DNA from: Lingula anatina
Taxonomy: Eukaryota; Animalia; Brachiopoda
Direction of reading: 5' to 3'
Assembly (NCBI GenBank): GCA_051362555.1
Contig: CM120644.1
Coordinates: 16,390,534 to 16,454,533 of the forward strand
DNA length: 64,000 nt
Below, piece after piece: positions 1 to 64,000 of the stretch. The position numbers and the translations under genes are program-made. The notes under the pieces are model-generated. The model had not been told where the DNA came from. It did not search any database and was given only the letters and a program-made list of their open reading frames with translations. The stretch's first letter is position 1; every line of letters starts with the position of its first letter.

Positions 1-144
1 TGGGGGAGGGCTGGTGCATGGTTGTAGGTTGTAGGTTGAGGGAGACAGTCATGAGCCTAAAAAGCAATGCTGACCAAGTCACAGACACTAAACAAAAAAG
101 ACATTCCAACAATGAATAAATCCTGTATATAAAACAAACATTCC

Positions 145-1343
145 TTAACTCTCTTTTCACTGGACGGTGTCCTTTGTGCGTCCCTTTTGCGAAACTGGCT
201 AGGTCGCCGTTACACGCTCAACAGTGCTCGGCCTGTTGTCGGCACATAAAGTATTATTTAATTTTTTACTTTCAAACGGGACCGTAGGGGCCTACTAGGG
301 GACGCAGAAAGGACACCCTCCAGTGGGGGGGTTAAGTTCGTACAAAGAACGTTCAACCATAGGCGAGGACCCCATAGTCACTGCAAAGTTTTGAACATGT
401 TCAATACAATCGCACAAAGAACGCGGTGGAGGTTGGCCCCTGCCAGGTCGGTCAAGGGACGCAGAAAGGAGGCACACGCATCGCTTTAGTTGCAGCATGA
501 ATGTTCAATGACCGGCCAGTGGTCGGCACGTAAAATATTATATTTTTATTCTCAAATGCTAGAGGTCGTGCTAGGGTATCCTTCGACAGAGGCAGAAAAT
601 CTATGGGTTGCAACAATCACTACCGATTCATTTTTGGTGGTAATTATAGCACAGATATTTTTTTCAAAATGCAGTACTTGTACGCGTTTTTTTTTAATTG
701 CAGAATTCAGCTGTTGAAAACGAATTGAAGTATTTTATGTTGTGTCAGTAAGTGGCGGACCCACCATTTTCATGGCTTTTTCTACGCCTGCCCTTCTTCT
801 TATAAGGACAACAATGACCATCTATCTTATTATCAGTGACCTTGCATTACTGTATGTCGAATAAAAAAGAAAGAAGTTCATTCCTAGTTATATATTTTGG
901 TGGGGGGGGGGTCTTCATTGGGTGACCGGGTTAGAACTGATAAAAATAGTATAAAATAGTATAAAAGAATCAGAATATATCCAAGCACTTCAGGTCGCCC
1001 ACCAGTATCCAAAAGACGCCCAAACAACGCTCATCGGTCTCGCAGGAAGCAGAAAGATTATGGAATTGTCGCCCCTGATCGCCAGTGGTCGCCGATGAAG
1101 GTACAGAGGACGCAACCAAGATGCTCAATGGTTGACGCCGTAGATTGACTAAGGGCCTCAGACAGGTCGCTCGCAGTTTAACAGGGAAATCCAGATTTGG
1201 TAGTTCAAAAGCTGCACAAGGGTCGCAAAAGCATTTAAACGGAGGAACGATTTTCTTGCTTTGGTGACCGTTGAGCGTCCTAACCACCTTTTTGGCCGTA
1301 CAAGGGTCGCACAAAGGACGCCGCCGGGTGTAAAGGGGGCTTT
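145..1343. mobile_element. Non-autonomous DNA transposon (PIF/Harbinger-like MITE)
   Basis: Imperfect inverted termini CACTGGACGGTGTCCTTTGTGCGTCCCTT (158-186) and AAGGGTCGCACAAAGGACGCCGCCGGGTG-TAAAGGGGGC (1302-1340); internal repeated GGTCGC motifs; no ORF. Confidence 0.6.
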
Positions 1344-1564
1344 ATTGATTGTGATGCCGATGCCGACAGCTTCGTCCGCATTGCACTGTTTAAACGAGCG
1401 AAATGATTTTGGACGGGAGGTTGGCAGTGGCGAATGGAGATTCTCTGGTTAACTGTCTGCCAGTGATTGTGGCGAAAGATGCTTCGTCTGTAGAATGTCC
1501 TTCATCTGTTGCTAGAGTGTAGCCTAAAGCAATTAAAGAAAAAAACGTATATTTGATGATGTCG

Positions 1565-1730
1565 CTGTGGCAGGAATGAAGTCCTAGGAATGGACGTTCT
1601 GGGTCCCATATGATTTGTCTAGGTTAGGGTTAGTTGGGGTATTGGGGTTACAATATGGGATGAATGTCACCTGTACAAATAATGGGAAGCGGTCTACGTT
1701 TCCTAGCGGACTTCCATTCCTGTTACACCT
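1565..1730. mobile_element. Short element with inverted termini (CAGGAATG..CATTCCTG) and internal GGTTAGGGTTAG; HINE/MITE-like; related copies at 20591-20755 (opposite orientation) and ~58248-58290
   Basis: The copies share GGTGTGACAGGAATGGTAGTC, TTTGTACAGGTGACATTC and CATATGGGAC segments. Confidence 0.6.
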
Positions 1731-1843
1731 GACCTATTTGAAGTTACACCATACCCTCGAACCCTCGAGCGATACATGAGTTGTGGATATGTGTTACTAC
1801 TTTCAGATGTTGGTGAAAGTGGAGCCCCTTTTTCGTTTCAGCT

Positions 1844-1978
<135 letters not shown>

Positions 1979-2100
1979 GAGTTATTAATTGCATACAATT
2001 TGTAACCAACATATTTTTTAATTGTCATTTTGTTGGTTAGACATACGGATGAGTATTGTAACGCTTATTCATATGCAAAAAAATGATAACTAAATATACA

Positions 2101-2129
<29 letters not shown>

Positions 2130-2133
<4 letters not shown>

Positions 2134-3300
2134 GCACTCAGAGAGAGCAACATTCGACAATACAAATGATTAACTAATAATTAAACATCCATCACTTAAT
2201 TAATTAATCAATCATCACCAAAATCTAATTATTTTTTCCTTTGCACATTTGTGACCTATACTGAAAATTTCATCAAAATCTATAATTAATTATTTAATTA
2301 AATAATCGATCATCACCAAAATGTACCCATTTCCTCCCCTGTTCATTTCTGTCCTTTCCTGAAAATTCCATAACTTGGCCCACTTGTGAACCGTCCTGAA
2401 AATATAATGATTAATTGATGAATTAATCAATGGATCGACATACTATAATGATAATAAGAAAAACACTCAGAAAGTGTGACCACCGCCAGTAAAATATTTA
2501 ACTAATAATAAACCATTATAAAATTGATTAATTAATTAATTAATTAATCATCAGCAAAATGGCCTTTGATTCATTTGTGACTCATCCTTAAATGTAATTG
2601 ATCTTTTATTTATCATTCAAAACTGTGATAATTTGTGAGGTGTTCAGTAAAATTAATGAAAATCTATACATAATAAATTAATTACAGTTAATTAATGGAT
2701 CATCGCCAAATTCTGACCATTTCTTCTTCGTTTCATTTCTGACCTTTACTGAAAATTTTATGTAGTTGGCCCATTTGTGAACTATCCTGAAATGGCTCAA
2801 TGGATCAAGATATAATAATTGTAATTAGAAGCACATAGAGATCGCAACCACCGCCATTTAATTCATAATTAACCATTAAATAATTAATCAATTAATTAGT
2901 TATTTAATTATCACCATTTCTAATTATTTCTTCCTTGGTACATTTTTTTTTACCTTTCCTGAAAATTCAATCAATAAATTAATCATCAACAAAATGTTAA
3001 CATATCTTTTTCGGTCTGTTTATGAAATCAGAAAATTTCATCAAAATCTAAACATAATTAATTAATTAAGTAAGCAATGGATCATCACTAAAATATTATC
3101 ATTTCTTCCTTTTTCCATTTCTGATCTTTCCTGAAAATTCATCTATTGGCCCATTTGTGACCTTTTATGAAAATTTAATAATTAATTGATCAATGAATGA
3201 ATCATCCCCAAAGTATACGCATTTTTTCCTTTGTCAATTTCTAAATTTGCCTATCCTGTAAATTTCATCAAAATATGTACATAATCATTTAATTAACTAG
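2130..3300 (-). repeat. Satellite-like array of ~85-95 bp subunits derived from the HINE element seen at 14882-15134
   Basis: About 10 degenerate repeats of ATCATCACCAAAA..TTCCTT..CATTT(G/C)TGACC..CTGAAAATTTCATCAAAATC, plus three AGCACTCAGAGAG-like ends; these match the reverse complement of the element at 14882 and the copy at 55497. Confidence 0.7.
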
Positions 3301-4586
3301 CTAATTTAGTTATTTATCCATTTATAGAAGAGGGCACACATGACGAAAGCTTGGCCACTTTTTATCTAAAGATGCGTTTTCTATGTAATTTATTTATTTC
3401 ATAACGTTTATGCTAACATTATGGTAACATTATAAAACGTTTTGTGTTTTCTGGGCCAAATTTGCATTAGAATTGGCTTAGAGCTTCCACCTTAGTGGGC
3501 GAACTGGTTGCACTTCTCGCTGCGTTAAAGTCATCAATAAAAAATCATGGTCTCACCAAGTGGAGCGCATAAGCAAAGGCCAGAGGCTAGCTGAGTGATG
3601 ACGTCAATTAATAGAAAAATATCTCTGAATAGATAGTGAAAAATCAATCCGTGGACCGACCCTGCCAAGGGATAAGAAGCGGGTGCCAAAAAATATAATG
3701 GGTATAAAACATTTTGAAGTTTCAGTCTACTGCACAAACAAGTTAATATTGTCAAACGTACCTAGAGACATTGTGTGACCGTGGAGATATATGCTTTATT
3801 TGGTTTTATAAGGGGTGTTTGTGCAGTGAAATGTGAGTATTTTCTCTCGGTATATATTTTCTCACGCGTAACACATATATAATAGAGTTAGTCGGATATG
3901 TGGAATTCTGCAGTCTAACAAGGTGGACAAGCTCTCAGCGTGCGAATATGATGGTTTTTGGAGAGGTATGGCGAACTCAAGCCTTCATTCTTATGCCTTA
4001 GGCCCTACCGAAACACTCTAGCCTCTTTGAGGTCGTCTATTTTTTTTAAATTCACATATTCATTTATCTTGCATTTTTCGATGTTAATGAATAAATGAAA
4101 GATGTGATTTATTTTATCATATTACAGCATCCTTCTTTTTCCCCCTTTCGCCCAATTTTTATACATTCCTTCTCTTCCAGAAAAGTTAAATTACAATCGA
4201 GATGATTTAAATTTCTGTTGTGATAAATGGTTCCAAGGTTGAAATAGTTAGACATTTTGGATTTCTTGGCATGCGTATCTCTGATGATTTTTTTAATTTT
4301 TGGCACATCAAAATCAACAGAACTGTTTGAAAGACTCAGCAAAGACTTTACGGCGCTTGAGATCATTCCATATCGACCAAGAACTGCTAGAAAAATTTTC
4401 CTAATAGCATATTTCTACTCTCATTCATCGCCTTCATCGTCTGGTACGATACGTAGTGCTTCACACTCATTCTCAATATATGTGATTATTGAAATAAGAG
4501 GTGAAACTGAAAAAATTAAATACATAGATTTAAACAGGAAAAAATCATTGAAACTCAATTTCGGATTGGCGTTTTACCTTTACGTG

Positions 4587-4890
4587 TAGAAAGAGGAAGT
4601 TACACAGACACGCCTATAAATAAAAGAATATGCCAACTATGCAAAATGGAATTAGAAGATGAGGGTCATTTCTTACTTTTAGTGCACTGCTTATATAGAG
4701 GAAAGGTATAAATGTTATGAAAAGTTGGGTACCCCAAAAAAATGTTTTTAATGAAATTTCACTAGCAGATTTAATTTAAAATTTTTGATCTTAGACCGAA
4801 AAAAATAGTTTGCAACGGGTGTCTTATAAGCCCGAAGGGCTTGGTGTTCTGTGCAGATGACACGTTAATAAATGAATAAATAAATAAATG
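4587..4890 (+). mobile_element. LINE (L2/CR1 group) ORF2 3' end with (AATA/AATG)n tail
   Basis: Translates ERGSYTDTPINKRICQLCKMELEDEGHFLL (C-terminal zinc-knuckle region); the tail is homologous to the copy at 18770-19080. Confidence 0.75.
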
Positions 4891-6144
4891 GAAATGAATG
4901 AAATATATAGGTCTGTTTGAAGAAAACAGAAAAGTGAAAAATTAAGTTAAAGATATATTCGCCAATTCTACTTTTCTTAATCTCTGGCGACAGAAAGTGA
5001 TAAATCTGGCTTTTTGTGCATATCATTTAAAAATTTAAAATTCACGTCTTGCTAGCATAGGGAGTTTTCGAATTAATTAACGAAGATTTTATTCTATTTT
5101 AGTAAAGGAAGTTTTGAAAATAGCAACCCTTTTGATTAATATTCGCACGATATTAATAATACCAAATATAAGACTGCGCTTAAAGGGTATTAAGAGATGC
5201 ACGTTCATTTAACGGACAATTTTTTTTCCACCTCAAATATAGTTTTTTTACAATACCTGGTAACAAAAGTTTTGCCAATTACTTTCTGTTAGAATGCATT
5301 TGACTGTGTCCTGTCACGATATTATCTTGCTAATAATGGATATAACTGAATTGAGGGTTTCATAAATGGCCAAAGCATTACAAAATACACCAAATAACTA
5401 AAAATTAATGACCGGCGCCAAAAGAAATAACTAAGTTTTTATAAATTTTTTTTAAAAATACGGCGACACCGCAAAAGTAGACGTAAGCTATTTATTGAGC
5501 AATTTAAAATAAACATTCTAGAAGTTCTCTGAGACGTAAAACATCATACTTGCTTCCTGACAAGTTGCAGATTTTATTATTAATTTAAAATAAAGTAAAT
5601 CAATTTGAGAATGTGAGATGGTGCTGCAAGCAACAGTAGCTAAGGTTAAAAAATTTAGTCCGTGTATGTTCTTTGTGTGAGAGCAGGTAAATTTAGTAAT
5701 TATAATTATTTTTATTTTTTAAGTTGCTAGACTGATGTTAATTAAGTCCCACAAACAATTTTTTCTGCTCGCTAACTTTAAATAATTTTTTAAAATGTTA
5801 AATTGACCTATGTATTGAGAATTAATGTACAGCGGAAGACAAGAATAGTGTTGACCGCATAGTGAAAATCGCTAGATTTTATTTTAGGGAGGGAATAACC
5901 ACCAAGAGAAATTTTGCATAAGAGACGAGTGCTCGAGGTTTTTTTAACGCCGCATTTACTGAGACTAGACTTAAAGAAAACTCGCACTACCTTTCACACT
6001 TAACACAAGAATATAAATAACTAAATAGCCACACAAAAGCAACGAACTAAACTATACGCATTAGTGCACCTAACACCAAAATATCGCCATTAAAATACTG
6101 TACAACACATACTTAGGGGGAGTACAGCGCATAACTGATATACG

Positions 6145-6960
6145 TTGTCAGGACAATTCACCCCCAATTCACCCCCCCCCCCAAGGACAACCCCTCCCCC
6201 AGGACAATCCCCCCGAACGACTACCCCCACACCCTCGAAAAAATATGTGAATGTTTAAAGATGTAACTCTAGGACAGAGAGTATGAATATCATTCAACAA
6301 ACCATTTTCCCATTTTCATTTTTTGTGAAGCACAAGTACAGAAAAAATTTAAATAGAGGAACGGAAAATTTTATTTAAAATCTGATCAAAGATTATCTCC
6401 ATATGAACGTGGGGTAAACGTATAATTTCACTCATCAATGTAACCTTTTGATGAATTTATTGACACTTTCAATTCCTTCATCGCTCCCCCACCCTTGATC
6501 AAGTTGCCTGCTATTTATCTAGGTGTATCCTCAGGTAGGGTAAACAGATTATCTAACATATGCAGGTATTCTTTTAATTATCTAGCTGTCACTATTAATT
6601 GCTTGACCGCTTCCCATCTACCCACTTCCTACCACACTAAAATTAAAAAACATTCATGTGCTAAAAAATCTGTTAATCTGTTTGTCTGTTTCCCACATTT
6701 ACTTAGAGGAAAGGTGGGTATACCTTTCAGATTTTTTAAAATAATTGTCTGTATTTGTACCTCATGAAAATGAAATTGGGATAAACTAATTTGTTGAATA
6801 TGAATACTCCCAAACCTGGACTTGCATTATCACACTAAAAATATTCATAAAATGGATGAAAAAGTTTAAATTTGTACTCTTTATTTTATATTTGTATATT
6901 TTTGTATATGAGGGGATTTTCTGGGGGGTTTCCTTGGAGGGGGATTTTCCTAAAATCCTG
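6145..6960. mobile_element. Probable MITE with repetitive subterminal inverted motifs
   Basis: Left AGGACAATTCACCCCC/AGGACAATCCCCCC repeats; right GGGGATTTTCT/GGGGGATTTTCCT repeats. Confidence 0.45.
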
Positions 6961-7669
6961 ATATACATATTCTATAGCAGAAATGCTTGTGTAGCTCTTG
7001 AGTTATGTGAATTTTTTTCCTTTTTTTAACAAAACTGTGTCAGGAAGGAAAAAAGAAATATTGACACAAATATTTTCAGGTTTACAAAATCTGCGCCAGA
7101 AAGGGAAGAAAAAAATATTTATCTATTATCTGGTACTAACGTATTTGACAGTCCCACTATATAGTACATGTATATCTACGATTAACATTGTTACCGATTT
7201 TATAGAGTGAGACACAAAAATAGGCAGCTCACCGAAATTCATAAGAAACATCCTTGAGGGGAAAGAAAAGTCAATTATCTCAACAGGATTCTATATATAA
7301 CATAATATAATATATATATATGTGTATATACACATATTTATAAATATTTATATTATAAAACAAAAAATAATGTTCAGCCTAGTAGGCCATCCTATAATTT
7401 CCAATAATCTTGAAATTGTTTCTGCTTATTTTTATTCGAGATTAATTTTTGAACCTAGAACATGTTTTTTAGGCTTATAAGAAGACCATCCCAGCTGGGC
7501 CGTTTTTTTTTTTCGGAAATTTTACCTTGTATATATAATATTTCGTGTACATAAATATTATTGTAGTTATTGGGTGTCTGTAAGGATCTACTCAATAAAC
7601 TGCCATTCCCTAAAATTAATAGCAATTCCTAATATACCTTATGAGATTTCCTTCATTGGACCTACATAT

Positions 7670-7990
7670 TGAGAATAAGTGTGCAGCTAATGACAAGAAT
7701 CGTCTAGACCGCGAAGTGAAAATTGCCAGTCATACTTTAGGGAGTGAATTACCATCAATAGAAAGTTTGTATGGGAGACGAGAGCTCAAGAAAGTTAAAT
7801 CAATCATGAGTGACCCCGGCCACCCAGCGAATAGTTTGTTTTTACCTACGTTATCAATACGCCTACGGTCCCCAAGGCAACTTCCGCAGGCACCAAAAAT
7901 GTTTTACCTGTCGGCAACACGAATTTTAATGAGCACATTTGATTTTACTCTAATTAATCTTATCGACAGCTCATATTAATTTTCATTACA
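7670..7990 (+). mobile_element. LINE fragment (Rex1/Babar-like region downstream of the RT domain)
   Basis: DKNRLDREVKIAS..G..LPSIESLY..R..KKVKSIMSDPGHPANSLF, homologous to the copy at 54903. Confidence 0.75.
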
Positions 7991-10879
7991 CACTTTTCTA
8001 TGTATAAATATGACAATAAATTATCATCATTATTATTTATCAAAGTATCTTGTTGAAATAAACACAGAGGCACATGCTTAGTTACAATCTCAGGAAAAGA
8101 CCGAGCACAGATTGAAAACCCCAATTTTTTTCGTCGGTTACCCCATGGAGGTACCCCTTCCTCCACCGCCGTGGCGGTCACACAAGGGTAGGTAAACAAA
8201 CAAAACACGCGATAAGACAGACAGACAGACAAAACTACTCTCATCTTACGACCCAACGCACTTGTTACGTACTTGGCTGCCATTCTTTTTTGGGCAAATT
8301 AGCGCTATATTATTTTCATAAGATGTACTGCACTGAGTGCCTCCTTAAAACTACTTTTCGTTTGCTCTCTTTATGACCCGGGCCCTCGCTCGGTCGAGAG
8401 AAAAACATTACTCACGAGCGTTGCGCCCTCCACGCCAATGGTGACAAAATAATATCTAAACCTTTTCTTCGCTGAGATAACAATAAGTTAAACGGCACAT
8501 TACGTGCTTTGTGGAAAGTAACTCTGCCAAACCAATTGCAGGGTATGTATGACTGACTTTTCAAGTTCACTTTGTGACAAAAAAGCCCGGGGCATAAGGT
8601 TACGCGTTTTTTATTTTTCCATCTATTATTCTGATCTCTTTCATAGATTTCTTTAAATGCAGTGCACCGACTACCCCTTCGTTGCACTTATTGCTCCTCG
8701 AGTTTTTTGTCCTCAACACATGACAGTGCGCTTTCCTCCCTTGCGGCGAAAGGCCCAAAGGGCTAATATTATTTATCGTCAATGAGTGAAATGAAAACGG
8801 CTGCATGGTGGTTGGTTTTTCTAAAGATAAAAACTGAGCACTATCAGCACTTTGGTAAATGTTGAGCGATTCATTTTGAATACAATTTTGGTATAAATTT
8901 GTTTTGAATTTTGTATGTCTTACACAACATGCCCAATCTTATATGATATGATTTTTAATATATTTGGCGATATAACGGTACAAAAGTGATAAATAATAAT
9001 AATGAATCAATGGATAGATTAATTAATTATTAATACGTGTATGTTATCAGGTTTAAAAAAGGCAAGCAAAGTAACAGTCGAAAAATATTGTAATTGACAC
9101 AAGAACTAAAAAAAAAAAACAAAACATTTAACTACAAACGCGTAAACTGATGATATAAACTGTGCGTATTTCTGAAATAAGTATTATTAAAAAATATAAA
9201 CAGATGGTTGCAATATATAGTAAACGGAAAAGACAGCGCTTTGGTAACAATAATAGACACCATAAAGTTCTTATAACAATGTGTACACGCATTTTCGCTC
9301 ATTGCTTCATCTGACGGAATAAAATATCATACATCACAGGTGTGCACTAAAAAGCCTCAAGCCTCAGCAGTTCATTAATTTCTACTCAAAATGACTACTC
9401 AACTTTGAACCCAAATATATTCGAAAGTGAGCCAAGAAATATGGAGAGAGAGAAAGCTGTAGCCAAGAAAACCATCACGGTCAGATTCCTTGCGCAGGCA
9501 CACTTAAAAGCGAGTATTTTAACGACCGCCCCATGCGGAGCACTTGATCTTATCACGGGAAGTTTCACCAAGTTTCCAGACTTTTTTTGTCTCTTTTATT
9601 ATTTTTTGTCACATTTGCCATATTGTACATCAGATGTACTGCACCGAGTCCCCCCGACTTTGCACCGGTTGCTCACTTGACGCTTTCTGACGGTATCAGG
9701 GAAGGTTATGACATTTCGTCACGCCATGACTGACAAACACGCAAAGGTGGCAACGCGGTATCTTTACAATTGTGTCGTATGATAAAATCCCTGTCATATT
9801 TTGAGAAAATTTGTTGCGAACAAAATATTAATTTAATTAGAAAACAGCCATTTGTGTTGCATAACTAGTGTAATTTAAGGTAGACTTTATCTTCATCTTC
9901 GGGAATTTACTATCATGTTTTCGTAGTCACGCGCTACTGCCAGTTTTGAATTGGAAACCATTTAATGCTGCAGTAAAAGCTTGTATATCACATTACACTA
10001 TGCCTTTCCCCAAAACCAAGAATAAAACGACAAAGGAACCTTTGGTAAAAATAATGAAATAAACAGCATCCAAAATCGGAGAATGTGCTAATGAGATTAT
10101 ATGAACCTAAAAAAGGTGCACAGCAAACGACTTACTGGAAAATGGACCGTAAAATCACCAAACATTTAATTCAAACGAACCTTTTGAAATGATATGAACC
10201 GAAAACCAAGGTAGACAAACTATATTCCTCTGAAAAAGGTGCTTAAATTCAAATTTACTTGAGTTGGACAGTAACGTTTATTCGATCAGTAAATTTATTT
10301 TGCAGTATGTTATACTGTTACACATTTCTCGAACGTAATTGGAAGCGAAATCCAAATGTAGCGGTGGGGTGTGGGATGTGGGGGGGGGGGGGGGCCGGGG
10401 GTAGCCATCTTAAAAAAAATTACAAAGATGACTCTTAGCCCTCTTTATACTTCCTGCCTTCCCCCCCCCCCCCCAAACCCCCACCCCACCCCACTTTAAC
10501 ATTATTAACTTTTTTGCGGCAATGGACATCTTTTAAAGCGGAACTAATTTATTTAGGGAATTCCAGACGTAAAAAATCTCTGAGCAGAAAGATGTATCGC
10601 GGTGCACCCTCTGAACTCGCGAAGACCCCCTCCCTCCCTCTCGTCCTTCCTTCAGTCCAAAGAAATATATTTTAAATCTATCTGGCAGCCACCTGCCTTC
10701 TAGGCTTTGTTGGTTCTGTTATTATCTTATTCACACGACCTGCCACGGATGTACTGTACCGAGTGGCCCCCACCGTGTACTTGGTGCTCCGTGGCGTTCG
10801 ACGCGCTCATTAGATGCGGCAAAATTGAGGTGTTGTCATGTTAGTGCAGTTAAACACGCGACGTCCCTTACACCGCTGT

Positions 10880-11327
10880 TTTGCCGAAGCCATCGCGTAG
10901 TTAGGGTAAACGTCGCTCTTTCTTTTTCTTTCTCATTGGTGTCCCTCTAATTTTTTACAATGAATTTTCCTCTCTCTCTCTCTCTCTCATTGGCGTCTCT
11001 CTACATTATCTCTCTCTCTCTCTCTCTCTCTCTCCATCAATACTGGATGCGCCTTTAAATTTTCTTACATAGAGATTTTACTGAGTTCATCGCGTAGTAG
11101 CGTGTAAACGTCTCTCTCTCTCTTTCTCATATTCTCTCAGATTGATGTCACTCTATTTTTCACACTGATTTTCTCATTTTTTCATTCTCTCTCTCTCTCT
11201 CATTGGCGTTCCTCTACTTTCTCTCCTTCTCTCTCTCTCTCTCTCCATCAATACTGGATGCGCCTTTAAATTTTCTTACATAGAGGTTTTACTAAGACCA
11301 TCGAGTAAGGGTATTCGCTCTATCTTG

Positions 11328-11376
<49 letters not shown>

Positions 11377-11473
11377 GTGTCCCTCCATTTTTTACACTGA
11401 TTTTTCCTCTCTCTCTCTCTTTCTCTTGGTCAATCTCAGTCTTTCTCTCTCCATCTCTCATTTGTGTCCATCT

Positions 11474-11515
<42 letters not shown>

Positions 11516-12040
11516 TTTCTCCATCAACAATACTGTATGCGCCTTTAAAGTTTCTTACATAGCGGTTTTACTGAGACTACTAATAAAGGGAAGTCGCTCT
11601 CTGTCGCTCTCATGAGTGTCCATTTCTTCACACCGTTTTTTACCCTCTTTCTCTTTCTCTTGGTCTCTCTATGTCTCTCTCTCATTTGTGTCCCCCTGTT
11701 CTCTTTCTTTCTTTCTCTTTCTCTACATCAGCAATACTGTACGCTCATTCAAAATGTATTACATAGTGGTTTTACCATGACCATCGCGTATTCAGGGGTA
11801 CACGCCGCTCTCTCTGTCTCTCATTTGCGTCTCTCTGTTTTCTCTCTTTCTCTTCATCAGTACTGGATGCGCTTTTAAATTTTATTACATAGAGGTTTTT
11901 TCGAGAACATCGCGTAACCACGGGTAAACGTTCTGTGTCTGTTTCTGTCTCTCTCATAAGTGTCCCGCTATTTCCACAGTGACTTTTCGCCTCTCTCTCT
12001 CTCTCTTTCTCCATCAAAACTAGAGGCGCCTTTAAAATTT
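10880..12040. repeat. Tandem ~150-280 bp satellite with embedded (CT)n tracts, about 6 units
   Basis: Core CCATCAATACTGGATGCGCCTTTAAATTTTCTTACATAGAGGTTTTACT near 11035, 11245, 11521, 11725 and 11855, truncated near 12010. Confidence 0.85.
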
Positions 12041-13779
12041 TAATTAGCATAAAATATATTAATAATTCCATGACAAGTTTTCAGAAAAAGAAAGAATAAA
12101 AAAAGGAAGAAGCTTTTTTTCCTTTTTATGTAATTGAATTACATTTAAACATTGTAGATATTTTATCTAAATGTTAACGATTTTGATACGGTAAGAAACA
12201 TATGTCTTGGCAATAATATCCAGTGTTTGTCCAGTTTTTAAAAGGAGCTTATTTCAATTAATTTTAGTGAAAAAAATTATCCCGTAAAACACGGTACACA
12301 CACCGATTACCATCAAACTGGAAGACCGATCTTGACAAATACGCCAATAAAATTATTCAAAGTTTACATAATTGGTATTAAGGAGCTAATTAATCTTGTA
12401 GACATTTCTAGATGAACAAAACTCCTGCTGTTTTTAATAACATTTTTATCCTTAATATCATTATCTTTTATGAAACCTAATATAAAGAAAGTTAAAGTCA
12501 TCTGTATTCAACTACTGTGAATAGATATACATTTTAATAAATACTTTAATTATATTTGGAAATTTTTAAAAAGGTTTGATTAATCATGAAAAAGCACTGA
12601 TAAATCAGTTTTTTTCTATTTTACAGTTATAAAACAGCAATTGATTTTTTTTTGTGCTAAAGCAGAATTTCCGTTACCTCTCGCTGTTTATTTATCACCA
12701 TTCCTAGCTGTAAAGTGAGAGTTGCGTCAAACATTTATGAATTTCGCATGTAAGGTTTGTTATAAATTCTTTCAAGAATGTGTTGTCTTACCAAATGTCA
12801 AAGTTTCCATATTTTACCTTTAAGACGTCCCAGTTGACATGCTTGAGTTTGCCTTCCAATCATAGGCGTTGTCCACTTGCGTAATTTCTCATTCTTTCGC
12901 CACATTTACCGTCAGAAAAACATTTGTCCGGCTGTTAGGCAAAACGTTAATTCCAACTGAAAAAATAGAAAAAAATCCCAACAGGTAGCGCTGCTTCAAA
13001 TCCAAAGCTTATATGATTTCAGAAAAAAAATTAGCTGCAAGTTCAACCACCTGAAAGTGTACGTGTCTTTGTTCTGTCGAAATAGTAATAATAATAATAA
13101 TTATCTTAATAATAATAATAATAAAAATTATAATAACAATGGCAACAATAAAGACAATCATAATAATAATAATAATAATAATCAGATAAAGAAAAAGAAA
13201 AAAGAAAACCTTCTTCCACTCCTTACTAATGCGTGGTCTGCCTCTATTTTAACAGACATTTTGCTTTATATCTTGGTAAAGGACGGGTCAAAATGACCTT
13301 TGGATAAAGTTTGTTCTGGGTCGTTTAAGCTTTATACGTGCGTGGTCTGGAGAATCAATGTATTTTCATGACCATGGAACATTTACAAACACACGCAACA
13401 ACGGAAAACGAATTCAATGGGCCTGACGACATAAGAGTGACGGGTACGTTAGCTTTGATGGAAGCTTTATTCATTCAAAGGGATGGATAGGGCCATCTCT
13501 TTGATTCTTTATAGTTCACCCCCAGGCCTTGCTGTGGTTAAGGAACATGGAACATGGGGCTGCATTAAAAAAAAAAGAAAAAAAAAAAGAAAAAAAAAAA
13601 GAAAGAGAAATGAAGCATAGAATGGAGTATAGTAGTGATGTCATTTTGAACTTAATGACACTTGTGAGGGGTTTTACAGGATACAGGACATTGCAGCGAG
13701 CAAGGGAATATTTATTTTGTATGCAAGATTTTGACATCTTGGATGAGTTTTGAAGTACAGTTTATTCTCAAATGCTGTG

Positions 13780-13942
13780 CAGGGGCGGATTGATGCCGTC
13801 TTCTGGGTTAGATTTTTCAAGTTTACATTAATAGGTATCTATTTTTTTTTTATTTTTCTGTCGGAAGACGGTAAAAAAATGGGGGATGTATCAACAAAGT
13901 AATTTGGAAGACTGTCAGAAAATATCTCTGGATCCGACCCTG
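13780..13942 (+). mobile_element. MITE family with CAGGGGCGGAT TIR, copy 1
   Basis: CAGGGGCGGAT...ATCCGACCCTG; flanks CTGTG/CTATG. Confidence 0.8.
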
Positions 13943-14881
13943 CTATGAGCATTTCACGAAACACAACAAGACCAAAATAATAAGTTGAGATTGCAGCAAG
14001 TCGCATGCCTGATATTCGTAGGTGGTCTACTATCCATGGATGGAAAAGAAAACTTGTAAGTTCATTTCTAACAATTATCCTATTTGCGTTATTTATGGTT
14101 AAATCTGGTGAAATCCAGTGTCAATTTCAAGTGACGTGGTCTTTACGGATATTAAGCCTACTGATGAAAATGCTGAAAATGGAGAGTACTTAAAAAAAAA
14201 TTATTATTTTAATTGATTAGAAAATAGAAATTATTTATCTATAATTAAAGATAAATAAATAAACACGAGACGTGTGTGAACCTTAAATCTGAGCCTCACG
14301 AATATACCCATAGGGTATGCCCGATCATCAGGAGGTGCTTTTTTTATTTTTCAAATGAGATTTGTCTAGTAAATAGTTTGTATGGGTACTGAATTGAAAT
14401 TATAATGAGAATACGTAAAACGCAATTTGTACACAATTTTCGCTCAAAAGCCACGGTAAAATCTTTTTAACTTCAATATTTTTTCACTGGCTATCGGGTC
14501 CCTTTTGTATTGAAGGAGATTACTATCTACATTAATTATTTGGAAATTGTAAAGATTGTTCTAAATAGCGAATTTGTTGGCCTACTGAAACGGTTCATGA
14601 TCATCCAGATACATTTATAATGAGGTTTTTCTCCCATGCTTATTCTTATTCAAGAATGCATCTATCTACCAATAAAAGTCCCCTCGAAAATATAAAATAT
14701 GGGCGTTTATATGTCTCGTAGCTACATGTAAGTTTAAGCTTAGGCACCTCAAAGCGTTTATTGTTTATTTAACGCTTTTCTATTTTTGGGGTATGGGGCG
14801 TAACTCCATCCCTGAACAAGATCTTATCAAGAAAATTGCACAGGTAACGACATGTGTATGAGTTTTAATCCCGTGCCGTCA

Positions 14882-15134
14882 TTTTTACCTCCGCCAAGGA
14901 GGTTATGTTTTCACCCCTGTTTGTCTGTCTGTCTGTTTGTTTGTCATCAACGTAACTCAAAAAGTTATGGACCGATTTTGATGAAATTTTCAGGAACTGT
15001 CCGAATGGGCCAAGGAAGAGATGATTAGTTTTTGGTGGTGATCCGGATCAATAATCAATCAATAATCAATAATAATTTTAAAAAATCGCTGCCTTGGCAG
15101 AGGTCTGCGCTCTCGGAGTGCTTTTCTTGTAGTT
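14882..15134 (+). mobile_element. Non-autonomous Helentron (HINE/DINE-1-like)
   Basis: 5' TTTTTACCTCCGCCAAGG, (GTCT)n tract, subterminal inverted repeat CCTTGGCAGAGGT and 3' hairpin GCGCTCTCGGAGTGC. Confidence 0.8.
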
Positions 15135-15259
15135 AAAATGTTTTTGTCAAAGATTAATGAGCCCTTAATAACAATGCATCATTGAACAGATGCTTTATCT
15201 TGTCTTATTAACGTTAAAATCTGAACTAAAGTTTTTAAGAAAAGTCGCAAGTTAGGTTT

Positions 15260-15515
15260 CAGTGGCTGAATCGTAGGGGCGAGGGGCCCATGGGGGGGGG
15301 GGGGTCCTGACCCCCTTTCGTTTATAAAAAAAATCACACCGATGGTCCCCTCTTGAAATTAGAATTTTGACTAAACCGGACCAAATGGCTCCTTCGTCGG
15401 GTCCCGAACTCCACGCCAAGGTGGGTGCGTGGGGGTGGGGTGGGAGGGTTGAGGGGGTTGGCTTCGTATCCCTGGAACGCCCCCCCTTTCAAATAATCCC
15501 GGATCCGCCCCAAGG
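15260..15515 (+). mobile_element. hAT-like MITE (CAGTGGC start); related copies at 29856-30140 (+) and ~34300-34458 (-)
   Basis: The first two copies share AAAAAATCACACC(G/A)ATGGTCCCCTCTTGAAATTAGAATTT; all three share a G-rich GGCTT(C/T)..ATCC segment. Confidence 0.65.
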
Positions 15516-15912
15516 TTTTGAAGTACTTAATAGTACCATTAAATTGGCGTAAAGGAGAAATTTGAGAAACCGATTTTTTTTTACCGAAAATTGCAATTAT
15601 GACGTTATCGGTAAGATGACATTTGTGCAAATGGTTATGAATTTAGTCAAAGAACAATGAAGATTATTTTCTTTCCAAAATAAAAAAAAAACATAAGGCA
15701 GTTAGCAAGGAATTATTTTCTTTGCTAATCTTAACATTACCCAAATGCATGGGGCGTCACAATTTTAGTGAGATATTTTATTAGGCGATTGCATTATTAA
15801 AAATTGACTGACAAGGAAATCAAAATTTAGATTGCACTGTCTCACTAAAAAATATTCGATAAAAGAAGAGAGAGACAGAAAATATAAAGGGGTACATCAG
15901 CTCCGTGGGTCT

Positions 15913-15927
15913 GCCAGTAGATGGCGC
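15913..15927 (+). promoter_or_regulatory. CTCF consensus motif
   Basis: GCCAGTAGATGGCGC fits CCASYAGRKGGCRS; binding is not demonstrated. Confidence 0.4.
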
Positions 15928-17254
15928 GGAGGCACCAGCACTGCTACTAAAATCTCGTGTAATATCGCTCTCGATTTCGCACCATATTTTAACATGGGTT
16001 GTAAACACGTGTCGCTAACTGTAAACTAACCAAACGTAAATTATTCGAATGTGGTTCCGTGACAACGAGAACAAGATGTGAATTGACTGGGAAGTATCTT
16101 TTTTCTATATATATTCTGCAGCTTTCTATTTTTATTGAAAATATGAGATTGTTGGAGCTGTAGGGTCTCTATGTACATCATATCTGACTAATGTTTTGAT
16201 TACGTGACGGTATAACTAGCCCTTCGCTCAAATTTCGGTTGTGTCGCTGCAGTGTACATATATTTTTACTGTCAGTTGAAAATAAAGACCGATATATAAT
16301 TGTTGATATATGAGAAATCTGTTTTTTTTAAATATATAATTGAAATATCTGTTGATGTATGTATATTTAAAATTTTATTTACTTTTAGGATTTTTGAATG
16401 ATATATGCAGGTCATCTTTCAAATAAATCTGTAAATAAATAAGGAAGGCCGACTTGTAAAGAATACACCTCCCCCAAAATATGTTAATTTTATTTACCAA
16501 TGTTTCCTAAAATTTAGTTTTGTACTGACCTTGATCTATGTCTGCTCTATTGAAATATAATAGTCCAACAATTTACGTGCAGAACACTGACTTTTCTGTA
16601 ACAACAACAACAACAACAATAATAATAATAGCAATAATACTAATAAAATGATTATTTTTCCAAATCGCACTGCACATGCGTTTCCATGCTGTTTTCAAAA
16701 AGCTAAAGAGAATCCAAAACCATTGGTAAAAATCCCGACTGTAAATAAATGTTTTAGTTTGATTAAAAAAATGTTCTTAATATTTGCTCGTGAATCTCAA
16801 ATTATGACTTCACGAACCTTTCACTATAATCTGGCTATTTGAACCAATACGACGTGAAATATGCCAGATGTATAAACAAATGTGTAATTCACACTGTATT
16901 TGCTGTATTACTAGCGCATTGTTTTACATACTTTGGGTTTTTTTTTTACAGTACATGAAGACTGTCTTTCAAATATACCCTAAAATAAAAAGGTAGGCCC
17001 ACTTGTGGAGTATGATCTCCCTTCTCCCCCTAAAAAAATGCACCGGCAAGCCAAGGAGCGATGTTTTCCTAAATTTAGTAATGCACGACCATGATCTACG
17101 CCTCTCCTATCGAAATATACAGAATAGGGCGACAATTTACTTACGGATTACTCATTTTTCATAATAATGCGCTTCAGTGCTGCTTTCATAAAACTAAAGA
17201 GAATCTTAGACCTTAGAATAAAAATTCTGATTAAAAGTCAGAGATTAAAATTAA

Positions 17255-18281
17255 CCCTCAAGAGACCAAGCTATTTTACTGACTGAAATGACCAAGTGGG
17301 GTCATCTATGACCCCATCGTGCTCTGTACAGGGATCCTTATTATAAAAGGCTGTTGTGGCTTTATAACACCCATACTACTCCCAGGATTTAAGACAAGTA
17401 TTTTATAATGATCTAATGTAATAAGTATTTGGTAATAATACTTTTATTGCATGAAATAACCAAGTACAGATTTTAAGAAAAACCGGTATTTAGACAGTCA
17501 TTGTCAGTTTCCACTTGCAGAAATATTTCTCTTTTTATTTGCCACACTAAATGAAAAAAGTACATTACAAAATTACTTTGAGTAAAAATATTTTGATTTC
17601 TGTTGAGATAGCATCCTGCTAACTTCAATAAGAATAATTAGTTGACTTGCTGAGTAGGGAATACCCTAATGCTGGTAAGGAAGTCATACTACTCAGAACA
17701 CATTCAATCAACCTACATGTATGTTACTACCACAGCTGTGTATAAAACAAAATCCACACAAACAATTTGTTAATATATGTATAATATGATATCGACAGAA
17801 TTATTTAGATTTCAGAAATACCCGAAAATTGTAGCCGTCAACATGAGAGACCCAGTTATGACAACAAGTTCCAACAAAGCTACTGAAATTAGATTCAGCG
17901 ATGCACTATTAGTAACACTTCAAGCACAATCTTCACAAACCACTTATTTGTGCCTATGTTTTGGGCACACTGGCTGGTTGCATGAAGCACATGCATGTGA
18001 CATTTTCCTGTCAGTGTTGCTTGGGCAAAACATTTGAATAAAATTTAAAAATCAATATGTAAAAACCAATGCTTCTCTTTGGGGTCATAAATGACCCCAC
18101 AAGAGTTTTTGATGTATACGCCACACTAATTGGTTGATCCCTACAAAAAACTGTGAAAGTGTGTAGGATTAGTAGACTGACAAACTCATGCAAGGAAAGA
18201 AAATTCGAATAAAAAATAAAGAGATGGCACATTAAATCATATGGCTGGGGTCGTAAATGACCCCACTCGGTCACTTGAGGG
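17255..18281. mobile_element. Non-autonomous piggyBac-type element, 1027 bp
   Basis: TTAA TSD on both sides; TIR CCCTCAAGAGACC / GGTCACTTGAGGG; three subterminal palindromes TGGGGTC-n6-GACCCCA. Confidence 0.9.
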
Positions 18282-18769
18282 TTAATAGGCCTTATGATAA
18301 AATAAGAACATAAAAGTTAAAACACTGAAAATGGAAATTAACACTTTAGATTAGCTGAAGAACTGTAAAAAAGTTTTTTTTCACCGTTAAAACAATGACA
18401 GAGCTTGTTTCTGTTCTGGTAAAAGGCTCTTATTGAGCTTTGTCTGAAGTACCTATTCAGTGGCTGATTCAAAAGAATTTGAGCTGCCGTGGAAAATGTT
18501 CTTTTTTCCCTTGCGTAACATGAACAATTTTTTGTTCATTTCTTAAATGACACAGGCTATCATAATAAATGATTGGGCTTACAGTCTCTTGTAATGTTTG
18601 TGAATTCAGGAAAATATGAGAATCAACATCAACAAAGTTTTTAGGACGTTCCTTAAACTTTTGGACGGTCTAAATTCATAGGTCGGAAACTTAACAAACA
18701 AAAGAAAACAGGTGAGATGTTATCTTAACCGGCAGGTGAGGAAAACACCAAGGAAAACATTGATGTTTT

Positions 18770-19460
18770 TTCATTCATTCATTTATTTATTGACTTGTCA
18801 TGTGCTCAGAACACCAAGCCCTTATAAGACACCTGTTACGTAAATTTTTTTCTGTCTCAGATAAAAAATTCTTAACAATAAAACTGGCTAACTGCCTAAA
18901 ATTATTTGCCATTAAATCTCCTATAGAAATTTCATTTACTTCATTGTTTGGATGCCCAACCTTTTATAAATTTACACTTTTCCTCTACATAAGCAGTCTG
19001 AGTGCACTGAAGAAAGAAATGACTCATCTTATAATGCCTTTTTCGCATAGTTGGCATCCTTTTAATAGGCGTATTTGGGCATCGTCCAGCTTCTACATGT
19101 AAAGGAAAAATCCCCATCAGAAATTGACTTAAATGATTTTTTCCTTCCTATTTAATTCTTTTTAGAAATATTTTTCAGTTTTCAGTTTTTTAAATTCCCA
19201 AATATGTTCTGAGTTGAGGCATTTTAAAAATTCTTTTTCATTAAATTTGTAATTTTCCATTAAAAAGTTTTAAATGCTATCTTTATCAACAATTCACTTG
19301 TTAAAAATAATTTTCCATATCACAGAATCTGATAATCTCTCTCACCGCAGAGCACTAATTCTTTATTCCCAATTTACAGTCTTCAAGAAAAATTAGTGTA
19401 ACAAGTCTTTCGTATTGAGCAAGTACCAAATTATTCCAAAATCTGGCCATGTTTACCCAA
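18770..19460 (-). mobile_element. Decayed LINE 3' end (same family as 4587-4890)
   Basis: Reverse complement shows TGCCAACTATGCGAAA (CQLC), GTGTCTTATAAG, GGGCTTGGTGTTCTG and an (AATA/AATG)n tail; the upstream boundary is approximate. Confidence 0.7.
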
Positions 19461-19542
19461 CAGACACAGAGCGTCATTATAACATTAGCATAACGTTTTA
19501 AAAAATATATATTAGACACGTTATGGTAACGTTTTAATAACG

Positions 19543-19709
19543 CAGGGGCGGATTTAGGCCGTCTTCTGGGTCTTCCGGAAGACGGTTAGATTTTCAAGTT
19601 TACATTGACAGGTATCTATTTTTTCTGTCGGAAGACGGTCAAAAATGGAGGATGGATCAACAAAGATAATTTGGGAGACTCTCAGAAAATATCTCTGGAT
19701 CCGCCCCTG
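19543..19709 (+). mobile_element. MITE family with CAGGGGCGGAT TIR, copy 2, nested in an older CCCA..CTGG element
   Basis: Perfect 11-bp TIR and perfect 5-bp TSD TAACG. Confidence 0.88.
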
Positions 19710-20757
19710 TAACGTGCTGTGTATACTGGATAGGCTAACCATCTGCCAAACTTTAATGGGATCCGACCTAAATCACCATATAGTCGAATTTTTGGTGCAA
19801 ACGATGAACTCATATGTAATATATAAGAGCTTTACACATGGCGTTTTCACAATCTTCATTGTTTGAGAAACCCTAAACTCCTGACTCATACTCTAAAATT
19901 GGGGTTACACAGCTGTTAAACAATTTCTGATATGTGTGGAATCCCATTTGACCAACTTTTTGATTTTGCTATGATTAAACCAAGTGCCCTTTAAGAAGAT
20001 TCTGATACTCATTTTGTAGTGTACCCAAACTCTAAACATGCTTCTAAATAAATCCCAATACATAAGATCACCTTAAATTGGAATTTGGTTCGAAAATGAA
20101 GCGTTTTGTCTTTGTGCAGACGCGATTGATGGAAAGCCATTATTTCAAACGAAGCACCGAATCCTTGGGAAATTGGTGCCCACCTTGTCCATTTTGACAT
20201 CCAGGTCCATGTACGCACCAATACTGAGGCATGAATGTGATGAAAATCACCAGTAGTTTCAAACGCATTTATTTACAAAATGGCCGCTTTAGGACTCGTG
20301 GTTCAACAGCGGTGGGCGCCATTTTCATGTTAGGGACAGTTTTATTGTTAATTCAGAATATCTGAAAAATGAAGCTTGGGTGGAGGAATTTAGCGTATTT
20401 TTAGAGGGGGGGGGGTTAATCGTACCAGTATATTCATGTAACTATATGTTAAATGCAGTTTTGTTACCACGCACTGTTATGAAAGTAAGAAATTCACCAT
20501 AATAAATGATGCAAATGGCAAGAGTGGATCTTCATTGTGTTAGTTGTGCTAATGGAGATCTGCAGTTCTAGTAAATCGGGTAGAGGAGAGCGGTGTGACA
20601 GGAATGGTAGTCTGCTAGGGGCCTTAGTCGGTTTCCCAATACTTTGTACAGGTGACATTCCTCCCATATATTAACACTGTACTCTGACTAACCCCAACCT
20701 TTACTAATCATATGGGACGTCTATTCCTAAGTCTACCACTCCTTTAAAACGGGTCTG

Positions 20758-20822
<65 letters not shown>

Positions 20823-23619
20823 TACTATCATTTTTTTTTGTTTCTGTTTTTTCTTTAGCATATACCCGAGAGTTATTGAATGCGTCGAAGAGGTAGGCCT
20901 AGCGAGCAGAGATTCGTGCGATCCGCAAGTTGCTAAACCTTTCAGAGGGACGGCAGAAAACCCAACGACCCTGTAGGAAATCCTGGATCTGCCCCTGTAT
21001 ATAATGCACGTCTTCAACAACATCAAAGAGTTGTTGGGTTCTTACATCTACAGCGGGATAGTCAATTCTACGGGCTCTAATTCGAATTGGAAAGGCTTGG
21101 TATCGGATCGAGTTATTCCCGGAGTAAAAAGTTACACAACGCCGCAGCTTTATTTCCAAAACCAAAAATCAATTTATTACCTGGACATTATCTGGTTTTA
21201 CGGAAGAAACCATTGTGACAGAAATCGCGAAATCTTAAATTAAGTTTAAGTGAGATAAGGGGCATTTGAACAGAAGACAATTTCGACTGATGATTAAACA
21301 TGCATGCGACAAATTAATTTGTAATTTTGGTGATTATTATGCCATCTCTATACACGCCTTCCCGTTTTTTAGACAAAAGAAAAATTATAGAATATTTTTA
21401 TTCAACTATTATGTACAATTTTAAACAGTAGCATTCAATTCATTAATCAATTATGTACACGCCGTAAATTAATAAATGGTAGAACTATTGAAAGTTTTTC
21501 CTTTCCCGTCTTTAATCATCTAACATCAAAATGCAAACAGTCCGATAATGCTGGTCTTGTGGTCGGAAGCTGGTACCCGCTGCTTGCGGGCCGTGGGGAA
21601 AAACCCGTCTAAACCCTTCGTGGGGAATGCCGGGAAAGTGCCCACGCCCGGATAGTCAGTCTTTATAATATAATAACATCAGTTTTTTTTTCATTTGCAC
21701 TGCACTTTACAGTTCAATAATATCGTTCCCTTTTAAACAGCATGGTGCGACTGATCCAACTAAGTCTTTCTTTCGTGACAACAAACTATTCCACACTATA
21801 CTGGTACGTCACATGACGAAGTACAAGAATTTACCAAAGTAATTCATACAGAAAGAGGTACTGCAGCCAATCAAGACACATTTACTACAGTCTTAACATA
21901 ATTAAAAAGAGAACTTTATCCAAGTGGATAAATTCATAAATAAAGTGACTATCATTTTACAAGTGAAAACATCCATCATAACTTGATTAAAATTCCAAGT
22001 ATAAAATACGTACAGAGATTCAGGTAATATGATTAAAACTCGGGTACCTCAATGATTTAAACTAAACTTTGACATACAACTTGTTTTAAAACATTAGTTT
22101 CTCAAATGTAGTTTTGCCCTGAAATCACATCTTCCTGTATGATACAAATAAAGCATAAAGCAAGCTTGCTTCGAAATATTTCATATCTTAAACTGTATGA
22201 CCGCCCATGTAAATTTCAATAGGAATTTTTTGATCCGGAGAAAAGAAGGTGCATATGTGATGAACTGGATATATTTGTCAACCATAACACTTGAGAAAAT
22301 CATAATATTAGTAATGTGCGATCCTCTATCTTGAGAGATGACTGTGTGCACCCAGTCATCCCTCACGAGGAGCAGACTGTGTGCAAAAAATAATAAAGTA
22401 TTTTTTCAAACGAAAAATATTTCATCACAGATTTTGCACCAGCTATCAATGTAAAACCTCTTCATGTAAAAGCATTTACACCAAGACAGATTTTACAAAG
22501 TTGTGAGGGTTGTTAGATATAGTTAGTGTGCTAGATATGATCTTCTCAAACGCTATACTGACGAACAACTCCACGTCATCAAAAGCACAAATTTGAAAAA
22601 CGACTACATCACTAAAATTGAAATGAAACACAGACGGCCATAAGTGGTGGCAATACCCATCTGCATTTAGAATGTGGATAAAACATGTGGATATGCAATT
22701 TTTTTAAAAAATATAACTGTAGAGGCAGACTAATTTTTCATACAGAACCACAATTCATCTTATTCAATTGATTTTTTAATGGAATTATGAATGATCATAC
22801 TGGACTTCATTTATTCTCTTAAGCTACTGAAATAAAATGGTTCACCGTCATAAGTGAAAAAATAAAACTTACTAAATGCAATTACATCCGACTCACATCT
22901 GTGACCCATGAACCGCAAAAATTCTCAATATCCAAAAAAACTCGAGTACATTATTAGATGACATTCCTCTTACATTCAGTATATCATGACCATTCCACAT
23001 TCTCTAATTTTTTTCAGACGAGCTGTGCCTTTAAAAACCAAGACTGCTAGGACGTCCGATCATCAAATAAAATGGCTACTGGGGCTCTTTGCCAGCGCCA
23101 TTAAGTGTTTCACATCTTGGACGTTTGGGCTAGGATTGATTGTATCTGCGTTCGGGCATTATTTCTGGAAAACTGCCCTTTCGTAGCCTACAAATGAAAT
23201 GTAACATGCTCACACAAAAGGTATGAAAAGTAATTGAAAACTTGCAGTAATTGCAACAAAGACCATACGTCACTGGTATTTACGCACCGTTAACTCCAAA
23301 GTATTTTGATGTTTCATAATGCTTTGGTTTTTAACACGATTATTTATTTTATTTTATTTCTATAACACAACACAAAAAAACCACATTGTGATTTAGGAGA
23401 GTGCTAAGATTCTACAAAAAGAAAGAGACTGGAAAATAAGAGGGATAAAGGAAGGAATATGAATCAGGGAAACGCCTAACAATCTGAGCAATATAAACAG
23501 ATGCTCACCTGCACGATGGTCCCTTAGTATCACAACGGCATCACTGAAGGCGAGGTTAGGATAGTAGCTCCTAGTATTCTAGACCAGTGACAACTCCACG
23601 TGTGTCACATTGAAACTGA

Positions 23620-26600
23620 CGAAGATCTGAAAGTTGGCCGATATGATGTCAAAATATTTTGGATGAATGATTTTTTTTTTTTGCAAGTTTGTGACAAATT
23701 AATATCTTTTGACAACTAAAATGAGTTTTTGGATGAGTTTTTTTTTCAAGTTTGTGACAAATTGAAAGTGCCTTTGGATTCTAAAATATCTGCTATATGA
23801 ATTTACTTAAGTAAATTGTAAATAGAAAACAAAAAATGTCAACATTTAGATCCAAACAGTAATTTAAAACAATCTGTCTAAGTCGTTGCACAAATTTTCA
23901 AGTTTGTTGAATTTGCATTGACAAAGGATTTGTAATATCTATAGAATAAAATTCTTTGTTCCCCCTCTACTCTGGCCCATAACTTACCTCAAAGGGTCCA
24001 AAATTAATGGTATCACAACCAGGCAAGGATCCTATATGCTGATATCGCTTTCTCCATTTTAACCTTATGAAAGTGGTCCATCATCAGGCCAGGCGCTCGT
24101 CAATGCTATCTGCCTCAGCTTCAAAACAAAAATTCAGAAGACGTTAGTTTACCTACCCAACCCACAATCCACTAAATTTTTTTTTTATTTTCGTCTATTT
24201 CTCTCTCCAATAACACGGATTACCTTTAAGGGTTTTCCATCTCAGTTAAACACAACATACCTTGGCTTCTCCCCCAATGCAGCCACCTCGTAGACGGACC
24301 ATGGCGGGACTCGCTGGACGCTCCCCAATGCAGCCACCTCGTAGACGGACCATGGCGGCACTCGCTGGACGCTCCCCAATGCAGCCACCTCGTAGACGCA
24401 CCATGGCAGCACTCGCTGGACGCTCCCCAATGCAGCCACCTCGTAGACGGACCATGGCGGGACTCGCTCGTCGGTTTTCCACTGCAGCCACCTCGTAGAC
24501 GGACCATGGCAGGACTCGCACGTCGGTTCCAAAATGCAGCCACCTCGTAGACAGGCTAAGACAGGACTCTCTGGCACCAAGGATTGATCGGAGTCGCTGA
24601 GGCATAGATGTGGCCCTCTTCTCCTTGCTGTAGTTGAAGCTCTATCGAGAATGGCCATAACCGAGTTCTGTCAACAGAAAAGAAAAACGGATTAATGACT
24701 TTTCCCACCTATGTCAGCAGTCTGCAGTCAGGCTTACCTTTAAGGGTCTTTCATCTCGGTGAAACACCACATGCCTTGGGCGTGTCCCCAATGCAGCCAC
24801 CTCGTAGACAGGCCATGGCAGACTCGCTGGACGCTTTCCCAATGCAGCCACTTCGTAGACAGGCTATGGCAGGACTCGCCGGCACCAAGAATTGATCGAA
24901 GTAGCTGAAGCATAGTTGTCCCTCTTATCCTTGCTGTAGTTGGAGCTCTATCAGGAATCGACATAACGGAGTTCTGTTAACAGAAAGAAAAACTGATTAA
25001 TGACTTTTCCTACCTATGTCAGCATTCTGGAGTCATGTTTACATGTAAGGGTTTTTCATCTCAGTTAAACACCACATACCTTGGACGCTTCCCCATTGCA
25101 GCCACCTTGTAGGCAGACCATGGCAGGACTCATTAGACGCTCCTCTAATGCAGTCACCTCGTGGACGGACCGTGGCAGGACTCTCTGGATGCTCCCCTAA
25201 TGCAGCCACCTCGTAGACGGACCATGGCAGGACTCGCTCGTCGGTTCTCCGATGCAGGCACCTCGTAGACGGACCATGGCAAGACTCGCTCGTCGGTTCC
25301 CAAATGCAGCCACATTGTAGACAGGCTATGACAGGACTCACTGGCACCAAGGATTGATCGGAGTCACTGAAGTGTACATGTGGCCCTCTTCTCCTTGCTG
25401 TAGTCGGAGCTCTATCGAGAATCGCCATAACCGAGTTCTGTGAACAGAAAAGAAAAACGGATTAATGACTTTTCCTACCTATGTCAGCAGTCTGTAGTCA
25501 GGCTTACCTTTTAAGAGTTTTCCATCTCAGTGAAACACCACATGCCTTGGACGCTTCCCCAATGCAGCCACCTCGTAGACGGACAATGGCAGGACTCGCT
25601 CGTCAGTTCCCAAATGCAGCCACCTCCCAGACAGGGTATGGCAGGACTCGCTGGCACCAAGAATTGATCGAAGTAGCTGAATCGTAGATGGTGTACCTCT
25701 TTCCCTTGCTGAAGTCTGTGTAAACAAGTTGAAGAATGTGATAAACGCTTTTTGCTCTAAGAAATTTATTCTTTGAGTTTAGTAGGATATAGTTTCTTAT
25801 CACTGTCTATATAAGAAATACAATAAAACACCGATAATACACAAATAGAGGGATAAGGGAAGATCTGAAAAAACGGATTAATGATTTTTCCTACCTATGT
25901 CAACAATGTATTCAGGCTTACCTTTAAGGGGTTTCCCTCTCAGTGAAACACCGCATGCCTTGGACGCTTCCCCAATGCAGTCACCTCGTAGAGAGGCTAT
26001 GGGAGGACTCGCTGGCACCAATGATTGATCGCAGTAGCTGGCGCGTAGATGGTGTACCTCTTCTCCTTGCTGTAGTCGGTGCAAACAAGTTGAAGAATTT
26101 GATGAGGGCTTTTTGCTCTAAGAAAATTTATTCTGCGAGTTAAGTAGGATATAGTTTCTTATCACTGTCTATATAAGAAACACAATAAAACACCGATAAA
26201 ACCCAATGAATAGGGGGATAAAGGAAGATCTGAAAGTTGGCCGATAGTATGTCAAAATAATTTGCACGAGTGATGTTTTATGCAAGTTTGTGACTAATTG
26301 AAAGGGCTGTTGGATTATATGAATTTCCTTGAGTAAACTGTAAATAAAAAATGTCTACATTTAGCGAGTAGGCAAAAGTTTCAAAACAGTAATTAAGCCC
26401 TTGCATAAAATGCCCAGTTTGTTGAACTTGCATTGACAAATGATTTTTTTATTTATAAAATCTATAGAATGAATGACAATTTAATTCATTGTTCACCCTC
26501 TATCCCTACCCATAACTTACATTGAAGAGGCTTAATCCCAATAGTATCACAACTAGGCAGGGGCGCTTGACATCCCATATATATCGCTTTTTCACCTTGT

Positions 26601-26720
26601 GAATGTGGACCATCATCAGGCCAGGCGCTCGCAGTGCCATCTGCCTCAACTTCAAAGACAAATTAAAAAGTCAGTTTCTCTCTTTACCTCTTCCCCCACC
26701 CAACCCACTCACCTTATTTT
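23620..26720. repeat. Local segmental duplication: ~23620-24200 is similar to ~26225-26720
   Basis: Shared AAGATCTGAAAGTTGGCCGATA, TTGCATTGACAAA, CCCATAACTTAC and CCATCATCAGGCCAGGCGCTCG in the same order. Confidence 0.8.
24220..26200 (-). repeat. Higher-order array: five 170-500 bp modules each containing 1-6 copies of a 51-bp repeat; further modules at 26857-27050 (diverged) and 28293-28600
   Basis: Unit CCCCAATGCAGCCACCTCGTAGACGGACCATGGCGGGACTCGCTGGACGCT; modules are bounded by TTACCTTTAAGGG and, in most, GTTCTGTTAACAGAAA. Confidence 0.9.
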
Positions 26721-27539
26721 TTTTATTCCAGAAGTGGGTCAAGGGGAAGATGCCTTGTGATAGCGATCTGTAAAATTAATGTGGCTAAGGGCTTCATCTC
26801 AAAAGTTCAGTAAGGTAAAAAATGACGTTAGTGTATTATGTTCCCCAATAACATGAGTTACCTTTTACGGCTTGGAAGGTTTCCATTTCAGTGAAACACC
26901 ATATGCTTCTGATGTTTCATGCAGCCACCATGGCAGGACTTGCCACCCAGGGATTGAAGTGATAACATTTGCCACTCTTGTTGCAATTCTTAAGAAAAGT
27001 AAGGAGCTCTGTCAGGAGTTGCCATAATTGATTCTGTAAATATAAAAGAAAAATAGCAATAGTTTTTTCCTTTACCTCCCTCTCACAATGTGCCATCTTT
27101 GAAAAGTGGTTTATCCCAAAAGTGTGGTCAATGAACGAGGGAAATAATTTTTGTGGTGAAAGTGGACCATTTCATAACAGTGCATGGCTTAAGGCTCTTC
27201 AGTGCTATCTACCAGAACATTGAAATGAAAGTGACATTAGTTGTCACGGATCTAAGGAATTCATTTTGAATGACAGTGGACTAGCTGCCTCATGAAAAAG
27301 TTTAGGACCTCAATGTTATCAACCTCGCTCACCTCAAAATGTAAATAAACTTTTTAGCACAAATAAGTTCTTAAGAATTATGATTAGACGGTTTTTTTAC
27401 CATTCTGACTTTTAAGATGTTTTCTACCAATCTGACTTTTAAGATGTAAACAAAGTTGAACTGTTGTCCATAACTTGTATCAAAAGCAGTCTGCAGCATA
27501 AACAGTAATTAGTTTTATTAGAAAAACGAAATTGCTATC

Positions 27540-27837
27540 ATTTGATACCAGTAATAGCCTAACTCTGGACTGCTCCATTTTTATCCTTTTGGTCTAAAAT
27601 CAAAGACCAACTTTTAAAAACTTTTTGTGAAACCCGTATCAGTGATCTTAATGAGTATAGCAATGAGTACCTGTGCCATGATGACGACACCAAACTGTGA
27701 GAAGTAATCCTGCAAGCCATCGTCTGTGCTCTTTCAAGGCAAACCCAGCAACATCAGGTCACATCACTTCTTGCTGTCCATCTGCTTTGTTTCCACGTTC
27801 GTATTTCCCTGGGAATCGTCTCCTTTTCTTTTGTTCT
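27540..27837 (-). pseudogene. TARDBP: TDP-43-like unprocessed pseudogene fragment (exon 27837-27671 plus a decayed next exon starting 27593)
   Basis: The AG/GT-bounded exon translates ENKRKGDDSQGNTNVETKQMDSKK*CDLMLLGLP*KSTDDGLQDYFSQFGVVIMAQ versus human [55 protein letters not shown], with two in-frame TGA stops. The next exon reads TKRIKMEQSR (cf. VKKDLKTGHSK). Confidence 0.85.
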
Positions 27838-30343
27838 CTAAAACGGTAACACTTTCCAATTATTTCTAAGACTGTTTATTGAATTACCAAGCCTTTGTTG
27901 TATCAACATCTCTATTTTCTGTGAAGTCAATGACTGTGACATATAAATAATTGCTTGGACTGTGGACAGGTAGATTTTTAGAATGTGTAAATTTAGTGTT
28001 ATGACCATTCGATTTTTTCAAAAGAACTATTGATTTGATTCAAGTTTTTTCAATGTAGCTGTTACTTCATGATTTAAAATAAATGCCACGGTTCGTCTTG
28101 TTAATAATGATATTAAAATGCAATGCAGTCCAGTTTTATTGAAATTTGTATTCGGACCACTTAATCCTGATGCAGACCAGTATATTTCAGGAAAGTTGTA
28201 GTCCGAATGGCCAGTAAGGTGAAAAGTTTATGGCACAGACTGCAACTGAAAAAAATCATTTTGAATATTCTATTTCTCTCCCCAACAACACGGATTACCT
28301 TTAAGGGTTTTCTAAATTCTATTTCAGTGAAACACCACATACCCTGGACGCTCCAGCAATGCAGCCACTTCGTAGTCAGACCGTGGCAGGACTCGCTAGA
28401 CGCTTCCCCAATGCAGCCACTTGGCAGGCTATGGCAGAACTCGCTGGCAACAAGGACTGATGGAAGTAGCTGAAGCGTTGGTGGTGTCCCTCTTCTCCTT
28501 GCTGTAGTGGGAACTCTAACGAGAATCGCCATAATGGAGTTCTGTTAACAGAAAGAAAAACAGATTAATGAGTTTTCCATACCTATGTCAGCCCTCTGCT
28601 TCCTGGACCTGAAATAAGAAGAAACCTGGAATGCATGGAAATATATGCAATTGCACAACAACAATAAGCTGAGAACAGTAGAAAACCGATGATGTTTCCT
28701 GCGAAGATTCCTGAGCGACGATTCCTCGTGGAGAGAAACGAAGGTTTTAGCTGGCCAGCTTAGAGAAGCGTCGAATCCACCGTCCAGACGACTGTGTGCG
28801 CAAGAAACAGTACGCCGATGAGCGATGCGCTGACTTTGGAAGAGGAAAATATCTGGAGAAATGTGAGTCGATTCCTGTGTCCTTTTTGCTTGATGCGGGG
28901 CGCAGCACATGGCATCCTTCTTGTTGTCCCAGATCTGCCTGCGTTGAGTGAACGAAATTTCAAAATTTCGCGCTTTTATACCTTCAGTGAAATATAGTCA
29001 CATGGTGGCGTTCTTGTTGCCACCAATGGTCAACTTGTTCATAGGGGATGGCGTTTGATAGTGATGCACAGATTTGATAATAATATCTTATAAACATATA
29101 TACATTTTCTACTTTGATAATTCTGTTTATCACTTAATTTTGTAATAAGAATAATAAGCACTAAGCAGTGACTTCGAAATGTACAGGCAAATTTGATGAC
29201 AATTTCTGAGCAACATACCTTCTCCCCAAAATTATGATGGGCACAATGTCCGTTAAACTGGTACAGGTAGCCGTGAACTTCTCGCAGGCCACTGCAGTGC
29301 GTGTGTATTGGAACACTGATCCAAAATATGGGTAATGTAATAGAGCGTAGGGTGACTGCATTTGAGGCAGCCTGAGGGAGCATGATTGTTTTGATTGTAG
29401 TGAATTATAGTTACTGGTACTGGTAGCATGTACAGCCACCTCAGCACTATGAAATACATTTTGTAATCAACTGATATTTTGAGAAATGAAAAACAAGTTA
29501 TTGTGATTTTACGAAACGAAAGAAAGCAGCATTAGGTACTGTAATATGAAAAAGGCTTGATTAACTTCTACCAGGCAGTAGAAACAAATGAATATTTTTT
29601 ACATATAAAACGTCTATTGATATAGATAATTGTCAACAACGGACGCCTCCCTTCATGGCTTCGGGTTATCTGTAGGCTATTCTTATGCGAAAAGCATGAA
29701 TAAAGGTAAAAACGAAACAAATCATAATAAGACAATAAGATAAAAATTGAAATTAGATATTTCTCATTTATACGTTTACTTTATCCCCTTAAACCTCTGT
29801 TGAAAACTGTAGGGCCTACTTAACTGGACTGGACTTAAATTAAACCATCGTTACTCAGTGGCGGATTTAGGGGAGGTGTCAGGGGGGTCTTGACCCCCCC
29901 CTCTTCGATATCTGAAAAAAATCACACCAATGGTCCCCTCTTGAAATTAGAATTTGAACTAGCTAAATCATAGTTCTATAAACCGTACCAAATAGCACGT
30001 AGGCTACCATTCGCCCTGTAAAATACCCAAAAATTTTCGGGGCATGCTGAAGGTCCCAAAACCCCACGGGGGTGGGGGGTGGGGTAGGGGGTGAGGGTCG
30101 GCTTCATATCCGCGGATGCCCCCCTTCAAACAATCCTGGACGACGATCAAAATGGTTTATTTTTTAAACGAATTAAACGGACATACCGGTACATTTGCCA
30201 CTCCTTTTAATTAAATTTATAATGATAAATTTATTTTTTTTTCATCAATTTATTTATTTCCATTTTGCTGTGTGTAGTGTTTAAAGTACTTTTACGTCGC
30301 TTTCAGGTTCACTGATCGATTAGGTGACAGACTCAACCGACAC

Positions 30344-30407
<64 letters not shown>

Positions 30408-30697
30408 GTCAAGACAAGCCTATCCCAAACCGTTGTTTAGAAGGAATTGAACTGATTGAGAATCTTCTAGACACTACTATAAAAAAATTCAGTGGATAAA
30501 GTGGATAATTGATTTAATAGGGAAATGCACTAAATGCACAGACAAAATAAAATACTCGACAATACGACCGGATATATGTAAGCCTATCTTGGGAATTCCG
30601 TGCAGGGTGTTTCTAAATTCTATTTATTTTGTCTTGGGTCTAATATGACTGTGGTTATGGTCTCGGAATAATCAAAGCTTTCTATCTCTGGATATTC

Positions 30698-33600
30698 ATG
30701 GTTTCTCTCTCTTTGATGCTATATGGAGGGCTAGTGATCTCAGTGCTTCTTTTATTTAAGAAAATGAGCAACGTTAAGAGTCCGTTTTTCAAAATTGGGT
30801 AAGTTAATTTAGATCGATTTTCATTTGAATGCCAAGTTTTACATTTACATTTCCTTACACAGCGTTTAACTCTATTGTTATCATAGATCGATTTTCATTT
30901 GAATGCCAAGTTTTACATTTACATTTCCTTACACAGCGTTTAACTCTATTGTTATCATTACATTTAATGTTTTTATTAATGAAAGTAGAAGAAGAAGAAT
31001 GTGTGACGAGACTATATGAATGATCATGCTTACCAGTAGTCAAAATGACCTTTCAGTTTTACATATATTTTGTTATTATTATTCTACTACTAATAATCCC
31101 TGATGTTTAGTTGCGATCCACTCGCTGTGAGCAAGTGACTCGGCAAGTGGATCAAACATTACTACGGTGTGGTGATAAAATGCTTCGTTTATGTGTATTG
31201 TGTAGTTGTGCTGCTAACTATCCATCAAAATATCTATTTATTTATTTGATGCAGTTAGATGTAAAGTCCATGATCTGATGATTGTGCCTTGTACATGTAC
31301 CATATGTACAGGTATATATGTGAATGTCTACGGACCTGTCTTATCTTTGAGTAATATAACCACTTCCTCCATAAACAAGTATTAATTGTGTGTGTAATAA
31401 AGCTTCTTTTATGATTATATTGCAGTTTTCACTTTTCAGGTATTTCCTATACTCTCGCACAAGAATTGGTCAGTACTACTTCCAGAGGGAGTTGTCCAAA
31501 GCCAAACAGAAATTTGAACATGGCCATTCTGTTACACAGGACACTCAGTTTGATGGTAATTAATAGAATTAGGCCACTGTTAGGAATATGTTTGTTTTAC
31601 AGTGGCCCTTTATGCACCTGCAGGGGTGAAAGTTTTCAGGCTCATGCCTGAGTTCAGGGTATTCGGTCTTCAGTTTGATTTTTTTCATATACCAGTATGG
31701 TCTTAATGTGATGAGATGTTGTATATTGAAAGCTATGTTTTTAGGATTTTCCGTTTTTAAAACTGTCATCCATGCACCTATGTGTCTTACTAAAATGCTC
31801 TGTGACTGTGAGCAGGCAAGTTCAGCATTTAGATTGAATTAAACAGGGACTTATATTGAACAAGGATAGATTAAAAGAATAATGAAAAGAAAAGAAATAA
31901 GTTTGTAATCTAATTTGATGATGAATGTACCAGTTGTTGAGCTCGCGACAGTCAAAAAAAAAAATAAAATTATAATTTATTCAACCCATGTGCATGCACA
32001 TGCACTTCAAAAAGGCAATATAACATATTTTAATGAATTTGATGAATGTGAAATCGTAATTTTAATCTGTTCATGTGAACACACTCAGAAGACAGGGAAG
32101 GTGTCTATTATTTATATTATTATTATTATTATTATTTGGAACTATTTTGTCTAAATCAAGTGAGTATTTTTTTCTAGGATTGAAGATCCATCCAATTCCA
32201 ATGTCTGAAGACAACTATGCCTATCTTGTCATTGACCAGAAAAATGATGTGTCTATATTAGTGGACCCTGCAGATCCCGAAGTCGTCCAGGTATGACAAG
32301 ACCTGTTCATATCCTGACTAACTTAGACCTGTCTAAATGACATCATCATATGACCAGATGACATAGAAATAGCTACTGTGCCTCAGGATTTTAAATGTAA
32401 AATCATGCAGTATTAGAATCCAAGGGGCATTTGCATTGAGTTATATAGATATTATTTATTTCAAAGAATAATGATATTCAGTTTCCTGTTTATCATTGTA
32501 CTTATTCTGCTCAATTAAATAAATTATGCATAGATATACATAGAAATTGGCATAATATGAGCATATGTATATATATATACAAAAGTACGTAGAAACAATA
32601 TGCAGGCCTGTGGCCATTGGGTGTGTGTGTGTGGGAGGGGGTGCATTATGTTGAATGAAACTTTAATCAAGGTTATATGACATTTCTCAAGATGGGTCAA
32701 CTCATGCTCTCTCTCTCTCTCTTTCTGTTTTGATTTATGAAAGCATATAAAAAATAAATGAATATTTTTTAGGAATACATTGACAAGGAAAAAGTGACAC
32801 CTTCAGCAATACTGACAACACATAAACACTGGTGAGTGTGACAGAAATTTGTGGTAAACTGATTTTATATGAAAATAGCATGTTACTTTTTAAAATGAAT
32901 CATTATCATGGTAACCCCTTTTAAAGATATTAGATTTTTGTTTCTGTGCCTGAAGTAGCAATTCTTCATGAATATGAACAAAGATGATGGTTTTTGGATG
33001 ATTTACTTATTTTTGAACTATTTTATTACAACAAAAATTAAGAATGGCAATACTTTTAAATTAATATCTCTGTCACTGGTCACCGTGGCTGCAGAAAACT
33101 ACTGGTTGCAGGCCCATAAGAAGGGGGCTTAAAACAGCCTTTTTATCCAGAAGAGGTCAGCTCTGAATCAACATATGATCCAGACTGCATTACTTCTCAA
33201 GCAGAGTCAACTAAATGGTGTTAAAAGGTTAATTTTTTTCAGAAAAGGCCTATGTGGAGGGAAATCTAAATATCACTGGCCAGAGATGAAACTGTAGACA
33301 ATGTGAATTTAATCTTCAAAGACTAGAAAATTTAACTTTAAATTTTAAATTCTATACCAGCCTGTTGCCAAACTGAGTTCCATATTTGGAAAGGTTGGTT
33401 CTGTCATAACTGGTATTTAATATTTAAATTAATGTATTTGATATTTTTAAAAATTAATGTCAAAGTGTTTTTCTTAGGGATCACAGTGGGGGAAACAGTG
33501 AATTCAAGAGGAGATACAGGGACATTCTAATCTATGGAGGTGCCATGGATAGCATACCAGCTGTTACCAAGTAAGGCTCCATGGAGAGTTTACCAGTTAT

Positions 33601-35252
33601 TAACATGTAACAGCTCTTTTTATGTAGGGTTTTTTTCATGAGTACTATATTTCCTTGGTGCTGGTAGGTTACGGCTTAAGTGGAAGCTGAGTTACACTAA
33701 AAACATTATGTATATCCTTTAAGAGGTTAAAAATCATTAAGAATGTAAGATCTAAATTTTAAAGTAAATATTATCATAGAACTACAATTTTACATTTTCT
33801 TTAAAAATTTTTTGCACACCTTTTTCGGACTGAATCTTTCAAAAAAAAAAAAAAAAAAACATTTGAGTCAAGTCAGCAACACACACTTTGTGCAATTTTT
33901 GCATAACTGTTTGATATTTTTAGGTGTAGTGTCTCACCTTAAGAATGTAAGATCTTAATTACTGAACATATTTATCCACACTGAAAAGTACTGTAGTACT
34001 GGTATACTACAGCCAAAAATTTTGGACATATCATAATTGAAACCTTTAATTATTAGTGACACTTTGTTATTCTAGCCCTGTCGCAGACGGTGACAACATC
34101 GAAGTGGGCAGTCTCAGGTTTAGGGTCAAGTTTACACCTGGCCACACGGTGGGTCATGTGGTGTACATACTGGACGGCAGCCCCTTCAACTGCCCCAACA
34201 GCCTATTCTCTGGTGACCACTTGTTTATCAGCGGCTGTGGTGAGTTTGACTGGACAACTACAACTTTTAACTTCTAACTAAGACTTTAGCAAGTGAGGCA
34301 ACATGTGTCATTTGGTCTGCTATTAGCCTCAGAAAAAGTCCTATATTTCCATAGACGGCTTGATGGCTTCCAAAATTTTTGAGTTGGTTGGGGGGGGATG
34401 GGTTAGGGGTGCTCGGCTTTGCATCCACGGACCCCCTGGATCCTGTATCCACCCCTGAATTGTTGACCTATTCACAATTTTACCCCATTGAAAAGATCGA
34501 GTCATTACCGTACCCTCTACCACAGACTGCTTTCACACCAAATGTTCAAGGTTACATCTCTGGGGCAATTCTATACATTCCTTTACTGTGTACCAGAAAC
34601 CATTTATTATTTAAAGAAACAAATGGGCATACCTGAAACATGGAAATTTTAAGGGGAGAAGCTGACCCTCATAATCTTTCAAAGTCAGTCCATGAAAATG
34701 CTTATTTTAGAAGCAATATACATCCAGTGCACGTCCCAGGGAGACATATTCAATGCTATTTTGATTCTTGAATTTTTTTTAGGCAGAATGTTTGAAGGTC
34801 CTCCCACTACCATGCTGAGGTCACTGGATAGCCTGCTGGAGTTGTCAGACTGCACATTAGTTTGGCCAGGTGAGTTCTCAGGTTATTCAGGGGCGCATCC
34901 AGAAAAATTTTCTGACAGTCTTCCAAATTATCTTTGTTGATCCTTCCTCCATTTTTGACCATCTTCCGACAGAACAAAATTAGATACCTGTTAATGTAAA
35001 CTTAAAAATTTGACCGTCTTCCGGAAGACCCAGAGGACGGCCTAAATCTGCCCCTGTAATTAGTATGGCCAGGTGAGTTATCAGGTTATTGGTATAGCCA
35101 GGTGAGTTCTCAGGTTACAAGTTGTTAGTTTTCAACACCTTATGGGGCTGTACCCTCCCCAGGAAAGTACTAAAACATTTTGTCTTAAACCATGGTTAGC
35201 ACGTAGAACATAAGACTAAGCTGTGCTGTGTTTGACATGCAACATGCACATC

Positions 35253-35284
<32 letters not shown>

Positions 35285-36144
35285 TATATGCACTTCGCCT
35301 GCGGCTCGACAACAACCTCATTATATTTCACATACAGCTCGGTGACTCGTATTGTATCTGTCACTTAATGTCATCTTTTATGAGACAGTGAAATGTGGTG
35401 TATAAGAACCAGGCTTTTTTCTTTTATTTACGTTAAAATATCCCCCATATTTAATTTACTGAGGATAGCAGGTTATAACAGTCAACAAAACCTGCAACCT
35501 TTAATTTTTATCTCTTAATTCCAGGACACGAGTATGCCAGAGATAACCTGGAGTTCTCGTCCCACCTGGAGCCTGATAATGAGGAGATAAAGGAGAAACT
35601 GGCACATGTTCTACAGCTGAGGCAATCTAGGGCCTGCACCGTAGGTTCCATTCTCTGCTGAAACATAAATTCTAAATTTAAATGGATATTTATGCTTTAA
35701 AATATTTTAGGTCAATTTGTTATCTTTTCAGTTTGATCCCTTAGAGGTTTACTGGATTAAATGTGTGTGTATGTGCTGTGTGCTCATGTACAGTTGGATC
35801 AGTTGTCAATTCTCCCTGTGTGCTATTATTGGATTAATTTTTACCAGTTATTATTGCACCTTTCATGCTGAAAATTGGTTTAAGTTAAACCAGTTGTGAA
35901 CAGGCCTTGTCTGCTATAAATGGATTAAGTTGGGCCAGTCATGAACACACCTTTTGTATTGCAGGCTCCATCCAACATGGGGGAGGAGAAGAAACTGAAC
36001 CCATTCCTGAGAACCAGTGAGGAGAAAATGTTGCAAATCTTGGGCTTTGAACAAAAACCAACAGTTGAGGAAAATTTTGCAGTCAGGGCCAAGGCCCTGG
36101 CAGAGATCAGAGAGAGGAAAGACAAGTTCAAATATAAATTGTAA
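30698..36144 (+). CDS. PNKD: PNKD-like probable hydrolase (glyoxalase II / metallo-beta-lactamase fold); exons 30698-30798, 31440-31555, 32178-32290, 32773-32831, 33478-33570, 34076-34239, 34783-34869, 35525-35640, 35965-36144
   Basis: GT-AG exons join in frame. Protein reads YFLYSRTRIGQYYFQRELSKAK..GHS, PIPMSEDNYAYLVID, THKHWDHSGGN (HxHxDH), TPGHTVGHVVYILDG, LFSGDHLFISGCGRMFEG, WPGHEYA, NPFLRT, colinear with human PNKD as recalled. The start ATG at 30698 precedes a hydrophobic segment and is the least certain part. Confidence 0.92.
30810..30957 (+). repeat. Exact tandem duplication (2 x 74 bp) at the start of PNKD intron 1
   Basis: TAGATCGATTTTCATTTGAATGCC...CTATTGTTATCA occurs twice. Confidence 0.9.
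34888..35056 (-). mobile_element. MITE family with CAGGGGCGGAT TIR, copy 3 (PNKD intron 7)
   Basis: Reverse-complement match to 19543-19709; flanks TTATT/TAATT. Confidence 0.85.
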
Positions 36145-37921
36145 CAAAGGCAGAAGAATTTCATTGGACAGTTGTCAACCGTTTTTACATAGATTGATTG
36201 CTGCAGTATCAATAGCAAACTTTTTAACTAAGTATGAAAGTGGACTATTTATCAGATCCTACTTGGTCAAGGATCTGTGACCCTGGGTCATGACCTAACT
36301 GTATGACCCCAGGTCGGGTCGTGACCTCACTGAATGACCCCAGGTCAGGGGTCATGGGAATATACATACAGTTAGTACATGCAAATATTTCACTTTATAC
36401 AGTCTAAACTCAAAACCAACTTTTTTTTGTGAAATGGGCCCCAGATTACATTGGACAGGGAATCTCATTAGTTTTACACGTGTCAGAGAAACTGTTTAGT
36501 AAAAATGAAACTGCAATTGATTGTAGCTTCCAGTACTGGCTGCTTTTTTTTTTCTTTTCAAATCTATTTTTTCTTGAGAAAAAAGAGAAATGTTTTCTTC
36601 TCCCGAATTTTTGCCTTACCTGTCCCTGCACTTGGATTAGATGTTTTAAACCATTTCTGATGGAATTAGTTCATTCTAAATGGCGGATGTCTTCCTGACA
36701 TTTTATACAAAAGAAAAATAACCAACAGGCATTTTTTATTCAAGGGGTATTATCATTATAAAGGTCTGAATCAGAAAAGACAATAAACTTTGTTAGATAT
36801 TATGACATGAAAATATGATTTTGGGACATTTTCAAATTTAAAAAAAAAAGCTTCAACTTTTCATATTTACGGTCTGTTGTCCTACGTGTACACTGCTCTG
36901 TACCCTGAGTAACTGGACATACCACTGTATGACAGACAGCATGCTGACAGTAGGAGAGGTGCATTAACAGTGACCTCTCACATCCAGGGTACTGCTCTGA
37001 TGCTGGGCAACTGAAAATTTACATACTTATAATTTATTAATTTCCAGTAAGCAAAAGTTATCGCATCAAATGGGATGGTATACTGTTCCATTTTTTTTCA
37101 AAGTGAAAGGGATTCATCTCAGTAAATATATACAAAAACTGCAGCTCTCCTTAAGGACCAAATGCATTGCAAAACTATTAGATTTTAATTATTTTGTTTT
37201 GATCAACTTATCATTGCTATCTGTACAAGGAAGTTGCCTTTTTTTGTAAAATTAATGTAAATGGTCCAGGAGTAATTTTGTTATTAAAGGTCATGAAAAA
37301 ACAAACGTAAAACATTTTGCAATATTAATATATAAATGCCAGTGGTCGGTACCATTTTTATTTATTATTATTTTTAATTGTAAAATGTCAGTTGCTGTCA
37401 GGTGATTGCTCATCCCTCCGTTTTGATTTTCATCGAATGTTTTTGTAATTTCTTTGTTTTGTGTTCATGTTTTTATAAAATAACTTGCAAATAACGAGTT
37501 CAGCATGTTTTGATAAAAGCAGGCATTTTGACAAAAAATTTGAATTATTTTAACGTTTCATGTTAGAGATGCATTTTGAAGAGTACAAAATGTTTGTAAA
37601 GCCATGTGACCAACTTTTTAAGATTTGTATAATAATAAAGAATTTTTTAACAATTTGTCAGTTTCTATTATTTTGAATTCAGTAGGTTTTATATGTGTGT
37701 GCATTTTAAACACTGCTGCAGCTGTATTAAATAAAACTTTGGTTGTAACATATCATGTTGTATTGGGCTCATGTCCTCTAGAATTGAAATATGTGCATCT
37801 TGCATTTTTTTTTTTTTTTTTTTTAACTAGATATTACAACTTTGTTTTCATAGTGGGTGAAGAAAATGAAACCATATTTAACATGTGCCTGGAAACAGAT
37901 TCAGTTTTTGACTGTAAACTT

Positions 37922-38119
37922 AGACCCCATTCCCACAGATTTTAGATCGATCCATCCCTGTGGGGAGTCTCACTAGATTACTGTAAGCTTAGCCGGCTTA
38001 AGCGTCTGTCCCGCCTACTAAAAGCTGTAAGGGGGTAATTAACTATGGTGCCCCCAGGAAGTTAGGTCGATCTAAATCTAAATCTCTGGATCGATCTAAA
38101 TCTCTGGGAATGCACCCTG
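37922..38119 (+). mobile_element. MITE with CATTCCCA(C)AGATTT(T)AGATCGA inverted termini; second copy at ~59823-60037
   Basis: The two copies share GGGGAGTCTCACTAGATTACT, AAGCTGTAAG and GTTAGGTCGATCTAAA. Confidence 0.75.
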
Positions 38120-38294
38120 AGTGATACATGATACATATGAATACCAGTGAAGCTGCTTCTCTTAAACAACAGGGGAAATGATTGAGGGAATTTGTGAGAA
38201 ACATGCTCATCACCTTATTAAAAAAGCAATCCTGTGTTTAAGTTAAATATTTGTTTAATCATTTTTCCCATTCCACTTAACCAAAACTCTTTAC

Positions 38295-38585
38295 ACTGAA
38301 TGTTTATTCCCCCTTTTTGTTTGGTTCAACTCCCCTCTGACACTTTTATGCAAACCTTGAATGTTATTCCATTTTTACAGTTCAACTCAGCTCCGCGTAT
38401 ATGTAAAAAAAACAAAAACAAAAACAAAAAAAAAAACATTGAATGTGTTACCCCTTTTCAAAGTTCAACATGGCTCTAAATTGTGAAATAAAAAAAAAGA
38501 ATAAAAAAGTCAAATGTCTCATCCCGTTTTTTGGTTCAATTCAGCTCCAAGTTTCTCACAAAATCCTTGAATATGTGATCCCTAT
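38295..38585. repeat. Degenerate ~60-80 bp tandem repeat in the LSM12 3' UTR region
   Basis: About 5 copies of TGAATGT..ATTCCC..TTTT..GTTCAACTC. Confidence 0.65.
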
Positions 38586-38688
38586 TCTACCATGCTTCCT
38601 TCCCAGCCTCTGCGGTTCTTAGCTTTTCCTGACGCCCTTTTTTTGTCATTTTTCAGTTCATAGTTACCACTATAAATTACCAATTGTA

Positions 38689-42250
<3,562 letters not shown>

Positions 42251-43864
42251 TATTTTTTTTCCCCTAATAATGAGGTCATCATCAACATGACATAAAACAT
42301 AACAAGTACTTGTCAAAAATCTTTAAATCCGAAAAGCATCATTCAGATAATCTTGTACTTGATAGGTCGTTTTACGGAAATGATCTCACCAACGGAAAGA
42401 TAAATATATTTCCCCGAACTTAATTTTGGATAACTTCCAGATATTCCACAGTCTCACTCTCACTTCATTCTTTTCACATCCCGAGTTAAACCCATAAACC
42501 TTCTCCACTATTTAAAGGATGTACAAAATAGCATCAAGATCAATTTAATCCAACCTGACCAGAAATATTTGTTTACAACTGGATTCAATCTAAAATATAA
42601 TTAATTCGCTGGACAGTGTCTTAAGTTCATTCACAGCAAGGTAATGTAACACAATTAAGTGCATCACATTTAAGACAGGAAAGTTTATGGGGAATTGAAA
42701 ATTGTCCTTATGCTGACAGTTTGAGTGATTGAAATATGGTGTCTTATGACTTACTGGCATGACCAGGTAGATTTAGGACCTATGAAAACTGTTGATTTAC
42801 TTTGGTCATGAAAGTGTCTATAGTGAACAAATTTCTATATGTTTTTTCACCAAAATAAGCATGTTGCCAAATTAAATATGTCTCAGCTGTTTATTTTACG
42901 GAGAGCTGCCAATAAAAATTTACTAGTAATTCATAATTATTTTTAAAAGAAAAGGCAAAATAATTGTTTGATGATCAAATCACACATATAAGAGGATTAA
43001 AGGTACATACGAACCGAGCATCAGTGGAGCGTGGATTCCCAGTAACACATGTAAACCACTTCTACTAGATTCTTATATGACTCAAATAAATTTGACATGC
43101 CAAGGGATAAACTGAATAAATCACCCGATCAGCCATAAAAGAGTTTTAGAGTGCTCCTTTCTTTAAATTTTTGGTTGTCAATTTAACCTACTTTCGTGAC
43201 CTACTTTTCTGCCCCATTGACATACAGCATAGAATGCTAGCAGAAAAATCTGTTCAAACATCACTTTCCGGTAAAATTAAACAATGCCTTTTGGTAATTC
43301 TCTTAGTTATACTACTTGAAACTATATGCTGGCATTTGGTTGGTTTTTATGACAAAAAGTTGACTTTGTATGTATCTTTAATGACTTAGATGGTATGAAT
43401 TTGATTAAAAAAATGGAACTGGCTATTTGCACAGTCACATATTTAGTGAACCTAACATTAGAACCAGTCTCATCCCAACTCCTTCTTTTTTACTACCTCA
43501 TTATGGTTATTAAAAAAAAAAACATTAATATTATTTGTTAATAAATATGTTTTGAAAAAAAAACATGACCTCAGATTGCTCTTTCAGGTAAGTTTTTCTT
43601 CATGCAGGTCGATCATAGGGTGAACATTATAATCAATCTCATCCCACCTCATTATAGCTATTTTTAAAAAATCATTAATATTATTTATTAATTAATATGT
43701 TTTGAAAAAAAAACATGACCTCATATTGCTTGTTTAGCTAAGCGTTTCCTCTTACAGTACTGTCATAGGGTGAACATTATAATCGGTCTCGTCCCATTTC
43801 TGCACTTTTTACTACCTCATTGTAATTAAAAAAATCTTTTTGATTTATTTATTTATTTATTCAT

Positions 43865-43895
<31 letters not shown>

Positions 43896-43983
43896 TTTGA
43901 AAGAAAACCTTGATCTCAGGTTGCTCTTTCAGCTTAGTGTTTCGTTTTGCAGTACGGTCATAGGGTGAGCAGTTCAGTACAAG

Positions 43984-46900
43984 ATGAGTGAGTTTACCAC
44001 CAGTTACCAGCCTCTCCCGGCCTCTGGGTATGAGGAAGATGAAGTGGACACCCCTCACATGGAGACTGATGTCTTAATACACGTTGTCCCTGAGGAGAGC
44101 AGCAAATGTAAGTTTTGAGATAAAAATAGTAAATATATAAATAACAAAGAAGAGGATGATGATGATGACAATCAGGGCTTAAGACATTTTTTTTCTCCAC
44201 TGGTCCTTCGGGTCAGTAAGGTCCAGTAAATATAACAAAGGTTACTTGGCGTATTAAATTTTATTTGTCCTTCAGGACAGCAGCCCCTGTGATTCACTGA
44301 CCCGAAATTGGTTTTCAGTGGCCCTGGGCAAATGGGCTACCTGTAATGTCAAACCCGGATAATGAAAATGATGATAGTGGTGGTGATGGTCGTAGTCACT
44401 TGTCATTTTTTGTTGAATTATTTGTCTTAACTTTCAATTTTTCAAACCTGTTATTTCCTTTCAGTGTCGTGATGATTAATATACATTATAGGTTGTCATG
44501 AATTAAAATTCTTATAATTAATTTAATCACAATGTAAACTTGCCTGAAGGGGATTGACAAAGTTTTTAAACTAAAATGGAAGTGAATGCAGCCTCAAAAG
44601 ATCCGTTGTTTTGTTTTTATTCAGCACGATGGAATCATATCGAGAATCTGGATGAGTTTTTTGCCAGGGTTTATCAGTATCATCAGAGGAATGGATTTTT
44701 CTGCATGGTGCTTGAAGATGTGCTGCAGCTGTTGTAAGTGACATCATGTGGGTTATGGCGTGTTCACAGCTGGTCTTAATTAAAACTAATATGTATGTCA
44801 TTGACAGCTTGAACACACAAAGACTACAAGTCTGTATATATATATTTATCTATATCTTGGTCTTTATAAGTCTCAGCTCTTGCCATAATTAAGTTAATTT
44901 TAGGTGGCCTGTTTCAGAAAACCGGTGAATCCCCTGCATAAACAGACCTTTTGAAAAGTAAAATTAAATATTTATGAAATCTGTTGTATTTCTTGTTCTT
45001 TCTGTTCTTTCTGCCCTCTTTCAATTTTTTTCCAGGATCAAACTTTGAAAAGTAATTTGGAAAAAAAATCGTGCTGTACCCTTTTCTGTAAAATGTTTCT
45101 TCTTTCCACTTAATTTTTTTTCTAAGATCAAATTTTCTTCTTAATTTCAGGCAATTTGTATTCGTGATACTTTTCTCATCATACCTGATAGAGTGCGTCA
45201 AGTATGACGTGGTGTTTGATGAGATATATCGTAACAATACACACGGTCACCACAAGGTCACCATAGCAGAGTCTGTTATACCACTAGACCAGTGTGTTAG
45301 TAGGTGAGTGAGATATGCCGTAACAGTACACAGCATAAGGTCAACTTAGCAGAGTCTGTTATATACCACTAGACCAGTGTGTTAGCAGGTGAGTGGCATT
45401 AGTTAATTTAAACTGGGTTTCTTAGAAGATGTTGTACACAAGTCACATATTGCATACTTATTATGGAGACCATCTGTTTTTGCCACAGACTGTAATTTAT
45501 TTATTTATTTATTTATTGGACTTAACTTTATGAGGGTTAATTCTTAGCAATTTGATATCTGAAAATTATCTACCGTACCCCTTATCTTCTTTGTTTTTAT
45601 GTGGGGTCTGCACTTCAGATTTACTTCATTAGAGTTATGTGCCCAGATTAAGCAAGGCCACTATACACAAGTACAAGGTCTACTGAACGAGGTTACAAAA
45701 TATTATACCAGTGATTAAAAATACATAACATTTCACTAATTATAAGATAGAGGAGAACTTAAGTCAGTCTCATAACTTGGAAAATGTTTTGACAGCTCTG
45801 TGTTTTTGTTCACAGTTCACTGTAGATGGGATGCATCATAACCCTCATGGAATCCTTTGATTTCAGTGTTCGGCCATTTGTTGCCATATGTCTCCTGGTG
45901 GCGGCAGTGTTTTGGGTCCTGAGGCTTATCAAGGTGGTCTACAATGTGCTCAAGTATTGGGAGATAAGAGCCTTCTACCTGACTGCTCTCAAAATTTCAG
46001 CAGTAAGTCTTTATAATAATGTAGATTGTGTAAATTAAGAAACTATAACAAATAAAAAAATACATTAAATTCCACATAACTTCAAAAAGAGTAGCTGAGG
46101 ATAATAGATACATAGCACTTATTAATAATCCAAATTTTTTTCAAAATCAAACTTTTCAATTTTTTCCATCAAAATGGAAGTTTTGTATTATGCAACCTTC
46201 TTGCCATAGATAATCTGTTATATATTATTATTATTATTATTATTATTTGTGTGTTCAAATGAGTTATCTTTATTTCAATTTATTGATCCTGAATGCATTT
46301 CTTTTTTCCGTATGATGAATTGTGCAATAAAATTGTTTTCTGTTCAAGGACGAGTTGCCTAATCTGACCTGGCACGAGGTACAGAAGAGGGTCGTAGAAG
46401 TCCAGCAAGAACAACAGATGTGTATACACAAGAAGGAGCTGACAGAACTAGGTCGGTAACGAAACGTGAAACAAAATGCTTTGGATATTGGCATTAAAAT
46501 GAATTTTCAGATAAGGTTGTAGTCATTCAAAGAAAAGAATTTTTTCAGTGCATATTTCTATCATTTTTCTCTCTTCTTTTTTCTAGTATTTATACATTTT
46601 TAAAACTGTTTAGTAAAGCACTCATAGGAAAGTGGAGTAAGCAGCAAGCTTTTAAGTTTGTCAGCTATTTTTGATTCGCAAATCATTTAGTGCACAGATC
46701 AACTTGCTTCTTAAAAGACTCATATTTGCTTGTAGACCTCTAATAACATTTAAGACACACATAGAACATTTTAATAGAAATCTTGTACTTATTTAGCATA
46801 TTCTTAATAATATGTTATTTGCTTCAGATATTTATAACAGAATTCTACGTTTCAAAAACTACCAAGTGGCAATGGTGAACAAATCTCTTTTACCCCTGAA

Positions 46901-49900
46901 ATATAGGATTCCTTTTGTAGGAGATTAGTAAGTACTTGGCTGCTTGAAAGAAGTCAAGTATTATTCTTTTATTATTGCAGAAACTTGCAATGATTTAAAT
47001 TTAATTTAGTTTATGGCAATTTTTATTGCTTATTGTTTTAAAATTTAATAAAATATATTTGACATAAAAATAATTAGCTAAAATTATACTTAATATTTGC
47101 TTTAAAGCATTGTGCTAAGGAACTGAATGAATTCTATTAGTCAGCTTCCAGTATAAGATAATTCTCATGGAAATTGAGCCTTTTTGTTTTGACTATATAT
47201 TATAGACTATATATTATACATATATATTTTTTTCTTGCAGTGTTTTCCTCTCTACTGGTCTTAAGTACAATTTGGAGATGATATTATTCTGTAAGTAAAT
47301 CTGAAAAGAACATGTGCATACACCCCATACTTCAGATTAAAAAGTCATCAGGAAATGAAAAAAATTACAGGTTGTCCAAAAGTTAGAGATGGAATTACAC
47401 ACACCCATTTGTGTAGCATGCTAACAATCTTAAAAGTTGGAAAGGTTTGTGTACAGTTATATAGAAGTTCTTAAAGGGATATCAGAGTTGTTTCCTATTT
47501 GTCAGTGTCTTAAAAAGAAATCAAATTCTTATGAACTTAGTGTAGAATTATTCTTTATTTTTAATTTCACTTTATTTTCAGGGGGCCCATGGGCTCCATT
47601 TGAGAACTATTGGCATTTAAAACAGGACTTCAAAAATTACCATAAAAGGAAAGAACTAGCTGACTAGTAAGTAAAATAGTTATATTGATTTATTGGGTTA
47701 CTGCAGTTTATGTTTATTGATTTAAAATGCATCATTGTACAATAATTAGCTGATCCTTGTGAGGAAATTATGTAAATTAATGTTTTAGACAAAGAAAAGA
47801 TATGTGTAATTTTGTTGTGTTATTTTTACTGAGCTTTTTCTCTCACAAAGGCTATAAAAAGTTACTAAGCAACATCCATTGTTATTTGCATAATTACAAA
47901 TTTTCAACAATGCTAAATATTCCTTTAAAGGAATGCAACAGTTAACTTGTTTGCTTTGTTATAAATACTAATTTTAACAGTAATTGTCTATTTCCTATGA
48001 AGTTTAGGATTTAGTGGTTCTCTGAACTTAACTGTTTGATAAAACTTGAGTGTAAAAACAGCTGATGAAATTCTTTGCTAGATCCAAAGATTTAGCCCTC
48101 AATAATGTTAAGTTCGACTTCTTTATTCCAGTCTTTCAAGGAGGCTAATAATCTTCAGTATACTCAATGCTTTGTTGTCTCCACTGATTTTTGTATGGCA
48201 GATTCTCACATATTTTTATACATATGCAGAGGTTATTGTTTTCCTCTTCAAAACAATCTTCAAGATACAATCTTCACCTTCAAAAATTATAGTCATTCTT
48301 CAAGATACAATCTTGAAAAATTGATTGTAAATGCAGAACACAGAAATGTTAAAAAATTGTGCTGTTCTGGGTTTTATGTTCCAAAAATCAAATGTTTTGC
48401 AAAGCAAAGTCTCAATTTTATTAATGTATCTTAAAGGTATAATAACTCTTCGTGTTGGCCAAAAAATTAATTTTCCTGGAGTAAACAACAATTTTCCCAT
48501 ATTTACCAATGGTTAATGAATCCATTTTTACATTCAATGTTAGTACCTGTTTTTTTTTTTTTTTTTGAAAAGTTTGGTTTTTTGTTAAAATCTCTTAAGA
48601 GATTATAACGAAGTACAGCCATCAATGGAGGTCACGTGATCTGAAGACAAGCTCAGATATCAGAATAATAGCTATAACTGCCGTTTTTGTGGTAAAACAG
48701 AATATATTATATTTCTATGAGTCGTTCACAATGTTTTTATGTGAAATATAGATATCATACGAAGAGTTATTATCCCTTTAATTGTTTATTTTGTTTTATT
48801 TTTACGTGTGGATAATCAACTTTTCTTTATGTCTCAGACAGTCTGAAGTGGGACCATCCCAGTTTGTGCCAAAAAACTTTTTGTCCTCTAATCCTTCGGG
48901 TTCACTAGACCTAAATTAAAGCACATACTAGACCTAACATAGTGACCCAAAGCAGACACAAATTTACAGAGTTTCACTGACCAAGATTCATTTAATAAAC
49001 TGGGAATTTGTGTGGGCCATTAATTAAGTCACAGAAGTTGAGGCTTTGCTTTTGCTCATTAAAACACCTAATCTCATATCCAAAAAAATTCAGCAATTAT
49101 CCTGAGCACGCACACCCCCTGCTTCTAAGAGTATAACATGAAAAAATAAAAAAATGAGTAAAATACTGAAATTATAACAGCACAGTTGATTACCAAAATG
49201 GATAAATTGTGATAATTCTTTCCTGTAGTGTTTCCCAAAGAATCCTCTGGCTAGGACTTGCCAACCTGATTCTCTCCCCATTGATCTTCCTGTGGCAGAT
49301 TCTTTATTCCTTCTTCAGATATGCAGAGGTAAGTAGGGATTGACGTGTTATATCTATTGTACATCCATTAGGAGGGGCAGAGGTACCTTGGTTTTGGCCT
49401 TGTACCACCAGTGTGAAAGCCAGGGGTACCTTGGTTTTGGCCTAGTACCACCAGTGTGAGGGCCAGGGGTACCTTGATTTTGGCCTTGTACCACCAATGT
49501 GAGGGCCAGAGGTACCTTAATTTTGGCCTTGTACCACCAGTGTGAGGGCCAGAGGTACCTTAATTTTGGCCTTGTACTACAAGTAGTACCTTTGTTTTAA
49601 TCTTGTACAACAATTGGAAGGCATGAAATTACCTTGCTTTAAACCATGTACAAACAGCAAGAAGGCTGAAGGTACCTTGGTTTTGAACCTGTACCACTTT
49701 TAGGGAGGCTTGAAATACCTTAGTTTTGCCAGGTACCTCCAGTGTGTGTATTGAAATTACCTTCAATTAATTTTGGCCTAAATTTGAACCATCTTCCTCA
49801 TAGTACTGGAAATAAAGCCCTGTTACAACCACCCCTCATTTTAACTTTATTGAAATTACATAGTAATATACCCTCATCTCAAGTGCATATAATATCAACT

Positions 49901-50572
49901 TGAATCTGCCAAGTAGTTATTGGATGTATATTTGAAGGCATGATGTTTGACTTACCGTTACATAGTATCTCTTTGTTTCCTTATAAATATTATAAGAAGT
50001 CAAACACATGAAAATTGTTCTTGAATGTTATACTGCATTGAATTTGTTACAATTAAAATGTCTTTACATATATATATATATATATGAGTTCGTAAAAGAG
50101 CATTTTGTAAATATGTTTTTAGAAATATTATATACATTGGTACATGCCACTACTTAAATATTTAATTATTTTATATCTTTTATGTCCTCAGATCATTAAG
50201 AGACAGCCTGGCAGTCTAGGAGCAAGGAGATGGTCCCTGTATGGGCGTCTGTACCTGAGGCATTTCAACGAGCTAGATCACGAGTTTGAGGCCCGTTTAA
50301 ATCGAGGCTACAAACCAGCCGAGGAATACATGAATATCTTTACTTCCCCTGTATTAGTTATTCTTGCCAAGTAAGTACAGTCAAGATCATAGCAAATATA
50401 ATATAATATAATTTACTGATGGTGAATCATTCAGGTGATAAATTTGGAAAAAAAATTAATGTAATTATGTTGATGTAATGCACTTTGAATGAAAAGATGT
50501 GTTCTCTATGAATGATAGATGGTTATAATTGTCTTTTTCAAAAAAAATTAAATTATTATTATTATTTAAATT

Positions 50573-50615
<43 letters not shown>

Positions 50616-51282
50616 TTTGTTGTGTGAAATGTGAGACTATATGTGATTAAGGATATTTTAAGCGGAGCCTTTGCATATTTTCAGGAATGTGGTGTTCTTT
50701 GCTGGTGCTGTGCTGGCCGTGCTGATCATCCTGACCCTGATAGATGAGGACACACTACAAGTAGAGAATATTCTGAGGATGATGACTATACTGGGAGCTG
50801 TGGTGGCTGTGTGTAGGGCTGTCATACCTGCTGAGGTACTGCAGTGCCTTATTATGTGTTTGAGTGTGTGTGTGTGTGTGTGTGTGGGGGGGGGGGGAGG
50901 GGGGGAGACACCCTCCAAGTAGAGAATATTCTGAGGATGATGACTATACTAGGAGCTTTGGTGGCTGTGTGTGGGGCTGTTATACCTGCTGAGGTACTAC
51001 AGTGGCTTATTGTGTTTGTGTGTGGGGGGGGGGGGGGGAGAAAACACCCTCCAAGTGGTGAATATACTGAGGACGATGACTATACTGGGAGCTGTGGTGG
51101 CTGTGTGTAGGGCTGTTATACCTGCTGAGGTAATGCAGTGGCTTGTGTATGTGGGGGGGGGGGGGGGGGGGGGGGCACCCTCCAAGTAGAGAATATCCTA
51201 AGGATGATGACTATACTGGGAGCTCTGGTGGCTGTGTGTAGGGATGTCATTTTGTCTGAGGTAATGCAGTGGCCTATTTAGC

Positions 51283-51316
<34 letters not shown>

Positions 51317-54300
51317 GGGGGGGGACATTCTCCAAGTGGAGAATATACTGAGGATGATGACTATACTGGGAGCTTTGTTTGCTGAGTGTAGGGCATTATT
51401 ACCACCTGAGGTAATGCAGTGACTTCGTTTGAATTAGTTTTAGCTAGGGTACTCTAAGTGAAGAATATACTGAGGTTGATTACATTACATAGCACTATAC
51501 ATAAGGGGCAGTTATCACTGAGCATGAGGCAGTCTTACCAGCTGAGTTCATGTTATCTAACGGTTCATTCAGCTGTTGGGTGGTGGTGGCAGTGACTGTG
51601 TAGGGGAAGGATGTAGGAAGGGATAGAGAAGCAGAGGGGAAGAATGGTAAGATGTTTTTGAGACAGCCATATTAGCAGAAGGAATGTAGTTCTGGGTGGT
51701 TCATTCAGAATTTAGGAAGGGAGGTAGCAGCAGGTGGTAAGGGCATTTAGTAAATAGAAAGTAAGAAGTGTTAAGAACAATAACGTGTTCAATATAGCCA
51801 TTTTGGGAAGGTTAAGATGACCATGTGTATTATGATAAAAATGTATTTAAAATACTATTTCTTTCTGTGATTCCAGCATATGGTGTTCTGTCCAGAGTTT
51901 CTGATGACCCACATCTTGAAGGAGGTCCATTACATCCCTGACTCCTGGAAAGGCAATGCTCACACTCACAAAGTCAGGCAGGAGTTTGCACAGCTGTTCC
52001 AGTACAAGGCTGTAAGTTATCAGTTATTATTTTTATTTATTTATTTATTGATGTATTTTTAAAAAAAGTTATTATCACACCCATAACCAGGAAGGAGTAA
52101 GTGAACAGTCTTAATATTATTTTGTATTTATTTATTCTTTTTGTTAAGTTTTTATGTACAGACACAGATGTGTCTGTACATATTGCCATCACCTGCGTCT
52201 GTCGTCGCCGTCGCCGATGGCGATGCCGATGGCGATGCCGGCGCCGTGCACTTTCCTTGTAAACACGATAAGTGGAGGGCAGTTTTACTTTTTGGCTTTA
52301 TATTTACAGAGCTGATGAATATTCATAAAACGCAGGTCAAGTTCGAAAATCAGCATGATCGGGCCATTATTGTAGAAGTTATGCTGTTTTTTCACTTTTC
52401 AGCATATTTTTCACATTTCCTCAGATTCAATTCTTAGGCATGTTAACAGTCTCATTATTAAACTAATAAGATACGTAAAAGTGTTTGTTTGACATTTCCT
52501 GCATCTTTACAACATTGTTAGTTGATTTTGTAAAAATGATGGTAAACTTGTTATCGTGTATTGTGTAATAAAGTTTCAAAAATGGAAATAAACTCATATC
52601 ATTGCAGTTTGTCAGATTCAATCATTCACTATGTTCAGACTCTCAGAATGGAAGAAATTGGACATTTAACACTGCTCTGTTGATATTTTTCCCATCTCAT
52701 CAATTTTCTTAGTTGATGATATAAAAATGGCAGTAAACTGTTAATTTTGTTTTATGTTAAAAATTGTTAAAAATGGAAAAAAAAACATTTCAGAACAGTG
52801 CTGTCTTGTTTTATTATCACACAGAGAGGCAGGGGAAGGGTTTGCACAGCCTTTCCAGTACAAGACTAATAACACTTTATTTATTTATTTATTTATTTTA
52901 TTCTTCAGCTCTATCTCCTGGAGGAGTTGATCAGCCCCCTGGTGACCCCCCTGATCCTCTGCTTCTCTATACGCCACAAGGCTTACGATATTGTCGACTT
53001 CTACAGAAACTTCACTGTAGAGGTCACTGGTGTCGGTGACGTCTGCTCATTTGCTCAGATGGACATAAGAAAACATGGCAATCCCCAGGTATGGAAGGAT
53101 ATTATCAGGCTTTTTTTTCACAACTTTGGAGGAATGTATAATGATTTGATTTTTTGAAGTGTTTGATAGCCAGATTATTGCATGCAGTGATTTAGTACAC
53201 TGTTCAAAATATTTTTAAAAAAAGTGGATTTTTCCTCCTTAAAACTTTATACTCTATATCCTGATTTTTGTGCTGGCTGCAATATGGTATTTGCTGGTTG
53301 GCAGACATGTTAAGAATCAGCCTGGGCAGCTCAAATTTTCACAAATTTAAAACAGCTGCAGCTGTAATTGCCAAAGCAAAAAAAGAAAAAAAAAATCACA
53401 TAGCTTTTTCTTCATTAGGGCAAAAGGCCCAGCGGTTGTTGCATGATGTAGATTTAAACATATTGGTGCAGAAGCTTTGTAATGTTATTTGGATTGGTGT
53501 CAGAATGTACTATGTAATTGTGAGGCTGTGAAAATGATAAACGTTAGTAAAGTAAAAATGTAAGAAAAAAGTTAACATTTGAAAATGGTGAGTAATTACC
53601 GTATTCCTAATTCCAGTGGGTAAAAGAAGAACAGACCCAGGCAGACCTGTACCACCAGGCTGAGGATGGGAAGGCTGAGCTGTCACTCATGCATTTTGCT
53701 GTAAGTTAAATGATAATATAATATAATATAATATAATATAATATAATATAATATAATTACACTGTCAGTTAGACTGCATTCAAGGCTTTTCCCAGCAAAT
53801 GTCCAGCTGTCACTTAGATGGCCGCCTGCATCACCAGATGGCGTATATTTTCACAGACAGCTGGATGGATTATGAATGTTTTGGAAAAATGATGGCTTGG
53901 ACTCCCTCAAATTTTGTAGGAAAAGTCAGGAGATAATTTTAGACAGCCATTAAGTTGGTAGATGATGCAAAACTCTGGCATTTGCTATTGATTTAATCCA
54001 CAAAATGAATACTTAATTAATTAGTGCACTTTTGATATTTAAAATAATTTGACATTTTTTATGGAATGTTCTGCTTTCAGCTCACCAATCCAGAATGGAA
54101 ACCACCAGAGAACTGCAGCGTGTTTCTGAACGACATCAAGGATCAGGCCGTCAATGACGCCAACACTGCAGTAGTGGCCCCTGGGGATAACGCCCTGTTT
54201 ACTTCTCTACACACCTTCTCTGCCCTTAGTCCAGGCGTGGTTAGTATTATTGTAATTAGACCCGTTATAGTTAAAGGTCTAATAAAAATTTTTGAAATGT

Positions 54301-54779
54301 ATCTCAAATTTGACATTTTTTCTTTACATTTATATGATTTGAAGTTTTATGTTTAATCAATCAGTAGCAGTATGCTAAAGCTGTTTCTTTCTTGAACTAA
54401 GCAATTATCCAAATATATGCTGAAATTACTTGGAGAATACTCTTAAGACTAACATTATTCGAGAATGTTTTAAATGTAGATATTTTTCCTTTCCTCCCCC
54501 CACAGTACAACAGCATCAACATCTCTAGTGTAGTCCCAGGACCATCCGGGATGGCATCGGCTCATCATAGCATGCGCCCCCTGGGGACCGTTCCTGGCCC
54601 TATGAGTCCCCCTGGTGGCAGTCACCTGAGGGGGGCTGGTGTGGCACATGCTGAGGGCCCACTACAGGGGAGTGGGAAGGGAATCCTGGCCAGTCTCCAC
54701 AGCTCTGGAGCTCTGTCTGGCAGTGCCACTGGGCTGGGTGAGTATCAGTGTGTGTGTGTGTGTAAGCATGTGTGTATAA

Positions 54780-54817
<38 letters not shown>

Positions 54818-55336
54818 AAATCTGCTGGCAAAGCCACTTGTCAAGGTATTAGTATCAAGGTGTCTATATAAATTATGTTTTTAACCCACTTTTACCAGAA
54901 ATGTGTTTATTTTAACGAACTTTTACAGGTGTGTTTTAGAGAGTATTTTAACTTATTCAGTAACTGTTTGGTATGGACGTGCAACTGTGGAGGAGAGGAA
55001 CAAGTTGGAAAAGATCGTCGAAACTGCAGGGATTGTAATTGGAACAGATCTAACTCCCGTCCATACTATATATCTAGACAGGACTAAAAAGAAAACATTA
55101 TCAATAATCACAGACAGTTCCCATCCAGCCCATACCCTTTTTAAATTTTTACCTAGCAATTCGAGACTCTTAGCTTTTAAGGGTAGTAAGCGATTTTTAA
55201 ATAGCTTTTATCCTTCGGCAGTAACTATTTTTAACTCTAACATGTAATTTTAATTTTCATTTTTTATATTTCAATGGCGCTACTACAGGGCAAAAGATTC
55301 CCGATTTTATACATTTGTATTTTATTGGCTTAATAA

Positions 55337-55368
<32 letters not shown>

Positions 55369-55676
55369 AGATTCTACTGGTCATTGAGGCCTAAATAACA
55401 TAAACACAATGTTTTCCGATGGATCAGTAAATGTTAAATGAGCAATAGAGAAACCAAAACTAATAAGTATGCAAGTAAACCTTTATATTTATATACACTA
55501 GAAAAGCACTCCGAGAGCGCAGACTTCCGCCAAGGCAGCAATTTTTTATTATTATTCATTATTGATTGATTATTGATCTGAATCATCACCAAAAACTAGT
55601 CATCTGTTCCTTAGCCCACTTCTGACAGTTCCTGAAAATTTCATCAAAATCGGTCCATAACTTGAGTTATGTTGAT

Positions 55677-55708
<32 letters not shown>

Positions 55709-56131
55709 AACAAACAGGGGTGAAAAAATAACCTCCTTGGCAGATGTAATGAGTATGTCTTTGTCTCCCTAGGTTCTGGTCCTACCAGTCTGGACACCGG
55801 TCACTTCCTGTCCAGTGAAGTCTCTCAAGAGCTGAGCTCCGCTGAAATGAGTTTCAGCGCCCTCTATATACATGAGCTCCACAGGCGCCGCAGACAGGGG
55901 CAACACAGATTAGAGTATCTGGACTTTGACGGTCGCCCCCATGTAGAGCTTCAGGAACTGGGCACGAGGTTGACCTTTGACCTTGACCCAATGCCAGGTC
56001 ACGGAGGGGTCAGAGGTCATATGTCAAATATAGTCGAGAGCCCCCAGGAGGAGAAAAGCGAGGAGGAGATGAGCAACGAAGATGCTATCACTTTTGTTTC
56101 ATTCGATGAGAGAGTCACCAAGTCCACGTGA
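43984..56131 (+). CDS. ATG9: Autophagy-related protein 9 (lipid scramblase); exons 43984-44107, 44625-44733, 45151-45303, 45867-46002, 46349-46451, 46828-46927, 47241-47291, 47582-47666, [48132-48231 or 49229-49328], 50192-50370, 50685-50835, 51877-52011, 52909-53088, 53617-53700, 54081-54239, 54506-54737, 55773-56131
   Basis: WNHIENLDEFFARVYQYHQRNGFFCM, DIYNRILRFKNYQVAMVNK, LGARRWSLYGRLYLRHFNELDHE..RLNRGYKPA, QLFQYKA, FTVEVTGVGDVCSFAQMD, QAEDGKAELSLMHFALTNPEWKPP; all introns GT-AG with consistent phases. Confidence 0.96.
48132..48231 (+). CDS. ATG9: ATG9 alternative exon 9a (duplicate of exon 49229-49328)
   Basis: ttattccag|...GCAGAG|gttatt; 100 nt; translates (Y)LSRRLIIFSILNALLSPLIFVWQILTYFYTYAE with the same length and phases as exon 9b. 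Confidence 0.8.
49382..49760 (+). repeat. 43-bp minisatellite just downstream of ATG9 exon 9b
   Basis: GGTACCTTGGTTTTGGCCTTGTACCACCAGTGTGAGGGCCAG(A/G) at 49382, 49425, 49468, 49511 and 49554, then degenerate copies. Confidence 0.9.
50836..51550 (+). repeat. Tandem copies of the 3' half of ATG9 exon 50685-50835 with its donor site
   Basis: Four clear copies and one degenerate copy of CAAGTAGAGAATATTCTGAGGATGATGACTATACTGGGAGCT...CTGAG|GTA, separated by (GT)n-polyG. Confidence 0.92.
52150..52400 (+). mobile_element. HINE/pearl-like non-autonomous element fragment in an ATG9 intron
   Basis: (GTC/GCCGAT)n tract followed by CACTTTCCTTGTAAACACGATAA and GGTCAAGTTCGAAAATCAGC, motifs recalled as typical of these elements. 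Confidence 0.55.
54850..55367 (+). mobile_element. 5'-truncated LINE (Rex1/Babar-like) with AATAAA and (ATT)n tail in the last ATG9 intron
   Basis: FYRCVLESILTYSVTVWYG..ERNKLEKIV..IITDSSHPAHTLFKFLPS..RFLNSFYPSAV*, followed by a 3' UTR and the tail. Confidence 0.88.
55497..55750 (-). mobile_element. Non-autonomous Helentron (same family as 14882-15134), ending about 20 nt before the last ATG9 exon
   Basis: CTAGAAAAGCACTCCGAGAGCGCAGAC..CCGCCAAGG, (GACA)n, AACCTCCTTGGCAGA. Confidence 0.8.
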
Positions 56132-56715
56132 TGCATGTCTTCATGAATTTTAACGAGTCGACTTGAATATTTTTGAAAAAAGTTACTTGTAGAACGCTTT
56201 GATCTTAGGTGTACTTTTCTGAGGAGCGGGTTTTCTGATAAATCATGTAATGTATCCTTCAGATAGAAAAAAAGTTTTAAAAGTGGGTGATATGAGTATT
56301 AATGTAGGATGAATTGAGAAATCTGTTCTTTAACAGCCATACTATCAAGTCATTAAATTTGAAGTGCCACACAAGTTTAATACCAAGTTAGTACTGCATA
56401 AGTTTGTTAAATTAGCATTTTGCATAGTTATAACAATTGTGACTGTCACAGTAATTCTGCATTTTGCATAATTTTAGTTTGGGGATAGCTTGCCATAGTG
56501 TGATGTGTATTTTGTAAAGGATTTTTTTTTTCTTTTTCGGTGCTGACACTCGTATGTATGTTGATAGTGGACTAAATTGGTGAGGGATAGAGGGATGATG
56601 TGAACATCCTCTCTTTGTGGTGCATGCAGCTTGTAGTGCCTCTTGTTTGAGTGGCAGCTGTTAGTAGAGTAACTGTAACAGCACTTACTGAAGGGATTGG
56701 AGGGGGGAGTGAAAA

Positions 56716-56759
<44 letters not shown>

Positions 56760-59700
56760 AAATAGATGTGAAAGAAGCAAAGAAACATATAGAATTGGAG
56801 GTGACATGTGTAATGACTCAGTGGCGCCATCTTTTGATTTGGTCAAGAGTCATGCCTGTCATACCCTGTGTTTATCACTTAGTTTGGATCTCTCTGCAAG
56901 TCTTTTTGAAGTCTTTTAAAACCTTCGCAGTAAAAAAAGGAGGGTTCCTTCTCTATTTTAGCTCTTATAACCAAATCATGACATTTGTATTTTCAGTTTG
57001 TGTTTTGTTCTCTTTTGCCCTCCAGAAATATATTCAGATCAAGAATTGTTTTGATTTGTGGAAACTACATGTATGGCTTAACCCAAAAATATTAAGTAGA
57101 ACCCTGTAAATTTTTTTCTTCGTAGTTGCCCCTTAAAGTTTTGGACTAACCTTCCCATCCTATCCCTGCATTTTTTTCTGTAAGTTAACATGCGTATCAT
57201 GCAATTTTTGCTTGTTCATGTTCTGCATCTATCCATTTGAAGTATTATAATTACAAACACAATATACTTTAATAAGCTGTTCTTTGCCCAATCTCATTAA
57301 CACCTTACTGAATACTTTTGAGGTAGTGCTTTATCCAGTGAAGTATTTTAGTTGTAAGAAAATAACTTCCTTTCACCAGTCCCAGTTTCCAGTCGTTATA
57401 AGACTTCTACTTTTACACATTATTATTCTTAAATTGAGACATATCACTTAGATTTAAGAGAAGAGCAGGTTATATTCGGGGTGTTTTAACATAATGCGTG
57501 TATATAAACTGAAAGTATATTTGTATAGCTGGTCTATATGGTTAGAATATTGGCGCTGCTGGTAATTAAGATTAAGTCATAATGTTACATATTATACCAA
57601 ATTTAATTTATACTTGGTAGTGATACGTTATCTTAAGACCTCAGGTATATTGCTTTGTTTGTGATATGTATCAAATGTTCACTTAGTTTGTTTTAAAAAT
57701 AATGATTATTGAGGTTTAATCATATTTATAAACTGTAAATACATAGTGTAGTATTCGCGACCTGACCTATTTTTCCAGCCCACACCCGATTATGAAAATG
57801 CATTCGTATTGTTTGAAAGCATCGTGTATTTATATTTGTTTAAAAACAAACGCTTTAGTTTTCGAGTTGAAATTCTTGTTGTCACGATGGATGCATACAC
57901 GTGTAAGACAAATATTTACTAGTGTACAGAAAAAAAAAACGTGCTGCCGAGAATTTAGTTCATGAATAGTTAAGATTTGGAACCGTTTTCAAGAAACATT
58001 GTTGTCATGGCAACATAGGCTACCGAGTACATTCTAAAAAATGCATGTTGTTCATGTAATTGGTTTTAAAAAAATAAATAAATATATAGTGATAAAGCAA
58101 TTGCAAACAAATGCTCTTGGTGTTTTAATTAACACAGGAATGCTTTTCTCTATGGACGAAAGGTGTGCAGGAAACAAGTTATAAAAGGGGGTTTTTGACA
58201 AAAAGCTAAACAGACGAGTGAAAAAGCGTGAAGATATGAATCGGGCCGGGTGACAGGAATGGTAGTCCTAGAAATTGAGAAAGTCCTGTTTCATATGATT
58301 AATGGGCCATTCCACAATCTGAAAAAGGTGGATATTTGAATCCCGTCACTGACGTCTGTTACACTCAAAGTTTGTGTAATATCTTTTGTATTGCCAGCAA
58401 TTTCTTTTTCTGAAAAAGTGGATCATTTACCATGAAACATTCATACTTTCATAAAATTTTACTCAAGGGGTACTTTTTCCCGGCAGAAAAGGGGCGATCT
58501 TTCGACATCACGAACACAAACGTGTTGCACGGTTGAATAATGCATGAAAAATACTTTTCTGGGTGGTCTTTTCTGAGTTGTGTTTTTGAATCAGGACTTA
58601 ATAGTTGATAAATCAGATTAGGATAAAAATAATGATGGATGTGAGTTTGCATTCAGAAATGCATGTATATAAATACTGATTATGTTTGTTTTTAAAAGCA
58701 ATGATGCAATCGTATATGCGTGTGTATTTTGTTATCACACGTGTGTGTCTGGGCCGCTATACCAGTGAACATTTCTTGTAAACCGATACATAAATAAGAG
58801 GGTGTGTTGCCATTTTGCTTCTCAATTCAAAGCGGTTATACTTTATGCAATAATACAATGTGTAATAACACATTTTGAGGACAAAAACTTTTAGCCGTTG
58901 GGATTTTATTGATACGAGCCCAACTGAGTAACAGAAAAAAATCAAGAAACTACAAAATAGACTTTTACCTTAAAACCACAGATATAATGTCATCAGCAAA
59001 ATCACCATACCTCATCTGAAGACAATTAAAAACCATGAACCTTCATATGGTACCTTTATATGGTAATATTATAACAGCTGGTATTATGTATAAAGGCGTT
59101 TTTAGCCTAAGTTTAACTAACTGGGCATATGCCCTTAAAAGTATTCAATAATTGTCTGAAAACATCCCCAAGTTATATCTGTATGTTTAAATATACTGTT
59201 ATGTACCCTTTCAAGGCTCATTCCTTAACATGGTTATACATGTAATCCCTCAAATAAAAGTTGGCCTTCCTGGCGTCGGTGCTTCCTTGCCAGGGAAACA
59301 GAATGCTACTTTCTATCAGGGTGGCAGGTATCATAGGCAAAATTTCAAAAAGCCAATCAAATGACTGTCTATTTATCTAAAGATGTATCTGTAAATATCT
59401 TGTGAAAAATCAATCTGTGCCGGGTGGTAAAGGCAAACAGAATGCTGTCTAAATGGGTCAATTAAGATTCATTTAGAACTATGTGATTAGCCATGTTTCA
59501 AAACTAGTCGAAAAGTTTTCATTTATGATAGATTCACATATTTGATTTACCTGTTGAATGTTTCGTCTGTTCACCCTGGCAGACTTGATCACAAGTAAAT
59601 TACCTGTCCAGGTGAAGGTGAACAGGTAATTACCTCAATCTTAGTGATGACTTGTTAGTCCCTCTCGCCCCCGTTTTCCAGAGTGGGTTTGAGAATATCA

Positions 59701-60877
59701 TCATACTCATGGGACAGTTTGTGTGCCCCTTTATTTGTGTTCATGGTGTGTTTCTTTCTTCTTATCCAGATGGATTCCAAAACGTTGCGTTTGTTGCAAT
59801 TACTCACTGGTTAGCACTAAATAGGCTCTATTCCCATAGATTTTAGATCGATCTATCCCCGCGGGGAGTCTCACTAGATTACTTTCAGATAATCCGACTT
59901 AAATGTCCGTCCCACCTACTACAAGCTGTAAGTGGGTAATTAACTTTCGTGTCCGCCCGGCAAACAGCTATTTAGCGTGAACCCCCAGGGAGTTAGGTCG
60001 ATCTAAAGTAGGTCGATCTAATCTATGGAAATGGGGTGATAGTATTGTCCCAATTTGGCACACGGTTGTTTTCTGACATATGATCCGTAAGGTCTGATTT
60101 GTGTAACACTCCTGTTAACATAGAGCGTTTGTGTTAACTCCCTCTCTTGCATTTTCGTTTACATCTTTCTGGTGCTCCTGTAGTCTTAGTCCTAGTTTTC
60201 TTCCCGTTTCTCCAACATATTCTCTGTCACAGCTCCCACAGCCGATCCTTCTTGGTGTCCTCTATCAATTGTTTTTTTGGGGTGTACTAGAAAGTTTCTC
60301 AGTTCTGCATGTCAACGGGTAAATCAAATATGTGTATCTATCATAGATGAAAACTTTTCTACTAGCAAAACTGGCATCCAATGGAATTTTGACAATGTTT
60401 CAAAACATGCAATCAGACTGTTGAGACGGATTGAGCAATAATTTGTTATAACGAACATAAGGTTCGACGCGCAAATCCTTTATAATATACCTTAGGCGCA
60501 AATCGGAGGCAATTTAACTTAACGTATAAGAGTTTGATCGTTACACCCAGAAATATAAACTTACGTCTATTATCATTCAAATAAGTAGAACATTGACACT
60601 CATCCGTTAATCCCATTTCGTTTGAAGAATGACTATTATATATTGATATTATAAGAAAAAATTAATTAAAACCCTCGGAGGCTGCATCGATTCTCATTTC
60701 TTACGGTTGCCTCATATCAGCCGTTGGACCATTCGGTTATATTCAGTTCCAAAAAAAGTAACATAAAGTTAAATCAAAAGTCGCTAATTGATATGCGTGG
60801 TCTTCTTCAAATTTATCCATAGTCATGGTAGTTGGGTCTTTGATAATAACCCACTACCACAAGATAACCTAGGACAG

Positions 60878-63620
60878 TTATCCCCAATAATATTCACCGT
60901 GTTTTAGGTACCATTCTATAGTTTTCTTCAGACCTTCTTTCCAGCTTGTCTTGGGTTTCCAACCCAGTAAATGGAGCTTTGTGGAATCAATGACGTAGCG
61001 TGTGTCGTTATAGGGACGATCCTTGACGTGTTCGATATTCATTGGCTTTCCCAAGATCTCGTGCAGTTGCTTGGCGATGGACATCACAGTATGCTCGTTG
61101 TTAACGCCGATGTTGTACGTTTGTCCAATGATACCCTTATGGAGAAGGAGGTCAAACGCTTCAACGGCGTCTCCCACGTAGAGGAAGTTGCGCAAATGTT
61201 GGCCGTGGCCGTAGATTGGACACGTTTTGCCTGCTCTGATGTTTCCAAGAAACGATGGAATGACCTGCAAATATAAATTTTCACACACATGTCAAGTTCT
61301 GTGCACATTACAAAAGAGGACAGGGCTACATCTTAAAACGAATAAAGACAGCAGAGAAAAATAAGATTAATTTTTTCATTTGACATTTCTTTTTTATGTC
61401 GGAATTTTGGAGCCAGTTGTTATAGATCACAATTGTGAAACCTTAAAGAATCCGTGGCTCAATAACAAGACTAATCGAACCTGATGGCGGTGGGCTAGAA
61501 GAATGCCACCGATCTGCCAAACTTTACCATTCGTGGTGTACTCTAAGAGGGTCTCTAGTAAAACGGCCTCACGTCAACTTAAATAAAACGTACTCGTAAG
61601 GGCCAGCGAGGCATAGCCCTCACCCTTTGGTCAGTCACGCCAGTTGCACGCCGTTAAGTGGGGATCTAAGTCTCTCTCCACCCCACAAACTACCAGGCTA
61701 CTTTCTGACCACAAAGCCCCCTAGTAGTTTGTTTAAATTGTTGAAAATTATTGGCTCTTCTTCTATTTTGTAAAGTGTGCTAGAGGTCCCTGTGTATCAG
61801 AGTGTAACAAACGGCCAGCATCCCCGTAATTTATTATTTTCTGAACGATTAGACCTCACTTCTCTTCCTGAACACCTGATAAAAAATATGCAGAACCATT
61901 ACAAGTTACCTTTTCTGGGTACTGCGCCGGCCCGTACACGTTGTTGCTGCGCGTGATGATGACGGGGACGTGGAAGGAGTGATGGTAAGACTGGACCAAC
62001 ATCTCAGCCGCCGCCTTGGACGCCGAGTACGGGTTGGTCGGGGTAAGGGTGGCGGTCTCCTTGCGTGGAATTCCGTCTTTCACTTCGCCATACACCTGTG
62101 AGAGGTCATTTTATTATGTATGACACCGATGATGTGACAAAAATTCAATGTTCTCTGACTACGTATGTTCAACGTTAAAACTGCATTACATGTCAAATTT
62201 TGACTTGTCAACATCTTGACCAAAACTTTAACTAAGACGTTTAAGCAACCTTTTTTAGATTGAGATATAGTTCCAAATAAAACAACGGAGAGAAATGCCA
62301 AAGGCCATCGTTTCATATTACCCGAAAATGATATTTGAACGGATTTTTCTACTTGCTTTCTGTGCTGACTAACGACCAAATATTTGAAGAAAGGGGCAGA
62401 TTAAAGCTCTCTTTAGCTGATCGATTTTTGCATAATAAAAAAAGGGGCCATTTTAAATTTGAGTCTTTTACATCTGGACCAAATGTTTAACCAAATGCAA
62501 TTTTTTACCAACTTGGATTTAAATCATAAAAGTTTTTTTAATATACTGGACGATTAAAAGAGTAAAAATTAAAAGACAAATTTAGGGTTTCCTGTTCGGA
62601 AGTTTCGCTCAATAACATTTTTTGCATAAATTATAGGGCCTCGTGACTTTGGGGCATTGCCTTAAATTGATTAGTTCAAAATACCATTTCATTATAACAG
62701 CATGTCTGTTAAGATTCAAAACCTTATTAAACCTGACGTCACATACCTCATCCGTGCTGACGTGAAGGAAGAGCTCCACGCCAAAATGTCTGGCGCAGTG
62801 GAGCAACGTGTGAGTTCCAATGACGTTAGAATTGGTAAAGGCGTTGGAATTATTGAACGAGTTGTCAACCAGGGTCTCCGCTGCAAAATGCATCACTGTG
62901 TCGATCTGGTAGGTCTCGAAAATCTCTTTCATCTTCTCGGCATCGGAGATATCGGCTGAAAAAAAAATACATTTATGGATGCGTGTGTAGATGGATTGAA
63001 GATGACGTCATAAGCAGCGACTTTCATAATGATCCTCACTTAAAAAATCTCTAAATAGCTACTTACGTCAAACACTTCTTAAAGAAACGTCAATATTTAT
63101 TTGTTGTTTTTTAAACGCATGTCATCTTTTATTTTGCCATCTTATTTAACACAAATATATACATAAAAATGATATCAAATGAGATAAAATTCCATACCTT
63201 TGATGAAAACAAAATTGGGTTTGTTCGCAGAGGGATCAAGGTTCTTCTCATTGGAGCAATACGTGATCTTATCCACAACAACCACGTGGTAAAAGCTGTA
63301 CCGCTCCACAAGGAAGTTAGCCACGTGCGACCCAATGAAGCCAGCGCCGCCTGTCAGCAGTATGTTTTTCCGGACGTTCTTCTTCATTCTGGTGAAGACG
63401 TCTTGGATGGAAACGCTAATGTGCGGGATTTGGCACTCGGGCAGGGCCGACTCCAGTTTGGTTGTATCAAGGCAGTTGTCTGACCGACCGGCCTTTATCA
63501 GGGTCTTGAGGACTTCCTTATTGACGAGCTGGTAGGTATGGTTAGGGTCAATGAGGCTTTTGTACAGCGCCAGGATTTCTGAGTGACTGATGACACCAGG
63601 GTTGACAAAGTTGTAGACAC
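60878..63620 (-). CDS. NRS/ER-like epimerase-reductase fused to NDP-glucose 4,6-dehydratase (RHM-like NDP-rhamnose synthase), 5'-incomplete; exons 63620-63198, 62955-62747, 62095-61910, 61264-60878
   Basis: Dehydratase motifs [48 protein letters not shown] (YxxxK), [27 protein letters not shown]. These are preceded in the same exon by [36 protein letters not shown], matching the recalled C-terminus of plant NRS/ER (GIWNFTNPGVVSHNEILEMYK..VAPRSNNEMD..KL). Confidence 0.88.
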
Positions 63621-64000
63621 CTAAAATGATTTCGCAATTGCAAAACTGATGACACCCGGGCTGACAAAGTTGTAGATACTTAAATGGTTGCAAAATTGTT
63701 GGAATAAAGAACTTTCGTCTGTACGATTTGGATCTTATGAACTTATTATATGACACATGGAGCCTCCACCCACCCCCCCTCGCGTGATTTCGCCACTGCA
63801 ATCAAATAAGTTTCTCAAAAAATGTGAAGATCTAACGCGGCCATGATTACCAAGGATAACTTTAAGCTTATCTGTCCGTTTGGCCGATTCGAACATAAGT
63901 GACGTAAGCGCAAACAAACTATGAATCCCCAGTACTGAAATTAACATTAAAGGGATAATAACTGTTACTTTTCGTACGAGATCCGTATTTCACAATAAAT

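Follow-up and report, generated by a model that had tools for sequence, protein, structure and literature searches.

A tandem duplicated exon encodes a second version of a proline-kinked membrane helix of ATG9A in the brachiopod Lingula anatina

Introduction

Human tandem duplicated exon substitutions, also described as homologous mutually exclusive exons, have been catalogued as 236 events, and their common form is a pair of homologous exons of the same length that encode one structural element (PMC9741552, PMC5740500). Membrane transport proteins are enriched in this class (PMC9741552, PMC5740500), 60% of the human clusters have lengths that are not divisible by three (PMC5740500), and human clusters usually pair one dominant exon with a restricted one (PMC5740500). 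In arthropod clusters, downstream docking sites as well as intron-exon pairings have been described (PMC6071210, PMC12962786, PMC11802352, PMC4691838). In the docking site/selector pairings described for Dscam1, 14-3-3zeta, Mhc and MRP1, a single downstream intronic site is complementary to each variant (PMC6071210).

ATG9 is the only membrane-spanning core autophagy protein (PMC10936676, PMC12743292). Vertebrates possess one ubiquitous and one tissue-restricted ATG9 as two genes, and structures of the human ATG9A and ATG9B scramblases have been determined (PDB 7JLO, 6WQZ, 8POE; PMC10936676, PMC11572220). Pro302 bends an ATG9A helix that is buried in the cytosolic leaflet (PMC11572220). Reentrant helix 1, which is probably the same helix, is packed onto the swapped TMH3-4 of the neighbouring subunit (PMC10936676) and shifts in the closed-to-open change, for which Tyr316 was used to mark the perpendicular cavity (PMC12743292).

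By title and start of the abstract, we found no paper on ATG9 with mutually exclusive or duplicated exons among the open-access papers listed, and a search for ATG9 with Lingula listed an oyster autophagy paper only. The main texts of PMC9741552 and PMC5740500 and one supplement of PMC8373072 make no mention of ATG9, and the residue terms are absent from bioRxiv 10.64898/2026.02.03.703515. Here, we analysed a stretch of 64,000 nucleotides from Lingula anatina (the window, to which all coordinates refer) in which an initial annotation had proposed a mutually exclusive exon pair in an ATG9 gene.

Two homologous exons in the Lingula ATG9A gene

The ATG9A gene spans 43984..56131 on the + strand and comprises 17 coding exons per isoform (812 aa). 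The 17-exon chain that we built in the window agrees with RefSeq XP_023932449.1, ATG9A of Lingula anatina, at 811 of 812 residues, and the two isoform proteins match Pfam ATG9 (PF04109) with 594 and 598.5 bits, a family that is also matched by the two exons under study. LSM12 (40041-41789, - strand) lies head to head with ATG9A at a distance of about 2 kb, and a hydroxyacylglutathione hydrolase-like gene is a further neighbour (35479-36141, + strand).

Between the constitutive exon 8 (47582..47666, ending in phase 2; RNA joints 47290>47582 and 47666>49229) and the constitutive exon 10 (50192..50370, starting in phase 0; placed by the exon chain against RefSeq and located outside the mapped RNA stretches) lie two homologous exons, 9a (48132..48231) and 9b (49229..49328), all on the + strand. 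As initially annotated, both are 100 nt long, bounded by AG and GT, run from phase 2 to 0 and are stop-free in frame +1. They are identical at 55 of 100 nt and at 17 of 33 residues, and 10 of the 17 residues in common are encoded by different codons, which bears out the earlier remark that shared residues are often coded differently. Differences at codon positions 1, 2 and 3 number 15, 8 and 22 of 33, respectively. The alignment of the two exons was better than 300 of 300 shuffles. Because the 300-nt flanks of 9a and 9b align no better than shuffles (23 and 69 of 300 were as good), and with synonymous sites saturated, the duplication is, judged from its sequence, old.

The annotated frameshift holds as well. 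Either exon alone yields 812 aa. Inclusion of both leads to a stop at 50197, after 355 residues and 1114 nt upstream of the last junction, and skipping of both creates a TAA at the 47666/50192 joint after 286 residues. As the last junction is over 1100 nt away from either stop, on its 3′ side, nonsense-mediated decay would be expected to clear these transcripts. In its anatomy, the pair conforms to homologous mutually exclusive exons: two tandem homologous copies of equal length and phases, of which either one alone restores the full frame and both or neither do not. It resembles the human class in a length not divisible by three, in mostly conservative changes and in having one default exon (PMC9741552, PMC5740500), and differs from it in that no conservation was found in other phyla and that 9a appears in a model record but in none of the RNA reads of the eight runs described below.

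The 9a donor (GTTATT) had been called weaker. It matches the U1 consensus at 6 of 9 positions, where the 9b donor matches at 8 of 9. Within this gene such a score is nothing exceptional, as 9 of the 15 other ATG9A donors score 6 or less.

RNA reads and protein records

Of nine RNA runs chosen by species label, eight runs from three studies, which carry no tissue information, were mapped after sampling about 6% of the reads of runs X1-X6 and 25% of X7-X8. The mapped stretches cover the exits of exon 8, exon 9a and the entry into 9b; the joints of exon 10 lie outside. The joint 47666>49229 was found in 15, 4, 9 and 4 reads of X1, X4, X7 and X5, respectively; in these runs there was no joint into 48132, depth was 0 over 48090-48261 and, with 9a itself at 0 reads, there was no 48231>49229 joint of 9a to 9b. 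In X2, X3, X6 and X8, mapped at 85% likeness, 9, 11, 10 and 14 reads leave exon 8 into the letters of 9b with an agreement of 1, and depth was 0 over 48102-48265. In total, exon 8 exits into 9b in 76 of 76 reads (32 joint reads and 44 loose ends), so that 9b is the major form, as had been suggested. The pooled one-sided 95% upper bound on the share of 9a is 3.9%; per run, with only 4-15 informative reads each, it is 18-53%. All 11 exonic variants that were checked from RNA reads are synonymous.

A search with the 9a peptide returned one protein, XP_023932449.1, whose 9a is identical to the window copy in all 33 residues; the protein differs at residue 592. Its protein cluster has three members, one with 9a alone and two with 9b alone. 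UPI000697774C equals XP_023932449.1 except for 9b in place of 9a and is presumably an earlier model of the same locus. XP_013399953.1 comes from a different scaffold, carries 9b and has four other residue differences; the two Lingula ATG9A entries, on two scaffolds and with four residue differences outside exon 9, are probably uncollapsed haplotypes. Databases therefore contain both either-or proteins, entered separately and not marked as isoforms. The proposal that two ATG9 isoforms are made is compatible with these records of either exon alone but was not borne out by the reads, none of which fell on 9a in the eight runs; the use of 9a in XP_023932449.1 belongs to a gene model that could be ab initio.

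The helix encoded by exon 9

The assignment of the exon pair to residues 286-318 of human ATG9A, the proline-kinked helix, was confirmed by PDB matches of 22.7 bits for 9a and 39.5 bits for 9b. Both copies retain P304 and Y318, the equivalents of human Pro302 and Tyr316. The 9a helix is not ATG9B-like by score (21.2 bits to ATG9B versus 22.7 to ATG9A). The Lingula model has the same fold as the human scramblases, and the model of the 9a protein matches the ATG9A structures 6WQZ and 7JLO. The AlphaFold2 models of the two isoforms resemble each other (pLDDT values across 281-320 of 94, 95, 87 and 74 versus 94, 95, 89 and 76), a likeness that is weakly informative: because the alignments are 9b-type (57 of 58 rows), the models do not discriminate between 9a and 9b.

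We compared both copies with 119 homologues, i.e., the best 120 of 940 matches minus the query. The canonical sequence is that of 9b, and 9a-like sequences occur in 0 of these 119. Exon 9a retains N299, P304, W309, Q310, F315 and Y318, which are present in 118-119 of the 119 homologues, and carries the alterations W294I, G296S, A298L, L300A, Y313T, S314Y and F316Y. Among these, W294I, G296S, Y313T and F316Y affect well-kept positions, which we counted against the reading of 9a as a restricted exon. Relative to the closest homologue among the best 120 of 940 matches, 9a has 12 changes and 9b has 6. The summed side-chain volumes over residues 292-316 are 3912 and 3917 cubic angstroms, given as a description only. 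The 9a helix would keep the kink and the pore-side residues and repack the hydrophobic face, and the repacked face may tune the trimer interface with the swapped TMH3-4 and hence the opening of the scramblase.

Selection on exon 9a

Between 9a and 9b, pS is 0.82 and pN is 0.33 (Fisher p about 1e-5). We performed two-lineage simulations in which 9b was constrained and 9a evolved either neutrally or with a given omega (16 settings, 1500 runs each). A neutral 9a produced the observed pS/pN in 0-3 of 1500 runs at each of the 16 settings, and an omega of 0.15-0.3 on 9a matched it in up to 192-459 of 1500 runs. Among 47,534 neutral mutants with 12-16 changes, 12,362 were stop-free, and 579 of these also left the membrane core free of new prolines and charged residues, as 9a does. 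The six retained residues were also kept by 21 of these 579, a count for which the six were picked with knowledge of 9a; in a fairer test that accepts any 6 of 7 near-invariant columns, approximately 6-12% of the stop-free neutral mutants pass.

The homologue profile score of 9a is 43, compared with 91-128 for 97 distinct homologues, and 5-11% of the stop-free neutral mutants (12-16 changes, d 0.15-0.3) do no worse than 9a. Judged by this score alone, the case for selection is weaker. Taken together, the pS and pN values, the simulations and the invariant residues that were kept uphold the claim of constraint at the protein level on both copies on the long-term scale, and long-term purifying selection on 9a is well supported, as judged from simulation. 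A dN/dS signal of this kind is also compatible with a recent silencing of 9a. The initial annotation had named two findings that together would speak against 9a: the absence of its junction reads, which is what we found in the eight runs sampled, and stops, frameshifts or neutral evolution, none of which we found.

Possible roles of exon 9a

The tandem duplicated exon is real, old and shaped by selection, and 9b is the default exon of Lingula ATG9A. The reading that we favour, with moderate confidence and as the most likely one, is that 9a is a regulated or restricted alternative that replaces 9b in a tissue or stage outside the sampled runs; an old tandem duplicate of the exon for the first proline-kinked membrane helix would be spliced in place of the default 9b.

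Its main rival, which we consider unlikely to be the correct account, holds that 9a worked for a long time as an alternative exon and was silenced recently, leaving an intact relic and only one form of the helix now. The complete absence of 9a among the 76 exits, at zero depth across eight runs from three studies, speaks for silencing, as do the many alterations at conserved positions, the low profile score, the donor that is weaker than that of 9b and a MITE-like element inserted 200 nt downstream of 9a. However, 9a has suffered no stop, indel or splice-site loss, and the RefSeq model uses it. Its 33 residues are also identical in the second haplotype, a weak argument, as only 1 of 812 residues differs there from the window, and the few informative reads per run from material without tissue labels leave room for restricted use.

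That 9a is instead a rare poison exon, whose inclusion next to 9b would send the transcript to decay and so reduce ATG9A levels, no 9a protein being made, is highly improbable. With the stop at 50197, such transcripts would be degraded, which would make them hard to see in poly(A) RNA. However, a poison exon has no need of constrained residues, and pN of 9a is far below pS and the invariant residues are kept, and the 9a to 9b joint was absent from the four runs in which joints were read. A never-used, neutrally decaying duplicate, for which the four partial copies of exon 11 arrayed in tandem within ATG9A offer a model and the lack of 9a expression in eight runs speaks, is largely refuted and hardly credible, as neutral simulations almost never yield the observed pS/pN or a stop-free, charge-free helix and as length and both splice sites are intact despite flanks that have diverged beyond alignment.

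A candidate docking site downstream of exon 9b

Two mechanisms of exclusion were ruled out. Steric exclusion applies to spacers under about 50-70 nt, and 9a and 9b are 997 nt apart; U2/U12 incompatibility does not apply either, as the donors GTTATT and GTAAGT differ from the U12 consensus and are U2-type.

A scan of four docking layouts pointed to 49876..49911 (+ strand), which is complementary to the 3′ ends of 9a and 9b. Here, a 10-nt block (49902-49911) and a 7-nt block (49884-49890), which adjoins it in antiparallel order, are Watson-Crick complements of stretches that are identical in 9a and 9b, and the five bases at 49876-49880 can pair over the donors of both exons. The 10-nt block is the sole complement on the + strand of the window of a 10-mer common to both exons. 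Predicted duplex energies are -25.9 kcal/mol for 9a and -25.2 kcal/mol for 9b. Of the synonymous positions, 0 of 4-5 differ between 9a and 9b inside the blocks and 10 of 11 differ outside. In shuffles of the three introns, the 10-mer occurred in 6 of 1000 and the two-block sum was reached in 0 of 1000, a statistic that was chosen after seeing the site; among 26 other chunks of the window, none reached this sum.

By energy, the site is not outstanding, being equalled by 7 of 150 shuffled sequences and by 15 of 51 control stretches, and the pairing is absent from the local minimum-energy fold. Both blocks also occur in 3 of 32 codings of other animals, and in 3 of 45 loci a single exon and the intron upstream of it attain the same two-block sum. 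A search for intronic selectors upstream of the exons gave no signal (15 of 20 shuffles as good), a plain inverted-repeat search brought out, in its 25 longest pairs, only the ends of the MITE-like element, and Rfam returned no match. We regard a function of the candidate site as tentative and a little on the doubtful side.

If functional, this single downstream intronic site may pair with only one exon at a time and so cover its 3′ end together with its donor. As would be expected of a docking site/selector system (PMC6071210), the candidate is complementary to an equivalent stretch of each variant, and the intron-exon balancer pairings described for Dscam1 (PMC12962786) are a precedent for pairing between intron and exon. 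Unlike in those systems, the partner stretches in Lingula lie inside coding exons and over their donors, and the pairing would mask rather than present the exon. The fold of 49229-49960 places a stretch near 49950 (49949-49955) opposite the 9b donor, and there is partial complementarity between 49918-49935 and 49353-49370. These pairings would compete with the docking pairing and are possibly due to chance.

Distribution in other animals

A metagenome scan returned 50 loci with this ATG9 exon, many of them near-identical. Because most loci have the same two intron borders, the exon is ancient. No second copy was found in the 49 loci with a full-length match, each being single-copy; 21 of these hold both flanking exons, and the 14 of the 21 that have introns on both sides, i.e., other-animal loci that span both flanking introns, likewise lack one. 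The isoform sets of scallop, oyster, amphioxus and mussel clusters contain no swap of this exon.

Searches with the 9a peptide, weak at 20 and 8 candidates, matched only the Lingula record. The top match of the representative search, P0123, is a repetitive ORF with no ATG9 match and was dropped. In P0124, a record of 1839 nt, residues 85-117 of an ORF form a peptide that is 61% identical to 9a and is preceded by R and followed by V, as expected for an AG/GT-bounded exon. It shares I294, F295, V308 and Y316 with 9a, residues that occur 0, 1, 4 and 0 times, respectively, in the 119 homologues. P0124 may hold an orthologue of 9a or, alternatively, the only version of this exon in a lineage that evolves fast. 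In the ESM Atlas, all ATG9 matches were below 0.9, and there was none for P0124.

A stronger reading, which we consider quite unlikely as a whole, would combine these elements: the trimer-interface helix of the ATG9 scramblase, encoded in Lingula by its only gene, would be splice-switched by a single intronic strand that pairs with one exon at a time, over its coding sequence and donor, so that the masked exon is left out, and the 9a type would be old and shared with other animals. If true, Lingula would have, at the level of splicing, a counterpart of the vertebrate ATG9A/ATG9B pair, varying one helix where vertebrates have two genes.

The event class is well known, and the case so far is one brachiopod. 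Its interest lies in the position of the helix, which probably lies against the swapped helices of the neighbouring subunit, at the site of trimer opening and closing (PMC10936676, PMC12743292). Expressed or not, 9a is a natural, selection-tested variant with 16 changes that informs on residues for scrambling and trimer motion; if expressed, it would be the first case in the literature searched in which exon swapping diversifies a core autophagy scramblase.

Repeats within the locus

The MITE-like insertion between 9a and 9b (48431..48781) is high-copy and incidental, with 23-nt inverted ends that start and finish in TTAA. Very many RNA reads fall on it, from other copies, and a related end lies at 63947-63999. 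Directly 3′ of 9b, a 43-nt tandem repeat occupies 49372-49780, with 5 good copies that decay further on. The 3′ half of ATG9A exon 11 recurs at 50875-51425 as four tandem copies of 136 nt with their GT donors; these are 83-92% identical to the exon, lack its own acceptor and include one with an in-frame stop, and they may serve as decoy donors. Exon 3 is followed at 45310-45390 by a short copy of its 3′ end, donor included, which is the third exon-end duplication in the ATG9A gene.
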